Shown piece after piece: positions 1-64,000 of a stretch of DNA of 64,000 bases. Every line of letters begins with the position of its first letter. The stretch's first letter is position 1. The notes beneath the pieces are model-generated. The model was not told the origin of the DNA. It made no database searches and saw nothing but the letters and a program-made list of their open reading frames with translations. Source of the DNA: an uncultured bacterium (GTDB taxonomy: Bacteria; Fidelibacterota; Fidelibacteria; Fidelibacterales; Fidelibacteraceae); assembly GCA_964572745.1 (NCBI GenBank), contig CAZNFT010000001.1:86841-150840 (forward strand). Direction: 5' to 3'. Both the position numbers and the translations under genes were made by a program.

Positions 1-2673
1 GATAAAAGGATCAAGCAGGGATTCGAACTGAGCTGCCATCACCATGTAAACTAAAAGAATAGCAACAATAAGAGCTATCATAAAGTTTTTTGTAGTTTCC
101 TGTAAATCTTCTGCAGAACCTGTTATTTGTGTGCGGAAATCTGAAGGCATAGCCAGAGTTTTGATCTCTCGCTGAACATCGGTAGTCACAGATCCAAGAT
201 CTCGACCAGTAACACCCGCATCTATGTAAACTAAACGGCTCTGATCCACTCTGTTGATCGATACAGGGGCTCTACCTTCAACAATGGTGGCAATAGTGCC
301 AAGTGGAATTTGAGTGCCTGAGGGCGTCTTAATAAAGATGTTTTTCAGATCTTGCTTAGATTCACGGAATTCACGATCAAGTTGAACATAAACATTATAT
401 TCTTCACCATCTTCACGATATATGGACGCAATCTGACCTTTTATTGCCGTTTCTACTATCTGGGAAATTTGAGCAACATTTAAGCCCATTTTGCCTGCTT
501 TTTCACGGTCGATCTGAATTGTATATTCAGGTTGAGGGTCGGAAAATGAAAGCTTGATATCCACAAGGCCGGGGATGTTTTCCATTTTGTCTTTAAGTTC
601 TTTGGCAATGGCTTCGGCTTTTATAAGGTCGTAACCATATATTTCAATGCGCATATCGGAAGCACCACCGCCACCCATTCCGCTGCCACTGGAAAAAATA
701 GCAGTAACACCGGGAATGGCATTGATTTTGTCGCGCAATTCATCCTGGATCTCAAATTGTGAACGTTTCCTTTCATCTTTATCGACAAGTGATATGGAAA
801 CAGAACCACTGTTTGATGTTCCACCAAAAGCAGCGCCAAAACCACCCTGAGTACCAAAGTTAACATTAATATTTTTTGCTTCAGGTACTGAAGAGTTGAT
901 GATTTCTTCTATCTGTTTAAAATAAGAATCTGTGATTGGCAGAGCGGTTCCTACCGGCAACTCAACATCAAATCTTACTCGGTTATCATCAGTTTTGGGC
1001 ATGAATTCAAATCCGACTTTACTCAACAAGAAAAATGATAGGATAAAAAGTAGAAAAACCGAGAATACCAGGAGCCGTTTATGTTTTAAAGACCATGTTA
1101 AAGATCTGCGATAAGTTTGAGAAAGTCCATCAAAGAATCCACCCATTTTTTTATCGAAATTTTTCATGGCTTTAGTTTTATGGTCTTGTTGTTTTTTGGA
1201 AAGTAATTTGGATGATAATAAAGGAACCAAAGTCAAAGCAACAAAGAGAGAAACACTCAAAGAAATAATAATCGTTAAGGCAAGATCCTTAACCATCATA
1301 CCGGCAACACCGCCAATAAATAGCATGGGAATAAAGATGGAAAGTGTTGTTAAGGTTGATGCCGATATAGCAGTTCCGACTTCAGCAGCTCCTTTATCTG
1401 CAGCTATGCAGATGGGTTCATTTTCTTCATGGTTTCGTCTGAAAATACTTTCAAGTACAACTACCGAGTTGTCCACCAGCATTCCGATAGCGATCGCAAG
1501 TCCTGCCATGGAAATAATATTCAGAGTGACATTCAAAATGTTCATAACAAAGAAAGTTACAATAATAGAAACGGGGACGGAAATAGCAGTTGTTATGGCT
1601 GCGGAGAAGTTTCTTAAGAATATGAAAAGAACAAGAGCGGTAAGCAAAAAAGCCAATGCTGCTGTAGTTACCAAGTTATTTGTAGATTCCATAATGAATT
1701 CAGATTGATCCATATTCACAACCAGCTGTATATCTTTTCCTATATCGGCTTCGATATCTTTAATGGCTTTATTAGCTGCATTACAAACCTGAACTGTATT
1801 TGCATCCGATTGTTTTTGAAGGTTAATGTTAATGGTATTAATACCCATATCACGAACAATAGCTGTGGTTTCTTTAAAACCATCTTTTACTACCGCTACA
1901 TTTTTTAAAAAGATAGGATCGCCATATTGTGAATAAGAAACAATAGTGTTTTCAATATCCTCAACACTTTGGAATTCCGAGTTGGTTGTAACTGAAAACT
2001 CCATGTTTCCTTCTTCTATGATACCACCGGGGATAGGAAGATTGGAATAAGTGATCATGCTAACAACATCAAGAATTGAAATATTGTTCGCAGCTAATTC
2101 AAAGGGATTAATGTTAACCTGAATTTCTCGTTCCAGACCACCGAATACTCTGGCAGAGGCAACGCCTTCAACTCGCTCTAAACGTGGTTGGATCTGGTCT
2201 TCTACCAAACGGCGAAGTTCCGCAGAACCCAGCTCTTTTGATGTTGCAACTAAGCGCATAACAGGCATCATGGATGGATCAAAGACCATGGTTGTGGGTT
2301 CAGAAGCATCTGTGGGGAGGAAGTCCCTAACAAAATCGATCTTTCTCCGGATATTCGTTTCTGCTTGATCCATATCAGTTCCCCAGTTGAACTCTATCAT
2401 AATAAGAGAAGAACCTTTATTAGATACAGAGCTGATATGTTTAATACCTTCCACTGTAGAAAGTGTACTTTCCAAGGATCTGGTAAGAGTGTTTTCAATA
2501 TCTTCCGGCCCAACACCTTCGTAGGATGTGACCACAATAGCCATGGGGAATTCAAAATCAGGATAGAGATCCAACTTTAAATTGGATAATCCGTAGAGCC
2601 CGAATCCCAAGGCGATCAAAAAGATCATAAAGAATGTGATAGGTCGCTTTATACTTAAAGATGATAATTTCAT
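1..2673 (-). CDS. RND (AcrB/HAE1-type) efflux permease, first 891 codons; C-terminus lies beyond the left window edge
   Basis: Absent from the supplied ORF track because it is edge-truncated. Manual minus-strand translation from ATG (2673..2671) reads MKLSSLSIKRPITFFMIFLIALGFGLYGLSNLKLDLYPDFEFPMAIVVTSYEGVGPEDIENT... and stays open to base 1 (...MVMAAQFESLLDPFI). Contains the RND TM4-type block AGLAIAIGMLVDNSVVVLESI. Lies directly downstream of the adaptor and TolC genes. Confidence 0.9.
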   Translation of the reverse strand, partial: MKLSSLSIKRPITFFMIFLIALGFGLYGLSNLKLDLYPDFEFPMAIVVTSYEGVGPEDIENTLTRSLESTLSTVEGIKHISSVSNKGSSLIMIEFNWGTDMDQAETNIRRKIDFVRDFLPTDASEPTTMVFDPSMMPVMRLVATSKELGSAELRRLVEDQIQPRLERVEGVASARVFGGLEREIQVNINPFELAANNISILDVVSMITYSNLPIPGGIIEEGNMEFSVTTNSEFQSVEDIENTIVSYSQYGDPIFLKNVAVVKDGFKETTAIVRDMGINTININLQKQSDANTVQVCNAANKAIKDIEADIGKDIQLVVNMDQSEFIMESTNNLVTTAALAFLLTALVLFIFLRNFSAAITTAISVPVSIIVTFFVMNILNVTLNIISMAGLAIAIGMLVDNSVVVLESIFRRNHEENEPICIAADKGAAEVGTAISASTLTTLSIFIPMLFIGGVAGMMVKDLALTIIISLSVSLFVALTLVPLLSSKLLSKKQQDHKTKAMKNFDKKMGGFFDGLSQTYRRSLTWSLKHKRLLVFSVFLLFILSFFLLSKVGFEFMPKTDDNRVRFDVELPVGTALPITDSYFKQIEEIINSSVPEAKNINVNFGTQGGFGAAFGGTSNSGSVSISLVDKDERKRSQFEIQDELRDKINAIPGVTAIFSSGSGMGGGGASDMRIEIYGYDLIKAEAIAKELKDKMENIPGLVDIKLSFSDPQPEYTIQIDREKAGKMGLNVAQISQIVETAIKGQIASIYREDGEEYNVYVQLDREFRESKQDLKNIFIKTPSGTQIPLGTIATIVEGRAPVSINRVDQSRLVYIDAGVTGRDLGSVTTDVQREIKTLAMPSDFRTQITGSAEDLQETTKNFMIALIVAILLVYMVMAAQFESLLDPFI

Positions 2674-2697
2674 ATGTTTTTATACCTTTATTCCAGA

Positions 2698-3963
2698 TTA
2701 TTCAACAATATTGACCAGTGAAGAGTCGCTGAGATTGTTTTGTCCCATAACAACAACAAGGTCACCTTCTGTAAGACCGCTGAGGACTTCGTATTTTGTT
2801 TTAGATTGAATACCGATTTTAAGCTCTCTGTTTATGGCTATACCATCACGAACGATGAAGCAGGAGTAAGTCTCTACAACTTTATCTTCGCGAAGATTAG
2901 TTTCAGATCTTTCAAGAACGGTCTGCTTGTTTGTGACAGCTTTTTCTATAGTGAAAGCCTGATCTCTTTCTTGCGTAACAATATCAACACGAGCGAACAT
3001 ACCCGGCTTTAGGCGAGCATCATCATTCTTGGCAATGATCTCTATTTTAGCTGTACGGGTCATAGGATCAATAACAGGAGAGACGGTTTCAACTTTGCCT
3101 TCGAATATCTGATTGGGATAAGAGCTTAGGTGAATTTCTGTACGCTGACCAACCTTAATAAAGCCAAGATCAGATTCTGTAACATTGATATTGATCTTCA
3201 CGGTCTCAGTCTGGTGAATAGTTAAAAAAGGTTTTTGAGGGGTGCTCATATCACCAATGCGGTAAGCAAGATTAGAAACATATCCACTGATAGGTGCTGT
3301 TACACTTGCATAGGTAAGTTGTGTTTCAGCCATGGAAAGTGCTGCTTTGGCTTGTTCAAGGCCAGCTTCGGCAACTTCTTTTTGCGTGACGAGTTGGTCC
3401 CACTGAGAGTCTGAAATAGCCTTTGCTTCATAAAGTGTTTTCATGCGTTCAAATTCAACATTAACATTGGCAACCTGACTTTTTGCACTAAGATATGCGC
3501 CCTGAGCTTGTGCTTTAGAAGCACGAACGGTAGCATCATCTATTTTAGCAAGAAGCTCACCCTTTTTGACATAATCGCCGTTTTCTACATAAATATCCCA
3601 AACCGTATCGGTCAGTTTAGGATAAACTACAACAGAAGGGTCACCGGTAATATCACCAAGATATTGGACCTTTTGAGCAATATGTTCGGCTACGACTTTT
3701 TTAACAGCAACGGGTGTAATGGTCAGGTCGTCACTTTCACTTTGTTTACTGGCAGGTGCTAGTACTTTGTTTAATTTAGCAAGAAAGCGGCGGGCTTCAA
3801 CATCGCTGGGGTCAGCAGAAAATTCATTTGTAAGAGTGCGGACTTTATCCGCTGTTTTTTTGTAGTCAATATTTGTTTTGGCTTTTTCGCCGGGCGCACC
3901 GCAAGATACAAGCAGCATACCGATGATCATTAAAAATGTGATAGTTTTTAAAGAAGTTCTCAT
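2698..3963 (-). CDS. RND efflux periplasmic adaptor (membrane fusion protein, HlyD/AcrA family)
   Basis: ORF 2698..3975. Lipoprotein-type signal (MLLVSCGAP), long coiled-coil segment and beta-barrel C-terminal part typical of MFPs. ATG at 3963 is preferred (GGAG about 7 nt upstream, 1 nt after the TolC stop) over ATG at 3975. Confidence 0.85.
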   Translation of the reverse strand: MRTSLKTITFLMIIGMLLVSCGAPGEKAKTNIDYKKTADKVRTLTNEFSADPSDVEARRFLAKLNKVLAPASKQSESDDLTITPVAVKKVVAEHIAQKVQYLGDITGDPSVVVYPKLTDTVWDIYVENGDYVKKGELLAKIDDATVRASKAQAQGAYLSAKSQVANVNVEFERMKTLYEAKAISDSQWDQLVTQKEVAEAGLEQAKAALSMAETQLTYASVTAPISGYVSNLAYRIGDMSTPQKPFLTIHQTETVKININVTESDLGFIKVGQRTEIHLSSYPNQIFEGKVETVSPVIDPMTRTAKIEIIAKNDDARLKPGMFARVDIVTQERDQAFTIEKAVTNKQTVLERSETNLREDKVVETYSCFIVRDGIAINRELKIGIQSKTKYEVLSGLTEGDLVVVMGQNNLSDSSLVNIVE

Positions 3964-3964
3964 A

Positions 3965-5290
3965 TTATTCTCCATTATTAGTCAACAGATTGTTCAAGGA
4001 TTTTTTTAGGTCTTCTACAGCAAGATTGTACTGGAAAAGCGATGATATATAATTCGATTTAGCACCAAGGTATCCACTTTCTGCAGATACCAGTTCTAAT
4101 TGTGTTGCTGAACCATTTTCGTATAAAAGTTTTGAAAGACGTAAAGCTTCTTCAGCTTGCTTAACCACATCTTCATTGGCGAAAATATTGCTTTGCATTT
4201 CTTCGACTTTTCTATAAGCCGCATCTACATCGGTGTAAACAAAATTTTCCATTTGTTCCAATTGATACTGAGCTTCTTTTACACCAATATTTGCTTTTTG
4301 AATGCTTGCTGCGTTCTTGCCACCATTAAAAAGAGGCAGAGAAACAGAGAGAGATATATTGCTGGAACGACGGTGTTCCAGATCGGCAATAAGGTCATTA
4401 TTAGCTTGCCACTGGAGGTTTCCACCGACTTGAACTTTAGGCAAAATAGAGCTCCAGGCAAGATTACGCTGGTATTGAGCTAACTTTTCTTGCTCCTGAA
4501 GCATCTTGAGTTCCAGGCGTTCTTCTTTTGTCAGCTGAGTGAGGTCATCCAGACTCATACCTTCAAAAGGATTTTCAATTTTTTCAAGTGAACCGACCAC
4601 AGCAATACTTTCCAGAGAAGGATCATTAATGTAAGTTTTTAAATTTGTTAGAGCCGATACACGTTGATTTTGTAAGGAAACCAATTGAGGTTTATAAGAT
4701 TCGTAACGAACTTTTGCTTGCAAAACATCTAGTTTAGTAGCGTGGCCAACTGCCTGACGTTGTAAAGCAAGATTATAACTTTCTTCTGATGAGGAAAGTC
4801 CGACTTCCGTTGCCTCTATCATAGAATTTAACATTTGTGATTGATAATAAAGTACACGGATAGTATAAATAACCGTGTTAACCTGATCTTGCAGAGATAA
4901 TTCTGAAAGATTGACTGCTACATTAGACATTAATTGACCATTAATTATAGCACCACCGGTAAAAATGGGATAAGAAAGTTGAACACCCGCAACGGAGCTA
5001 TACTTTGAGCCTATTTGCATTTCAGTGGGTGGGGCTGGACCATCGCCATCAAAGTCTATGACCATAACGGAAAGTTCCAAGTTATCTTGCAATTGGTAAA
5101 ACGATGAAACAGTAGGGAAGAAATTTGCCAGCGTTTCGCGTGAAGAAGCTTTTGCTTTTTGCAGAGAAGCTTCCGAAAGTTTTATTTGAATATTGTTTTC
5201 TAAGGCCAGTCTTTCGGCTTCTTGTAGAGTAATCTCTTGTGCAGAAAGGGAAAGGCTTAGAATTATTATTAGACTAAGGAGTTTTTTCAT
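3965..5290 (-). CDS. TolC-family outer-membrane efflux channel
   Basis: 441 aa with signal peptide (LSLSAQE) and two-fold repeated alpha-helical/beta pattern of outer membrane factor proteins. Operon position between TetR and adaptor. 4-nt overlap with the TetR stop. Confidence 0.85.
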
Positions 5291-5880
5291 TTCTTAGTAA
5301 ATCCTTCTTTTAGTAGTGTTATCAAATTTTCAATGCGTTCTTCAGGTGAATTAGCAAATTCAGATATTTTTATAATTTTAGGTCCGGAGGTATGATGTAT
5401 CATACCGGTGATGGCAAAAGTTAAAAAATTTAATGGCATATCATCTCTTAGTTCTCCGTTTTCAATGCCTTTTTCTACGATCTTGAAAGTCGCTTGTTTT
5501 TGACGCTCAAAATAGCCTTTTAGCATTTCTTGATCTATATTTTTATCAAAACTTCGGGATGCAACTTTTCTAAACAAAGTGAAAGTTGCCGGGTTGTTTT
5601 CGGAAAAATTACACATATCTTTAATTATAAAGCGTAATTTTTCCCAAATCGATTCATCGGATTCAGCTAAAGTTTCCAGGTTTTCGACGATTTTCTCTAT
5701 GCTGTGATGAATGCAGGCAGAAAATATTTCTTCTTTTCCAGGAAAATGATAATATAGTGCAGCTTTTGAGATTTTCAATTCCTCAGCTATCTCTCGCATA
5801 GATGTTCCAATGTAACCGTTCTCAGCAAAGGACTTGATAGCGACTGCTATTATTTTATCGTGTGTTGTTATATTGCTCAT
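5287..5880 (-). CDS. TetR/AcrR family transcriptional regulator
   Basis: 197 aa. N-terminal [39 protein letters not shown] is typical TetR. First gene of the efflux operon. Confidence 0.9.
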
Positions 5881-6218
5881 GTTTTATGGGCTCCTTTTGA
5901 ACTTAACGAACCGAAACTAAGCTCTTAAGTATCCAAAGTCAAGAAAAAACTTACCGAACGGTCAGTAATTTACAATAACAAGAGAAGTAAAAATAGATAT
6001 GCTTATAGTTTGGGAGTCTGAGGGCTATGAGTTCTGAATTTTTCCTTATCAATTCAGAGAACCTTTTGCATAAGTTCACACTATCTGGATTGTGAGAAAA
6101 ATATTCCTTTTTTCGATACCAATATCGTAGCTTATAATGAATTATTGGCAAGAGATATAAAGAAGAACAGGCAGATTATATCCGCAAATGCTTAGGTGGG
6201 AGCTTAAGCAAAGGATTT

Positions 6219-6863
6219 TCAAATGTTATTATCTAAAGCATTGAGTTTATTTTGAAATGATTCTATGAATTTTGCTGCATGCGCGCCATCCATGAGGGAA
6301 TGATGTGCATGAATGGCAAGAGGCATAGTTTTTCTGCCATTCTCTGTGGTCATTTTTCCAAAAGTAAAAATTGGGACACCTTCGGTATTTGGGAGATCTA
6401 CAGGATGTTCAACAGAAGTGAATTTGATCCAGGGCATGATGGAGTAATAAATGGTTTCGGGACAATCTTTTGATGTATCGAGGTCGGGATGTGTTTTAAC
6501 CCTATGAACTTCTTTTTCAGCATCAGGCAAGAATTTTTCTAGGCTATCCTTGTATTCTAACATGGCATAACCCATTTCGCCGTCATTTCGCATGATGGTC
6601 GGGGAGCCATTGACTTTATCAAAAATCACCGGTTTTTTATTTTCTAATCTGATACGAAATTCAGGGATCTCATTTGCGGTTTTCAAGGAGAGATAGAAAT
6701 AATACAGGAAAAATGAAATACCAAGATCTTTTGCCCTTGTATATGCATTTGTACAATCTATTGTGCAGGTCATGCCAAAATATGGATCGCTATAAGGCAA
6801 GAAATGCTGAAAAGCTGTTGCTCGAGGCCAGGTTTTTAAATCGATATATTTTTTCATGATCAT
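6219..6863 (-). CDS. cat: Type-A chloramphenicol O-acetyltransferase
   Basis: 214 aa. Start MKKYIDLKTWPR...F, CAT-length protein with the catalytic His block AIHAHHSLMDGAHAAKF (compare canonical HHAVCDGFH). Confidence 0.8.
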   Translation of the reverse strand: MIMKKYIDLKTWPRATAFQHFLPYSDPYFGMTCTIDCTNAYTRAKDLGISFFLYYFYLSLKTANEIPEFRIRLENKKPVIFDKVNGSPTIMRNDGEMGYAMLEYKDSLEKFLPDAEKEVHRVKTHPDLDTSKDCPETIYYSIMPWIKFTSVEHPVDLPNTEGVPIFTFGKMTTENGRKTMPLAIHAHHSLMDGAHAAKFIESFQNKLNALDNNI

Positions 6864-6976
6864 AATTTAATGGAATTATTTGTAGAATACAGTGATTTTA
6901 ATAAATAATAAAGGCAAATAAAAATTATTATCTGCTCGGCAATAATTTTCCTGTATTTAGTGAAAAGCGTATGAAA

Positions 6977-7609
6977 TTAGAACTTATAGCTATAATCCAA
7001 AGTGATAATATGTTTGATTTTGTTTTCGTTGAGATAATTATCAAGCTTATAACTCAGACCTATGGACTGGTCTTTGATAAAACGCCAATCGGCACCCAAA
7101 CCATAGCGAATTTTATAAATTGTACTATTTTCTAACTGATGAAACAATTCTGCAGAAAGAAAAGGATCAACCTTGAGTTTAGGGATGTCATACTCCAGGT
7201 TAGCTTTATAGCGCAAGAGATTTAAGAGATTGTTATCCCCATTATAATTACTGAACATGATTTTTAATGATGGTAAAAAACGACCGATCTCGTGTTCGAA
7301 TGCTGAAAAAACGGAGTAGCGGTGAATGTATTCTGTGGGTTTATTGCTTTTGTGATCCATAGTCAATCTATAAGAAAGGCCCAGATCAAGATTTTTAAGC
7401 GGCGAATATTTAAGTTCCGCTTCAGTTAAAGACTCATCTAATCCATTATTATTAAAACGTAATTCGGGGATTAGGTAAAATTTTACATTTTTGAAAAGCG
7501 AAACTCTTAGGCTTCCCTCCACACGATATTCTGTTTTGTGAGTATTAACTGCAAAGAGCATAGAAAACAGTGAAAGAATAATGACTGTTTTTTTAAATAA
7601 TGATCTCAT
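6977..7609 (-). CDS. Outer-membrane beta-barrel protein (DUF2490-like), last gene of the VTC operon
   Basis: 210 aa with signal peptide, alternating beta-strand pattern and C-terminal ...LDYSYKF aromatic terminus. 4-nt overlap with the upstream DUF4956 gene. Confidence 0.6.
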   Translation of the reverse strand: MRSLFKKTVIILSLFSMLFAVNTHKTEYRVEGSLRVSLFKNVKFYLIPELRFNNNGLDESLTEAELKYSPLKNLDLGLSYRLTMDHKSNKPTEYIHRYSVFSAFEHEIGRFLPSLKIMFSNYNGDNNLLNLLRYKANLEYDIPKLKVDPFLSAELFHQLENSTIYKIRYGLGADWRFIKDQSIGLSYKLDNYLNENKIKHIITLDYSYKF

Positions 7610-8094
7610 GTTAAATCCTTTTTCTTCTCATTATTTGGAGCATCATCATAATAGTAAAGTTCCATGTCAGCTATATCACGAAGATAGTCTATTTTTATGA
7701 CTTTTACCCGGATAACATTCAGACCGGTACGCTTACGAATATCTTCTAATAGCAAAGTCTCGTCATCTTTGTTAATCAGTTCAATTTTTTCATAGCGTAA
7801 TATCATGAGCTTTTCTTTGCAGGGATCTAAAACTTTTTCTAAGTAGTATAGTCCCACAAAAACCATGGAATTTGTAAGTAGCAATTCTACATAGCTGACC
7901 TTTTTATTCGATAAAGCATTGATCACCGAAATGCCAATGATCACAAAAAGGTAGGTCATTTCTTTGATAGGAATTGGATCGGTTCGATAGCGGATAATGC
8001 CAAAAATAGCAAAAAGTCCCAGAGCAAAGCCCATTTGTAATTTTACGCTATGCAGTAAGAAAGTCAGTAAAAATATTGTAGCACCCACGGCCAT
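7606..8094 (-). CDS. DUF4956-family membrane protein, C-terminal 162 codons (portion downstream of an in-frame TGA)
   Basis: Contains the DUF4956-type block KLQMGFALGLFAIFGIIRYRTDPIPIKEMTYLF. No Shine-Dalgarno sequence ahead of the ATG at 8094. The frame continues upstream through TGA 8143..8145 (see next feature). Confidence 0.75.
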   Translation of the reverse strand: MAVGATIFLLTFLLHSVKLQMGFALGLFAIFGIIRYRTDPIPIKEMTYLFVIIGISVINALSNKKVSYVELLLTNSMVFVGLYYLEKVLDPCKEKLMILRYEKIELINKDDETLLLEDIRKRTGLNVIRVKVIKIDYLRDIADMELYYYDDAPNNEKKKDLT

Positions 8095-8145
8095 AAAACT
8101 GAGGGAGAACTCTTTGGAATTTTGCCGTTTGTTGTAAATTTTTCA

Positions 8146-8307
8146 TACGATCAGGAATAATATCAACATATTAAAAGAAAAGCGGACTAAAAGCTCCAGA
8201 GTATCCGCTACATTTATAACACGGATATCGAATAAACGAATGTGTTCGAATAATTCGTTTATTTCAACTCCACTTGATGCTGAATCTTGTGCAAATAAAA
8301 GTCCCAT
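8146..8307 (-). pseudogene. N-terminal 54 codons of the same DUF4956 gene, separated from the rest by one in-frame TGA (8143..8145)
   Basis: Manual translation gives MGLLFAQDSASSGVEINELFEHIRLFDIRVINVADTLELLVRFSFNMLILFLIV-TGA-KIYNKRQNSKEFSLSFMAVGATIF... ATG 8307..8305 is in frame with ATG 8094 (213 nt apart) and is preceded by AGGTGG 4 nt upstream, overlapping the VTC stop. The piece is below the 60-aa cut-off of the ORF track. Confidence 0.6.
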
Positions 8308-8315
8308 TTTACCAC

Positions 8316-9095
8316 CTATATGTTGTAAAGATCGGGTTTCCCGAGTATTTTCCCGAGATTTCGGATCTTTTGTTTGAATCTATTTCGTTTAATATTTTTA
8401 TCTGTCAATGCTCGACCGATACAATATTTGCTAAAGCCGGATGCTTTTAATCTGGCCTCTCTTAAGTACATTTTTAAAGGTGAAGAATTGCTTCCCTTTT
8501 CAGATTTAAGTTCAAGAATGACAAGGCCATCCATGACAATTGATTTTTCTTTTCCTGTAAAACTTATATCAAGATCAATGGTAGAACGCTCAGTAAAATT
8601 TTTATTGATGAGCGTAAGTCGGTTAAAATGACTTGTTAGGATATGACTTAATTCTTCATCGCCAAAAATACTTCTTTTTTTAAGAAATTCTGTTTCATCT
8701 TTATTGAAGTCTGTTAATTGGCCTGTCGATTCGACTCTTTTTTTAATCGTTCTACCCTTATTATTCTTAAATTTTACTTCAAGAAAGCTGTCTTGAGAAT
8801 CTAAATAATCTCTTCGACGAATCTTAAATCTATTGAGTTTTCCATTGTGATGCAGAGTGTACATTTTATTATCCGGTGTATCAAAGTACTTTGTTGCATA
8901 AGCTTGCGATGGGCGGCCTTCTATTGTTTGAACTAAATAATCATTTTTGACAGCTTCGAATAAGTCCGGTAATTTTGAAACATGGAACCAGTATTTTTTA
9001 TCAACACGATTCATGAACCGGACTTTTGTCGCTTGCTCCAATGGAAGCTTCTCAAGTTCCAGATCACGAATTATTTCATTAAATGTGTTCTTCAT
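8316..9095 (-). CDS. VTC-domain (polyphosphate polymerase / CYTH-like triphosphate tunnel) protein
   Basis: ORF 8316..9158. Sequence RFMNRVDKKYWF...YATKYFDTPDNKMYTLHHNGKLNRFKIRRRDYLDSQDSFLEVKFKNNKGRTIKKR matches the bacterial VTC-domain pattern. The internal start MKNTFNEII (9095) is more likely than 9158. Confidence 0.8.
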   Translation of the reverse strand: MKNTFNEIIRDLELEKLPLEQATKVRFMNRVDKKYWFHVSKLPDLFEAVKNDYLVQTIEGRPSQAYATKYFDTPDNKMYTLHHNGKLNRFKIRRRDYLDSQDSFLEVKFKNNKGRTIKKRVESTGQLTDFNKDETEFLKKRSIFGDEELSHILTSHFNRLTLINKNFTERSTIDLDISFTGKEKSIVMDGLVILELKSEKGSNSSPLKMYLREARLKASGFSKYCIGRALTDKNIKRNRFKQKIRNLGKILGKPDLYNI

Positions 9096-9365
9096 TGAGT
9101 GTACTAATCCCTTTAATGACTTAGTTTCTAAGTGAATATAAATATAAAATATCCTCAAATCCTAATACCACTTTTATTAAATTAGTGAAGAGCACGTAGT
9201 AAAGGCATAGCTGTTATGAATGCTAAAACTGCGAAGGGTAAAATGCAGAAGTCTTGAATTAGGGTCTCACGACTCGTAATTTAGGTTTTAGGATGCTTGA
9301 ATATTTAATTCCTTTTCATTATATTTATTTTCAGTCATTATTTTTTGTTAAATAAGGAGTTACTC

Positions 9366-10886
9366 ATGCTGCGTATAGATGGATCTTCCCTGACGCTGGC
9401 TGATGTTGTTCGTGTTGCGCGTAATGCTGAGCGTGTTGAACTTAGTAATACTGCTTACGCACAAATAAAAGCATCTCGCGATTATGTCAAAGAACTTCTC
9501 AAAAATAAAGCTGTTGTCTATGGCATTACGACGGGCGTAGGTGAATTGTCATCTCACTATATTCCTCCGGAAAAAGCTATCAAATTGCAAGAAAATCTTA
9601 TTCGTTCACACGCATCAAATGTAGGTGAGCCTTTGGAAGAGGAAACAGTTCGTGCCATGATCCTGCTTCGTGCAAATGCTTTGGCAAAAGGATTTTCCGG
9701 AGTGCGCAGGGCTTTGATCGAGACACTTCTTGAGCTAATAAATAAAGATATTTATCCCTATATACCGGCAAAAGGCTCTGTGGGTGCCAGTGGAGATCTT
9801 TCACCGCTTTCACATTTAGCTTTAATTCTCACGGGTCAGGGCGAATGTCTTGTTGAGGGGAAGCGAGTAGATGCCAATAAAGTATTAAAAACTCATCATA
9901 TTAAGGCACTTCAATTGCAGGCCAAGGAAGGTCTTGCCTTGATCAATGGAACACAGGTAATGGCAGCGCACGGATGTTTAATTCTCTGCGATGCATTTGC
10001 TTTGATCAAGCATGCCCAGGTCGCAGGTGCTATGAGTTTAGAAGCTCTTAAGGGAACTTCTCGAGCGATGGATGCAAGAATTCATGCAGCTCGTCCGCAC
10101 AAAGGTCAGTCTTACATCGCTGCCAATATCAGAGACTTGGTAAAAGATTCCGCTATTATGGCTTCCCACAAGAATTGTGATAAAGTGCAAGATGCCTACA
10201 CTTTGCGTTGTATGCCTCAGGTTTACGGCCCTGTTTACGATACACTGAATTATGTAAAAAGTATTTTTGAGATAGAGATCAATTCAGCTACGGATAATCC
10301 GCTGATCTTTGCCGAAGATAAAGATGTGATCTCAGGTGGAAATTTTCATGGAGAACCTTTGGCCTTTGCTCTGGATTTTCTTGGGATCGCGCTTTCTGAG
10401 ATTGCAAATATTTCCGAAAGGACAGTCGATAGATTAGTAAATCCGCATGTTTCGGGACTCCCGCCGTTCTTGGCTGAAGGGAATGGATTAAATTCGGGTT
10501 ACATGATAGCACAATATACCGCAGCGGCACTTGTGTCGGAAAATAAAGTTTTGGCGCATCCTGCATCGGTGGATTCAATTCCAACATCGGCAGGACAAGA
10601 AGATCACGTGAGCATGGGCTCTATCGCTGCTGAACATGCACGAATGATCTTGAAAAATGTTGTAAATGTAATTGCTATAGAAATGCTCGCCGCTACTCAA
10701 GGCATTGATTTTCAACAGCCACTAGAAGCAGGTAAAGGGACAAAAGTAGCTTGGAAATATATTCGCAAATTCATTCCGCATTGGAAGGAAGATAGAATTA
10801 TGTATAAAGATATTGAAAAAATGGCAGATATCATTCGCAGTAAGGTCATTTTAGATGAATTAGAAAAGGAAGGAATACAATTATGA
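9366..10886 (+). CDS. hutH: Histidine ammonia-lyase
   Basis: ORF 9345..10886 (TTG). ATG at 9366 follows AGGAG (9355..9359). MIO-forming [15 protein letters not shown] motif and full-length HAL similarity. Confidence 0.95.
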
Positions 10887-12583
10887 GTTTAAGACCGATG
10901 TATTCGGAATTTATGCCAAAGGAAAAAATAAGGGCCAGTCGCGGAAATAAAATTCAATGTAAAAACTGGGAGATCGAGGCAGCGCTAAGAATGCTACAAA
11001 ATAATCTTGATCCTGAAAACTCATTAATACCCGAAGAATTGATCGTCTATGGCGGTTCCGGCCGTGCTGTACGAAATTGGAAGGCATATCGTCAAACAGT
11101 CGATGCTTTGCTGAATCTTGAAAAAGATCAAACTCTAATTATGCAATCCGGCAAACCCGTTGGTGTGGTTCCTTCCCATGAATATTCTCCCCGTATTCTC
11201 ATCGCTAATAGTAACATTGTACCTAAATGGTCCACTCAGGACAATTTTGATAAATACGATAAAATGGGACTCACCATGTATGGTCAGATGACGGCCGGGT
11301 CCTGGATCTACATCGGAACTCAGGGAATTTTGCAAGGGACTTTTCAGACGCTTGCTGCTTTGGCCGAACAACATTATAACTCCGATCTTTCAGGTAAATG
11401 GGTGCTCACCGGTGGACTTGGAGCCATGAGCGGTGCTCAACCTTTATCGGTTACCATGAATAACGGTGTCGTTATTAATGTCGAGGTTGACCCCGTTCGT
11501 GCCAAACGTCGGGTTGAAGAAGGCTATTGCATGAAATACACTGAATCGCTCGATGAAGCAATTTCTCTCATGCAAGAAGCGGTCAAAAGCAAGAAAGCAT
11601 TATCGATTGCACTGATCGGGAATTGCGCAGAGATCCTTCCCGAAATGCTTAAGCGTGATATTATTCCGGATATTGTGACCGATCAAACATCTGCGCACTC
11701 ATTATTAGATTATGTTCCTCTCGGCGATCTTGATGAACTCCGAAAATTACAGGATAAAGATCCTGAATTATATAAAGAAAGATCCCTCGAAGCTATTATT
11801 AAACACACAGAAGCCATCCTGGAAATGCAGAAAAAAGGTGCTATTGCTTTTGATTATGGCAATAATTTACGTGGACAAGCAGAACTGGGCGGATTGAATG
11901 TGCGACAAGAAGATGGCAAATTCCTCTATCCGGGTTTTGTGCCTGCATATATTCGTCCGCTTTTTTGTGAAGGCCGCGGACCTTATCGTTGGGTCGCGCT
12001 TTCAGGTGATGTGAGTGATATTTATAAACTGGATGATCTGGTGCTTGAATTATTTCCGCATGATGAAATTCTATCGCGTTGGATCAAACTGGCAAGAGAG
12101 CAAGTGCCTCAGCTTGGATTGCCTAATCGTGTGTGCTGGCTGGGGCTGGGCGAACGCGCCGAATTTGCCCTACGCATGAATGAAATGGTGGCAAGCGGTG
12201 AATTAAAGGCGCCCATTGTGATTGGTCGTGATCACCTGGATTGCGGGTCCGTGGCCTCGCCGCATCGTGAGACCGAGGACATGTTGGATGGCTCTGACGC
12301 CATCGCAGATTGGCCTTTGCTGAACGCACTGGTCAATACCGCTTGTGGGGCTGACTGGGTATCTCTGCACAACGGCGGTGGCGTGGGTATTGGAAATTCA
12401 ACGCACGCCGGACAAGTCATTGTCGCCACCGGTGCCAAAGGAAAAGCCATCCGCCTGCAACGCGTCCTTGATGCCGACCCCATGATGGGGATTTTTCGTC
12501 ACATAGATGCAGGATATGATCATGCAAAGGAATTTGCAAAGAAGCATGATATGAATATACCGAGTTTAAAAGATCCAAAATAA
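10883..12583 (+). CDS. hutU: Urocanate hydratase
   Basis: 566 aa with typical urocanase blocks ([25 protein letters not shown]). ATGA overlap with hutH. Confidence 0.95.
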
Positions 12584-12597
12584 GTGATAAGTGTAGG

Positions 12598-12615
12598 GTA
12601 CAGGTGTACCTGTAC
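12598..12615 (+). terminator. Hairpin GTACAGG-tgta-CCTGTAC 15 nt after the hutU stop (no U-tract)
   Basis: Perfect 7-bp stem read directly. It lacks a T-run, so terminator function is uncertain. Confidence 0.3.
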
Positions 12616-12652
12616 AAATTATGGGTTATGAGTTATAAATGATAATTACAAA

Positions 12653-12699
12653 GACCTGCCAACTGGTGTCCGATTAAAAAAAGGACCTGTTGGCTGGTC
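12653..12699. repeat. Long imperfect inverted repeat GACCTGCCAACTGGT ... ACCTGTTGGCTGGTC
   Basis: 13 of 15 positions pair (two U-U mismatches) around an A-rich loop. Sits between hutU and the inserted orphan ORF. Confidence 0.5.
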
Positions 12700-12723
12700 G
12701 AAAAAAATCAAACTGGAAAGAGC

Positions 12724-13425
12724 ATGGAGTTTAAAAAACGACTAAAATTAGTTTTAGAGATACTTGAGGATTCACCATATACAACTCAGAAAAAACGAAT
12801 ACACGAGTTATTTGATAAAACTAATAACAGTGATTTTAATGATATTATGTTAAGATTGTATGTCATCGATAGTTGCTATTCAACACAAATGAATAAACGG
12901 CTCTTTAGTTTTGATGATTTGAGTCGACTAATTGAAAATGAGATTGAACCTAGGTTTATTAATAGAAAAAGTGATACCAGTTTTATTGAAGAGAACTTCA
13001 ATAAAAGAATTCTGCTGCATCCGATAGGTATAGATAAAGAAGGTAATGATAAAGGTCATACTTTTTCATTGATCTCAAAATACTTGTATTTTAGGTCAAA
13101 TTTTAATTTCCCCATTTATGACAGTTTAGTTCGTAAAGAATTAAGAAGAGAGGGTTTTAAAATTAATGGTCAATATCCAAGTGTAGCTTATTTTAAATGT
13201 ATATTTGAGTTATGCGAGAAGTTTGAAATAGATTACGATGATCTTGATAAATATTTTTGGGTATGTGGTAAGGTTAGAAATGGAAGTTTATCTCTGATTA
13301 TTAAAGATAAAAAGTTGATGGAACGGTATCGCAATAGAGAATCTAAGTTAGGAACTCCAAAACAGTTAATCTGGATTTATGAATTGGAGGAATCTTTAGA
13401 GAGATACGATAAAGTGTTGAACTAA
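12724..13425 (+). CDS. Hypothetical protein (233 aa), AT-rich orphan ORF interrupting the hut operon
   Basis: Clean ORF with protein-like composition. I recognise no family. Visibly more AT-rich than the flanking hut genes. Confidence 0.6.
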   Translation: MEFKKRLKLVLEILEDSPYTTQKKRIHELFDKTNNSDFNDIMLRLYVIDSCYSTQMNKRLFSFDDLSRLIENEIEPRFINRKSDTSFIEENFNKRILLHPIGIDKEGNDKGHTFSLISKYLYFRSNFNFPIYDSLVRKELRREGFKINGQYPSVAYFKCIFELCEKFEIDYDDLDKYFWVCGKVRNGSLSLIIKDKKLMERYRNRESKLGTPKQLIWIYELEESLERYDKVLN

Positions 13426-13708
13426 TTATAGACTTAATAAATGATTTAACCCAACGAATCAAGGGAATAAACCAAGTAATTACCCCGGGTGCCTGTGCTT
13501 CCCTAGCTTCAGCGAAGGAGCAAAACCCAGGGACTAAGAACCACCACAACTCACAACCACGAACGAAGTTGAGGGGTTGGACTAAGTAATGACCCGGTAT
13601 GAAATGTCGGGACTTGAAAATAAAAAATAACTCCAACCTTGAGCTTGTCGATGGGTTGACCGTATGCTGAAAGCTGATTACTGTAGGCTGATAGCTAAAG
13701 GAATTACT

Positions 13709-15394
13709 ATGAAACAAATTATCGAATGCGTCCCGAATTTTTCCGAAGGCCGCGATATGACTATTATTAAGCAGATCACTGATGTGATCGAAGGTGTTGA
13801 CGGTGTGTTGCTACTGGATGTAGATCCGGGCAAGGATACAAATCGCACGGTCGTGACCTTTGCCGGTGAACCGGAAGCTGTGATGCAAGCTGCAGTGGCC
13901 GCAGTGGTAAAAGCCAAAGAACTCATTGATATGCGTAAACACAGCGGTGCGCATCCTCGCATGGGTGCTACCGATGTGTGTCCGCTTGTCCCTGTCTCTA
14001 ATGTGAGCATGGAAGAATGCGTTGATCTGGCAAAGGAGTTAGGCAAGCGAATTAATGATGCAACCGGCATTCCCATCTATTTATACGGCGAAGCTGCTCA
14101 GCGTAAAAATCGCTATAATCTTCCTGATATTCGCAAGGGCGAATACGAAGGGTTGGAAAAGAAATTAATGGATCCTGATTTTAAACCGGACTTTGGCGAA
14201 GCGATTTTTCTTCCAAGATCGGGTGCTAGCAATGTGGGTGCTCGTCCTTTTATGTTGGCTTATAATGTTAATTTAAACACAGCGGACATTAAGGCAGCTA
14301 AAGATATTGCTCTGACAATTCGTTCCAGAGGTCGAGCTAAACGCGATAAAGAAGGTAAGATCATTCGTGATGAACATGGTGTGATGGTCAAAGTCCCCGG
14401 AAAATTAGAATTCTGTCAGGCCGGTGGTTGGTATATTAAGGAATATGGCTATGCTCAGGTTACAATGAATCTTCACCGTATTGATATCACCGGATTGCAT
14501 ACGGCTTTTGATATCGTCATTGAAGAAGCAGCTAAAAAAGGTATTCGGGTTACCGGATCAGAATTGATAGGAATGGTTCCTCTGCAAGCCATGCTGGATA
14601 GTGGTGAACATTATCTCAAAAAACAGGGATGCTTCAGAGCTTGCCCGGAAAAAGATATTATTAATATTGCTATTCGTTCTTTAGGGCTTGAAGATACATC
14701 GCCCTTCGACCCCAAAAAACGTATTGTGGAATATGCTTTAGATAATACAGAAACACAACTAAAGGATTTATCTCTTAAAGAATTTACCGATTTGCTGTCA
14801 TCTCATGCATCTGCTCCCGGAGGCGGTTCGGTAGCGGCATTGAATGCTGCGCTGGGAGCTTCGCTTGCGGCTATGGTTGCAAACCTGACTTTCGAGAACA
14901 AAGAATACTTGGACCTTAAAGATAAAATGGAGCTTGTGGGAAAAAAGGCACAGACTCTTAAGATGCGTGCACTTCAACTCGTTGATGATGACAGCGTGGC
15001 CTTTAATAATTGGATGTTAGCACTGCGCCTCCCTAAGAAAAATGAAGAAGATAAAGCTAAACGCAATGCCGCTATTCAAGAGGCAGTACTTAATGCTATA
15101 AACACTCCGCATGCAATATTGAATTTATGTCCGGATATTCTTGCCTTAATAGATTATGTTATTCAAATGGGAAATCAAAATGCACTTTCGGATGCAGCTG
15201 TGGGAGTTAAGCAAATTAAATCTGCCGCTTGGGGATCCTATTATAATATTCTCATCAATTTATCTTCTTTAGATGACAAGATTATAGGTAAAAAAATACA
15301 GTCAGAAGCCAAAAAAACTCTGGCGGACATTGATGTCAAAACAAGAGAATTAACCTTATATACCGAGGAGAAACTTAAAAATGTTATCAGTTGA
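13709..15394 (+). CDS. ftcD: Bifunctional glutamate formimidoyltransferase / formimidoyltetrahydrofolate cyclodeaminase
   Basis: ORF 13664..15394. ATG at 13709 gives MKQIIECVPNFSEGRD (canonical formiminotransferase N-terminus). C-terminal helical cyclodeaminase domain (SAPGGGSVAALNAALGASL). Confidence 0.9.
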   Translation: MKQIIECVPNFSEGRDMTIIKQITDVIEGVDGVLLLDVDPGKDTNRTVVTFAGEPEAVMQAAVAAVVKAKELIDMRKHSGAHPRMGATDVCPLVPVSNVSMEECVDLAKELGKRINDATGIPIYLYGEAAQRKNRYNLPDIRKGEYEGLEKKLMDPDFKPDFGEAIFLPRSGASNVGARPFMLAYNVNLNTADIKAAKDIALTIRSRGRAKRDKEGKIIRDEHGVMVKVPGKLEFCQAGGWYIKEYGYAQVTMNLHRIDITGLHTAFDIVIEEAAKKGIRVTGSELIGMVPLQAMLDSGEHYLKKQGCFRACPEKDIINIAIRSLGLEDTSPFDPKKRIVEYALDNTETQLKDLSLKEFTDLLSSHASAPGGGSVAALNAALGASLAAMVANLTFENKEYLDLKDKMELVGKKAQTLKMRALQLVDDDSVAFNNWMLALRLPKKNEEDKAKRNAAIQEAVLNAINTPHAILNLCPDILALIDYVIQMGNQNALSDAAVGVKQIKSAAWGSYYNILINLSSLDDKIIGKKIQSEAKKTLADIDVKTRELTLYTEEKLKNVIS

Positions 15395-16586
15395 CCTCAT
15401 TGTCAAAAATGCTCATTTATATACTCTTTCATCTCAGGGAGAGATAGCAAATGGCTGTGTTATCGTAAAAAACGGCAAAATTCTCGATGTTTTTGAAGGC
15501 AGGAATGAGAATTACAGATCCGACACCATTATTGATGCGGAAGCAAAGTTGGTCATTCCGGGTTTTGTAGATTGCCACACTCATCTTGTTCACGCCGGTT
15601 CCCGTGCCAATGAATTGCAAGATCGTCTGCAAGGCAAGAGCTATCAAGAAATTCAGCAAAAAGGCGGAGGGATTTATTCTTCAGTCCGTGCAACACGAGC
15701 AGCAAGTAAAGAAGAGCTATTCCAAGAATCGCTTCAGCGCGTAGAGCTCTGTTTAAAACATGGCACAACAACAGCTGAGATAAAAACAGGATATGGATTG
15801 AATCCGGAAACAGAAAAAAAGATGCTCAACATCATTCATCGCTTGAATGAAGAAAGCGATCTTGAAACCGTTGCAACTTTTTTAGGTCCGCATGTTTATC
15901 CCGATGATCAGGAAGCTGAAGCCTATATGGATTGGTTGCTTAACGATGGACTGGATCTTGCAAAAGAAAAAGCTGAATTTGTAGATATTTACTGCGATGA
16001 TGGAGCCTATACCTATGATGATACTAAACGTTTTTTAAAGGCGGCTAAGGAAAAATGCATTCCGCTGAAGATTCATTCAGGACAATTCAAATCGCTTGGT
16101 GCTACAAAATTAGCCGCTAATCTAGGCGCTGTTTCTGCAGACCATCTTGATTTCGTGGGTGTTGATGGCTTTGACGCATTATTGCGTGCGGGCACTATTC
16201 CTGTATTTTTACCTGGCTGTTCTTACTATTTACGCACACACTATCCGGATGCTCGTCCTTATTTACGTGCCCACATGTCGGTTGCTCTTGCTACTGACTA
16301 TAATCCCGGTACTTGTCCCTCGCTGTCTATTCCCATGATGATGTCATTGGCCGTGATGCATATGGGATTCACTCCTGATGAGGCACTAAAGGCTGTCACA
16401 TTAAATGCTGCAAAAGCAATTTCTCGCGAGGCGCTTATTGGTTCTATAGAAAAAGGCAAGCAGGCTGATATATTGATTTGTCATGTTGATACTCTAAATG
16501 ACATGATTTCAATGTTTGGAATTAATCCGATTAAAACAGTTTTTAAAAAGGGTATTGTCATAAAATCCACAGATTGTAAAGATTAG
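15381..16586 (+). CDS. hutI: Imidazolonepropionase
   Basis: 401 aa amidohydrolase with GFVDCHTHLV metal motif and HutI-length/blocks. Overlaps the ftcD end. Confidence 0.9.
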   Translation: MLSVDLIVKNAHLYTLSSQGEIANGCVIVKNGKILDVFEGRNENYRSDTIIDAEAKLVIPGFVDCHTHLVHAGSRANELQDRLQGKSYQEIQQKGGGIYSSVRATRAASKEELFQESLQRVELCLKHGTTTAEIKTGYGLNPETEKKMLNIIHRLNEESDLETVATFLGPHVYPDDQEAEAYMDWLLNDGLDLAKEKAEFVDIYCDDGAYTYDDTKRFLKAAKEKCIPLKIHSGQFKSLGATKLAANLGAVSADHLDFVGVDGFDALLRAGTIPVFLPGCSYYLRTHYPDARPYLRAHMSVALATDYNPGTCPSLSIPMMMSLAVMHMGFTPDEALKAVTLNAAKAISREALIGSIEKGKQADILICHVDTLNDMISMFGINPIKTVFKKGIVIKSTDCKD

Positions 16587-16789
16587 AGCTTTACAAAAAT
16601 ATCATTTTTTGAACAAAGATTTATCCTTTATTGTTGAAATTTCAATTCTGTTCAGTAGTTTATAAAATCATTTATTTAAGTTGAACAAAAACATAAGGGA
16701 TGTTTTTTTGCTTGCAAAGCTATGCTAAGGTATTTAATATTAATAAGGTATAAGGCAAAAAAATAATTAATCAAGAAAGGCGGACTAAA

Positions 16790-17551
16790 ATGAAACTAAT
16801 AAATGTTTTTCTATTCGCTTTAGTTGTTGTTCTTTTTGGATGTTTTAATCCATCCCAAGAAGAGTCAACCGGAACCTTAATTTATCGCCTGGCTACCTGG
16901 AACACCTATGACTTTGATACAATGAATAAACCCACTGTTGATACGCTTACCTGTCCTCTTATAGATATTAAAACTATATTATTGAAAATCGAAGTAACCC
17001 AAGACACCATCATTCATGAAGGACCAGCTGACCAGGAATGGATCACTCTCTATGAATCAAATGAAGAGCTACTGCATTCAGAAAGAGATATTCGTGCTGT
17101 ATTGGATACAGGCACATACAAAGGAATGAGACTAACCCAACGCAATATGCTTTATTGGGTTTGCACACATCCAGACAACTCCCAGGATACGCTAGAATTT
17201 TATGATTTGAATAATCGCGACACCCTGGAAGTCGGTGAACATGGCTCACTGATCAATTATTTTGGAACTGATGGTTTTTATCATCTGGTAAACGATACCT
17301 TATATAATTCTAATATATCCGAAGATGGCAGTGGTGCCGGTGAATTTATTGGCTGTTATTTTAAAATATTTCCCGGGCAGATAACCGAAGTAACCATGCG
17401 TATGAATCTTATCTCTTTGGATTGGTTGGATTATAATGAAAATGGCATATATGAATACTGGGGTGGAGATACATTGGATAATATATCGACAGCTCATGAC
17501 AGCATTGTTACCATGGCTGATTTTATCGTAAGGTACCTTGGAGAAGAATAG
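16790..17551 (+). CDS. Hypothetical lipoprotein
   Basis: 253 aa with signal peptide and lipobox (VVLFGC). No recognised domain. Confidence 0.55.
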   Translation: MKLINVFLFALVVVLFGCFNPSQEESTGTLIYRLATWNTYDFDTMNKPTVDTLTCPLIDIKTILLKIEVTQDTIIHEGPADQEWITLYESNEELLHSERDIRAVLDTGTYKGMRLTQRNMLYWVCTHPDNSQDTLEFYDLNNRDTLEVGEHGSLINYFGTDGFYHLVNDTLYNSNISEDGSGAGEFIGCYFKIFPGQITEVTMRMNLISLDWLDYNENGIYEYWGGDTLDNISTAHDSIVTMADFIVRYLGEE

Positions 17552-17719
17552 TTTTTTTATGGATCTGTTCATGTAAATTGTCTGTTTTCTGACTAAATAA
17601 GTCTGTTTATCATAAAAATTGTTATTATATCAATATTGGGAACAAATCTTCTTGCTAAGCTTATTAAAAACGACAATATAATTCAACTGCTACTTTACAT
17701 CACAAACGAGATAAAAAAC

Positions 17720-18196
17720 ATGAAAAAACCGATACTCCTGATCTTGAGCTTGTGCCTGACATTTTCACTTTGGGCAGAAAATGAAATTCCTCGACATGGC
17801 CTTAGCACACACATTGGTGGATCCCTAGCCCTGGTTGAATATGAATATCAATATCGTTTTATTGTACGAGAGAAACATGCTATTTCTGCAACTGCTGGAA
17901 TAAACTCAATTGCAATAGCTTTGGGGTTCCCAATTGGTATTAATTACACATATGGGCACAAGAATCAATTATTACTGGGTCTTCGTTTTCTACCAAGTGT
18001 ATTGATCATGAGCTTTGACGATGAAATTGAAGTCCCGGCGTGGATATATTTCACAAACTTTCGGATTGGCTATGGTCGTGAAATTATGTTATTCAAACAA
18101 CCCTGCACTCTATACCTTTATGCTTCTCCCGCAGTGAGTTTAGTTCACGGAAACATAATACCCTGGGCAGGATTAGGGTTAACACAATATTTTTAA
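17720..18196 (+). CDS. Small outer-membrane beta-barrel-like protein, paralogue 1
   Basis: ORF 17636..18196. Likely start MKKPILLILSLCLTFSLWA at 17720. Shares IPRHGLS..IGGSL and the C-terminal G(L/M)..YF with the next gene. Confidence 0.6.
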   Translation: MKKPILLILSLCLTFSLWAENEIPRHGLSTHIGGSLALVEYEYQYRFIVREKHAISATAGINSIAIALGFPIGINYTYGHKNQLLLGLRFLPSVLIMSFDDEIEVPAWIYFTNFRIGYGREIMLFKQPCTLYLYASPAVSLVHGNIIPWAGLGLTQYF

Positions 18197-18212
18197 TCCT
18201 CGAACCTCATAA

Positions 18213-18683
18213 ATGAAAAAAACCACACTTCTTGTATTGTTATTTTCTCTTAGCCTTCTGTCCGCTCAAGATAAAATACCCCGCCATGGTTTAAGCGCTG
18301 ATATTGGCGGATCTTTGGGTGGAAGCATTAAATATAACTATCGCATTATCGCAGGAAATAATTTCCAGCTCACTCTCTCTACCGGCGTAGTATTAGGAAT
18401 TTTATCGGCAGGAGCTTCTGCGGGGGCTGAGGTCAGCTTTGGGCATGATCATCAGTTCATTGCGGGAATTAGTTTTGACCCAATGATCATTGCAGATGAC
18501 GATGATCTTGTTAATGGAATTGCGATCAGAGAGAATCTTCTTATTCCCCGAATTGGCTATAGGTGGCAAGCTAAAAAACTTGGAGAGCACTTTTATTTTC
18601 ATGCCTATGTGTCCCCGATCATACCTTTGGATGATGATTGGATCATGCCGTGGTTTGGTTTTGGTATGCTGGGATACTTTTAA
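18213..18683 (+). CDS. Small outer-membrane beta-barrel-like protein, paralogue 2
   Basis: 156 aa with signal peptide MKKTTLLVLLFSLSLLSA, motif KIPRHGLSADIGGSL and terminal GFGMLGYF. Confidence 0.6.
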   Translation: MKKTTLLVLLFSLSLLSAQDKIPRHGLSADIGGSLGGSIKYNYRIIAGNNFQLTLSTGVVLGILSAGASAGAEVSFGHDHQFIAGISFDPMIIADDDDLVNGIAIRENLLIPRIGYRWQAKKLGEHFYFHAYVSPIIPLDDDWIMPWFGFGMLGYF

Positions 18684-19145
18684 GACTATTCTCGGTGCAT
18701 GATTTTAATCTCGGAAGTTTTAGCATAGAAAAACCTTATTTTCAATCTACAAGGCTTTAGCAAAGTAGATCGGATATCACTGTGAATGTGAGCACTGAGT
18801 TCATAGGGATCGATAATTTACCTGCAATTTTGAGCCCTGAAGTATTGAGAATGGATTTCAAACGAGGAAGGGGTTAAAATACCAAAATAATCTATCTTAT
18901 AAAATGATATTGAAATGGTAAAAGCAAAATCGTGAGATAGCTAATTTTGCAAAAGATCTGTGCAAATGCTTTGATGGGAGCTTATGCAAAGAGTTCCATT
19001 AATATATTAATCAGGGCAAGGTCTCAAGTGTGCTTTAAAGAAAGTTTTGGAGAATACTTTAAGTCAATCAGTATTAATTATTAGGAATAAGAAGAACCCC
19101 CGATGCATGGAGACTTTAAGTCTTATCTGTTCATCTTGTTTAAAA

Positions 19146-19351
19146 AAGCAATCCGGGTTATCCTGCTATCTTGTCGAAAAGCTAACGGATTATCCTGTTA
19201 TCCTGTCCACCAGCAATCCAAGTTATCCTGTAATCCAGTCGAAAAGCTATCGGATTATCCTGTTATCCTGTCCACCAGCAATCCAAGTTATCCTGTAATC
19301 CAGTCGAAAAGCTATCGGATTATCCTGTTATCCTGTCAAAAAGAATCCTGT
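19146..19351 (+). repeat. 65-bp tandem repeat (about 3.3 units) carrying nine perfect TTATCCTG octamers
   Basis: Units start at 19173, 19238 and 19303, and units 1 and 2 differ at one base. TTATCCTG at 19158, 19190, 19198, 19223, 19255, 19263, 19288, 19320 and 19328, all on the same strand. Confidence 0.95.
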
Positions 19352-19358
19352 GATCTCG

Positions 19359-20357
19359 TCAATCAATTCCAATAGCAGATCGCAATCTATCCACAGTTGC
19401 AGAAGCGATAGTTCGTGCTTTTTCAGCGCCTTCTTTAAGAATTTTTTCTATATGTGTGGGGTCTTCCATCAACATGTCATACTTTTCTCTCATGGGTGAA
19501 AAGTGTTCTTCCATGATTTCAAATAATTCTTGTTTTGCATGACCCCAGCCCATGCCACCGGCCAAATAACGCTCGCGAGCAGCTTGCTGTTCTTTTTCAT
19601 TTGCAAACAGTTTATATAAAGTAAATACATGCGATTCGTCAGGATTTTTAGCTTCTTCAACTTCCTGAGAGTTGGTGACGATTTTCATGATGATCTTGCG
19701 GAATTTCTTGGGAGCTAAAAATAAGGGAATAACATTATCGTAACTTTTGCTCATTTTACGACCATCTAAACCCACAACAACCTGCGTGCTTTCACTGATC
19801 ACAGCTTTGGGAACGACTAGTAAGTCTTTGCCATAAGTATGGTTTAATGACTGGGCAATATCGGCGCAGATCTCAACATGCTGTTGTTGGTCTTTGCCAA
19901 CCGGAACAAAATTTGTATCGAACAAAAGGATATCTGCGGCCATAAGAACCGGATAAGTATATAATCCCATATTAATGCCGGAATCCGGATCGTTACCAGC
20001 ATCAATGTTTTCTTGAACACAGGCTTTATAGGCATGCGCTCTATTCATTAAACCTTTTGATGTAAAAGCCATTAGCATGGTCGTTAATTCAAAAGTTTCA
20101 GGTACATCTGACTGGCGGTAAAACATCATTGTTTCGGGATCAAGTCCGCATGCCAACCAGCTTGCGGCGAGTATGTGAGTCATTTCTTTTAATTGTGCAG
20201 AGTCCTTTACCGTATTTAGAGCATGATAATCTGCAATAAAATATCGGGCATCGAAATTATTAGCTAACTCTATAGCAGGTTTAATGGCACCAAAATAATT
20301 CCCAATATGAGGTGTGCCCGTGGGTTTAATTCCTGTTAAACAAACTTTGCGACTCAT
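19359..20357 (-). CDS. trpS: Tryptophan--tRNA ligase
   Basis: 332 aa with HIGH-type TPHIGNY and KMSKS motifs. Class-I TrpRS length. Confidence 0.95.
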   Translation of the reverse strand: MSRKVCLTGIKPTGTPHIGNYFGAIKPAIELANNFDARYFIADYHALNTVKDSAQLKEMTHILAASWLACGLDPETMMFYRQSDVPETFELTTMLMAFTSKGLMNRAHAYKACVQENIDAGNDPDSGINMGLYTYPVLMAADILLFDTNFVPVGKDQQQHVEICADIAQSLNHTYGKDLLVVPKAVISESTQVVVGLDGRKMSKSYDNVIPLFLAPKKFRKIIMKIVTNSQEVEEAKNPDESHVFTLYKLFANEKEQQAARERYLAGGMGWGHAKQELFEIMEEHFSPMREKYDMLMEDPTHIEKILKEGAEKARTIASATVDRLRSAIGID

Positions 20358-21166
20358 TATTTTTCCTTTCTGATAAGCATATCTATAGAATAGATACCTT
20401 CAAGCATTTTATGTAATTTTTCAGAATAATGATTTGCTTGAGGATCAAAAGAATTCAGTTTCACTTCACCCGAAGAATGAATGTATTCAGGAGATCTACG
20501 CATAATGGCGACATGTGTAATATTGCCCTTGGCATTTTGATAGAAGGCAAGATCTCCCGGTTGGGCATCTTCGATACTAAGGGGATGCTTTTTAAGAACC
20601 TTGATCTGTTGAGAGGCATCTCGTGGTAATTCTAATCCTGCAATTTTAAAGCTCATTTGAGTTAAACCCGAGCAATCACAGCCGTTTTCTGTTTTACCAC
20701 CCCAAAAATAGGAACAGCCTAAAAGTTTACCCGCAGTGCATAAAATGATATCGCGTGGATCTGTAACGGTCAATTCTTTTTGTTGCAAAAAAGCCCGCGA
20801 TCCATCAGGCATTAATACTTCGTATATATCATTATCTCTTTTTAGATAGGGAAATAAAGCTCCAAGAGCAGCGACTGCTTTACGCGGTGTTTTCATGTCT
20901 ACGCTTTCATAGAGAGAAAGAAAAGGCGTATGAATCAGAATCTTGGGTAAAGTAATTATCATATCTTCCATATCTTTTGAAAGACCCAAGGTGGAGAAAT
21001 TCTGACACCAAGCTTCATATCCATCCGGGAGTTTTAATTTTATCCAATCACCTTCTTGTTGAAGGACTTCGGCAATTTCCCACATAATACCCTGAGTTAC
21101 TAGCTGAGAAGAAAATCGAGCTTCCTCATACATGTTAGCAAAAGGTGTTTTAATGATCTTTTTCAT
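20357..21166 (-). CDS. NlpC/P60 (C40) cell-wall peptidase with N-terminal SH3-like domains
   Basis: 269 aa. Catalytic Cys block GCDCSGLTQMSFKIAGLELPRDASQQ and downstream His (ITHVAIM). Confidence 0.85.
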   Translation of the reverse strand: MKKIIKTPFANMYEEARFSSQLVTQGIMWEIAEVLQQEGDWIKLKLPDGYEAWCQNFSTLGLSKDMEDMIITLPKILIHTPFLSLYESVDMKTPRKAVAALGALFPYLKRDNDIYEVLMPDGSRAFLQQKELTVTDPRDIILCTAGKLLGCSYFWGGKTENGCDCSGLTQMSFKIAGLELPRDASQQIKVLKKHPLSIEDAQPGDLAFYQNAKGNITHVAIMRRSPEYIHSSGEVKLNSFDPQANHYSEKLHKMLEGIYSIDMLIRKEK

Positions 21167-21179
21167 ATATAGACTCCAA

Positions 21180-22706
21180 TTATTTGATTAGCAAGTAAGC
21201 CAGGCCACCTAAAAGTCCTCCGGCCAGCGTATTGCAAAAATTAACAAAATCATTATTGATCTTTTTATAACCACTTGCAAGTGGAATATTTTTATTCTCG
21301 CAATGTGAGGTTTTTTCTGTAAGTTTTTTGCAAGTAGGACAATGATATTGGGCTTGCACGCTTGCACCAAGGAAGGAATCAACAAAAGCCCCTATCAGAC
21401 CGACTATAGAAATTAGTAAAACAGCAGTCCAGGTCATATTAATTCCAGCAAAATATAAAAGAGAATATTTTCCTACAAGCGCAATTAAAAAAGCTCCTGT
21501 AAAGGCACCGACAGTACCAATAATAGTAAGTCCGCCCGAAGTTCCCTGCGGTACTTTTTTGAAATTAAGTATGGATATGGGATCATGTGAAGAAAAAGCA
21601 CCGATCTCAGTTCCCCATGTATCAGCTGTCGCTGCCGCAATAGAGCCAAGGAAGATCATATACCAAAAGAGTTCAGTCGTATTTAAAAAATGCCAACACA
21701 TGGTGGCGATCATTGCCACACCTCCATTGGCAAAAACCTGAAAAATATCCCGTTTGCCGGTTTTTTCAAAAACTGTGGCTAGCTTTTTTTTATGTTTTTT
21801 ACCCATTTTTGTAAAAATGCTAGAGAAGAAAAAGAATACCGCAATGGGTAACATCCACTCGACTCCACCAAGTCCAAAGACAACCGTTCCCAAAAGCCAT
21901 GCGCCCACTGCGCCCGAAAGACTCAAGGCACTACTTGCATAAGCAATAGTTGCAATAGCAACGGTAAGAGACATCCATATCATCAGGTGAGTTTGAAATT
22001 CGGGTGCTCCGTTATATAAAGCATCCAAAATAACACCTGCACCCAAGGGAACCATTAAATTATCAGTACCTTTATGGGAGATGGTTTCAGCTCCGGCAGA
22101 GAAAAAACCGGCAAAAAGGCCAAATACGATGGCAATTGACCAAGTAATATCAGCTTGATGTGGAAAAACGTCTCTGAAGATCTTCATGCTTAGGACAGCT
22201 ACAACAAAAGAGACCAGGAACATTGATAAACTGCCCTGCACAGATTTTTTCTCGGTAAGAATAGTAAATCCCAAAGGTTTTTTTCTTGATTCTCCCACCC
22301 AAGAAGCGACAGGGTCACCAAAGGACATGATCAACATAGCTGTCAAGAGAATTGCCGGATCCTTATCCCAAAACCAGCAGACAAGAATGAAAAAAGCAAT
22401 AGGGAAATAAACAGTTCCATATGAAACTCGACTGGTTTCATGTATGCTTTTAAGTAAATTCAGTTTAATTGCAATAAAATTTAAAATGGCAAATAACAAA
22501 GCAATGATTAAAACCGGTGTTTTGCTTTCAATAAAAAAAGGAGCAGCACAGGTTAAACATCCAACAAAAATATGAACTAATCTACGCGTAACATGGGGAT
22601 GTACATCCAGCTTTTTAAGTAAAAGAGTTGCAATACCCAGGAACACCGTAATTCCTGCTAAGAAGATTAAAAATAGTCCCCAATCCGACCTAAAAAGAAA
22701 ATTCAT
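21180..22706 (-). CDS. Fusion membrane protein: CTP-dependent polyprenol/phytol-kinase-like domain + DUF92 (TMEM19/VTE6-like) domain
   Basis: ORF 21180..22751, likely start MNFLFRSDW at 22706. N-half has RRLVHIF...SFGDPVASWVG (dolichol/phytol kinase family pattern). C-half has ATADTWGTEIG...GGLT (DUF92 pattern). Polytopic throughout. Confidence 0.6.
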   Translation of the reverse strand: MNFLFRSDWGLFLIFLAGITVFLGIATLLLKKLDVHPHVTRRLVHIFVGCLTCAAPFFIESKTPVLIIALLFAILNFIAIKLNLLKSIHETSRVSYGTVYFPIAFFILVCWFWDKDPAILLTAMLIMSFGDPVASWVGESRKKPLGFTILTEKKSVQGSLSMFLVSFVVAVLSMKIFRDVFPHQADITWSIAIVFGLFAGFFSAGAETISHKGTDNLMVPLGAGVILDALYNGAPEFQTHLMIWMSLTVAIATIAYASSALSLSGAVGAWLLGTVVFGLGGVEWMLPIAVFFFFSSIFTKMGKKHKKKLATVFEKTGKRDIFQVFANGGVAMIATMCWHFLNTTELFWYMIFLGSIAAATADTWGTEIGAFSSHDPISILNFKKVPQGTSGGLTIIGTVGAFTGAFLIALVGKYSLLYFAGINMTWTAVLLISIVGLIGAFVDSFLGASVQAQYHCPTCKKLTEKTSHCENKNIPLASGYKKINNDFVNFCNTLAGGLLGGLAYLLIK

Positions 22707-22921
22707 TAAATACCTCAAATTAATGCAGGATATTACAAGAAAAAGCGTCAAATTACAATTGATAATTCGTCAATAATAAATGATAAAATACTTTTACAGC
22801 GGCTATATCTAATGTAAAGGAAGTAATTATATTTCATCTATTTTATCTTTTTCTTATGCTTTAATACTTTGAATTAGTATTAATTCTCAATACTTTTGAC
22901 TTAATATCAGGAGATTATCAA

Positions 22922-25036
22922 ATGATTGATTCAATCATTGTTGGCTTATTACAGAATGTAGCTGTTTTACTAACTTTTTGTTTGGTATATGATTATATCT
23001 GGAAAAAAGATAAAGAGATCCAAACTGTTCCCAGAAAAGTCCTTGCAGGTGTATTAATTGGAAGTTTGAGCTTGCTTTTAATGCTAACACCATATCATTT
23101 GTCAGCGGAAATTATGATTGATAGTCGCACTGTATTATTAGCAATATCCGGGCTTTTCTTTGGTTTTTTACCCACCATAATAGCCATGTGCATTACTGTT
23201 CTCTATCAATTTACAATTGAGGGTAATAGCTTGTTGATTGGTGTTGCTTTTACATTAATAGCAGGTTTTTGTGGCTTAACATGGCGACAGTTTTTTCCTC
23301 CTCGAGAGATTAAAAAACCTTTTTATTGTCTTTTTATACTTGCTTTGCTTGTTCATCTGCTTGAACTGGCTAGTGTGTTACTTTTCCTTAAAAACATCTC
23401 GTTTTCTGATTTTAAGGAAATTGCTATACCCTTGGTCCTTTTATATCCTGCTTTTACGGTATTACTTGGTATGTTGTTTTTGAGTCGATGGAGAATTTGG
23501 CAACATAGTCAAGAAACACGACAAGAAGAATTACAATATCGTGCCCTTTTTGAAAATGCCGGAGAAGCTATAGTGATAGCTCAAAAAGGCAAGATCTCCT
23601 TTGCCAATAAACGTATGACTGATATCTTGGGTGTCCCTCCTGATGAATCCAGGAGAAAAGCTTTTACTTCTTTTGTTCATCCTGATGATCGAGATTTAGT
23701 TTATCAGCGTCATTTGAAGCGTATTAAAAAACTGGATGTACCCAGTAGATATTCATTTAGAATGATTACCAAGCAAAATAAATTATTATGGGTAGATATA
23801 AACTCTGTATATTTTGAGTGGAATGGTGAGCCGGCATCTTTAAGCTTTTTGTCAGATGTAACAGAGCATCGCGAAGCTGAAAGACAGCTTATTCTTGCTA
23901 AAAATAAGGCAGAGGAAAGCGATAGAATAAAATCAATTTTTCTTGCAAATATGAGTCATGAGATCAGAACACCCATGAATGCCATTGTAGGATTTTCTGA
24001 CCTTCTTTCTAAGGATTCCCTAAGCGAGGCTAAAAGAAAACCTTATTTTGAAATGATCCATTCAGCCGGTAAACAGCTTTTGCATATTATTAATGATATT
24101 ATTGATGTTTCTAAACTGGAAGTAAATCAATTGAGACTGAATAAAGAAAATGTAAGATTAGATGATATTTTCAAACAGAGTATTGATATGTTTCAAAGCT
24201 CGTCACTATTTATTGAAAAGAAAAATGTTGAATTGATCCTAAATTTTCCATCTCCAACAAAAGAATTCATGGTTTATGCTGATCCTTACAGGATACGCCA
24301 AATTCTTGATAATCTATTATCGAATGCGATTAAATATAGCAATACAGGTAGTGTTGAGCTTGGATATACACTGACCGAGAAAGCAAGATCTCTTGTTCTT
24401 TTTACGTATGTAAAAGACACGGGTCCCGGTATTCCGGAAGATAAAAAGACTATGGTTTTCAAAAGATTTCGTCAGGTAGAGGAAGATCGCTATCGGGAAG
24501 GTACCGGCTTGGGTTTGAGTATTACAAAAGGTATTATTGATTTAATGGGTGGGGAAATTGATCTTGAATCCCAAGTTGGCGTGGGGTCGAAATTCTTTTT
24601 TAGCCTAGAACTTGAAAAAGCAAAGGAGCTTCAGCTTATGGACAATAATGAAATAAATGCTATCCCGGATTTGAAGGATATAAACATATATATAGCAGAA
24701 GATGATTATACCTCATTTTTTTTGATAAAAGAATATCTGAACGAAACAAATGCCAGGATATCTTACGCTTATGATGGTGAAATCCTGATGGAGATGCTCG
24801 AAAAAGAAGTCCCCGATATTTTACTTTTAGACATTAATATGCCCAAAAAAGATGGATATGCTTGTCTTGAAGAGATAAAGAATAAGAATTATTCCGTAAA
24901 AATAATTGCCCAAACAGCCTATGCCATGGAAAATGAAAAAGATCGTTGTTTGGCTTCGGGATGCCATGGCTATGTGTCTAAACCAATAGATGCACTTGCT
25001 CTCTACAAAGAAATTCAAAAAGTTCTCCAGAGATAG
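22922..25036 (+). CDS. Hybrid sensor histidine kinase / response regulator (5TM sensor - PAS - HisKA - HATPase - REC)
   Basis: 704 aa. H-box FLANMSHEIRTPMNAI, G-boxes DTGPGI / GTGLGLSI, C-terminal receiver (LLLDINMPKKDG). Confidence 0.9.
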   Translation: MIDSIIVGLLQNVAVLLTFCLVYDYIWKKDKEIQTVPRKVLAGVLIGSLSLLLMLTPYHLSAEIMIDSRTVLLAISGLFFGFLPTIIAMCITVLYQFTIEGNSLLIGVAFTLIAGFCGLTWRQFFPPREIKKPFYCLFILALLVHLLELASVLLFLKNISFSDFKEIAIPLVLLYPAFTVLLGMLFLSRWRIWQHSQETRQEELQYRALFENAGEAIVIAQKGKISFANKRMTDILGVPPDESRRKAFTSFVHPDDRDLVYQRHLKRIKKLDVPSRYSFRMITKQNKLLWVDINSVYFEWNGEPASLSFLSDVTEHREAERQLILAKNKAEESDRIKSIFLANMSHEIRTPMNAIVGFSDLLSKDSLSEAKRKPYFEMIHSAGKQLLHIINDIIDVSKLEVNQLRLNKENVRLDDIFKQSIDMFQSSSLFIEKKNVELILNFPSPTKEFMVYADPYRIRQILDNLLSNAIKYSNTGSVELGYTLTEKARSLVLFTYVKDTGPGIPEDKKTMVFKRFRQVEEDRYREGTGLGLSITKGIIDLMGGEIDLESQVGVGSKFFFSLELEKAKELQLMDNNEINAIPDLKDINIYIAEDDYTSFFLIKEYLNETNARISYAYDGEILMEMLEKEVPDILLLDINMPKKDGYACLEEIKNKNYSVKIIAQTAYAMENEKDRCLASGCHGYVSKPIDALALYKEIQKVLQR

Positions 25037-25047
25037 AAGGCAGCACA

Positions 25048-26034
25048 TTGAATAAAAAGATTATCTGGGGTGTTATTGGAGCAGGTTCGGTATGTGAAAT
25101 AAAAAGTGTGCCTGCAATGTATAAACTTCCAGGTTCTCGGGTAAAAAGTATTATGCGCAGAAACGCATTTGCTGCTGAGGATTTTGCAAAACGCCATGGG
25201 GTACATTCCTGGACCCAAAATGCTGATTTCCTATTTAAAGACAATGAAATTAATGCAATCTATATTGCTACTCCGCCTGATACTCATGCTTATTACACCA
25301 AAAAAGCTGCGCAAGCCGGGAAAATAGTTTATGTTGAAAAGCCCATGGCAAGAGATCATGATGAATGCATAAAGATGATCTCTGTTTGTGAAAAGTATGC
25401 TGTGCCACTTTTTGTTGCCTATTACAGACGAGCCCTTCCTCATTTTTTAAGAATTAAAAAATTAATTGATTCAGGATATTTGGGGAATATTCAAAAAGTT
25501 GATATCTTTTTTAATCGTTCACTTCGAGATATGGAAAAAGATCATCCAGAAAAAATATGGAGACTGAATCCCAAAGTTTCCGGTGGTGGGTATTTTCATG
25601 ATCTGGCCTCACATCAACTAGATCTTTTGGATTTCTTTTTTGGACCTGTAATAAAAGTTCAAGCTTGCGCTAAGAATGTTTCAGGTTATTACAGCGTTCC
25701 TGACAATGTTCGGGCAGACTTATTATTTAAGGATAATGTAGTGGCTAAGGGATATTGGAATTTTGCTTCTTCAAAAACGGAGGTCAAAGACGAGATTCTT
25801 ATTGAGGGTGACAAAGGACATCTTGCTTTTTCAACATTTGCTCATACAAGAATAAGCGGAGTATCTGATGATTTTGGAGCGATCAATGAAAGTTATCAGC
25901 TTCCTCAACATATTCAGGAATGTCTGATTAAGACGATCATTTTAGAGATTCAGGGCAAGGGAAAATGCCCAAGTACAGGAGTGTCCGCTGCCAGAACATC
26001 AAAAGTAATGGATATTGTCTGTAATTATCCTTAG
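25048..26034 (+). CDS. Gfo/Idh/MocA family NAD(P)-dependent oxidoreductase
   Basis: 328 aa with TTG start. Rossmann start IIWGVIGAGSV and EKPMA motif. Confidence 0.8.
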   Translation: MNKKIIWGVIGAGSVCEIKSVPAMYKLPGSRVKSIMRRNAFAAEDFAKRHGVHSWTQNADFLFKDNEINAIYIATPPDTHAYYTKKAAQAGKIVYVEKPMARDHDECIKMISVCEKYAVPLFVAYYRRALPHFLRIKKLIDSGYLGNIQKVDIFFNRSLRDMEKDHPEKIWRLNPKVSGGGYFHDLASHQLDLLDFFFGPVIKVQACAKNVSGYYSVPDNVRADLLFKDNVVAKGYWNFASSKTEVKDEILIEGDKGHLAFSTFAHTRISGVSDDFGAINESYQLPQHIQECLIKTIILEIQGKGKCPSTGVSAARTSKVMDIVCNYP

Positions 26035-26061
26035 TATAAACTGAACGGAAGGAATAATGAA

Positions 26062-26727
26062 ATGCTTAAAATTACCATAGTTTACGATAATACTGTTTGC
26101 AAAGAAGGCTTGAAACCTGACTGGGGTTTTGCTGCAATTGTTGATATTGATGAACACAGGATCCTTTTTGATGCCGGTGCTGATGGACATATTTTATTAA
26201 ACAACATGAAAGTTTGTGGAGTTGATCCCAAGTCTGTAGATACTGTATTTATTTCACATCACCATTTTGATCACACAGGTGGTCTGGCAGCTTTTATTCA
26301 TGAAAATCCGGAAGTAGAAGTTTATGTTCCGACGTCTTTACGCGGTCTTCGTCGTGCTAAGGCAATACACCATATTTCCGAGGCGAGAGAAATATTTAAG
26401 AATGTTTATAGCAGTGGAGAGCTCAAGAATATTGAACAATCAATGTTTATTGAAACACCGCAAGGTTTAGTCGTGATTGCCGGTTGTTCACATCCCGGCG
26501 TCGATGCTATTCTTGAGAAAGCCCGAAAATATGGTCAAATTTATTTCCTTTTTGGGGGATTTCACGGTTTTAGGGATTTTAATTTGTTAAAAGATATAGA
26601 CTTTGTTTGTCCGACTCATTGCACGCAACAAATAAAAAAAATTGTGGAGATTTACCCCGAAAAATATATAAAAGGCGGTGCAGGACGTGAAATAAGCCTG
26701 CCTATTAAACAAGAAAGAGAACTATGA
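26062..26727 (+). CDS. MBL-fold metallo-hydrolase (COG1237-like)
   Basis: 221 aa with HHHFDHTGG metal motif. Confidence 0.8.
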   Translation: MLKITIVYDNTVCKEGLKPDWGFAAIVDIDEHRILFDAGADGHILLNNMKVCGVDPKSVDTVFISHHHFDHTGGLAAFIHENPEVEVYVPTSLRGLRRAKAIHHISEAREIFKNVYSSGELKNIEQSMFIETPQGLVVIAGCSHPGVDAILEKARKYGQIYFLFGGFHGFRDFNLLKDIDFVCPTHCTQQIKKIVEIYPEKYIKGGAGREISLPIKQEREL

Positions 26728-27584
26728 AAACCTATTTAAAATGCATCCCCTGTTTTGTAAAACAAGCCTTGAGTGTAGCCGAAATAAGCTTTGACGACGA
26801 TAGAGACATAAAAGATCTATTGGATAAGGTCGGTTGCCGAATTAAAGATATTGATATGAGTTTTACACCACCGGAAATGGGGATGATAATATATGATGAG
26901 TTGAACAAGATTACCGGGATTGATGATCCTTATGCACAAGAAAAAGCAGCTCATATCAAAGAAGCCAAGCGTTTATATCCTATGCTGAAAGAAAGACTTT
27001 CTAAGGCAGATGATCCTCTCTTAATGGCAATTCGCATTGCTATAGCAGGAAATGTGATGGATCTTGGCATGGACAAAAAATTTCATGTAGAAAAAGACCT
27101 TGAACATATCTTGCAACAAGATTTTGCTATTTGTGATTATCAAGCATTTAAGGAAGTTCTTGAAAAAAGTGAAGAGGTCCTTTATTTAGGAGATAATTCA
27201 GGCGAATCTGTTTTTGATAAAATATTGATAGAAGAATTAAAAATTCCTGTAACTTATGTAGTAAGAGGAAAACCTGTTATTAATGATGTGACCTACGATG
27301 ATGCTGTTGCATCGGGATTGGATGAAGTGGCTGAGATCATTTCTTCGGGGACTCCGGCACCGGCCACCATACTAAGATTATGTAATGACGATTTTTTGAG
27401 AAGATTTAATAAAGCAACAATAATCATTGCAAAGGGTCAGGGTAATTATGAAGGTCTTTCTGAAACGGATAGACCTGTATTCTTTTTATTGAAAGCTAAG
27501 TGTCCTGTTATTGCCGAAGATATTGGTGTAAAAGAAGATGATATTGTCTGCAAGTATGCCTTGAAAAATAAAAGAGGACAATAA
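26724..27584 (+). CDS. DUF89 (ARMT1-like) metal-dependent phosphatase family protein
   Basis: 286 aa. N-terminal CIPCFVKQ, GDNSGESVFD and KGQGNYEGLSE blocks are typical of DUF89. 4-nt overlap with the MBL gene. Confidence 0.8.
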   Translation: MKTYLKCIPCFVKQALSVAEISFDDDRDIKDLLDKVGCRIKDIDMSFTPPEMGMIIYDELNKITGIDDPYAQEKAAHIKEAKRLYPMLKERLSKADDPLLMAIRIAIAGNVMDLGMDKKFHVEKDLEHILQQDFAICDYQAFKEVLEKSEEVLYLGDNSGESVFDKILIEELKIPVTYVVRGKPVINDVTYDDAVASGLDEVAEIISSGTPAPATILRLCNDDFLRRFNKATIIIAKGQGNYEGLSETDRPVFFLLKAKCPVIAEDIGVKEDDIVCKYALKNKRGQ

Positions 27585-28030
27585 TGAAAAAGACTAAAGT
27601 TGGCATTATTATTTGTCATCGCTATCATAGGTGTGCAGGCGGGAAATGTTTTCGGGCTTTGCGTGAACGCGAAGGTGCTTTTAAGCGCTATTCTAAAGAC
27701 GAAGAATTGGAGGTCGTTGGTTTTACTTCTTGTGCTGGTTGTCCCGGTGGAAATATTGAATATTCTCCCGAAGAAATGATCAAGAATGGAGCAGAGGTCA
27801 TTCATCTGGCAACCGGTTTGATCGTTGGCTATCCACCTTGTCCTCGTATTGAGCAATTTAAAAAGTTCATTGAAGTGAGATACAAAATACCTGTTGTGCT
27901 TGGTACACATCCAATTCCGGAAAAATATCATCTTGTCCATAAAGAACTTGCTACATGGAAAAGTGCTTGGTGGAAAAAATTGCTAGTAGATTTAAATGAT
28001 CCTTTAGAGATCAGAAAGAGTTACGATTAA
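27584..28030 (+). CDS. CGGC-domain protein (Cys-rich)
   Basis: 148 aa. CHRYHRCAGGKCF ... FTSCAGCPGG pattern. Start overlaps the preceding stop by 1 nt. Confidence 0.75.
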   Translation: MKKTKVGIIICHRYHRCAGGKCFRALREREGAFKRYSKDEELEVVGFTSCAGCPGGNIEYSPEEMIKNGAEVIHLATGLIVGYPPCPRIEQFKKFIEVRYKIPVVLGTHPIPEKYHLVHKELATWKSAWWKKLLVDLNDPLEIRKSYD

Positions 28031-28032
28031 TC

Positions 28033-28974
28033 ATGATATATAAATATCTGTTTGGACCTGTTCCCTCTAGACGCCTTGGTATTTCTTTAGGACTTGATCT
28101 TTTACCTCATAAAGTTTGCACTCTAAATTGTGTTTATTGTGAATGTGGCGCTACTACTGATCTTACGCTCGAACGCAAGGAATATGTCCCCTATAAAACT
28201 GTAATCCGGGAACTGGATGATTATTTAGCTCACCATCCTGAGCCGGATTATATTACTTTTTCCGGTGCGGGTGAGCCGACTTTGAATTCAAAAATTTGCG
28301 ATATTGTTTCGCATATTACAAGGTATTATCCACAAATAAAAACTGCTATTCTCACAAATGCCAGCTTATTTTTTGATACTGAAGTAAGAAGATCTATATT
28401 GGAAGTTGATGTTGTTTTACCTTCAATAGATGCTGCAACTCGTGATGCATTTTTAAAAATAAATCGTCCACATCCAAAATTGGATTATCTTGAACATATA
28501 GAAAATCTGATAAAGTTTCGCAAAGAATTTAAAGGTCAGATCTGGTTGGAGGTTTTTCTATTAAAAGACTATAATGATAGTAAAGAAGATCTTAGTGCTT
28601 TAAAAAACGCAATAGAAAAGATCGGTGCAGATAGTGTTCAGTTAAATACTTTAGATAGACCGGGTGTTCTATCAAACCTTGAAGCTATTTCTTATAGTGA
28701 ACTTGAAAAAATAAAAGATCAATGGGGTCTGCCAAATGTCGTGATCATATCACCGGTATCTGAAAGAGAGAACAAAGAATCTTTTAGAGAAGATATTGAA
28801 AACGCTATTCTTGAAACAATTTCCAGACGACCTTGTACATTGACTGATCTTTCACATATTCTTGGCTTACATGAAAATGAAATAAATAAATATTTATCAA
28901 CATTAGATGCAAAAGATAAGATCCAAGCCTTGAATATGGAGAGGGGTTTATTCTATCAATCAAAGAAGAATTAG
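28033..28974 (+). CDS. Radical SAM protein (unknown substrate)
   Basis: 313 aa. GPVPSRRLGISLGLDLLP...CTLNCVYCEC (CxxxCxxC) followed by FSGAGEPTL. Confidence 0.85.
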   Translation: MIYKYLFGPVPSRRLGISLGLDLLPHKVCTLNCVYCECGATTDLTLERKEYVPYKTVIRELDDYLAHHPEPDYITFSGAGEPTLNSKICDIVSHITRYYPQIKTAILTNASLFFDTEVRRSILEVDVVLPSIDAATRDAFLKINRPHPKLDYLEHIENLIKFRKEFKGQIWLEVFLLKDYNDSKEDLSALKNAIEKIGADSVQLNTLDRPGVLSNLEAISYSELEKIKDQWGLPNVVIISPVSERENKESFREDIENAILETISRRPCTLTDLSHILGLHENEINKYLSTLDAKDKIQALNMERGLFYQSKKN

Positions 28975-29106
28975 CTGATGATATGGTATGAGAAATATTT
29001 TTGCTAAGTAAAAATATTAAAATAGGAATAATTTATTTTTTATTCTAAATATTGATGTTGGATGAATTTTAAGCTAAATTACTTAGCTTAAAGAAGATAG
29101 GACGAC

Positions 29107-29553
29107 ATGATAGCAGTTATTCAGCGCGTTGCAAAAGCAGATGTTAGCATAAACTCAAAAACCCGCGGCGAGATAGGCAAGGGTTTGTTGATCCTTCTTG
29201 GTGTTGCCGTAGGTGATAAGGAAGAAGATGCAGATTTTTTAGTCAATAAGATCTGTGGTTTAAGAATATTCTCAGATGATGATGGCAAGATGAATATTTC
29301 GCTTAAGGATAGTGGGGGATCTGCTTTGATAATATCGCAATTTACACTCTGTGGAGATTGGCGAAAGGGACGCCGTCCCAGTTTTACAAAAGCAGCAAAA
29401 CCCGAGGAAGGCAATAGACTTTATGAATACTTTTGCCGTGCAACCCAAGAGCAGGGAATTCATGTAGAAACAGGAGAGTTTGCTGCTATGATGAATGTTT
29501 CTTTGATAAACGAAGGACCTGTAACTTTTGTATTAGACAGTAAACAAAAATGA
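29107..29553 (+). CDS. dtd: D-aminoacyl-tRNA deacylase
   Basis: 148 aa. MIAVIQRV...SQFTL...GRRPSF, full-length Dtd pattern. Confidence 0.9.
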   Translation: MIAVIQRVAKADVSINSKTRGEIGKGLLILLGVAVGDKEEDADFLVNKICGLRIFSDDDGKMNISLKDSGGSALIISQFTLCGDWRKGRRPSFTKAAKPEEGNRLYEYFCRATQEQGIHVETGEFAAMMNVSLINEGPVTFVLDSKQK

Positions 29554-29567
29554 TGATAGAGGAATAA

Positions 29568-29975
29568 ATGAAAAAAATCAGAGTAGTATTAGCAAAACCA
29601 GGTTTAGATGGTCACGATCGTGGCGCAAAAGTCATTGCGAATGCTTTACGTGATGCCGGGATGGAAGTAATTTATCTTGGCTTACGCCAAACACCGGAAA
29701 TGATCGTAAATGCAGCGCTACAGGAAGATGCAGATGTGATCTCACTATCAATTCTATCCGGAGCACATATGACGATCTTTCCCAAAGTTCTTGACCTTTT
29801 AAAAGAAAAAGGCATGGACGATGTACTTCTTGTTGGAGGTGGCGTTATACCGGAAGAAGACATTGAAGAATTGAAAAGTTTAGGTGTCGCCGAGCTTTTT
29901 GGACCTGGAACACCTACGGGAAAAACAGTTAAATATATTGAAAACTGGTTTAAGAATAGCTCAAGAAACAATTAA
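29568..29975 (+). CDS. Cobalamin-binding domain protein (methylmalonyl-CoA mutase small/C-terminal subunit type)
   Basis: 135 aa. [18 protein letters not shown] (DxHxxG B12-binding motif) ...SILSGAH...GGGVIP. Confidence 0.85.
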
Positions 29976-29993
29976 ATAGTCCGGGGGGACAAA

Positions 29994-30698
29994 ATGGGGA
30001 CGACAAACAGGACAATGAAACAATGGCCGGAGGATGACCGGCCGCGTGAAAAATGTATCCAGCAAGGTGCTGGTATATTAACAAATGCTGAACTGTTGGC
30101 AATATTACTCAGGTCAGGGACAGTAAAACATTCCGCACTTGATATTGCTAAGGAATTGCTGGCCGACAACAGCGGCCTGCTTCAGTTGGGTATGATGACA
30201 ATAGGAGCTCTTTCAAAGTATCATGGTGTTGGGCCGGCAAAAGCCACAACAATTGCAGCAGCCTTTCAATTGGGAGCGCGCTTTCATGAGGCTATAGAGG
30301 CAAACGATACACCGGTGGTCACAGGACCCGAAAGTGTCGCTAATGCCTATGGAGAGCGTATGAGACTCATGAGAAAAGAGGTTTGCAAAGTTGTACTACT
30401 TAACCGAGCGAACAGAGCCTACAGGGATATTAATATATCTATTGGAAGTATTTCAGCTTCTATTGTGCACCCACGGGAAGTTTATAAACCTGCAATAGAT
30501 CATCTGGCCTCTGCTATTATATTGATGCATAATCATCCCAGTGGTGAGTTAAAACCAAGTCGGCAGGATATTAACATAACCCACACCATCCAAAAGGCCG
30601 GTGAAATTCTTGATATTCCGCTTTTGGATCACGTGATCATCGGTCATGCGGGTTATCTAAGCTTAAGAGAGCAGGGATATATGGAGTTAGAAACATGA
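29994..30698 (+). CDS. radC: RadC-family JAB-domain protein
   Basis: 234 aa. DRPREK...ELLAILLRSG N-terminus and HNHPSGELKPSRQD JAMM motif. Confidence 0.9.
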   Translation: MGTTNRTMKQWPEDDRPREKCIQQGAGILTNAELLAILLRSGTVKHSALDIAKELLADNSGLLQLGMMTIGALSKYHGVGPAKATTIAAAFQLGARFHEAIEANDTPVVTGPESVANAYGERMRLMRKEVCKVVLLNRANRAYRDINISIGSISASIVHPREVYKPAIDHLASAIILMHNHPSGELKPSRQDINITHTIQKAGEILDIPLLDHVIIGHAGYLSLREQGYMELET

Positions 30699-31666
30699 GT
30701 CTACAATCATTAAAAAACGCTCAGGCTATCATGGAACATCTTAACAGGGATGAATGTGATATCGCCTTTCAAAAAGCCCATGCAATGATGAGCAAGGAAA
30801 AATCTAAAGATGCATTTATGCATTATGCGATTGCTTTATGCTATTATAAAAACGGCAATAACGATAAAGCTTCGGGCCACCTAAATATGACCTTGTCATT
30901 GGATCCTTCCTTTGTTTCTGCCGCTGAATTATTGCTAAGCATAAATAAGCATGTTTATTCCCTTGGAGAATTAAAATATTTATATACTCTGATTATATCA
31001 CATAAAAAAGGCAATGAAGAAATGTATCGTTTTCTTGATCAATTTTCTTCTACGCCAATTAATCCTCATCTGAGTGTTGGTAAAATTGAATCAGTTAAAA
31101 ATGTAAGTTCTTTAGTTGAAGACAACAGCTATATCGACTATTTGGTCACAGAAATGGATAAAGATGAGCAAGATAAAGCCAAGAATTATCAGGCCGCTTG
31201 TCACACAGCCGATACGACGCTTTTTGATGGATCATTGCCCAAACCTGAAGCTTTTAAAGCGCCGTCAGAAGCGCCATCAGCTAAAACAGTACCTTTTGAA
31301 GAATCAGACTCTCAAACTAAAGCGAGTCAAGAACCCCGGGATGAATTAGAGACTCAAGTTGAAACGATCAATAAAACTCCCGTTGAGCCAAAACCAGCAG
31401 CTAAAGCGATGCCAACATCATTTGATAAAGTGTCATTTTTATCTGAAGTAAAAAACAAAGAAACCAAAGCAAACAAAGCTAAAACAGAAATAAAGAATTA
31501 TGGTATCGAAACTCTGACCATGGCTAGATTATATATCCGGCAGGGTCTTTATGAACAAGCAATGGGTATTTTAATGAAACTAATAGACCAAAAACCTGAC
31601 GATGAAAACATTAAAATAGAAATTGACAATCTTCAGGTTCTTATGAGAGATAAAAGCAGAGGATAA
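30695..31666 (+). CDS. TPR-like repeat protein with low-complexity acidic/Lys-rich linker
   Basis: 323 aa. TPR-like helices at both ends (AIALCYYKNGNNDKA; ARLYIRQGLYEQA). Confidence 0.55.
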   Translation: MSLQSLKNAQAIMEHLNRDECDIAFQKAHAMMSKEKSKDAFMHYAIALCYYKNGNNDKASGHLNMTLSLDPSFVSAAELLLSINKHVYSLGELKYLYTLIISHKKGNEEMYRFLDQFSSTPINPHLSVGKIESVKNVSSLVEDNSYIDYLVTEMDKDEQDKAKNYQAACHTADTTLFDGSLPKPEAFKAPSEAPSAKTVPFEESDSQTKASQEPRDELETQVETINKTPVEPKPAAKAMPTSFDKVSFLSEVKNKETKANKAKTEIKNYGIETLTMARLYIRQGLYEQAMGILMKLIDQKPDDENIKIEIDNLQVLMRDKSRG

Positions 31667-31667
31667 G

Positions 31668-32741
31668 ATGAATAGCAATAGATTGAAAAGACTTCGTGGT
31701 ATATTAGAAAAAGAAAAATTAGATGCTATCTTTGTTCGAGCTACTTCTAATTTAAGATATATTTCAGGTTTTTCCGGTTCCAATGGAATGTGTTATATTA
31801 GACTTGATGATGCCTGGTTTTTTACGGATTTCCGTTATAAAACGCAAAGTGCAGCTGAAGTTAATAATATGCACATTGATGTTCCTGTTGGGAAAGGTCT
31901 TTTGCAAGCCATGAAAGATAGTGGCTGTGTAAAAGATGGTGCAACAATTGCTTTTGAAGGGAATCATTTAAATTTTGAACAATATGATGAACTGAAAAAA
32001 GCATTCCCTTCTTGCCATTTTGTCAGTCGCTCTCTGATGATGGAAAAATTAGCCTCTGTCAAAGAAGAATACGAGCTCGATTGTCTTAGAGAAGCGGCCC
32101 GCATAACTGACGCTGCTTTTGCTGAACTTTTGAATGAGATCAAACCGGGTGTTTCTGAAAGGATGCTTGATGCAAAACTTTCTTATATTATGAAAAGTTT
32201 GGGCTCGGAAAGAGATAGTTTTGATACTATTGTGGCTTCGGGTATTAATGGCTCAAGACCTCACCATAGTCCCACAGATAAGTTATTACAAAATGGCGAA
32301 TTGATCACCATTGATTTTGGTGCTATGTATAAAGGTTATCACGCTGATGTTACCCGTACTGTTTGTCTGGGCAAGGCTGATGATAAACAACGCGAGATCT
32401 ATCATATTGTTTTGTCTGCCCAAGAAAAGGCAATTGCGGGTCTTAAACCGGGACTCACGGGCAGAGAAGTTGATGCCATTGCTCGCGATTACATTACTTC
32501 CAAAGGCTATGGCGAATATTTTGGTCATGGTTTGGGACATGGACTTAGTCTGGAAATTCATGCAGAACCTCGTCTTTCTCCCACAAATAGAGAAGCGCTT
32601 CTGGCGGGACAGGTTGTAACGGTTGAGCCGGGCATTTATATTCCGGGTTGGAGTGGTGTTCGCATAGAAGACGATCTTATTATCACTGAAAGCGGCTGTG
32701 AAAATATCACAACGGCAGCTAAACATTTAATAGAACTTTAA
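31668..32741 (+). CDS. M24 family Xaa-Pro aminopeptidase/dipeptidase
   Basis: 357 aa. Creatinase-like N-domain plus the pita-bread metal ligands (DFGAMYKGYHADVTRT, GHGLGLEIHE, VEPGIY). Confidence 0.9.
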   Translation: MNSNRLKRLRGILEKEKLDAIFVRATSNLRYISGFSGSNGMCYIRLDDAWFFTDFRYKTQSAAEVNNMHIDVPVGKGLLQAMKDSGCVKDGATIAFEGNHLNFEQYDELKKAFPSCHFVSRSLMMEKLASVKEEYELDCLREAARITDAAFAELLNEIKPGVSERMLDAKLSYIMKSLGSERDSFDTIVASGINGSRPHHSPTDKLLQNGELITIDFGAMYKGYHADVTRTVCLGKADDKQREIYHIVLSAQEKAIAGLKPGLTGREVDAIARDYITSKGYGEYFGHGLGHGLSLEIHAEPRLSPTNREALLAGQVVTVEPGIYIPGWSGVRIEDDLIITESGCENITTAAKHLIEL

Positions 32742-33340
32742 TGACAAAAACAAAGATCACTACAATTATATTCGATCTGGGCAATGTGCTTGTTGATGTG
32801 AATTACAAGCAATTCACCGAAGCAATGCATTGGGATCATGATCAATTTATTAAATTTACTTCCTCCGACTTTTTTACTGCTTTTGAAGCCGGAGAGCATA
32901 GTACAGATGAGTTTTTCAATGAGCTTTCTAAATATATTCCTTTGCAAAAAGGTGATAGAGCGCGCTATTGCAATAATCTTGACAAGAAATTTCCCTTGCG
33001 ACCACGAACTTGGGCAAAAATCCATTATTTAAAAAGAAAATATCGAATTGTACTTTTTTCAAATACCAATAGTCTTGATTATGAAGCAATAGATAAAAAA
33101 CTCGAGATCAAGCGAGTAATCCGCTATAGCTATGTTTCTTTTGTTGAGGGCTATAATAAACCGGATCCAAGGTCTTATAAAAGAGTCGAAGAATTGTTTA
33201 ACATCGATTCGGCTGAGACACTTTTTGTCGATGACAAAGCGGAAAATATTGAAGCTGCCCGTAAGGTCGGTTGGCAAGCAGAGCAAGTTGAAAGCGAAAA
33301 ACATCTTTTTGATATTCTGGAAGAATATGGCCTTATTTAA
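32741..33340 (+). CDS. HAD-superfamily hydrolase
   Basis: 199 aa. Motif I IIFDLGNVL and motif IV FVDDKAENIEAA. Confidence 0.8.
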   Translation: MTKTKITTIIFDLGNVLVDVNYKQFTEAMHWDHDQFIKFTSSDFFTAFEAGEHSTDEFFNELSKYIPLQKGDRARYCNNLDKKFPLRPRTWAKIHYLKRKYRIVLFSNTNSLDYEAIDKKLEIKRVIRYSYVSFVEGYNKPDPRSYKRVEELFNIDSAETLFVDDKAENIEAARKVGWQAEQVESEKHLFDILEEYGLI

Positions 33341-33449
33341 GGTGCGAAGCTACTGATGACTAAGTAAAATATTGTTTTAACTGTAGTTCCCAACAAGAAT
33401 ATCTAATTTAACATTTCCTCTTTTCCTTATAATTACTTATAATTTCTCT

Positions 33450-34166
33450 ATGAAGAAAACACTTATTATTTTTATCGCATTATTCTCATTAATTCAGGCA
33501 CAAACCCTGACTAATGGAGAATACTTTCGCTATGCTATTCCCGAGGCAGCAAAAACCTGGGAAGGCTATGTTGCACTTGGAACTGCCGGGATATTAGCCG
33601 GAATTTCCGCCTTAACTCTTGATGAAGAAATGAAGGAGTTTATGACCCGCAAGGTCTATTTGCCTCCATGTCTGGATAAGATAGGTGATAAATATGTCGA
33701 TCATTATTGGGCATTTGGCGTTTCCGCACTTGGTGCTTTGGGTCGTGGCTATCACACAGGAAATTATCTCGAGTCCTTTCGTTACTGGGCTTCAGCAAAT
33801 GTAGGGACTATAGCTTTAACTTATGCATTAAAGTATAGTGTTGGTCGAACGCGACCAAATGAGAAAAATAATTATTCTTTTCCCTCAGGTCACTCCTCTG
33901 TGGCTTTTTCTACTGCTACTATGTTTCAGATGTGGTATGGATGGAAGGCAGGTATTCCCGCTTATGCTTTGGCTACATTGACAGCTTTTCAGAGATTAGA
34001 TGATAACCAGCATTGGTTGAGTGATGTTATTATGGGAGCGACCATCGGTATTGTTATTCCATATATGCTGTATCGCGGTGAAGACAAAGCAAAACCTCTG
34101 GTTGCGTCAAGTTTTATGATCCCTCCGATCTCCATCACTATTCCCTTGAATCTTTCAGGAAAATAA
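33450..34166 (+). CDS. PAP2-family (acid/lipid) phosphatase
   Basis: 238 aa with signal peptide. KYSVGRTRPN ... PSGHSS ... QHWLSDV tripartite PAP2 motif. Confidence 0.9.
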   Translation: MKKTLIIFIALFSLIQAQTLTNGEYFRYAIPEAAKTWEGYVALGTAGILAGISALTLDEEMKEFMTRKVYLPPCLDKIGDKYVDHYWAFGVSALGALGRGYHTGNYLESFRYWASANVGTIALTYALKYSVGRTRPNEKNNYSFPSGHSSVAFSTATMFQMWYGWKAGIPAYALATLTAFQRLDDNQHWLSDVIMGATIGIVIPYMLYRGEDKAKPLVASSFMIPPISITIPLNLSGK

Positions 34167-35248
34167 TGATAGAATACATATCTCAAGAGATGACCAATGC
34201 ATTGATGGCGTGGTTTGAATTGCATCGCCGTAAAATGCCTTGGCGGGGCTCACATGACCCTTATCATATCTGGGTGAGTGAAATGATGCTTCAACAAACT
34301 CAGGTCGCTACAGTCGAAAATTATTTTCTCAGATGGATAAAACTTTTCCCCGATGTCTTTGTTCTTGCTGAGGCAGAGTTGGAAGATGTTTTAAAAGCTT
34401 GGGAAGGTTTGGGCTATTATACCCGAGCAAGAAATTTCCATAAAGGCGCAAAATATATTGTAGAAAATGCCACTTCTCAGAAGGATCCTTTCCCTAAAGA
34501 TTATGATTCCTGGCTTAAAGTGCCGGGTGTAGGACCTTATACTGCGGCAGCTGTTGCAAGTATTGCTTTTGCTTATCCCGCAGCCGTTGTGGATGGAAAT
34601 GTTAAACGTGTGATGTCCCGTTTATTTTGTATGGATGAGGATGTTGCCACGCAGAAATATCACAAAAGACTTTATGCCATTATGAACAAGGCATTTTACG
34701 ACTACCATCCCGGCTGGGTCAATCAAGCCTGGATGGAATTAGGTGCTTTACAATGCACACCAAACCCTGATTGCAGCATTTGCCCTTTAATAAATGATTG
34801 TCAAGCGTATGCAAAAGGGACTATCAGTAAATATCCTCTGAGAAGCAAAAGGAAAAAGATTCCCACCCGCTATGGTGCGGCATTTATCATTGAAAATGAT
34901 AATAAAACCCTAGTGCTCCGCCGACCCTCAGAAGGCTTTTTAGGTGGTCTATGGGAATATCCTTCTTTTACTTTAAAAGAAGAGAATCCGGAGTATTTAG
35001 GGAGTTTTTGTAAGAAGCACGATATTGATATTGTGCAGGAATTACCTCAAAAAGTTAAGCATACTTATTCACATTTTCATCAGGAGTTGACACTTTATAA
35101 AGCTAAGCTTTCTCCAGGCAGCCTTTTCGGGGCATGGCCTGAAATGAGAAAAGTGAATTCATCGGAAATGGAAGATCTTCCAAGATCTAAAGTAACGATC
35201 AAAATTTCAGAAATAATTGCTTTGGCAAAAGATAAAAAGAATTCTTAG
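34166..35248 (+). CDS. mutY: A/G-specific adenine DNA glycosylase
   Basis: 360 aa. HhH-GPD (VPGVGPYTAAAVASIAF, VDGNVKRV), 4Fe-4S Cys cluster (C..C..C..C) and NUDIX-like C-domain. Confidence 0.9.
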   Translation: MIEYISQEMTNALMAWFELHRRKMPWRGSHDPYHIWVSEMMLQQTQVATVENYFLRWIKLFPDVFVLAEAELEDVLKAWEGLGYYTRARNFHKGAKYIVENATSQKDPFPKDYDSWLKVPGVGPYTAAAVASIAFAYPAAVVDGNVKRVMSRLFCMDEDVATQKYHKRLYAIMNKAFYDYHPGWVNQAWMELGALQCTPNPDCSICPLINDCQAYAKGTISKYPLRSKRKKIPTRYGAAFIIENDNKTLVLRRPSEGFLGGLWEYPSFTLKEENPEYLGSFCKKHDIDIVQELPQKVKHTYSHFHQELTLYKAKLSPGSLFGAWPEMRKVNSSEMEDLPRSKVTIKISEIIALAKDKKNS

Positions 35249-35280
35249 ACAATATAATTAAAGTTAATGTTTTAGCTGTA

Positions 35281-36555
35281 TCAGTTATTGTTTTCATCCT
35301 TGATCTCAATGATATCATCCCAATCTGTTGTATAGGATTGACTTCGTTTTTCTTGTTTCAAAGCCTGTTTATCCTCTAAACCAAGATCAGCCAGCTTAAT
35401 GGTGTTACGACCAAATTTATCGTTAATAATATCCATGGCTTCTGAAAGTTTGTTCTCTGATCCATTACATAGATCTTGGGAAAACATATCTGTTTGAAGT
35501 TCATTTTCTTGCTGAAAATTCATTAGGACAACCCCCGCTTTTTTATACTGAAAGCCCGGTTTATATATATTGCGCAAAGCTTCTTTTGCTATTTTAACTA
35601 AGGTGATGGTGCTTTGAGTGGCAGGAAAGTTCATCACAATTTTCCTCCGATATTGAGGCAGGTCTTGTCGGAAATAATTCGTGTGGAGAAAAACCATCAT
35701 GGATGTAGCGTAGGATCTCTGTTTTCGTAGTTTAACAGCACAGGTACTGCAATAGCTTGCTATGCATTGCTCCAGAAAACTATAATCCCTGACCATAGAA
35801 ACCATGGTGCGAGCTGTTCCGATAGATTTACGGGGCTTTAAGGTGGATTCAAACTTTACTGCTACTTCACCCTTGAGCTCTTTTTGAATTTTATGTCCCG
35901 ATATTGTAAATTCTTTTAAAACAAGATCTTCTTTGAGACAAAGGAATTGAGAAGCAAAATGAACTCCCATTAAATGCAGTTTTTCTTTTGTTTGTTTTCC
36001 GATTCCCCAAACATCGCCGACAGGCAGAGCTCTTAAATGTTGCTCAATGAGCTTTGGGTCTCGCATAATATAACAGCTGTTTTTCAGTGGATCTGCTTTA
36101 GCTATATGAGTTGCTATTTTTGCCAGTGTTTTGCTTTTTGCTACACCAATGCTCACAGGTATGCCGGTGTGTTTTAAAACTATATGTCTGATCTCCCGGA
36201 CCATCTCAAGCAGTTTTTCATCGCTGCCTTCTCCTAATTCAATAAAAGCTTCATCGATAGAATAAATTTCTATATCTTTTGAATATTCCCTGAGGATATT
36301 CATTATCCGATTACTCATGTCGCCATAAAGCGCAAAATTTGTGGAAAAAACATGCACCTTTTCTGCTTCGATAAGATTTTTATATTTAAAAACCGGAGCA
36401 GCCATGGGAATGCCAAGGGCCTTTGCTTCATTGGACCTGGCAATAACACAACCATCATTATTTGAGAGGACAATAATGGGCTTTCCATTAAGGCCGGGAG
36501 CAAAGACGCGTTCGCAGGAAGCATAAAAATTATTACAATCTACAAGGGCGATCAT
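35281..36555 (-). CDS. umuC: Y-family translesion DNA polymerase (UmuC-type)
   Basis: 424 aa. MIALVDCNNFYASCERVF...SNNDGC..., SIDEAF and operon with a UmuD-like gene. Confidence 0.9.
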   Translation of the reverse strand: MIALVDCNNFYASCERVFAPGLNGKPIIVLSNNDGCVIARSNEAKALGIPMAAPVFKYKNLIEAEKVHVFSTNFALYGDMSNRIMNILREYSKDIEIYSIDEAFIELGEGSDEKLLEMVREIRHIVLKHTGIPVSIGVAKSKTLAKIATHIAKADPLKNSCYIMRDPKLIEQHLRALPVGDVWGIGKQTKEKLHLMGVHFASQFLCLKEDLVLKEFTISGHKIQKELKGEVAVKFESTLKPRKSIGTARTMVSMVRDYSFLEQCIASYCSTCAVKLRKQRSYATSMMVFLHTNYFRQDLPQYRRKIVMNFPATQSTITLVKIAKEALRNIYKPGFQYKKAGVVLMNFQQENELQTDMFSQDLCNGSENKLSEAMDIINDKFGRNTIKLADLGLEDKQALKQEKRSQSYTTDWDDIIEIKDENNN

Positions 36556-37004
36556 GGTTTCATTTTTTTAATAACATAGGTGACGATGCCCCAAATAATA
36601 AAATTATTATCTTCGCCGACGGGAATGGGTGCGTAGGCATCATTTTCCGGAATGAGAAAACAGGTATTATTCTCGATATGGACACGTTTCACTGTAAAGT
36701 CGCCATCGATAAAACAAACGGCAATCGTGTCATTCGTAGGGTCTAAAGAACGGTCGATCACAAGAACATCGCCATCGTGGATGCCGACATTTTCCATTGA
36801 GTTACCTTTAACACGACCATAGAAAGTCGCATTGGGATTATGAATTAATTCCTTGTTAAGGTCGAGACTGATATCCATGTAATCTTCAGCAGGGGAAGGA
36901 AAACCGGCGGAAATATCCTGAGCTACAGGTAGTTCTAGGTGAGAACTAAGATCTGCCGAGTAAAAATCTATAAATTTGTGTTGTTTAATACGGGAAAGTT
37001 TCAT
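36552..37004 (-). CDS. umuD: S24 LexA-like autopeptidase, UmuD-type
   Basis: ORF 36552..37079. Likely start MKLSRIKQ at 37004 (4 nt after the cupin stop). SAGFPSPAEDY...GNSM...GDVLVIDR motifs. 4-nt overlap with umuC. Confidence 0.85.
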   Translation of the reverse strand: MKLSRIKQHKFIDFYSADLSSHLELPVAQDISAGFPSPAEDYMDISLDLNKELIHNPNATFYGRVKGNSMENVGIHDGDVLVIDRSLDPTNDTIAVCFIDGDFTVKRVHIENNTCFLIPENDAYAPIPVGEDNNFIIWGIVTYVIKKMKP

Positions 37005-37008
37005 TTTG

Positions 37009-37353
37009 TTATCTATTGTAATCATCTTCGTAGCGAATAATGTCATCTTCGCCAAAGTAGTCACCGGTTTGAATTTCAATTAATGCAGCTATTTTATCTG
37101 TTGCGTTTTCAATTCTGTGTTTAGAGTTTTTAGGAATATAAACATGTTCATCTATATGATAATCCTTTGTATTATTGCCAATACTAAGTCGCATTGTGCC
37201 TTCGGTAATAATCCAATGTTCATTTCGTTTTTCATGTGACTGTAAAGAGGTGCGTTGACCCGGGTTCACGATGATCTTTTTTACTTTACAGGCTTTTCCA
37301 TCCAAGAGGATTTCGAAATTTCCCCAAGGTCGTTCTTCTTTATATGGATTCAT
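37009..37353 (-). CDS. Cupin protein (type II phosphomannose-isomerase C-terminal cupin type)
   Basis: ORF 37009..37425. Likely start MNPYKEERPWGNFE at 37353. QSHEKRNEHW...IPKNSKHRIEN...GEDDIIRYEDDYNR pattern. Confidence 0.8.
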   Translation of the reverse strand: MNPYKEERPWGNFEILLDGKACKVKKIIVNPGQRTSLQSHEKRNEHWIITEGTMRLSIGNNTKDYHIDEHVYIPKNSKHRIENATDKIAALIEIQTGDYFGEDDIIRYEDDYNR

Positions 37354-37355
37354 AT

Positions 37356-38261
37356 TTAATTTCCTTTCTTGCCGTTCTGAAAATCCAGGATTTCCAATAA
37401 GATTTTTCGATTGCTTTCTAACCACTGCTCTAAATTATCTATATCTTTTGTATCTGTCATTGTATATTTCAACTCTATGCCTGGAGTTTCAAAGTTTTCA
37501 TCTATTCCAATTTGCATTTTTTGCAATTTTTCCAACTCAGTTTTTTTGGTCTGTAAAAGTGTTCTATACTCCGTCATTGTAGGATATCGCTGAGAAAAAA
37601 GTTTTGATCTTAATATTTGCAATTTTTGTGCATTCCCAGTATCAGCCCCTTGTAGAAGATCTCTAATATCATTTTTCTCAAGAATTGTTTGGTAGGAGAG
37701 CTTATCTCTTAAAGAAATCTCTTTGAGCAAAAGAGCGATCTGTTCAAGAATATTAATGCCGGGATTTAATCCGAGCAGTTCTGAAATGGCTTTAAGGAGT
37801 AGAGGGTCACTAAATGAGAGTATTCTTTTTAAGGGAGTGTTTTTGGATATAAAATATTCTTTCCAGGAAAGCGGGATAGCCGACAGGGCTTTAATTTTAT
37901 CCCATTCTTTTGCAGGAATGCCTAAAAAAGCTGACCATTCAAATTTGTTATGATCCGGAGAATAGCTTTCAAGTAATTTCAGGATTCCGGCAATATCAAA
38001 AACAGTCAGATCGCAATGTAAAATAAGATCTTTTAAAGCATCTTCGTAAGAGATATCATCATTATAAACAAGAGCGCTGAAATTATTTTTTTTCTTGATA
38101 GGCGAAAAGTGAGTACAGGGAATATAGAGATCATCGAATTTCCAAAAGAGAGGCAAAGAATTAGGTGATTTGCTGAAAATCTCCTTTTTAGTTTCTTTAA
38201 AATTAAAACGACCATCGCTGCTATTAATGTTGTCTGGGTGTAAATTTAGTACCTGTTTCAT
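37356..38261 (-). CDS. Hypothetical protein (301 aa), first gene of the cupin-umuDC operon, divergent from dnaA
   Basis: Clean ORF with helical, coiled-coil C-terminal part. No family recognised. Confidence 0.6.
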   Translation of the reverse strand: MKQVLNLHPDNINSSDGRFNFKETKKEIFSKSPNSLPLFWKFDDLYIPCTHFSPIKKKNNFSALVYNDDISYEDALKDLILHCDLTVFDIAGILKLLESYSPDHNKFEWSAFLGIPAKEWDKIKALSAIPLSWKEYFISKNTPLKRILSFSDPLLLKAISELLGLNPGINILEQIALLLKEISLRDKLSYQTILEKNDIRDLLQGADTGNAQKLQILRSKLFSQRYPTMTEYRTLLQTKKTELEKLQKMQIGIDENFETPGIELKYTMTDTKDIDNLEQWLESNRKILLEILDFQNGKKGN

Positions 38262-38357
38262 ATTAGAGAAATACTACATAATTATTTACGCTTTAAAAAG
38301 GAAAAATATTGTCTTTCGATGAAAATCGTTATATGTTGTAGTGTTATTTGAATTTAA

Positions 38358-38520
38358 ACTTGCGGCTCAGTTTTTTTGAATCAACATTAATCAACAGGGA
38401 GCTTATGCTCATGTTAGTGGAAATCAGGCCTTCCCGCTTTGGCGGGTCAAGGAAGATTGAAGTTAACGGCGGGTTCCCACCGTGTAAAAACGGGTTCATT
38501 AAATTGCCGCAAGTTTTTTT
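38358..38520 (+). ncRNA. Candidate structured RNA (unknown family) with closing helix and U-tract
   Basis: ACTTGCGGC (38358..38366) pairs perfectly with GCCGCAAGT (38506..38514) and is followed by T7. TGAATC (38377..38382) pairs with GGTTCA (38493..38498). Three internal hairpins at 38393..38415, 38424..38460 (CCCGC-TTTG-GCGGG core) and 38466..38483. Locally GC-rich in an AT-rich spacer. No ORF. Confidence 0.35.
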
Positions 38521-38649
38521 ATTTTGCTAGTTTTTTGATCTTTAAGCCCTTCTGAATAAATGAATAATTAATTTACAAATTCCACTGAAAATCACTTGAT
38601 TTTTTCAAGAATTCGTCGTATGTTTTTGTCGTTCATGATGTGTATAATG

Positions 38650-38658
38650 TGTGGAAAA
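38650..38658 (-). promoter_or_regulatory. DnaA box (TGTGGAAAA = complement of TTTTCCACA, fits TTWTNCACA)
   Basis: Read directly, 122 nt upstream of the annotated dnaA ATG. Confidence 0.6.
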
Positions 38659-38665
38659 TCGAAAG

Positions 38666-38674
38666 TTTTACACC
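38666..38674 (+). promoter_or_regulatory. DnaA-box-like 9-mer TTTTACACC (8/9 to TTWTNCACA)
   Basis: Read directly. Convergent with the box at 38650. Confidence 0.4.
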
Positions 38675-38779
38675 TTGTAAAAACTTAATAATTTTGGAAG
38701 TGCTCTTGATGAATTCCCTATCTCGCTTATAATCAGATAGTTGGATTAAGGCGTATATTGTGAGTAAGATGTTGACAAG

Positions 38780-40216
38780 ATGTTGGTAAGTGTAGGCGGA
38801 AGTGTGGATAACATTCAATTTGATGAAAAAGCTCTTGAAGAAGAATCTAACTGGGGTAAATGTGTAGAAGACTTGGAAAGCAGCGTAAATGCTCAGTCTT
38901 TTTCCTCTTGGTTTGCTCCCTTAAAATACTGTTCAAATGAGAATGGTGTTTTAACTTTATCAGCACCTAATAAATTCCATATTGAGTTCATTGAATATAA
39001 TTATTGGGATACGCTTTCACCTATTATAGACAAATATTTTCCTTCAAATAAAAAAGTACAATTCATTATTAATTCCCAGCCAAAGCCGAATTTAAATAAT
39101 GAGGTGATGAAAAAGGCTAGCCCCGGAATTAAAATAAATCTTGATGTAGAGAGTGTAAAAGCAAGTCCGCCTAAGCAAGATTTATATTCAACCTTTAATA
39201 GTCGCTTCACTTTTGAAGAATTTGTTGAAGGGCCACATAATCAATTTGCAAAGGTGGCGGCTTCTTCTGTATCGGAAAACCCCGGAAAAAGTTATAATCC
39301 TCTTTTTATTTATGGAGGTACAGGCTTAGGAAAAACTCACTTGCTTCAAGCTATAGGAAATCGTGCTTATGTAAGAAATCCCTATCGCAGGATTATTTAT
39401 GTATCTATCGATACTTTTATGCGAGATTTTATAGATGCCATACAAAATAACAAAAAAAATGATTTCAGTATGTTATATAAGCAGGCAGATATCCTATTAG
39501 TGGATGATGTCCAATTCTTAAAATCCAGAGAAGGGACGCAAGAGCAGTTTTTCCATATATTTAATGATTTGCTCCAGCGAGATAAACAGATCGTTATAAC
39601 TTCGGATAGACCACCGAAGGAGTTAGAGGGTTTGGAAGAACGTCTTGTGTCCCGTTTTCTTTCCGGCCTTATGGTAGATGTTCAGGCACCTGATCTGGAA
39701 TCTCGTATTGCTATTCTTCAGCACAAAACTCTTGTAGAAAATTTAGATATTCCCTATGAAGTTATAGAGTTTATAGCACAAAATATTTCTTCTAATATCC
39801 GTGAGCTTGAAGGTACTTTAACGACCTTGCTGGCTAGATCTTCTTTGGGACATATAGACATTACCCTGGGTCTTGCAAAGTCTGTTTTAATGGATATGAA
39901 GGGTCTGAAAAAAGACCAGATGATCTCAATTGATACAGTGCAAAAGGTTGTTAGCCGTTATTATAAAGTTACTCCCAACGAACTTGTTGGTAAAGGTCGC
40001 CGAAAAGAAGTAGCCCTGGCTCGCCAGATCATGATGTATTTATGTCGGGAATTATGTTCGGCTTCTTTAAAAACCATTGGTCTTCGCTTGGGTGGCCGCG
40101 ATCACACAACAGTTATGTATGGCGTTCGCGAAATAGCTAAACGATGCAAGAATGATGATGCGTTTAAAAGAGAAATTGCTTTAATCACTCAGCAAGTGGA
40201 GTTTGAAGGAGATTAA
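38780..40216 (+). CDS. dnaA: Chromosomal replication initiator protein DnaA
   Basis: 478 aa. Walker A GGTGLGKTHLL, box VII/sensor motifs and C-terminal DNA-binding block GGRDHTTVMYGVREI. The start may be GTG 38804 rather than ATG 38780. Confidence 0.95.
   Translation: MLVSVGGSVDNIQFDEKALEEESNWGKCVEDLESSVNAQSFSSWFAPLKYCSNENGVLTLSAPNKFHIEFIEYNYWDTLSPIIDKYFPSNKKVQFIINSQPKPNLNNEVMKKASPGIKINLDVESVKASPPKQDLYSTFNSRFTFEEFVEGPHNQFAKVAASSVSENPGKSYNPLFIYGGTGLGKTHLLQAIGNRAYVRNPYRRIIYVSIDTFMRDFIDAIQNNKKNDFSMLYKQADILLVDDVQFLKSREGTQEQFFHIFNDLLQRDKQIVITSDRPPKELEGLEERLVSRFLSGLMVDVQAPDLESRIAILQHKTLVENLDIPYEVIEFIAQNISSNIRELEGTLTTLLARSSLGHIDITLGLAKSVLMDMKGLKKDQMISIDTVQKVVSRYYKVTPNELVGKGRRKEVALARQIMMYLCRELCSASLKTIGLRLGGRDHTTVMYGVREIAKRCKNDDAFKREIALITQQVEFEGD
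38803..38811 (-). promoter_or_regulatory. Perfect DnaA box (TGTGGATAA = complement of TTATCCACA)
   Basis: Read directly. Lies within the first 11 codons of the longest dnaA ORF and overlaps an in-frame GTG at 38804 that could be the true start. Confidence 0.65.
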
Positions 40217-40263
40217 AGATAGCAGTTCTGAGAAAACAATATTATTAAGTTTTATGCTAAGTG

Positions 40264-40734
40264 TTACTTACTTATCCCAAATTCTTTTAAAATAGAATCC
40301 GAATGACCTTTTACTCTTACCCGACCATATATTTTTATAATCTTAGCTTCTTCATCAATTAAAAATGTTTTACGAATTACGCCTATGCTGATTTTTCCAT
40401 ACATATTTTTTTCGCCCCAAGCACCGTATTTCTTCATGGTTTCTTTATTTTCATCTGATAGAAGCAAAAAAGGTAATTCATATTTATCGATGAATTTTTG
40501 ATGAGACTCTGGATTATCTTTTGAAATACCAATAATGACAATATCATTATCCGTATAAGCCTTGTAATCATCTCTGAAAGAACAAGCTTCTGTGGTGCAA
40601 CCCGGAGTATCATCTTTGGGGTAAAAATACAGAACAATGCGTTTCCCCAGAAAATCTGAAAGACGGTGGTATTTTCCATCTTTATCAGGTAGTTTAAAAT
40701 CAGGCGCCAGCTCGTTAATGTGTAAAAGCTCCAT
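40264..40734 (-). CDS. bcp: Thioredoxin-dependent peroxiredoxin (Bcp type)
   Basis: 156 aa. FYPKDDTPGCTTEAC active site. Confidence 0.9.
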   Translation of the reverse strand: MELLHINELAPDFKLPDKDGKYHRLSDFLGKRIVLYFYPKDDTPGCTTEACSFRDDYKAYTDNDIVIIGISKDNPESHQKFIDKYELPFLLLSDENKETMKKYGAWGEKNMYGKISIGVIRKTFLIDEEAKIIKIYGRVRVKGHSDSILKEFGISK

Positions 40735-40761
40735 TTAAGTCCCTTTCTTTATACTAAAAAC

Positions 40762-41790
40762 TTATTGATTTTTAATGCGTTTTTTTAAGAATTTATCCAT
40801 GGCTTTACGAACACGTGCCATCTCATGTGTAATACCTAAATGCCCGCGATTATTATCTAAGAGCAATGTTTTTGCATTGGTCATTTCTGCAAATTTCAGC
40901 GCTTCCCAAGGAGAAACAGTATGGTCTTGTTTATTTACAATAATAAAAAGATCGGTTTTTATTCTTTGGGCTGTTTTTTTTATATTATATTCATCCCGCC
41001 AACTGATATCATTATAATAGAGAGCTTTTGTTTGAGAGTAAAAGTTATCTTGCGTAAAAAGCGCCGGCTTGTAGCTGTCGAATTTTGCAATATAGTCTTC
41101 TGCCTGATCGTGGGACATTTCCAGAGAAAAGTATTCAGGTGACTTGCCATTCATATTTTGTATTAAATTGACCGACCTCATGTATTCTTGGGGAGAAATA
41201 TCATATTTTCGTCCTAACTCAATGATATCCAGACTTATTTTATGTCGCATTTTATCGTAGCTAGAGTTTCTGGGAGAGCAGACATATAAAATCGCTTTAT
41301 CGGCTAGTTCGGGGTATTCGGCAATAAGCTCAAATCCCTGCATTGATCCCATTGACCCTCCCACAATCGCATGTAAGTGTTCGATACCGAGATAATCGAG
41401 GACAGCTTTTTGACAACGAGCCATATCTATAAGTCGGATTTCCGGAAAGAGCTCGCCAGCTTGAGTTACTGAGTTAGATGGTGATGTAGAAACTCCATTT
41501 GCCAGAGCATCGACCATTACAATGCAATAGGCAGAGGTATCGATAAAATTATATTTTGTTATCAGCCCTGCGATATGTTCCGATGTACCTCCATGCCATG
41601 TTGGGTAGAGAATGTAATTTGATCCTTCATCATTTGCTTTTCCAAGAATGCGGTATCCCATAGAACAATCATTTAAGGTTTGGCCGGAAAATAACATAAG
41701 ATCGCCAAGTTCAGCGAAATTTAAGGAAGGTGTAGCAAGAAGACTGATAGCTAGAAATAAAAATAAAACTAGACTTGTAATTTTTTTCAT
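40762..41790 (-). CDS. Secreted alpha/beta-fold hydrolase (MetX/homoserine-acetyltransferase-like fold)
   Basis: 342 aa with signal peptide and nucleophile elbow GGSMGSMQG. Confidence 0.6.
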   Translation of the reverse strand: MKKITSLVLFLFLAISLLATPSLNFAELGDLMLFSGQTLNDCSMGYRILGKANDEGSNYILYPTWHGGTSEHIAGLITKYNFIDTSAYCIVMVDALANGVSTSPSNSVTQAGELFPEIRLIDMARCQKAVLDYLGIEHLHAIVGGSMGSMQGFELIAEYPELADKAILYVCSPRNSSYDKMRHKISLDIIELGRKYDISPQEYMRSVNLIQNMNGKSPEYFSLEMSHDQAEDYIAKFDSYKPALFTQDNFYSQTKALYYNDISWRDEYNIKKTAQRIKTDLFIIVNKQDHTVSPWEALKFAEMTNAKTLLLDNNRGHLGITHEMARVRKAMDKFLKKRIKNQ

Positions 41791-41879
41791 GTGTTAAATC
41801 CGTTTTTTATAAGAAAATATAAGATTTTTTTATTTACTGTAAAAGGCTTTTAGATTTTTAAGCTTTTAGGTATTAAATG

Positions 41880-43040
41880 TTATTTGTCAGAATTAATAGC
41901 ATTAACGCACGCGCGAATACCGGCAAGACCTTTTTGAATATCAGATTCTTCAATGGCAAAGGAAATACGAATATACGCTTCAGCAAGAGGACCAAAATGA
42001 GAGCCCGGAGTAACAAGGATACCATACTCTTCTCTAAGGATCTTAGAAAAGCGCAGGTCGGACATTTTGTTCTTTAATGCAGAGCTGATATTTAAAAGGA
42101 TGAAATATCCGGCTTCAGAGTGAATATAATTAGTCAGATCATGATCTTCTAAGGTCTCGAACATTAATTTGCGCCTGTTCTGGAGAATTGATAGTAGTTT
42201 TTCTTTGGTTTCATCTCCTAATCCACTCACCATGCGCAAAGCTAATCTCTGTGAAAAGGTGTTGGCACAGGTAGAGGAAATGTAACGAACAGAGTTCACG
42301 GCTTCGGTTATTTCGGGGTGAGCAAAGAGCCAACCGATTCGAAGTCCGCTGATGCTGAATAATTTTGTCATGCTTGAAAAAGTGATTACATGATCGGCAT
42401 ATCCTGAAAACGAGCAGGAGTTAGTAGCATTAAAACGAATTTCATAAAAAGATTCGTCGACCAGAATATAAATATCATGTTCTTCACAATAAGCGGATAG
42501 CTTTGCGAATTCATTTTTATCGAACATTTGTCCTGTTGCGAGTAGCGGATTATTGACCAATATAGCACGTGTTTTTTCGCTAAGGGATTCAATTATTTTA
42601 TCTGCAGTCGCTGCATACTTGGTGTCCAATGAAATGGGATATTCTTGAACAGTACCGGAAAAAAAGTGACCGACGGCCTCATGAGCTCTTAAGGTAAGAG
42701 CCGGTACCAATAATTCATCTTCGGGTTCTAATATGGCTGCCAAAACACAAAAGAGTGCTTCAGTTGTTCCGGTAGTAATAGTTATACCGGGCAGACCCCA
42801 TTCGAGATCATGTTTTTGGGCAAGAGCTTCTCTTAAAAGAGGCATTCCGGCGGTTTCTGTATAGTTCAGATTTTCTGAGCGTATAATTTCCTGGGCAGCA
42901 TTTAAAATAACTCCGGGTGCCGGGAAAGGTGGCTCGGAAGATGTCATGTCTATATGCCCCTTAGGGATTTCATCTCTGAGGATGCGTTCGCTGGAGCTTA
43001 TAAGGTCTTTTAGATGATGTATGCGTGTGCTGAAATTCAT
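41880..43040 (-). CDS. Class I/II PLP-dependent aminotransferase
   Basis: 386 aa. NNPLLATGQ and SSMTKLFSISGLRIGW (PLP-Lys) blocks. Confidence 0.8.
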   Translation of the reverse strand: MNFSTRIHHLKDLISSSERILRDEIPKGHIDMTSSEPPFPAPGVILNAAQEIIRSENLNYTETAGMPLLREALAQKHDLEWGLPGITITTGTTEALFCVLAAILEPEDELLVPALTLRAHEAVGHFFSGTVQEYPISLDTKYAATADKIIESLSEKTRAILVNNPLLATGQMFDKNEFAKLSAYCEEHDIYILVDESFYEIRFNATNSCSFSGYADHVITFSSMTKLFSISGLRIGWLFAHPEITEAVNSVRYISSTCANTFSQRLALRMVSGLGDETKEKLLSILQNRRKLMFETLEDHDLTNYIHSEAGYFILLNISSALKNKMSDLRFSKILREEYGILVTPGSHFGPLAEAYIRISFAIEESDIQKGLAGIRACVNAINSDK

Positions 43041-43146
43041 GGTATTTTGATATTAAGTCTATTCTTTTGATTTGGCAAGCAATATTTGGCTATGCCATGA
43101 TGAAGCGTTTTTTCTATTAGTCAAGAAAGGGCTAGAATGAGGAGAA

Positions 43147-43178
43147 TAAAAAAAGGATGTTTTAAAACACCCTTTTTT
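43147..43178 (-). terminator. Rho-independent terminator after the M6 protease gene
   Basis: On the minus strand GGGUG-UUUUAAAA-CAUCC followed by U7 (plus-strand A-run 43147..43154). 13 nt past the stop. Confidence 0.6.
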
Positions 43179-43190
43179 ATTCTATGATAT

Positions 43191-46100
43191 CTATTTCATG
43201 AGAAGCATTTTCTTTGTGATCATTTCATCTGCAGCTGATAATCGATATAAATACATACCGGAAGATAGTGTGCTTCCATTGAATGTAACCGTGTAATATC
43301 CGGCTTCTTGAAAACCATTGACAAGAGTAAGGACTTTATGACCACTGAGATCATAAATATCAAGACTTATTTTTTGGCTGAACGGGAGTTCGTAGTTAAT
43401 AGCAGTCCTAGGATTAAATGGATTTGGATAATTTTGCGAGAGGGTAAATTTCTTGGGAAGAGAAGAGGAAATACCAGTTTCACTGACCCAAATATCTACT
43501 TTATGTTGCAAGGAGTCATTTTCATTATCCTTAGCTACTAATGTAAGAGACTCGACTCCCATGTAGTTGCTACCGGGTGTTAAGACAAGAAGAGAATCCG
43601 TGATATCACAAGTAATATCGGAAGGTACATTTTTATATGAATAAGTTAAAGGGTCGCCATTGGGATCCGCAAAGATATTATTTAAATTATATGTGATGCT
43701 TTCATTCATTTTCACATCCAGAGTATCGATGTTTTCATCTATCAATACAGGGGCATCGTTTATAACAGAAATATAATTTTCCTTTACAAAAGTAGAAGAA
43801 TTAGTGCCTTTTTTTGCTACCATTGTTACAGAATATTTACCCGACTGAGTGTAGGTATGCATTAGATCTTTTCCATAATAGAATTCAGCATCGTCACCAA
43901 ATTCCCAAACATAGCTGTCTGCAGAATCCGGAGCACTTACTGTTGTGTTCATAAAACGAACAGTGAGAGGCTTGGAGCCAGTAGGATTTATAGCATAAAA
44001 TCCAGCGGCCATACCGGTATCTATAGCTGAATTAATTTCAAAATCATCAATACACCAATATTTTTCTTTTGCGCCGCGATAGCTGAATTTAAACTTCACA
44101 TCTTTAAATCCCGAAACTAAAGCGCTCATATCGATTTCTGCTAAATCAGGATTTTCGGTGGTTCCCGTCCATCTTGCTGCTTCAAACCACACTTTACCAT
44201 CGTTAATAGTATAAAGTAATCTGGCTAAAGTAATGTTTTTAACTTCCAGACGATGTTGAAATTTTACCACAACTGAGCGACTTAAACCGAAATTAAACGA
44301 TTGAGTAGTCAGTTCCGCATCAATTTGATTGACATCTCCGGCATATTCCGAATCCATAACGATGAATCCATTGTCAGCTGTTTTAGAGTTAAGACTTCTG
44401 TTTAAGGGGTTTTCTGTTCCAAAAGTACCATTGTTATATCGATCATAAACTACCCAAGCTTCTGGAATACCCTCTGAAAAATCCGTAACATAGAAAGGAG
44501 GAGAATTGGTTGAGATCTCTGCTAAATTTCTTTCTGAGTAAATGTAAGCAGAGTCGTTAAAGGAAAAGATAGCATAATTTTGTATTACACCAGCTGTCAG
44601 ACCTGTGTGGTAAAATACAGTATCTATCCCCTTATAGACAACTTCACCGCCCGCCGTAGCGTCACCAATATCGTAGCTTTGCATGCTTTGCGGAAAACCC
44701 AGTTTTGTATCTTCAGCCCAAACTATCATTACAGAATCTTTATCAGCATTTAAGCTCCAGGAAACCGTAACAGAGTCGTAACCCTGTGTAGAAATAGCAA
44801 TGTCCTGAGGACTTTCAACATAGGCATCACCGAACATAAATGTAATAACACCATTGTTTTCATAAATATTTCTCATAGGTGCCATGCTGTAATTATTCGC
44901 CCAGTCTAAGGCGTTTGGATTTGTAAAGTCTGTAAAGCTTCTATTGTTGCTTGTTCCGGGGAAAGGGTCGCCAGCATCAATTGAATAATATGAGAGGCTT
45001 CCAAAACCATCAGCTTCTTCAATATCAAAACCTTGACGATTGGGGTTATTATTTATACTATTATAATTCCAACCGGAATGATTCATATCTATATGATAGA
45101 TTAATAGGCCGTGTCCGGGTATTGCCATATCAAAGCCAGTTTGTTGACGATTTTCCATCATAAAATATTCGCCTTGGGTCTTTGCTTTGAAAAAATAAAT
45201 ATCATTGTGAGTATGTGCCGGATTTACTGTAAGGGCTTGTGTTCTTGTTAATTCTATTGGTTTTGCCCAATTAAGATGTGTTCTTGACCAAGCATTAAAA
45301 ATTGGAGGACGTCGACCACCGTCATTCCAGGAACCGCCATCCATTGCGTCCCAGTCACCTAATCCCGGTGAATTGCCACCACTACCTGCTCCATCTGTAT
45401 CATAAAAATCGGGTAACCCACAGACATGGCCAAATTCGTGACAGATTACACCAATACTTGTCAGTGTTTTCCCGGAAGTTCCATATAATTCGTTTGACGT
45501 GGAATAGTCACCAAAATATTTTCCATCAAGTTGTATATTATTCATAGAATAAGTCCACCAGCGATGTGGCCAGATGGTATTGGCATCAGCACCGGAGGCC
45601 TCGCCATAGCCGGCATAAATAAAATAAATATTATCAACGCGACCATCATTATCGAGATCGTAGTCCGAATAATCTACAAGACTATCTGCAGCAAAAATAG
45701 CATGCTTAACAAAAGTTTGAACATTTTCATCATTACCATTGGAGCCATTTTTACCATAAAATATCCAAGAGCTATCCAGGGTTACAGGACCCACGATATC
45801 GAAAGTCGGGTCAAATTTACCTAAAGAAGTTGTTTGATAATATTCATTCACAGAACCGATGGCGCCATTGTATGTATAATCTTTTGCATTGAATAGAGAA
45901 TCAAAATCTGTAGTAGAATGAGTCATTTTTTTATCCGGGAAATCTACCAAGATGCATAAGAATTTTCGTGAGCCCAGAGTAGGGAATTCAGTGCGTACGA
46001 AAGGATCATCACTGCGAGCAGAAGATCCTGAAACAGAAGCAGTCCGCATAGAATGATTTATTGGCATAGTTTTTCTTGCTGAAAGATCCACAGGCATATC

Positions 46101-46415
46101 TTGGATGTTCGGTAGTTTTTGTACGAGAATGTTTTCTTTTACAGTTCTCATTTGTGGATCATGAGCAGGGGTTCCCGAAAGAACAGCTTCACCATCTTCA
46201 TAAGCTTTTACATATTCAAATTGCCCTTGTTCGTTTCTTTTTATGTGTAAGGCGTCCTCAGTTTGGTGCCAGTGAAAATTTTCATCACCGCGCAAATAGA
46301 CTTTTAAGCTTCGGCCATCCTCATAATTGATAGTTAGAGGTTGCGGATTTGCCGGAACTGCAAACGCAAGTGCTGTAAATACTGTTATAATAAGTGTGAT
46401 AAGTATCTTTTTCAT
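43191..46415 (-). CDS. Secreted M6-family (immune inhibitor A-like) metalloprotease with PKD-like domain and T9SS C-terminal sorting domain
   Basis: ORF 43191..46514. Likely start MKKILITLIITVFTALAFA (46415). Zinc motif HEFGHVCGLPDFYD. C-terminus ...YDLSGHKVLTLVNGFQEAGYYTVTFNGSTLSSGMYLYRLSAADEMITKKMLLMK is a typical T9SS type-A CTD. Confidence 0.85.
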   Translation of the reverse strand: MKKILITLIITVFTALAFAVPANPQPLTINYEDGRSLKVYLRGDENFHWHQTEDALHIKRNEQGQFEYVKAYEDGEAVLSGTPAHDPQMRTVKENILVQKLPNIQDMPVDLSARKTMPINHSMRTASVSGSSARSDDPFVRTEFPTLGSRKFLCILVDFPDKKMTHSTTDFDSLFNAKDYTYNGAIGSVNEYYQTTSLGKFDPTFDIVGPVTLDSSWIFYGKNGSNGNDENVQTFVKHAIFAADSLVDYSDYDLDNDGRVDNIYFIYAGYGEASGADANTIWPHRWWTYSMNNIQLDGKYFGDYSTSNELYGTSGKTLTSIGVICHEFGHVCGLPDFYDTDGAGSGGNSPGLGDWDAMDGGSWNDGGRRPPIFNAWSRTHLNWAKPIELTRTQALTVNPAHTHNDIYFFKAKTQGEYFMMENRQQTGFDMAIPGHGLLIYHIDMNHSGWNYNSINNNPNRQGFDIEEADGFGSLSYYSIDAGDPFPGTSNNRSFTDFTNPNALDWANNYSMAPMRNIYENNGVITFMFGDAYVESPQDIAISTQGYDSVTVSWSLNADKDSVMIVWAEDTKLGFPQSMQSYDIGDATAGGEVVYKGIDTVFYHTGLTAGVIQNYAIFSFNDSAYIYSERNLAEISTNSPPFYVTDFSEGIPEAWVVYDRYNNGTFGTENPLNRSLNSKTADNGFIVMDSEYAGDVNQIDAELTTQSFNFGLSRSVVVKFQHRLEVKNITLARLLYTINDGKVWFEAARWTGTTENPDLAEIDMSALVSGFKDVKFKFSYRGAKEKYWCIDDFEINSAIDTGMAAGFYAINPTGSKPLTVRFMNTTVSAPDSADSYVWEFGDDAEFYYGKDLMHTYTQSGKYSVTMVAKKGTNSSTFVKENYISVINDAPVLIDENIDTLDVKMNESITYNLNNIFADPNGDPLTYSYKNVPSDITCDITDSLLVLTPGSNYMGVESLTLVAKDNENDSLQHKVDIWVSETGISSSLPKKFTLSQNYPNPFNPRTAINYELPFSQKISLDIYDLSGHKVLTLVNGFQEAGYYTVTFNGSTLSSGMYLYRLSAADEMITKKMLLMK

Positions 46416-46526
46416 TAATTTTCTCTTTTTTTGTCTGCGATTTCTTGTGCGTGATATTATAGAAAGCATTTTGAAACAATACAATATTTTAATAAATTTT
46501 TGATTGTTTAACATGAGGTGCTAAAC

Positions 46527-47966
46527 ATGGATAATAAGTTGTTGGTCGAGCGTTCTGCAAAAGGTAAGCAAAGTATTACTTTACCGCTTTGTGATGTACC
46601 TGAATGCAAAATTGAAAATTATATACCCAAAGAGTTTTTGCGGGAAAAAGCTTGCAATTTACCCGAAGTAAGCGAGCCTGAAGTGGTACGCCATTTTGTA
46701 AACCTTTCAACTCTCAATCATCATGTAGATAAAGGTTTTTATCCTCTGGGTTCTTGTACAATGAAATACAACCCCAAGATCAATGAAAAAATTGCTACTT
46801 CGCCCGGCATCAGCGAGCTTCATCCTTTTCAAGATCCCGGCACGGTACAAAGCGCATTGAAAATATATTATGAAGTCGAACAACTTCTTTGCAAGATCAC
46901 GGGAATGGCAGCTTTTACTTTACAGCCGGCAGCGGGCTCACATGGCGAGCTTTGCGGCGTAATGCTTATGCGTGCATATCATAGAGCTAAAAATAATCAT
47001 AAGACTACTATTCTTATTCCGGATTCAGCTCATGGTACAAATCCCGCATCTGTTCACCTGGGCGGTTATAAGGCTGTTACAGTGAAATCGACGGATGAAG
47101 GTCTGGTAGATATTGAGGATCTGAAAGCTAAGCTTAATGATGAAGTTGCCGGGTTTATGCTGACCAATCCCAATACCTTGGGTATTTTTGAAAAAAACGT
47201 GATGGAAATTTCCGAATTGGTCCATTCTGTGGATGGACTTATGTATATGGATGGCGCCAATATGAATGCACTTTTGGGTATTGTAAAAATTGCAGACATG
47301 AATTTTGACATTACTCACTTTAACCTGCATAAAACATTTTCTACACCGCATGGTGGTGGCGGTCCCGGATCCGGTCCTATTGGTGTAGGTGAAAAACTTG
47401 TTTCTTATTTACCGGTTCCCAGAGTCGAAAAAACTGAGGAGGGATATATTCTTGACTGGGATAAAGAAGAGAGTATAGGTAAAATGATGGGTTTTTGGGG
47501 CAATTATGGTGTTATTGCTCGCACCTGGGTTTATATCCGTATGTTGGGTGAAGAAGGTTTAAAGGATGTCTCAAAATATGCCATTATTAATTCAAATTAT
47601 ATTCGTGCTTCACTGGAAGATGTTTACGATCTGCCTTTTAAATCCCCAACAATGCATGAATGTGTATTTTCGGGCAGCAGACAAAAGAAACAAGGTGTAA
47701 AAACTTTAGATATTGCAAAGCGCATGTTGGATTATGGTATTCATGCTCCCACTATTTATTTCCCTCTCATTGTTTCCGAAGCTCTGATGGTTGAGCCCAC
47801 TGAAACCGAAAGCAAAGAAACTCTGGATGATTTTATTCATATTATGAGAACTATTGCTAAAGAATCTGAAGAAAATCCCCAACTTGTACGTTCTGCGCCA
47901 CAAAACACTCCGATTAAACGACTTGATGAGGTGAAGGCGAATAAAGATCTTAATGTTAGATGGTAA
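46527..47966 (+). CDS. gcvPB: Glycine dehydrogenase (aminomethyl-transferring) subunit 2
   Basis: ORF 46518..47966 (GTG). ATG at 46527 follows GAGGTG. PLP-Lys block FNLHKTFSTPHGGGGPGSGP. Confidence 0.9.
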   Translation: MDNKLLVERSAKGKQSITLPLCDVPECKIENYIPKEFLREKACNLPEVSEPEVVRHFVNLSTLNHHVDKGFYPLGSCTMKYNPKINEKIATSPGISELHPFQDPGTVQSALKIYYEVEQLLCKITGMAAFTLQPAAGSHGELCGVMLMRAYHRAKNNHKTTILIPDSAHGTNPASVHLGGYKAVTVKSTDEGLVDIEDLKAKLNDEVAGFMLTNPNTLGIFEKNVMEISELVHSVDGLMYMDGANMNALLGIVKIADMNFDITHFNLHKTFSTPHGGGGPGSGPIGVGEKLVSYLPVPRVEKTEEGYILDWDKEESIGKMMGFWGNYGVIARTWVYIRMLGEEGLKDVSKYAIINSNYIRASLEDVYDLPFKSPTMHECVFSGSRQKKQGVKTLDIAKRMLDYGIHAPTIYFPLIVSEALMVEPTETESKETLDDFIHIMRTIAKESEENPQLVRSAPQNTPIKRLDEVKANKDLNVRW

Positions 47967-48139
47967 AATGCAGAACAGTGATCGGCAAACTGTAAATTGT
48001 TGTGACCAATAGAAGGATTAACAGACAGGGTTGAATTTCTTCAAGGAACAATTGACGGGCATAGTCGTAAATCTTCAGACCTAAAAAAAATCTCTTTATA
48101 ATCCCGGAATGACCGGATAATATATTAATAGGAAAGAAA

Positions 48140-49771
48140 ATGATCTTATCGTACAAAGAAAAAAAAATTAAAATTAATTATAATACAGCTTTAACAGGTC
48201 TTGATATTGTCCGGGAATATTTTCCTGGTTCAAATATCTTGTGCATGGCTTCTAATAATGAGTTACATAGTCTGAATAATGTTATTGATAGCAATGTTGA
48301 CTGTTGCAGCTTTTATGATATTTATGATACGGCCGGTGCCAGATGTCTGGCCATTAGTACAACAGCTCTGATGCTTATGTCGGCTGAAGGACTTTTTAAA
48401 GATACCCGCATATCTGTTGAGCATTCTTATGGAAAAGGCTTTTATTGTGAGCCTGTCCGCCCAGAAACTTTAAATGATAATTATCTTCAGGAATTAGAAG
48501 ATAAAATGAGAGATTACATAAGTAAAGACCATGTTTTTAAAGAAGTCTGTATAAAACCCGAAGATCTTGGAAAGATCAAATTAAAGCGTTTTGATGTGCT
48601 TAAAAATTCACCTAAAAAATGTTTTCCCATTTATGAGCTTGATACTTTTAAGCATTGGTTTATTTCTCCCTTAGTTCCTTCGGCGGCCTATTTAAAAAAA
48701 TTCAGACTTACAGCTTACAAAAATGGCTTTGTTTTAGAATTTCCAACTAAATCATCTCCGGAAAAAATACCTCCATTCACACCTTCGCCTAATCTTTTTA
48801 CTGTGATCCGTGAAAGTGAACACCGAGGTAATATGCTGGAAATTCGCCATGTTAATGACCTTAACGAAAGAGCTTTAGCTGGGCGTGATGCTGAAGCCAT
48901 TCAATTATATGAAGCCTTGCACGAAAAAAAGGTTGCTGAAATTGCCGATGTGATCATGTGCCGAGAAGATTTAAGATTTGTATTTATTGCCGGACCTTCT
49001 TCTTCGGGTAAAACCACTTTTATGAAGCGCTTATCTTTACAATTGCGTATCAACGGCCTTAAGCCTCAACATTTATCCTTGGATGATTATTTTGTGGATC
49101 GTCATCAAACACCCTTAGATGAAAAGGGTGGATTAGATTTTGAGCATTTTAATGCCATAGACCATCAGCTTTTAAATAAAGATTTGGTCTCTCTTATGAA
49201 TGGAAAGGGTGTACAATTACCACGATTTATTTTCAAGGATGGTTGTAAAGAATTTTCTGATACGCTTACATATTTAAAAGACGATGAAATCCTTATTTTG
49301 GAAGGTATTCATGGTTTAAATCCTGACTTAGCATCACCAATTCCTGAAAACACTAAGTTCAGAATTTATATATCCGCTTTGACACAGTTAAATTATAACC
49401 TGTATAATCGTGTATCTACATCGGATACACGTTTACTTAGACGGATGTACAGAGATTCGCAATTTCGTAATCACTCTCTCGAAGAAACGCTTCAGCGCTG
49501 GCCCTCGGTGCGTAGTGGTGAAAATAAATGGATCTTTCCTTTTCAAGAAAATGCTGATATCTACTTTAATTCTGCATTGGAATACGAATGGTCTGTTTTT
49601 AGTGGCATTTTACTTGATATGCTTTCCAAGATCCCGAAAGATTCACCTGTAAAGGTGGAATCTGAACGTTTATGCCGATTAATGGAATTATTTGTTCCCT
49701 TTGAAAGCAAGTTTATTCCACCCACATCACTGCTACAGGAATTTTTAGGCGGTAGTTCTTTTGTGTATTAA
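48140..49771 (+). CDS. Uridine-kinase/PRK-family P-loop kinase with N-terminal TGS-like extension (putative nucleoside kinase)
   Basis: 543 aa. Walker A FIAGPSSSGKTTF and ILEGIHGLNP block. Confidence 0.6.
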   Translation: MILSYKEKKIKINYNTALTGLDIVREYFPGSNILCMASNNELHSLNNVIDSNVDCCSFYDIYDTAGARCLAISTTALMLMSAEGLFKDTRISVEHSYGKGFYCEPVRPETLNDNYLQELEDKMRDYISKDHVFKEVCIKPEDLGKIKLKRFDVLKNSPKKCFPIYELDTFKHWFISPLVPSAAYLKKFRLTAYKNGFVLEFPTKSSPEKIPPFTPSPNLFTVIRESEHRGNMLEIRHVNDLNERALAGRDAEAIQLYEALHEKKVAEIADVIMCREDLRFVFIAGPSSSGKTTFMKRLSLQLRINGLKPQHLSLDDYFVDRHQTPLDEKGGLDFEHFNAIDHQLLNKDLVSLMNGKGVQLPRFIFKDGCKEFSDTLTYLKDDEILILEGIHGLNPDLASPIPENTKFRIYISALTQLNYNLYNRVSTSDTRLLRRMYRDSQFRNHSLEETLQRWPSVRSGENKWIFPFQENADIYFNSALEYEWSVFSGILLDMLSKIPKDSPVKVESERLCRLMELFVPFESKFIPPTSLLQEFLGGSSFVY

Positions 49772-50071
49772 GCAGTGGGAATTATTGAAAAAAAATACTT
49801 AGCCATATCATATAGTAGTATAAATTTAGGCGGAGCTATTCAATGCTTTAGGAAGCCCTTTTTTTGTATTACAAGCTTTTCTCTTTTATTGCCATCAAAA
49901 CTAGTGTTTTTTGAGAATTTTATCAAAAAAAGTTCAGCTTTTTCTTGTAAATACTTGATGGAAAATAAAGCAATAAATTACACAAAATTCGCAAATTAAG
50001 GTTGGCTCTTTCTAAAAAGATTTCTAAATTCAAAAGACTTGAAAACTATACTAAACATTAGAGGTGTAAAA

Positions 50072-51238
50072 ATGATTATTGGTATTCCCAAGGAGATCAT
50101 GCCTGGAGAACGCCGCATTGCCGCGTCGCCAGAAACAGTAGAAAAAATGGTAAAGGACGGACTAAGCGTTCTTGTTGAAGTGCAAGGCGGAGAGGGTTCT
50201 TTTTATCATGACCCCGAATATGTAGCCGCTGGAGCTGAACTTGTTGATGATGTTAGTGATATTTATGAACGCTCTGACGTTATCTTAAAAGTAAAAGAAC
50301 CCCTTTTCAATAAAGAAAAGAACAAGCATGAAGTTGATATGATGAAAGAAGGCCAGACCCTTATTACTTTTATCCACCCTGCTGCACCGATCAATCACGA
50401 TATGGTGAAACGACTTGCGGCTAAAGGCGTTACAAGTCTTACACTTGATGGTATTCCGCGTATCACACGAGCACAGACCATGGATGCACTAACTTCTATG
50501 AGTACTTGTGCAGGATACAAAGGTATGTTAATTGCTGTCAATGAATTACCACATTTTGCTCCACAGATTTTTACCGCAGTTGGAATGATCAAACCTATCA
50601 ATGTTTTGGTTGTGGGTGTTGGTGTTGCCGGTCTTCAGTCCATTGCAACAGCTAAACGTCTTGGTGCTGTTGTTTATGCTGCCGATATTCGTCCGGCCGC
50701 TGCAGAACAGGCAATGTCACTTGGCTGTAAGATCATCGACTTGGAAGTTCCTGCTAACGAGGCCGTTGGTGAAGGTGGTTATGCACTTGCTTTATCAGAA
50801 GATCGTCTTAAAAAAGAACGTAAGATTCTTGCAGAACATGTTAAAGATATGGACATTATTATTTTATCTGCCCTTGTACCCGGTAAATTAGCTCCCAATA
50901 TTATCACCGAAGAAATGGTAAAGAGTATGAAAAACGGTGCGGCTATTGTTGATATTTCCATTGACCAAGGTGGTAACTGCGAGATCACTCCTCCAGGTGT
51001 TATTGAAACGAAACATCATGTTACATTGATCGGTATTAAAAATATCCCCGGACTTCTTCCTACAAGTTCAACCTGGATGTTCTCACAGAATGTTTACAAT
51101 CTTCTGGAATACCTCGTCAAGGATGGAGAGATCCATCTTGATCTGGATGATCCTATTATTCAGAGCTCTTTGACAACCTATAAAGGTGAAGTCGTTCACC
51201 AAGGTGCATTGGAAGCATTCGCCGCACTTGGGCATTAA
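50072..51238 (+). CDS. pntAA: NAD(P) transhydrogenase subunit alpha part 1 (dI, NAD(H)-binding)
   Basis: ORF 50039..51238. ATG at 50072 follows GAGGTG and gives MIIGIPKEIMPGERR. Rossmann VLVVGVGVAGLQ. Confidence 0.9.
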   Translation: MIIGIPKEIMPGERRIAASPETVEKMVKDGLSVLVEVQGGEGSFYHDPEYVAAGAELVDDVSDIYERSDVILKVKEPLFNKEKNKHEVDMMKEGQTLITFIHPAAPINHDMVKRLAAKGVTSLTLDGIPRITRAQTMDALTSMSTCAGYKGMLIAVNELPHFAPQIFTAVGMIKPINVLVVGVGVAGLQSIATAKRLGAVVYAADIRPAAAEQAMSLGCKIIDLEVPANEAVGEGGYALALSEDRLKKERKILAEHVKDMDIIILSALVPGKLAPNIITEEMVKSMKNGAAIVDISIDQGGNCEITPPGVIETKHHVTLIGIKNIPGLLPTSSTWMFSQNVYNLLEYLVKDGEIHLDLDDPIIQSSLTTYKGEVVHQGALEAFAALGH

Positions 51239-51254
51239 TAAACGCCTTATAATT

Positions 51255-51284
51255 TACCGCACCCTTCAAGGTGCGGTATTTTTC
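51255..51284 (+). terminator. Strong intrinsic-terminator-like hairpin between pntAA and pntAB
   Basis: TACCGCACC-cttcaa-GGTGCGGTA (perfect 9 bp) followed by TTTTT. Confidence 0.65.
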
Positions 51285-51325
51285 TATAGTAGAAAAAATA
51301 AACTGTAAATAAGAGGAAATAATCT

Positions 51326-51631
51326 ATGACAACAACACAGGGCATTTTAGTCGCCGTTTTCATTGTGGCTACCCTGGTCGGTTATAAGATCATCAACCGC
51401 GTACCAAGTCTTTTACACACACCGCTAATGTCGGGCATGAACGCTTTTTCTGGCGTTACCGTTCTCGGTTGTCTTTCTGCAACTGCAATAGCAGTACATT
51501 TAGGCAGTCAGGTTCTTGGTTTTATTGCCATCGTTATTGCGATGATCAATGTGGTGGGTGGTTTTGGAGTTACCGATCGCATGCTTCGCATGTTTCACGG
51601 AAGTAAACCAAAAGAGGAGGGTAAAAAATAA
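51326..51631 (+). CDS. pntAB: NAD(P) transhydrogenase subunit alpha part 2 (membrane, dII)
   Basis: 101 aa with three TM helices. LHTPLMSGMNAFSG motif. Confidence 0.9.
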   Translation: MTTTQGILVAVFIVATLVGYKIINRVPSLLHTPLMSGMNAFSGVTVLGCLSATAIAVHLGSQVLGFIAIVIAMINVVGGFGVTDRMLRMFHGSKPKEEGKK

Positions 51632-53679
51632 TGTTATTAACTAATTTATTAAACTCTTCTCTATTACCGCTTAATATGCTTGGTGAACAGGCGTCCAGTA
51701 CTCAAAATATTATCTATTATATTGCATCGGCTATCCTTGTGATCGCTGTGCTTATTGGTCTTTCCAAGATGAGTAATGTTAAAACTGCGGTTAAGGGTAA
51801 TGTTATAGGTTCTGTAAGTATGCTTCTTGCCATTGTTTTGACGCTATGGCATTTCAATATTTTTAATGTTGTGCTACTTTGGATCGCTATGCTTGTTGGA
51901 TTGCTCATTGGTATTTATGTTGCCATGAAAGTTAAAATGATCCAGATGCCTCAATTGGTGGGTCTTTTGAATGGTTTTGGTGGTGGTGCTTCAATGCTTG
52001 CGGGTATTTTGACTTTAATTGCTGTAACACCCGATATGACAACTTTTTCGGTTTTAACTGCGAGTCTGGCAATTTTTGTTGGTAGTCTCACTTTGAGCGG
52101 TAGTCTTGTAGCAGCAGGTAAACTCCATAAAGTTCTTCCTCAGAAACCCATTGTATTAAAAGGACATATGTTTTGGACAGTCCTAACACTTGTTTTATCT
52201 TTAGTCACTGTTATTCTTTTTGTGATTCTTCCTGTTTTTGCAGATCCGACCCTTATGATAACACTGATCCTGCTTTGTCTCTTTTTTGCAGCTAGCTTTG
52301 GTGTGATTTTTTCCATTCGTATTGGTGGAGCAGATATGCCGATTACCATTTCGCTGCTCAATTCACTTTCCGGTGTTGCGGGCGCCATTGCCGGTATGGC
52401 AATTGCTGATCCATTGCTTGTTGCTGTTGGTGGTATTGTAGGTGCGTCCGGTTTATTTTTAACACAGATCATGTGCAAGGCGATGAATCGCAAACTCTTT
52501 GAAATCCTGCTTGGTAAAACATCAGTTGCCGGTAAAAAAGCAAAGCCAAAGGAAATAGCTGAAGTTAAAAAGAAAGCTGAGCCTGTTAAAAGTGAAAAAG
52601 TACTTTCTCCCGGGAAGCGTTGCGGTAAATGGCTTAAAGATGCAAAACGTGTTATTATTGTGCCAGGTTACGGTATGGCACTTTCGCAAGCGCAATCAGC
52701 AGTTAAGCAGCTATTGACTGAACTTGAGCATGAAGGCAAAGAAGTAAAATTCGCTATCCATCCGGTTGCCGGTCGTATGCCTGGCCATATGAATGTGCTT
52801 CTTGCTGAAGTTGATGTTCCCTATGATAAATTGTACGAAATGCAGGATATCGACCCTGAATTCAAAGATACTGACGTTGCTATCGTTATTGGTGCAAATG
52901 ATGTTGTTAATCCTGCGGCGAATACGGCTGAAGGTACACCCATTTATGGTATGCCTATTCTTAATGTAGATGAGGCAAAACATGTTATTATGTGTAATTT
53001 CGATAAGCTTCCCGGCTATGCAGGTGTGGATAATCCGCTTTACGACGAAGGCTGCGAAGATCATATTGCTTTGATGTTGGGAGATGCTAAAGAAACACTG
53101 AAAGCCATTATGATTGATTTCCGCGATAGTGATACACCTAAAAAAGCTGAGGGTACTGCTACTGAGTACGCCGGTCAATGGCTAAATGATGCTAAACGCG
53201 TGATCATTGTTCCGGGTTATGGTATGGCGCTGTCTCAGGCACAGTCAATTGTTAAAACTCTGATGCTGGAACTCGAGACAGATGGAGCGGAAGTAAAATT
53301 CGCCATTCATCCGGTTGCCGGTCGTATGCCTGGCCATATGAATGTGCTTCTTGCTGAAGTTGATGTTCCCTATGATAAACTTTACGAGATGCAGGAAATT
53401 AATCCGGAATTTAAAGATACAGATGTTGCCATTGTTATTGGTGCAAATGATGTTGTTAATCCAGCAGCAAATACGGCTGAAGGTACACCCATTTATGGTA
53501 TGCCTATTCTCAATGTAGAAGAGGCAAAACATGTTATTATTTGTAACTTTGATAAACAGCCCGGTTATGCCGGTGTTGATAATCCGCTCTACGAGGATGG
53601 ACGGGAAGATCATATTGCACTTTTGCTAGGTGATGCAAAAGAGACATTGAGAATGCTGACCCGTACTTTCCGTGTCTAA
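51631..53679 (+). CDS. pntB: NAD(P) transhydrogenase subunit beta with two tandem dIII (NADP(H)-binding) domains
   Basis: 682 aa. Polytopic dII part (about residues 1-300), Lys-rich linker, then the dIII sequence twice (GYGMA...HPVAGRMPGHMNVLLAE...GANDVVNPAA in both copies). Confidence 0.9.
   Translation: MLLTNLLNSSLLPLNMLGEQASSTQNIIYYIASAILVIAVLIGLSKMSNVKTAVKGNVIGSVSMLLAIVLTLWHFNIFNVVLLWIAMLVGLLIGIYVAMKVKMIQMPQLVGLLNGFGGGASMLAGILTLIAVTPDMTTFSVLTASLAIFVGSLTLSGSLVAAGKLHKVLPQKPIVLKGHMFWTVLTLVLSLVTVILFVILPVFADPTLMITLILLCLFFAASFGVIFSIRIGGADMPITISLLNSLSGVAGAIAGMAIADPLLVAVGGIVGASGLFLTQIMCKAMNRKLFEILLGKTSVAGKKAKPKEIAEVKKKAEPVKSEKVLSPGKRCGKWLKDAKRVIIVPGYGMALSQAQSAVKQLLTELEHEGKEVKFAIHPVAGRMPGHMNVLLAEVDVPYDKLYEMQDIDPEFKDTDVAIVIGANDVVNPAANTAEGTPIYGMPILNVDEAKHVIMCNFDKLPGYAGVDNPLYDEGCEDHIALMLGDAKETLKAIMIDFRDSDTPKKAEGTATEYAGQWLNDAKRVIIVPGYGMALSQAQSIVKTLMLELETDGAEVKFAIHPVAGRMPGHMNVLLAEVDVPYDKLYEMQEINPEFKDTDVAIVIGANDVVNPAANTAEGTPIYGMPILNVEEAKHVIICNFDKQPGYAGVDNPLYEDGREDHIALLLGDAKETLRMLTRTFRV
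52630..53676 (+). repeat. In-frame tandem duplication inside pntB (period 549 nt)
   Basis: The TGG codon of WL(K/N)DAKRVIIVPGYGMA is at 52630 and again at 53179. 142 of 165 aligned residues are identical by manual count, and many nucleotide differences are synonymous. Confidence 0.95.
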
Positions 53680-53707
53680 TAAATAGACATTGTTTTTATA
53701 AAGATGT

Positions 53708-53738
53708 AGAGGCTGTTCTTGGGAATAGCCTCTTTTTG
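53708..53738 (+). terminator. Rho-independent terminator after pntB
   Basis: AGAGGCT-12 nt loop-AGCCTCT followed by TTTTT. Confidence 0.7.
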
Positions 53739-53862
53739 TTTTATGCCTGTTTTTTTAATAGAACGCTTTGTATAAGTTAGGGGCAAGCAATTTTAATTCA
53801 TCTTTTAAGTTACAGTAAAAATGTTTAAATTATACAAATATCTTTAACATAAAGGACATAAT

Positions 53863-55200
53863 ATGAATAAACGCACTCCCATATCAAAACAATGGTATAA
53901 AAGCATGGAAAATGCTGCAATAGAGAATGAACGTGATGAGATAATTCGCAACAGTATTCTGAATGTTGGTCTTGATGAATCCGCTCTGGATCATAAAGCG
54001 GCATCTTTACAGCAACATACATTTTCAATTGATCTTGAAACTGGTGATATTACTTCTCAAAATAAAAGTGGACGATGCTGGCTGTTTGCTGGTTTAAATA
54101 TCATGCGTTTTGAAGTCATGAAAAAGTTGAATCTCAAGAATTTTGAATTATCGCAGACTCATGCTATGTTTTTTGATAAACTTGAAAAAGCTAATTATTT
54201 TCTTGAAAACATTTTAGATACAATGGATGAGGCCACAGATTCTCGCTTGATTATGTGGTTGCTAGATTCGCCCCTGCAGGATGGTGGTCAGTGGGATATG
54301 TTTACCGCACTGATTGAAAAATATGGTGTAGTTCCTAAAACAGCCATGCCGGAAACATTTCATAGTTCTAATTCTGCTCGCATGAATCAAATTTTAACCT
54401 TAACACTTCGTGCGAATGCTAAGGCATTACGCGAAGCTCATGCAAAGGGAAAAAGTGTCGATGAGTTAAATGCTTGCAAAAAATCAATGATAGAAGAATT
54501 CTATAGACTTCTAACACTTTTCTTGGGAATACCGCCTACAGAATTTGATTTAGAAGTTGTTGATAAAGATAAAAAATTCATTGCTGATCGTAACTTGACA
54601 CCCAAGACATTTTATGATAAATATGTCGAAATGGATTTGAAAAATTACATTTCCATTATCAATTCACCGACAACAAATAAACCCTTTAATAAAACCTATA
54701 CAGTAAGTTATTTGGGGAATGTTGAAGGCGCTAATCCTGTAAAATATATTAATCTTGATATGGCCGCATTTAAGGCACTTACGCTTAAGCCACTTCAGGC
54801 AGGTGATCCTGTTTGGTTCGGCTCCGATGTTGGTAAAAAAATGAAATGCGAAGAAGGTATTCTCGATGAAAATATCTATGCATACTCAGAAGTTTTAAAT
54901 GCCAAGTTTGATTTGGATAAAGCAGGTCGCCTAGACTATGGTGAAAGTCTTATGACCCACGCCATGGTGATTGCGGGTGTAAATCTTGTTGATGGAAAAC
55001 CAAATCGCTGGAAAGTAGAAAACAGTTGGAGTGATAAAACTGGCAATAAGGGTTATTATGTTATGAGCGATGCCTGGTTTGATGAATATGTTTATCAGAT
55101 TGTTATCGACAAGAAATACCTCAGTCCAGAACAGCTTGCGGCATGGGAAACAAAACCGATTGAATTGAAACCTTGGGATCCGATGGGATCGTTGGCATAG
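53863..55200 (+). CDS. pepC: Aminopeptidase C (bleomycin-hydrolase-type C1 cysteine peptidase)
   Basis: 445 aa. QNKSGRCWLFA active-site Cys block, HAMVIAG His and ENSWS. Confidence 0.9.
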   Translation: MNKRTPISKQWYKSMENAAIENERDEIIRNSILNVGLDESALDHKAASLQQHTFSIDLETGDITSQNKSGRCWLFAGLNIMRFEVMKKLNLKNFELSQTHAMFFDKLEKANYFLENILDTMDEATDSRLIMWLLDSPLQDGGQWDMFTALIEKYGVVPKTAMPETFHSSNSARMNQILTLTLRANAKALREAHAKGKSVDELNACKKSMIEEFYRLLTLFLGIPPTEFDLEVVDKDKKFIADRNLTPKTFYDKYVEMDLKNYISIINSPTTNKPFNKTYTVSYLGNVEGANPVKYINLDMAAFKALTLKPLQAGDPVWFGSDVGKKMKCEEGILDENIYAYSEVLNAKFDLDKAGRLDYGESLMTHAMVIAGVNLVDGKPNRWKVENSWSDKTGNKGYYVMSDAWFDEYVYQIVIDKKYLSPEQLAAWETKPIELKPWDPMGSLA

Positions 55201-55491
55201 CCAACGAACAATTGACCGTCCTTCGCTTAAGCTACGGACCGGCAGGCAAAGGACAATTGACAATTAAATGCGAAAGAAACTGTCATGCTAAGCTCCAAAA
55301 CATCGTGGACCAGCGGTTGCAAAAATAATTAAACGCATGTCATCCCGGAAAGATAGCAGACGGCTATTTTATCCGGGATCTCATTTATATGACGATAAAT
55401 ATTTTGAAATGATTTTGCCAAAATATTAGACACTCAATAATCATATCTATCTTATTGTTATTAATAATATTACAATGATTATTTAATCACT

Positions 55492-55513
55492 CAGGGATTT
55501 TCAGTACTCTGTT
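55492..55513. repeat. Direct repeat copy L (CAGGGATTTTCAGTACTCTGTT) of the tRNA-Phe-like anticodon-arm segment
   Basis: 20 of 22 identical to 56247..56268, including a 14-nt perfect core CAGGGATTTTCAGT. Confidence 0.6.
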
Positions 55514-55808
55514 CACTGCTGATAATCAATAAGTTACAAGGTGAGGTGACCAAAAACTGACCGGGGGTTATTTTATATAGTTAATGTACTGTTTTACAAG
55601 TGTTTACAGCATATTATATACATAAATCACACATATACTCTCTAATACCCATTATACTCCAACATCTTAAACGCAGTCAAAGCCTCATTCCCAAACCAAT
55701 TTGGTTTAGGAGCTGCATTAGGCTTTAAAGGTTCACCAGTTAATCTGCTGAAAATACCATAAGAATAGATCGTAGCAATAATATCTACTCTCTCGTCGAT
55801 CGAGAATC

Positions 55809-55916
55809 CCCTACTCTAAGTTAATGGGACATAGCTCCGTTCGTGTAACTGAGTCACATTATGCAGAACTACTGGATAAGGATCTTAGAGAGGGTGTTAT
55901 GCTACTCGATGGTTAG
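55809..55916 (+). pseudogene. Tyrosine-recombinase (phage-type integrase) C-terminal remnant
   Basis: Manual translation gives ...PYSKLMGHSSVRVTESHYAELLDKDLREGVMLLDG-stop, the conserved LGHss..T..Y catalytic-Tyr region. The frame is closed by several stops immediately upstream (55749, 55773, 55779), so only about 40 codons survive. Confidence 0.6.
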
Positions 55917-55940
55917 TTGTAGTTGTTCATAAAGAAGCTT

Positions 55941-55965
55941 GCCCGGAATCCCGGGCTTTTCTTTT
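55941..55965 (+). terminator. Terminator hairpin after the integrase remnant
   Basis: GCCCGG-aatc-CCGGGC followed by TTTTCTTTT. Confidence 0.6.
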
Positions 55966-56123
55966 ACCATTTATTTTTTCATTCCTATACTCTGTCAAAA
56001 AGCATATACGTAAGTAATATGGTGAGTTTCGTCAAAAAAAACGACTAAAAAACGACCGGTAGTGTCCATTTCTGTCCATTATTGTCCATACTCACTATAT
56101 TACTAAATAAATGATGCATAAAC

Positions 56124-56156
56124 AAAAAGCCCTGTAAGTCATTGTTATTACAGGGC
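56124..56156 (-). terminator. Rho-independent terminator for a minus-strand, ORF-free transcript
   Basis: On the minus strand GCCCUGUAA-10 nt loop-UUACAGGGC followed by UUUUU. Begins 6 nt after the ...GGAGCCACCA sequence. Confidence 0.65.
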
Positions 56157-56162
56157 TTTAGA

Positions 56163-56182
56163 TGGTGGCTCCGGCCGGAATC
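56163..56182 (-). other. tRNA 3'-end-like fragment (GATTCCGGCCGGAGCCACCA: T-loop end, T-stem 3' strand, acceptor 3' strand, ACCA)
   Basis: Read directly on the minus strand. The matching T-stem 5' strand, TTC of the T-loop and acceptor 5' strand (GGCTCCG) are not present upstream, so this is a fragment and not an intact gene. Confidence 0.4.
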
Positions 56183-56246
56183 TCCCACTGGGACCCCTAT
56201 GGGGGAACCAGCCCACCTACGTTAAAACTTCGGCGGATAGACTTTA

Positions 56247-56268
56247 CAGGGATTTTCAGTCCCCTGTT
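56247..56268 (-). other. tRNA-Phe(GAA)-like anticodon arm fragment (direct repeat copy R)
   Basis: The minus strand reads CAGGGGACUGAAAAUCCCUGU, nearly identical to the E. coli tRNA-Phe anticodon arm CAGGGGAUUGAAAAUCCCCGU as I recall it. The flanks do not complete a cloverleaf. Confidence 0.4.
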
Positions 56269-56324
56269 ATTAGCTACAATTTAGCATAAAAAATAATTCT
56301 TTGTTTAATCGCCACTAAGCACCC

Positions 56325-56345
56325 ATCACCGATCACCAATCACCG
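56325..56345 (+). repeat. Three tandem heptamers ATCACCG-ATCACCA-ATCACCG
   Basis: Read directly, about 130 nt upstream of the DUF2061-PHP gene. Confidence 0.8.
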
Positions 56346-56477
56346 AATAAAGTCATTTCAATTGTCTGCATATAATACTATATTAGCTAATATTTATTGC
56401 GGACTATTTTTTTTAACAGGAATATGGGAACTGAGCTCACCATAGACTACCCGCAGTCGTTTTGAGTCGCTTAGATC

Positions 56478-57716
56478 ATGAGAAAAATCATACTGAGAAA
56501 TCGCGCTTTGATCAAAACTGTATCATGGCGAATTATAGCATCATTCTTAACAATTGCTATTGTTTATGCTGTTACCAGAGATATTCTAGCTGCTGTTTCC
56601 GTTATGTCTGCTGAATTCTTTACAAAAATGGCTCTTTATTGGGGACATGAAAAGGGTTGGGGCTTTATTAATATGCCGGAGAAAGGCAGCAAACTCCGTT
56701 CTTTTATTAAAACTATAACATGGCGCGTTGTGGCATCGGTTACAACTTTTAGTCTTGTTTATGCTTTTGACAAAAAACCTGATCCGACTGATGTTGCAGT
56801 ACTCTCGGCTACTTATACAGTATTATTTGAAAATATTTTAAAACCACTGACTTTTTATTTTCATGAACGCCTTTGGAACATTAATTTCAATCTCGATATG
56901 ACCATCGATTTGCATACACATAGTACTTGTTCAGATGGCAGTGCTTCTCCCCAAGAAATTATTCAACTGGCAATAGATAAAGGGTGCGAATATATATCTA
57001 TTACTGATCATGACAATATTGATCATCTTTCGCATGTGGGAGAAATTCCTGATATTATTAAATTTATTCCAGGTGTTGAGATTTCTGCAGAGCATAAAAA
57101 GACCTTGCATATTCTTGGCTATGGTTTTGATCCTGAAAACAAAGAATTGAAAGAGACTTTGAAGTCTTTAGTGGAAGCGCGAAGAGAACGCAATGTATTA
57201 ATGCTTAAAAAAATGGCTGAGCAGGGTTTTCATATTACGATGGATGAATTAGCGAAGGAATCTAAGGGTGGAATTGTCGGTCGCCCGCATTTTGCAAATT
57301 TAATGCTTCAAAAAGGCTATGTTGAAAATTATCAGGAAGCTTTTGATAAATATTTAGCTAAGGGTCAATCACTTTATATGGATAAATTCCGTCTTGATCC
57401 CAAGGTCGCTATTGAATTAATTCTGGCTGCCGGTGGCATTCCTGTCATGGCGCATCCATATCAGACCGGCTTATCATCCCCCGAGTTAGAAGGTCTGATC
57501 AAAGAATTAAGATCCTATGGTTTAATAGGCATTGAAGTCTATTATTCGCAACATTCTAAAGAACAAATGAAAGAATATCTGGGCTATGCCAAGAAATACG
57601 ATCTCTTGCCGACAGCCGGATCGGATTTTCATGGTAGTTTTAAGCCGGACATAGAACTTGGTATGACTATGCCTCATGTAGAGGTCATGCCTTTTTTGGA
57701 GCTTTTAGAAAAATGA
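56478..57716 (+). CDS. Membrane-anchored PHP-family phosphoesterase (2x DUF2061 N-terminal repeats + TrpH/YciV-like PHP domain; putative 3',5'-bisphosphate nucleotidase)
   Basis: 412 aa. Two repeats of K(T)(V/I)(S/T)WR..AS..T and (G)HE(K/R).W (DUF2061 pattern), then [12 protein letters not shown]...[11 protein letters not shown] metal motifs. 4-nt overlap with cysC. Confidence 0.75.
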
Positions 57717-58318
57717 GATCCTCGAATGTAAAATGGCAAGAAGGCTTTATCGGTCAGAAAGAACGGGAAGCTTTATTAAAACAAAAAGGTGTTTGCCTGT
57801 GGTTTACCGGACTTTCGGGCTCGGGTAAAAGTACAGTAGCCTCTGCTGTTGAAAAAAAAATATACGAGATGGGATATTTATCATATATACTTGATGGAGA
57901 CAATATTCGTCATGGCTTGAATGGCGATCTAGGATTTTCGGATGAAGACAGGAAGGAAAATATCCGTCGTATTGGTGAATTGAGTAAATTATTTACTGAT
58001 GCGGGGCTCATTACGCTCACAGCTTTCATTTCGCCTTTCAGGGCAGATAGGGAAAGAGTGAGAAATATTCTTGAAAAAGGTAAATTTATTGAAGTCTTCG
58101 TCGATTGTCCTTTGGAAGTCTGCGAAAACCGCGATGTTAAGGGTTTATATGCTAAGGCAAGAAACAACGAGATCAAGGCATTTACCGGGATAACATCGCC
58201 CTACGAAGCACCCGAAAAGCCGGAGATCATTATTAATACGGCAGAAGAGACTATAGAAGGATCGGCAGAGATCATTATAAACTATTTAATAAATCACAAC
58301 ATTATAGAGAAAAAATGA
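57713..58318 (+). CDS. cysC: Adenylyl-sulfate (APS) kinase
   Basis: 201 aa with all canonical blocks: [64 protein letters not shown]. Confidence 0.95.
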
Positions 58319-59229
58319 CAAAAGAAAATTATTCGCTTTCGCACTTGCAAGAACTTGAAGCCGAGGCTATTCATATTATTCGTGAAGTAGCGGCAGAATT
58401 TGAAAATCCCGTGATGCTATATTCAATTGGTAAAGATTCTTCCTGCATGGTACGTCTTGCCGAAAAGGCATTTTATCCGGGGAAAGTTCCCTTTCCTTTA
58501 ATGCACATTGATTCAAAATGGAAATTTAAGGAAATGGTGGAATTTCGCGATCATTATGCTAAAGAAAAGGGCTGGGACCTTATTGTCCATTATAATAAGG
58601 AAGCTTACGAAGCAGGCATTGGTCCATTTACTCATGGATCTAAGGTTCATACAGATGTAATGAAAACAGAGGCGCTTCTTGAGGGATTAAATAAGTATGG
58701 TTTTGATGCTGCTTTTGGTGGCGCTCGTCGTGATGAAGAAAAATCCCGGGCAAAAGAACGTATATTTTCTTTCCGCGATGAATTTCATCAGTGGGATCCC
58801 AAGAATCAGCGACCTGAACTTTGGGCAAATTATAATACTCAGGTTATGAAGGGTGAATCCATTCGTGTATTCCCAATTTCAAACTGGACGGAATTGGATG
58901 TCTGGCAATATATTCGTCTTGAAAAAATCCCTATTGTTCCATTGTATTTTGCAAAACCGCGAGCGGTAGTCGAATATAATGGTGCTTTAGTTTTGGTGGA
59001 TGATGAGCGCATGCCCAAAGAACTGCGCGATAAAGCCAAAATGAAAATGGTTCGCTTCAGAACCTTAGGTTGCTATCCCTTAACCGGCGCTGTTGAGTCC
59101 GATGCTGATACAATTGAGAAGATCGTAGAAGAAATGATGACCACCACAGCATCTGAAAGAACGACTCGCGTAATCGACTTTGACCAGGAAGGGAGTATGG
59201 AACAGAAGAAAAGAGAAGGGTACTTCTAA
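58315..59229 (+). CDS. cysD: Sulfate adenylyltransferase subunit 2
   Basis: 304 aa. PAPS-reductase-fold N-terminus ([11 protein letters not shown]) and C-terminal ...[14 protein letters not shown] typical of CysD. Confidence 0.95.
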
Positions 59230-59383
59230 AAGAAAAAGTACAAAGTATAAAGGCAAAAGTACAAAAAATAGGCAAGAATAAAGCAAGATGTAAAGACGCA
59301 ATTTAACGCGTCTCTAAAAATATAAAGAGAGCTGAATACTGAACGCTACATGCTGACAGCTGACAGCCGATAGTAAGGACACT

Positions 59384-61285
59384 ATGGAACAGACAAAACA
59401 AGCATTGAATATAGAGGAATTTCTCGCGCAGGATGAGAAAAAGGATCTTTTAAGAATATTGACAGCCGGTTCAGTTGATGATGGAAAATCGACTTTGATC
59501 GGTCGTTTGTTATTTGATTCAAAAAGATTATATGATGATCAGTTAGTTGCATTAAAGCGCGATAGTAAGCGCGTGGGACATGCCGGAGAGAATATAGATT
59601 ATGCTCTGTTGCTAGATGGCTTAAAAGCTGAACGCGAACAAGGTATTACTATTGATGTAGCTTATCGCTATTTTTCAACTAATCGTCGTAAATTTATTAT
59701 TGCCGATACACCCGGACATGAACAATACACACGAAATATGGTTACTGGCGCATCAACTGCCAGTCTTGCTCTTATTCTTGTAGATGCCTCAAAGGGCGTT
59801 ATCACTCAAACAAGACGACACACATTTTTAGTTTCTCTTTTAGGTATAAAACATGTTGTTCTGGCTGTAAATAAAATGGATCTGGTTGACTACGATAAGG
59901 AAGTATTTGATAAAATTTGTGAGGATTATAAAAGATTTTTGATCCGCCAAAATATTCCTGATGTCAATTTCGTTCCTTTGTCAGCTCTTCATGGTGATAA
60001 TGTTGTGAATCTTTCGGATAAAATGCCGTGGTACAAAGGTCAGCCTATTTTAGAATTATTAGAGAGCATTCATATAAGTTCGGACAGGAATTTTACAGAT
60101 CTACGTTATCCTGTGCAGTATGTTTTGCGCCCTGAACACAGTTTTCGCGGATTTTCTGCAAAAGTTGCGTCAGGTATTGTTCGCAAGGGCGACGAACTCA
60201 TGGCGTTACCATCACGGAAGAAAAGTAAAGTTAAAGAGATTATTACTTATGATGGAGAACAAAATTACGCTTTTCCACCGGAAAGTGTCACGATCACTCT
60301 AGAAGATGAGATCGATATTTCGCGTGGTGATATGTTGGTACATCCAAATAATCAGCCAAGAGTCGAAAGGCATTTTGAGTCTATGTTGGTATGGATGGAT
60401 GAAAAAGATATGGATCTCAACACGAACTTTATTATTAAGCAAACCACTAATTTAACTAAGGCAAGAATTGATGATATTCGCTATAAGATCAATGTCAATA
60501 CCATGCATCGTAGCGAAGCCAATCATCTTAAATTAAACGAGATCGGTCGTGTTGTTATTACTGCCAGTAAAGCCTTATTTTTTGATGCCTATGAGAAAAA
60601 TCGAGAAACGGGTTCCTTTATTTTGATCGATCCTATCACGCATAATACTTCTGCTGTCGGTATGATCATTGATCGTGTATCTGCGGAAGATCTTCCAAAC
60701 AGGATCTCTGATAAAGATCGTAAGAAGATCTCTGAGGGTATAAGCTTAGTTTCATCAAAAGAAAGAGAAGCTAAATTACATCAAAAAGGGCAAACGATAT
60801 GGATTACCGGTTTACACGGCAGTGGAAAAACCGATCTTGCATATTTGCTTGAAAAGCGTCTCTTTGATCTTGGTCATGTCAGTATTTTATTGGATGGCCA
60901 TAATGTGCGTTCCGGTCTGTCTAAAGAATTGGATTATTCCCCCGCAGATCGCGCAGAGCATTTGCGTAGAGCCGCTGAGGTTTGTCGTTTATTGAATGAC
61001 CAAGGGATTATCACTATTTGCACTTTTATTTCGCCTAAAGAAAAAACACGCCAGCAGATAGCAGAGATCATTGGTAAAGAAAGATTTACGCTTATTCATA
61101 TGGCAAGTGATCTTGAAACAAGCAGGGCCAATAAGCCGGAATTATATAAACTTGCCGAGGAGGGGAAACTGCATAATTTAGCAGGAATGAACTCAGTCTA
61201 TGAAGTGCCCGAAAACCCAGATCTTAGATTAGAAATGGATGATAATCGGATAGAAGGTATTGTGGAAATTATTCAAAACAAGTAG
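59384..61285 (+). CDS. cysN: Sulfate adenylyltransferase subunit 1 (GTPase) fused to a divergent APS-kinase-like domain
   Basis: 633 aa. G1 [16 protein letters not shown]3 DTPGHEQY, G4 NKMD. C-terminal about 175 aa is APS-kinase-like ([33 protein letters not shown]). Confidence 0.9.
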
Positions 61286-61290
61286 GTATT

Positions 61291-62418
61291 ATGGATATTA
61301 TTAAAAACGATCATAAGAGTTCCAAGAAAAAATATAAAATATCTCAGCATCAGCTTTATCTGGCGCGTCCGGATGTCTGGAGAAAATTAAAACGTCAAAA
61401 TAAAATTGACAAAAAATATAAGCCTGTAAGACGTAAAATTACGCTAATGACATATTTTTCCAGGCCACTTCAATTATTGCAAAATAATCTTAAACGTGGG
61501 GCATTAAAAAAGATAAATTTCGAGGATCAACCACCTTTATTTGTGATAGGTCATTGGCGCACCGGAACGACATTTATGCATAATCTTTTGCATCTGGACT
61601 CGCATTTTGGATATCTTAGCAATTATCAGGCCTATGTTTTTACAGTTGCTTTATTAAATTCAAAAGCAATGTCCTTTTTATCAAAACCCTTATTCCCAAA
61701 AGAGAGATTACAGGACAACATTAAAATAGGTCCCACTTACCCTGCAGAAGAAGAACAACCTTTTGCCATGATCTCGACCAGAACAGGTATGCAAACTTTC
61801 TTTTTCCCAAGAAATCGTATGTACTTTGATAAATACAATGTCTTTAAAGGCATATCTGTCCGTGAAAAACGGCTATGGCAAAGAGATTTCATTTATTTAT
61901 TAAGGAATATTTCTCTGTACAATAAACAAAAACCACTTTTACTTAAAAACCCTCACAATACCGGTAGAGTAAAAGAAATTTTAGAATTATTTCCACATGC
62001 AAAGTTCATCTTTTTACATAGAGATCCCTATACAGTTTATATATCCACCTTACACATGTATGATAAAGTTGTTAGAACCCAGTTTTTTCATGATGTTAGC
62101 AATGAAGAGATAGAAGATCTGGTCATGTATATTTCTCGTGAGACTCTAAGAAAATATCTAGATGATAGAAGCTTAATACCCGAAGGAAATCTTATTGAGA
62201 TCGCATATAAGGATCTTGCAGAAAAACCCTTTGAAACAGTCCAAAAGATCTACGATAAACTAAGTCTGCCAGACTTTAAAAAAGTAGAACCAGCCATTAA
62301 GCAACACCTCGAAGAAGTTAAAAATTACAAGAAAAACGAATTCAAGGAACTTTCGCCCGAACAGAAAGCCAGAGTGAGGAAAGAGTTGGATTTTTATTTT
62401 AGAGCCTTTGATTATTGA
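61291..62418 (+). CDS. PAPS-dependent sulfotransferase family protein
   Basis: 375 aa. 5'-phosphosulfate-binding loop GHWRTGTTFMHNLL and downstream RDPYTVYIS (3'-phosphate-binding-type block). Confidence 0.8.
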   Translation: MDIIKNDHKSSKKKYKISQHQLYLARPDVWRKLKRQNKIDKKYKPVRRKITLMTYFSRPLQLLQNNLKRGALKKINFEDQPPLFVIGHWRTGTTFMHNLLHLDSHFGYLSNYQAYVFTVALLNSKAMSFLSKPLFPKERLQDNIKIGPTYPAEEEQPFAMISTRTGMQTFFFPRNRMYFDKYNVFKGISVREKRLWQRDFIYLLRNISLYNKQKPLLLKNPHNTGRVKEILELFPHAKFIFLHRDPYTVYISTLHMYDKVVRTQFFHDVSNEEIEDLVMYISRETLRKYLDDRSLIPEGNLIEIAYKDLAEKPFETVQKIYDKLSLPDFKKVEPAIKQHLEEVKNYKKNEFKELSPEQKARVRKELDFYFRAFDY

Positions 62419-62616
62419 GCGCTCTAAATACGAGGGCGAGAGTAGAAATGTAGGAAAGGTGTTTTAGTGTCATTCTGATCCGTCAGTCTCGAAAAGACTC
62501 CTGCGGAGCTGAGGGACTACAAAACTTTTCTTGCTTAGATATTGTAATTAGCTATAAATTTTCTTTATATGGCTTTGGTCCCAGAGGTATCCAATAACAG
62601 TAAAGAAAGATCTCAC

Positions 62617-62641
62617 AAAAAAAGAACCCCGATCGGGGTTC
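62617..62641 (-). terminator. Rho-independent terminator after arcC
   Basis: Palindrome GAACCCC-gatc-GGGGTTC. On the minus strand it is followed by U7 (plus-strand A-run 62617..62623). Confidence 0.75.
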
Positions 62642-62679
62642 ACCATAAATTCAAGGATTTAACAATTTAAGGTTTATAG

Positions 62680-63618
62680 TTAGCTATGGATGATGGTACC
62701 AACCTCACCCGACAATGCAAACTTAGCCTTATCTAATGAGGTGATGACAGCTTTGCGTTTTGAACCCAATTCTACAAAGCTCAGTGCAGCTTCAATTTTG
62801 GGTAGCATGGAGCCCTCAGCAAAATGTCCTGCCTGGATATATTTTCTTGCCTGTTTAGCTGATATTTCTTTAAGCTCTGTTTGTTGTGGCGTTCCAAAAT
62901 TCAAACAGACATGATCCACGGCGGTGAGAATAAAAAGATAATTAGCTTTAACAATATCGGCTAACATGGCAGCTGTAAAATCTTTATCTATTACAGCTGA
63001 AACACCATGATAATTATTGTTTTTATCTTTAACAACAGGGATACCGCCGCCGCCACAAGTTATAACGATGAATTTAAGATCGAGAAGATTTAGAATTGAT
63101 TTTTGCTCAACAATATATATAGGTTTTGGAGAAGCAACAACGCGTCGCCAACCGCGCCCCGCATCTTCTTTAAATATTTGTTCGGGTTTTTCACGCATGA
63201 GAGCGAGGGCTTCTTCTTTGCTGTAGAAATCACCGATGGGTTTTGTAGGGTTTTTGAAAGAAGGATCGTTTGGATCTACAGATACCTGAGATACAAGTGT
63301 AGAGACATTCCAGGGCATACCAAGTCGTCGAAGCTCTTTCATAATGCCTTGTTGCAGGTGGTATCCAATATAACCCTGACTCATGGCGGTGCATTCTTGC
63401 AGGTCAATAGCTGCAATTTTATCTGAATTTGCCGATCCATATTCAAAGGCTTTATAGATCATGCCGACTTGAGGACCGTTTCCGTGGGTAAGAATAATTT
63501 TATGACCTTGAGTAATCAGATCCACCAAAGAGGGTACAGCTCTGGCAATATTTTTCTGTTGTTCTGCCGGTGTTTTTCCAAGTGCATTGCCACCAAGAGC
63601 GATCGTAATAACTTTCAT
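62680..63618 (-). CDS. arcC: Carbamate kinase
   Basis: 312 aa. MKVITIALGGNALG..., THGNGPQVG and GGGGIPV blocks. Confidence 0.95.
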   Translation of the reverse strand: MKVITIALGGNALGKTPAEQQKNIARAVPSLVDLITQGHKIILTHGNGPQVGMIYKAFEYGSANSDKIAAIDLQECTAMSQGYIGYHLQQGIMKELRRLGMPWNVSTLVSQVSVDPNDPSFKNPTKPIGDFYSKEEALALMREKPEQIFKEDAGRGWRRVVASPKPIYIVEQKSILNLLDLKFIVITCGGGGIPVVKDKNNNYHGVSAVIDKDFTAAMLADIVKANYLFILTAVDHVCLNFGTPQQTELKEISAKQARKYIQAGHFAEGSMLPKIEAALSFVELGSKRKAVITSLDKAKFALSGEVGTIIHS

Positions 63619-63913
63619 GCATACTCCTTAAAGGTCAAATAGACCTTTATAAAAGGCAAGAAGCAGGAAAACCTACTTCTTTGTTTTAGTCATGTCTAAA
63701 AAACAATTGCTCAAAATTAATGAATGTCAGATGAAAATCCAAGCCCTATAGCTGGGCGGTACAAATACTTAGGTGAATTTTATGTGGAGTATTCCAAAAC
63801 AAAGCCTTGTAATACGGATAATTTATAAATTGTACTTACACCCTGAATCCAGGAATAAAAGAAAAACCGAAGGACAAGAAAACAGTTTTGTTGAGATATA
63901 GATAATCCTAATT

Positions 63914-64000
63914 CTATGTTAAGAGTAGCGCAAGGCCAATTCCTACAAGAATGAAAAACTTCGCCCATTTAACGATGGTCCAGAATTTAGCTTTATTTAA
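63914..64000 (-). CDS. 3' end (28 codons + stop) of a gene running in from the right edge; hydrophobic C-terminal helix
   Basis: Manual minus-strand translation in frame with the window edge gives LNKAKFWTIVKWAKFFILVGIGLALLLT-TAG. Too short for a family call. Confidence 0.3.
   Translation of the reverse strand, partial: LNKAKFWTIVKWAKFFILVGIGLALLLT

Follow-up and report, generated by a model that had tools for sequence, protein, structure and literature searches.

The window, by which we mean the whole stretch of 64,000 nucleotides that was analysed, contains an operon whose sequence identifies it as encoding a three-subunit, PntAB-type membrane transhydrogenase made up of PntAA, PntAB and PntB. 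Its genes and features are listed below.

50039..51238, plus strand: pntAA, a free-standing NAD(H)-binding dI of 399 residues counted from TTG 50039 (Pfam AlaDh_PNT_N and AlaDh_PNT_C)
51255..51278, plus strand: terminator-like hairpin with T-run, lying after the dI gene and ahead of the membrane-subunit genes (9-bp stem, 6 GC pairs, TTTTT)
51326..51631, plus strand: pntAB, the alpha2 membrane subunit, 101 residues (Pfam PNTB_4TM, 105 bits)
51631..53679, plus strand: pntB, the beta subunit, 682 residues, dII followed by two dIII (open reading frame, repeat alignment, Pfam)
51631..52524, plus strand: dII membrane domain, residues 1-298 (AlphaFold2 helices to residue 293; conserved residues)
52525..52605, plus strand: dII-dIII linker, residues 299-325, VAGKKAKPKEIAEVKKKAEPVKSEKVL (pLDDT <50)
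52606..53130, plus strand: dIII copy 1, residues 326-500 (repeat alignment, AlphaFold2; the repeat unit of the preliminary description begins at 52630)
52759..52830, plus strand: 72-nt tract encoding HPVAGRMPGHMNVLLAEVDVPYDK, identical to 53308-53379 in copy 2
52996..53004, plus strand: loop E motif of copy 1, N456-F457-D458 (ungapped HMMER alignments to solved dIII structures, column analysis)
53131..53154, plus strand: inter-dIII linker, residues 501-508, DTPKKAEG (pLDDT <50)
53155..53676, plus strand: dIII copy 2, residues 509-682 (secondary-structure pattern as in copy 1)
53545..53553, plus strand: loop E motif of copy 2, N639-F640-D641
53708..53733, plus strand: terminator-like hairpin with T-run at the end of the pnt operon

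The pntAB stop codon overlaps the pntB start codon (ATGA). In an NCBI MAG protein the start of pntAA is placed at ATG 50072, giving 388 residues, and PntAA matches the NCBIfam PntA models at scores under their cut-offs. PntAB carries the motif LLHTPLMSG, whose histidine we take to be the proton-channel histidine, as is His42-alpha2 of T. thermophilus. Gene order and the split into PntAA (alpha1), PntAB (alpha2) and PntB (beta) are those of the three-subunit enzymes of T. thermophilus and R. rubrum (4O9U, 4J16, 1PNO), and the same operon arrangement is found in related loci: dI is free-standing in 78/78 of those in which the dI gene falls inside the fetched stretch. The only conserved neighbours among 42 loci were an Lrp/AsnC-type regulator and a generic ABC transporter family (9 loci each), neither of which is an informative metabolic partner. 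Residues are compared using E. coli numbering. In dII, the equivalents of S139, D213, N222 and R265, residues implicated in proton translocation and coupling, are conserved as S158, D235, N244 and R287, and all 76 three-subunit loci compared have Asn at the H91 position. This Asn, the equivalents of D213/R265 and N222, and the LLHTPLMSG motif of alpha2 are all shared with the T. thermophilus and R. rubrum enzymes.

PntB consists of one membrane domain followed by two complete, near-equivalent dIII domains in tandem. The preliminary description of this DNA had reported a 682-residue reading frame with an in-frame repeat at 549 nt (52630 versus 53179), as we also find; its manual count of 142 identical residues out of 165 is exactly what the alignment gives. 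At the nucleotide level the copies are identical at 401 of 495 positions (81%), and the 94 differences are distributed 17/11/66 over the three codon positions. By the Nei-Gojobori method dS is 0.89 and dN is 0.10; the resulting dN/dS of 0.11 places a ceiling of about 0.22 on either copy. The blocks GYGMA, HPVAGRMPGHMNVLLAE and GANDVVNPAA are each found in both copies. The protein matches Pfam PF02233 with 795.5 bits (cut-off 31.7), the PNTB match being split into two stretches. Its score against NF006974, the NCBI equivalog for Re/Si-specific NAD(P)+ transhydrogenase subunit beta, is 554.9 bits, below the cut-off of 689 despite the contribution of both dIII copies. Tandem Repeats Finder, whose longest period is 500 and therefore shorter than the 549-nt spacing, makes no report for pntB.

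The structure of PntB was predicted using AlphaFold2. Both dIII copies fold with the same secondary-structure pattern, and they are joined by disordered linkers, of about 27 residues between the membrane domain and copy 1 and about 8 between the copies. The best Foldseek matches for the model are E. coli 9L76, T. thermophilus 4O9U and ovine 6S59/6QTI; besides PntB/NNT chains, the matches include structures of dIII on its own, with a TM of about 0.8. The two copies are 56% identical to the solved T. thermophilus dIII and 49–51% identical to that of R. rubrum. The two-subunit E. coli PntAB (9L76) is the best structural match of the whole model, with homologous dII and dIII, but it differs from the window enzyme in that its dI and the first membrane helices are part of one fused chain, its channel histidine is beta-H91, and it has a single dIII with the loop E motif KRS intact. 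The T. thermophilus and R. rubrum enzymes likewise have one dIII per beta subunit where the window has two; they have KR[S/G] in loop E, where the window has NFD; S404 of loop D is Thr in the window dIII, unlike in these enzymes; and the dII-dIII linker of the window exceeds theirs in length and has a high content of Ala, Lys, Pro and Glu.

Purifying selection acts on both dIII modules, each of which is complete and folded. The residues G314, Y315, H345, A348, R350, D392, N395 and Y431 are all present in both window copies, and at every nucleotide-site residue checked copy 1 equals copy 2. In a set of 23 two-copy proteins, the invariant residues of one dIII copy are also those of the other, and in more than 150 proteins the functional residues are fully retained in every copy. 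Relative-rate tests with seven outgroups gave no asymmetry between copies 1 and 2. The preliminary description had allowed that one copy might have lost NADP(H)-contacting residues and be evolving neutrally, and had proposed a dN/dS comparison; the value of 0.11 at a dS of about 0.9 shows that neither copy is decaying, the site residues are identical, and the N-x-D motif described below is a conserved change. The synonymous differences are unevenly spread. None of 100,000 permutations reached a run as long as the 72-nt identical tract, and we therefore consider it probable that gene conversion has acted on part of the repeat and made the copies alike there.

Since the window comes from a MAG-like source, the repeat could in principle be an artefact of metagenome assembly, namely a chimera or a false duplication within the contig. 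This explanation is effectively refuted. Three other samples, two of them ENA assemblies and one a JGI metagenome, each contributed a contig with the same two-copy gene; these contigs were reached via a cluster member one residue off the window PntB and show one nucleotide difference from the window pntB. A two-copy NCBI MAG protein falls in the 90% cluster of the window PntB. Moreover, the copies differ at 94 of the 495 nucleotides, and homologues with four copies come from named species, on contigs of megabase size. The usual error of assemblers is to collapse repeats, not to generate diverged in-frame ones. The earlier argument against a simple assembly duplication, which had been based on the nucleotide differences between the copies, thus stands.

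It had also been stated that both copies keep their dIII signatures, and the domains had been called NADP(H)-binding. The three signature blocks are indeed present, but the change in loop E had been missed: the NFD of both copies sits at K424-R425-S426 (KRS) of E. coli PntB, in the NADP(H) site. An N-x-D motif occurs in every dIII of the clade to which the window protein belongs, while KR[S/G] occurs in 36/36 canonical loci; K424N and S426D discriminate between the clades (100% versus 100%/97%), and the R425 position becomes Y, F or L in the NxD clade. No conserved basic residue near loop E that would replace the charges of KRS was found in the NxD clade. On the other hand, the nicotinamide and pyrophosphate contacts, which are the eight residues listed above, are invariant across it. 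The sequences thus indicate that NxD is a conserved clade-wide change and not decay. With KRS replaced, the nucleotide specificity or affinity of NxD dIII domains may not be the canonical one. A compensating change in the specificity of dI is ruled out, since the dI Rossmann Asp (VYAADIR) is retained without exception in the NxD and the canonical clade alike. Domain order and connectivity are plastic in this family, as seen in the protozoan single-chain transhydrogenases with the order dIIb-dIII-dI-dIIa (PMC13635403). The fused protozoan-type forms that we recovered have one dIII and KR[S/G/T], are only 32–38% identical to the query and fall outside the NxD clade, so that they have no bearing on NxD specificity.

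The architecture is not peculiar to the window. In a first protein search, 119 of the best 120 matches have three to five tandem dIII domains, the remaining one being the window protein itself, and two-copy PntB is present in many other GTDB species. The named matches are Porphyromonas cangingivalis, P. uenonis, P. bennonis, Dysgonomonas massiliensis, Desulfovibrio intestinalis and Alkalicella caledoniensis, some of them on megabase contigs. In public databases these proteins, with 2, 3, 4 or 5 copies, are annotated merely as "subunit beta". The earlier statement that no description of this architecture was known agrees with our full-text literature searches, which found no paper on multi-dIII PntB, no description of NxD-type transhydrogenases, and no characterised member of the NxD clade.

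Every complete multi-dIII protein found belongs to one clade of three-subunit enzymes, characterised by N-[Y/F/L]-D. In a tree based only on dII, this clade was recovered in 50/50 bootstraps. Among representatives of 50%-identity clusters, 15/54 NxD proteins are multi-copy compared to 1/80 KR proteins, the latter being a partial fragment (p = 3.5e-6). A dII-only protein search missed close multi-dIII relatives; its pre-filter is not exhaustive, and it was therefore not used for prevalence. The organisms are mainly anaerobes, and the multi-copy forms extend across several phyla. The clade has longer dII-dIII linkers than the canonical enzymes, with much Ala, Lys, Pro and Glu; the inter-dIII linkers in the family have a median length of about 12 residues and are rich in A, E, P, T and S. 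We note that an inter-dIII linker of about 8–12 residues may restrict independent docking of neighbouring copies. The hairpin after the window dI gene has a folding energy of −16.1 kcal/mol, and similar hairpins are found 3' of the dI gene in several related loci; a terminator-like hairpin directly follows the dI gene in 9/43 NxD loci as against 0/36 canonical loci (p = 0.003). Single-dIII members of the clade also have a free dI, and therefore tethering of dI alone cannot explain the multiplicity of dIII.

The domain cores of first, middle and last dIII copies do not differ systematically (mean total-variation distance 0.07–0.10), and in distant lineages the copies cluster by protein. The 90% cluster of the window PntB includes a 499-residue single-copy hybrid, made up of the N-terminal half of copy 1 and the C-terminal half of copy 2, which comes from a contig of 4.6 kb and may have arisen when short-read assembly collapsed the repeat. 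One Desulfovibrio cluster holds forms of 830 and 1013 residues, with three and four copies respectively. Copy number appears to vary between close relatives, and for this reason the exact number may be only weakly selected. Assignment of the window copies as positional orthologues of the first and last copies in three-copy relatives was weak (bootstrap 31–42), and we make no claim of gain versus loss.

In known transhydrogenases, dIII loads and unloads its nucleotide while facing down on dII, coupled to the proton channel, and then swings up to the dI dimer, where hydride is transferred. Only binding to a dIII keeps (dI)2 at the membrane in three-subunit enzymes. These enzymes need (dI)2 to be bound to a dIII at all times (PMC13635403). 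The dimer binds one dIII tightly, with a Kd below 60 nM, and the affinity of isolated dIII for NADP(H) is in the sub-nM range (PMC5742237). Given that both dIII modules are complete and that the duplication is not an artefact, the ratio of dIII to dII in the window enzyme is higher than in any characterised transhydrogenase, and it is plausible that this altered stoichiometry has a mechanistic consequence.

We favour, at a probability of roughly 55%, a reading by analogy in which dIII would be a swinging carrier and the tethered, interchangeable copies would have a dosage effect rather than being specialised. One copy might hold and react with (dI)2 while another docks on dII; several tethered dIII domains would then allow the dI and dII stations both to be occupied and the soluble dI dimer to be captured. 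The lack of asymmetry between the copies, their equality, the flexible linkers and the free dI in 78/78 loci are in favour of carrier dosage. The 2-oxoacid dehydrogenase E2 proteins carry 1–3 tandem lipoyl domains, and the PUFA synthases carry tandem ACPs. These arrays resemble the dIII arrays in having a mobile carrier on flexible Ala/Pro-rich linkers, in tandem, with near-identical and seemingly interchangeable copies whose number varies by species; they differ in that their prosthetic group is covalent whereas the cargo of dIII is a non-covalent dinucleotide, and there is no homology. The canonical tight, occluded binding of NADP(H), on which the carrier picture is based, may fail here because KRS is lost.

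The multiplicity could instead reflect a division of labour, in which the proximal dIII alone cycles on dII and the distal dIII is an anchor or assembly platform for (dI)2, or for a second dimer, and stays intact without turnover. The need of three-subunit enzymes to keep (dI)2 on a dIII (PMC13635403) and the Kd below 60 nM (PMC5742237) are consistent with this, as is the short inter-dIII linker, across which the distal copy may not reach dII; the hairpins after dI (9/43 versus 0/36) could mean an excess of dI matching the extra dIII. However, no position-specific residues separate first, middle and last copies, the catalytic and nucleotide-site residues are fully kept in all of them where a pure anchor should relax at least those that contact dII, and three to five copies exceed the apparent need for anchoring. 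We regard such a division as rather unlikely. Near-neutral drift in copy number, in which unequal crossing-over grows and shrinks the array and extra copies are tolerated but add nothing, would fit the 499-residue hybrid, the three- and four-copy forms in one Desulfovibrio cluster, the grouping of copies by protein in distant lineages, and the 72-nt tract, which suggests ongoing recombination between copies. Yet the hybrid, on its short contig, may be a collapse, the dS of about 0.9 implies that the window copies have long coexisted under a dN/dS of 0.11, and functional residues are kept in every copy of more than 150 proteins. The spread of multi-copy forms over several phyla, with no complete one seen in the canonical clade, points to a functional context, and we consider drift very improbable.

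A further alternative starts from loop E: the NxD dIII may have an altered nucleotide affinity or specificity, with much weaker binding of NADP(H) or a ligand without a 2'-phosphate. In that case the enzyme would fall outside the classical NADH:NADP+ transhydrogenases with their tight coupling, and the tandem arrays would have arisen as an adaptation to the changed chemistry or kinetics. Two positive charges are lost with no basic replacement nearby, an invariant Asp is gained and an aromatic residue stands at the Arg position, which is the pattern of switches in preference from NADP to NAD; complete multi-dIII forms are found in the NxD clade only, and the equivalog score of 554.9 bits against a cut-off of 689 points the same way. 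Against this, dI has the NAD(H)-type Asp in both clades; if dIII bound NAD(H) as well, there would be no net reaction for proton translocation to be coupled to, which leaves NADP(H) as the sole obvious second substrate; furthermore, the nicotinamide and pyrophosphate contacts are all conserved. On balance we think this alternative unlikely. It is possible, though doubtful, that a broader joint reading applies, in which a large monophyletic NxD clade in anaerobes would have a fundamentally different dIII nucleotide affinity or specificity, and arrays of 2–5 dIII would have arisen only there, as part of an operating mode other than the textbook one with alternating sites and occluded NADP(H). 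Examples of such a mode would be fast-exchanging hydride carriers that serve several dI dimers, or a ligand other than NADP(H).

The travel of dIII between the proton channel and dI, and the antiphase of the protomers, are the central question for transhydrogenases. Enzymes with 2–5 dIII per protomer and a free dI dimer are natural test cases for how many carriers one channel can serve, for whether antiphase coupling is obligatory, and for how (dI)2 is retained. The dIII repeat is prone to collapse in short-read assembly, and the generic annotation name hides the architecture. With the KRS motif lost, the "NAD(P) transhydrogenase" of many gut, oral and digester anaerobes (among them Porphyromonas, Bacteroidales and Clostridia) may not behave like the E. 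coli enzyme, and if it does not, metabolic models of NADPH supply in such organisms would be affected.

The pntB gene of the window encodes a beta subunit of 682 aa. The two genes 5′ of it encode PntAA, which carries the NAD(H)-binding domain dI, and the alpha2 subunit PntAB, a small membrane protein; the operon is therefore that of a three-subunit transhydrogenase. Its relevant features are:

51631-53679, + strand: pntB, ORF of 682 aa
51255-51278, + strand: strong terminator-like hairpin with T-run, directly 3′ of the dI gene, ahead of the genes for the membrane subunits
3′ of pntB: terminator-like hairpin

A direct repeat with a spacing of 549 nt lies within pntB. Its segments begin at nt 52630 and 53179 and represent two tandem copies (copy 1 and copy 2) of dIII, the mobile NADP(H)-site domain, and Pfam PNTB matches the protein in two stretches. 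The in-frame offset reported in the preliminary description was borne out by repeat detection and translation, and its count of 142 identical residues out of 165 was reproduced exactly; 401 of 495 nucleotides are identical. Differences at codon positions 1, 2 and 3 number 17, 11 and 66, giving dS = 0.89, dN = 0.10 and dN/dS = 0.11. Two antisense ORFs of 155 and 122 aa (52711-53178 and 53245-53613, both − strand) face the two dIII copies and therefore mirror one another; they are shadows of the repeat rather than genes.

The between-copy dN/dS caps the ratio for either copy's lineage at about 0.22, and both copies are under purifying selection. Relative-rate tests with seven outgroups found no asymmetry between the copies, invariant residues coincide in both across an alignment of 23 two-copy proteins, and all nucleotide-site residues checked are identical in the two window copies. 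In the AlphaFold2 model (mean pLDDT 72.8) both share one Rossmann-like secondary-structure pattern, with disorder only at residues 299–325 (the linker between the membrane domain, dII, and dIII) and 501–508 (the inter-dIII linker). Foldseek matched the protein to transhydrogenase chains from E. coli, T. thermophilus and sheep, and to isolated dIII structures with TM about 0.8. The double-dIII beta subunit is unusual, intact and real, as had been proposed.

Synonymous divergence between the copies is uneven. A tract of 72 nt is perfectly identical (52759-52830 in copy 1, 53308-53379 in copy 2) despite a dS of about 0.9 elsewhere, a pattern matched in none of 100,000 permutations; the copies are therefore old, but have probably exchanged sequence by gene conversion. 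At a tract of this kind, short-read assembly would also tend to collapse the repeat.

The two-copy gene is not an artefact. It occurs, with one nucleotide different and in the same gene neighbourhood, on contigs of two ENA assemblies and one JGI metagenome, in line with the earlier view that it was no simple assembly duplication, and two dIII copies are likewise present in an NCBI MAG protein from the same 90% cluster. Another member of that cluster, P0242 (499 aa, on a 4.6 kb JGI contig), has a single hybrid dIII, in which the N-terminal half of copy 1 runs into the C-terminal half of copy 2, and represents either a short-read or assembly collapse of the repeat or a real deletion allele from unequal crossover.

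The preliminary description, in which both copies keep the dIII signature blocks, is incomplete about the nucleotide site; what had been missed is a replacement in the KRS motif of loop E (K424-R425-S426, E. coli numbering), which lies at the NADP(H) site and contacts the 2′-phosphate. In ungapped alignments to solved dIII structures, N-F-D of the window falls at the position where T. thermophilus and R. rubrum have K-R-[S/G]. Essentially all dIII copies of the multi-copy proteins have N-[Y/F/L]-D (NxD), as do about 100 single-copy relatives and the related pnt loci L001–L042; KR[S/G] is found in all of L043–L080 (mostly Proteobacteria, Deinococcales and cyanobacteria); recovered fused protozoan- and animal-type enzymes have KR[S/G/T]. 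K424N, S426D and S404T separate the groups at 100% versus 97–100%. Both groups conserve all the remaining residues of the nucleotide site, and the coupling residues of the membrane domain as well. The NxD group formed one clade in 50 of 50 bootstraps of a tree from the membrane domain alone, and the NAD(H)-type Asp of dI is retained in both clades. The window PntB scores 554.9 bits, below the NCBI equivalog cut-off of 689.

Multiple dIII domains are widespread, and the uniqueness implied by the preliminary description did not hold. Among the best 120 matches of the first protein search, 59 have three dIII domains, 56 have four and 4 have five, the remaining one being the window protein itself; two-copy PntB was found in many GTDB species. 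Named sources include Porphyromonas cangingivalis, P. uenonis, P. bennonis, Dysgonomonas massiliensis, Desulfovibrio intestinalis and Alkalicella caledoniensis, some with the gene on megabase contigs, and numerous MAGs of Clostridia, Bacteroidales and Anaerolineaceae also have it. When 50%-identity cluster representatives were scanned exhaustively, 15 of 54 from the NxD clade were multi-copy (association with clade, p = 3.5e-6); KR proteins gave a single multi-copy match, a partially duplicated fragment of 306 aa. All carry the plain annotation "subunit beta". The preliminary description knew of no account of a double dIII, and our full-text literature searches likewise found no paper describing multiple dIII domains. 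As a further architectural variant, alpha2 is fused to the beta N-terminus in part of the NxD clade (loci L012, L015, L016, L021, L038, L070; proteins P0406, P0413, P0432, P0461), and the resulting three-dIII proteins reach about 1020 aa.

In distant lineages dIII copies group by protein. The window's closest PntB relatives are three-copy proteins, 73–75% identical, from MAGs labelled Clostridiaceae, Saccharofermentanales and Mageeibacillus; here copies group partly by position, and window copy 2 groups weakly with third copies. The D. intestinalis cluster mixes 1013-aa four-copy proteins with two separate 830-aa three-copy sequences (one NCBI, one ENA), both of which stop at one and the same residue of the linker. 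Judging from these patterns, the arrays expand, contract and homogenise, yet each copy stays intact. The window organism is a Candidatus Neomarinimicrobiota MAG, a placement taken from the names borne by identical neighbouring proteins, and a protease nearby has a T9SS sorting domain; the PntB relatives named above suggest inter-phylum transfer of the pnt operon (50039-53679; compare L001 and L002) or mislabelled bins.

A hairpin directly after the dI gene occurs in 9 of 43 NxD loci versus 0 of 36 canonical loci; besides the window, L001, L002, L005, L013, L021, L025 and L028 have one. Stem sequences hardly differ among the window, L001 and L002. The hairpin could set an excess of dI over the beta subunit, and is possibly related to the multi-dIII architecture. 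An Lrp/AsnC-type transcription regulator adjoins pntAA upstream in 9 of 42 NxD loci (e.g., L009, 3200-3865), which hints at amino-acid-responsive control in some lineages; the window lacks it. Other genes near the operon are:

43191-46514, − strand: secreted M6-family (immune inhibitor A-like) peptidase, 1107 aa, with PKD and Big_9 domains and a C-terminal Por_Secre_tail, a type IX secretion (T9SS) sorting signal
57713-61285, + strand: sulfate-activation cluster with two APS-kinase domains, consisting of the next three genes
57713-58318, + strand: stand-alone APS kinase
58315-59229, + strand: PAPS_reduct/CysD-like gene
59384-61285, + strand: GTPase (EF-Tu-like domains) fused to APS kinase, CysN/CysC-like

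In known enzymes dIII swivels between face-down on dII and face-up under dI, (dI)2 tightly binds one dIII, the affinity of isolated dIII for NADP(H) is sub-nM, and the dII–dIII linker has 14–19 residues (PMC5742237). In the NxD clade this linker is longer, with an abundance of Ala, Lys, Pro and Glu. Enzymes of the three-subunit type need (dI)2 to remain bound to one dIII at all times (PMC13635403), and each of the 78 related loci with the dI gene inside the fetched stretch has a free-standing dI. The simplest reading, to which we give slightly better than even odds (roughly 0.55), makes dIII a swinging carrier: several interchangeable copies would keep both stations, dII and dI, occupied, and would keep the dI dimer captured, in a way analogous to multiple lipoyl or ACP domains.

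Copies in first, middle and last place show no systematic differences in the domain core, evidence against a specialisation by position. It seems unlikely that the distal copies are mere anchors. NxD domains with altered nucleotide specificity or affinity are a little more doubtful still, and near-neutral drift in copy number we consider improbable. The finding extends beyond one beta subunit to a clade-wide architecture, absent from the papers found in our literature searches, that bears directly on the mechanism of transhydrogenase.
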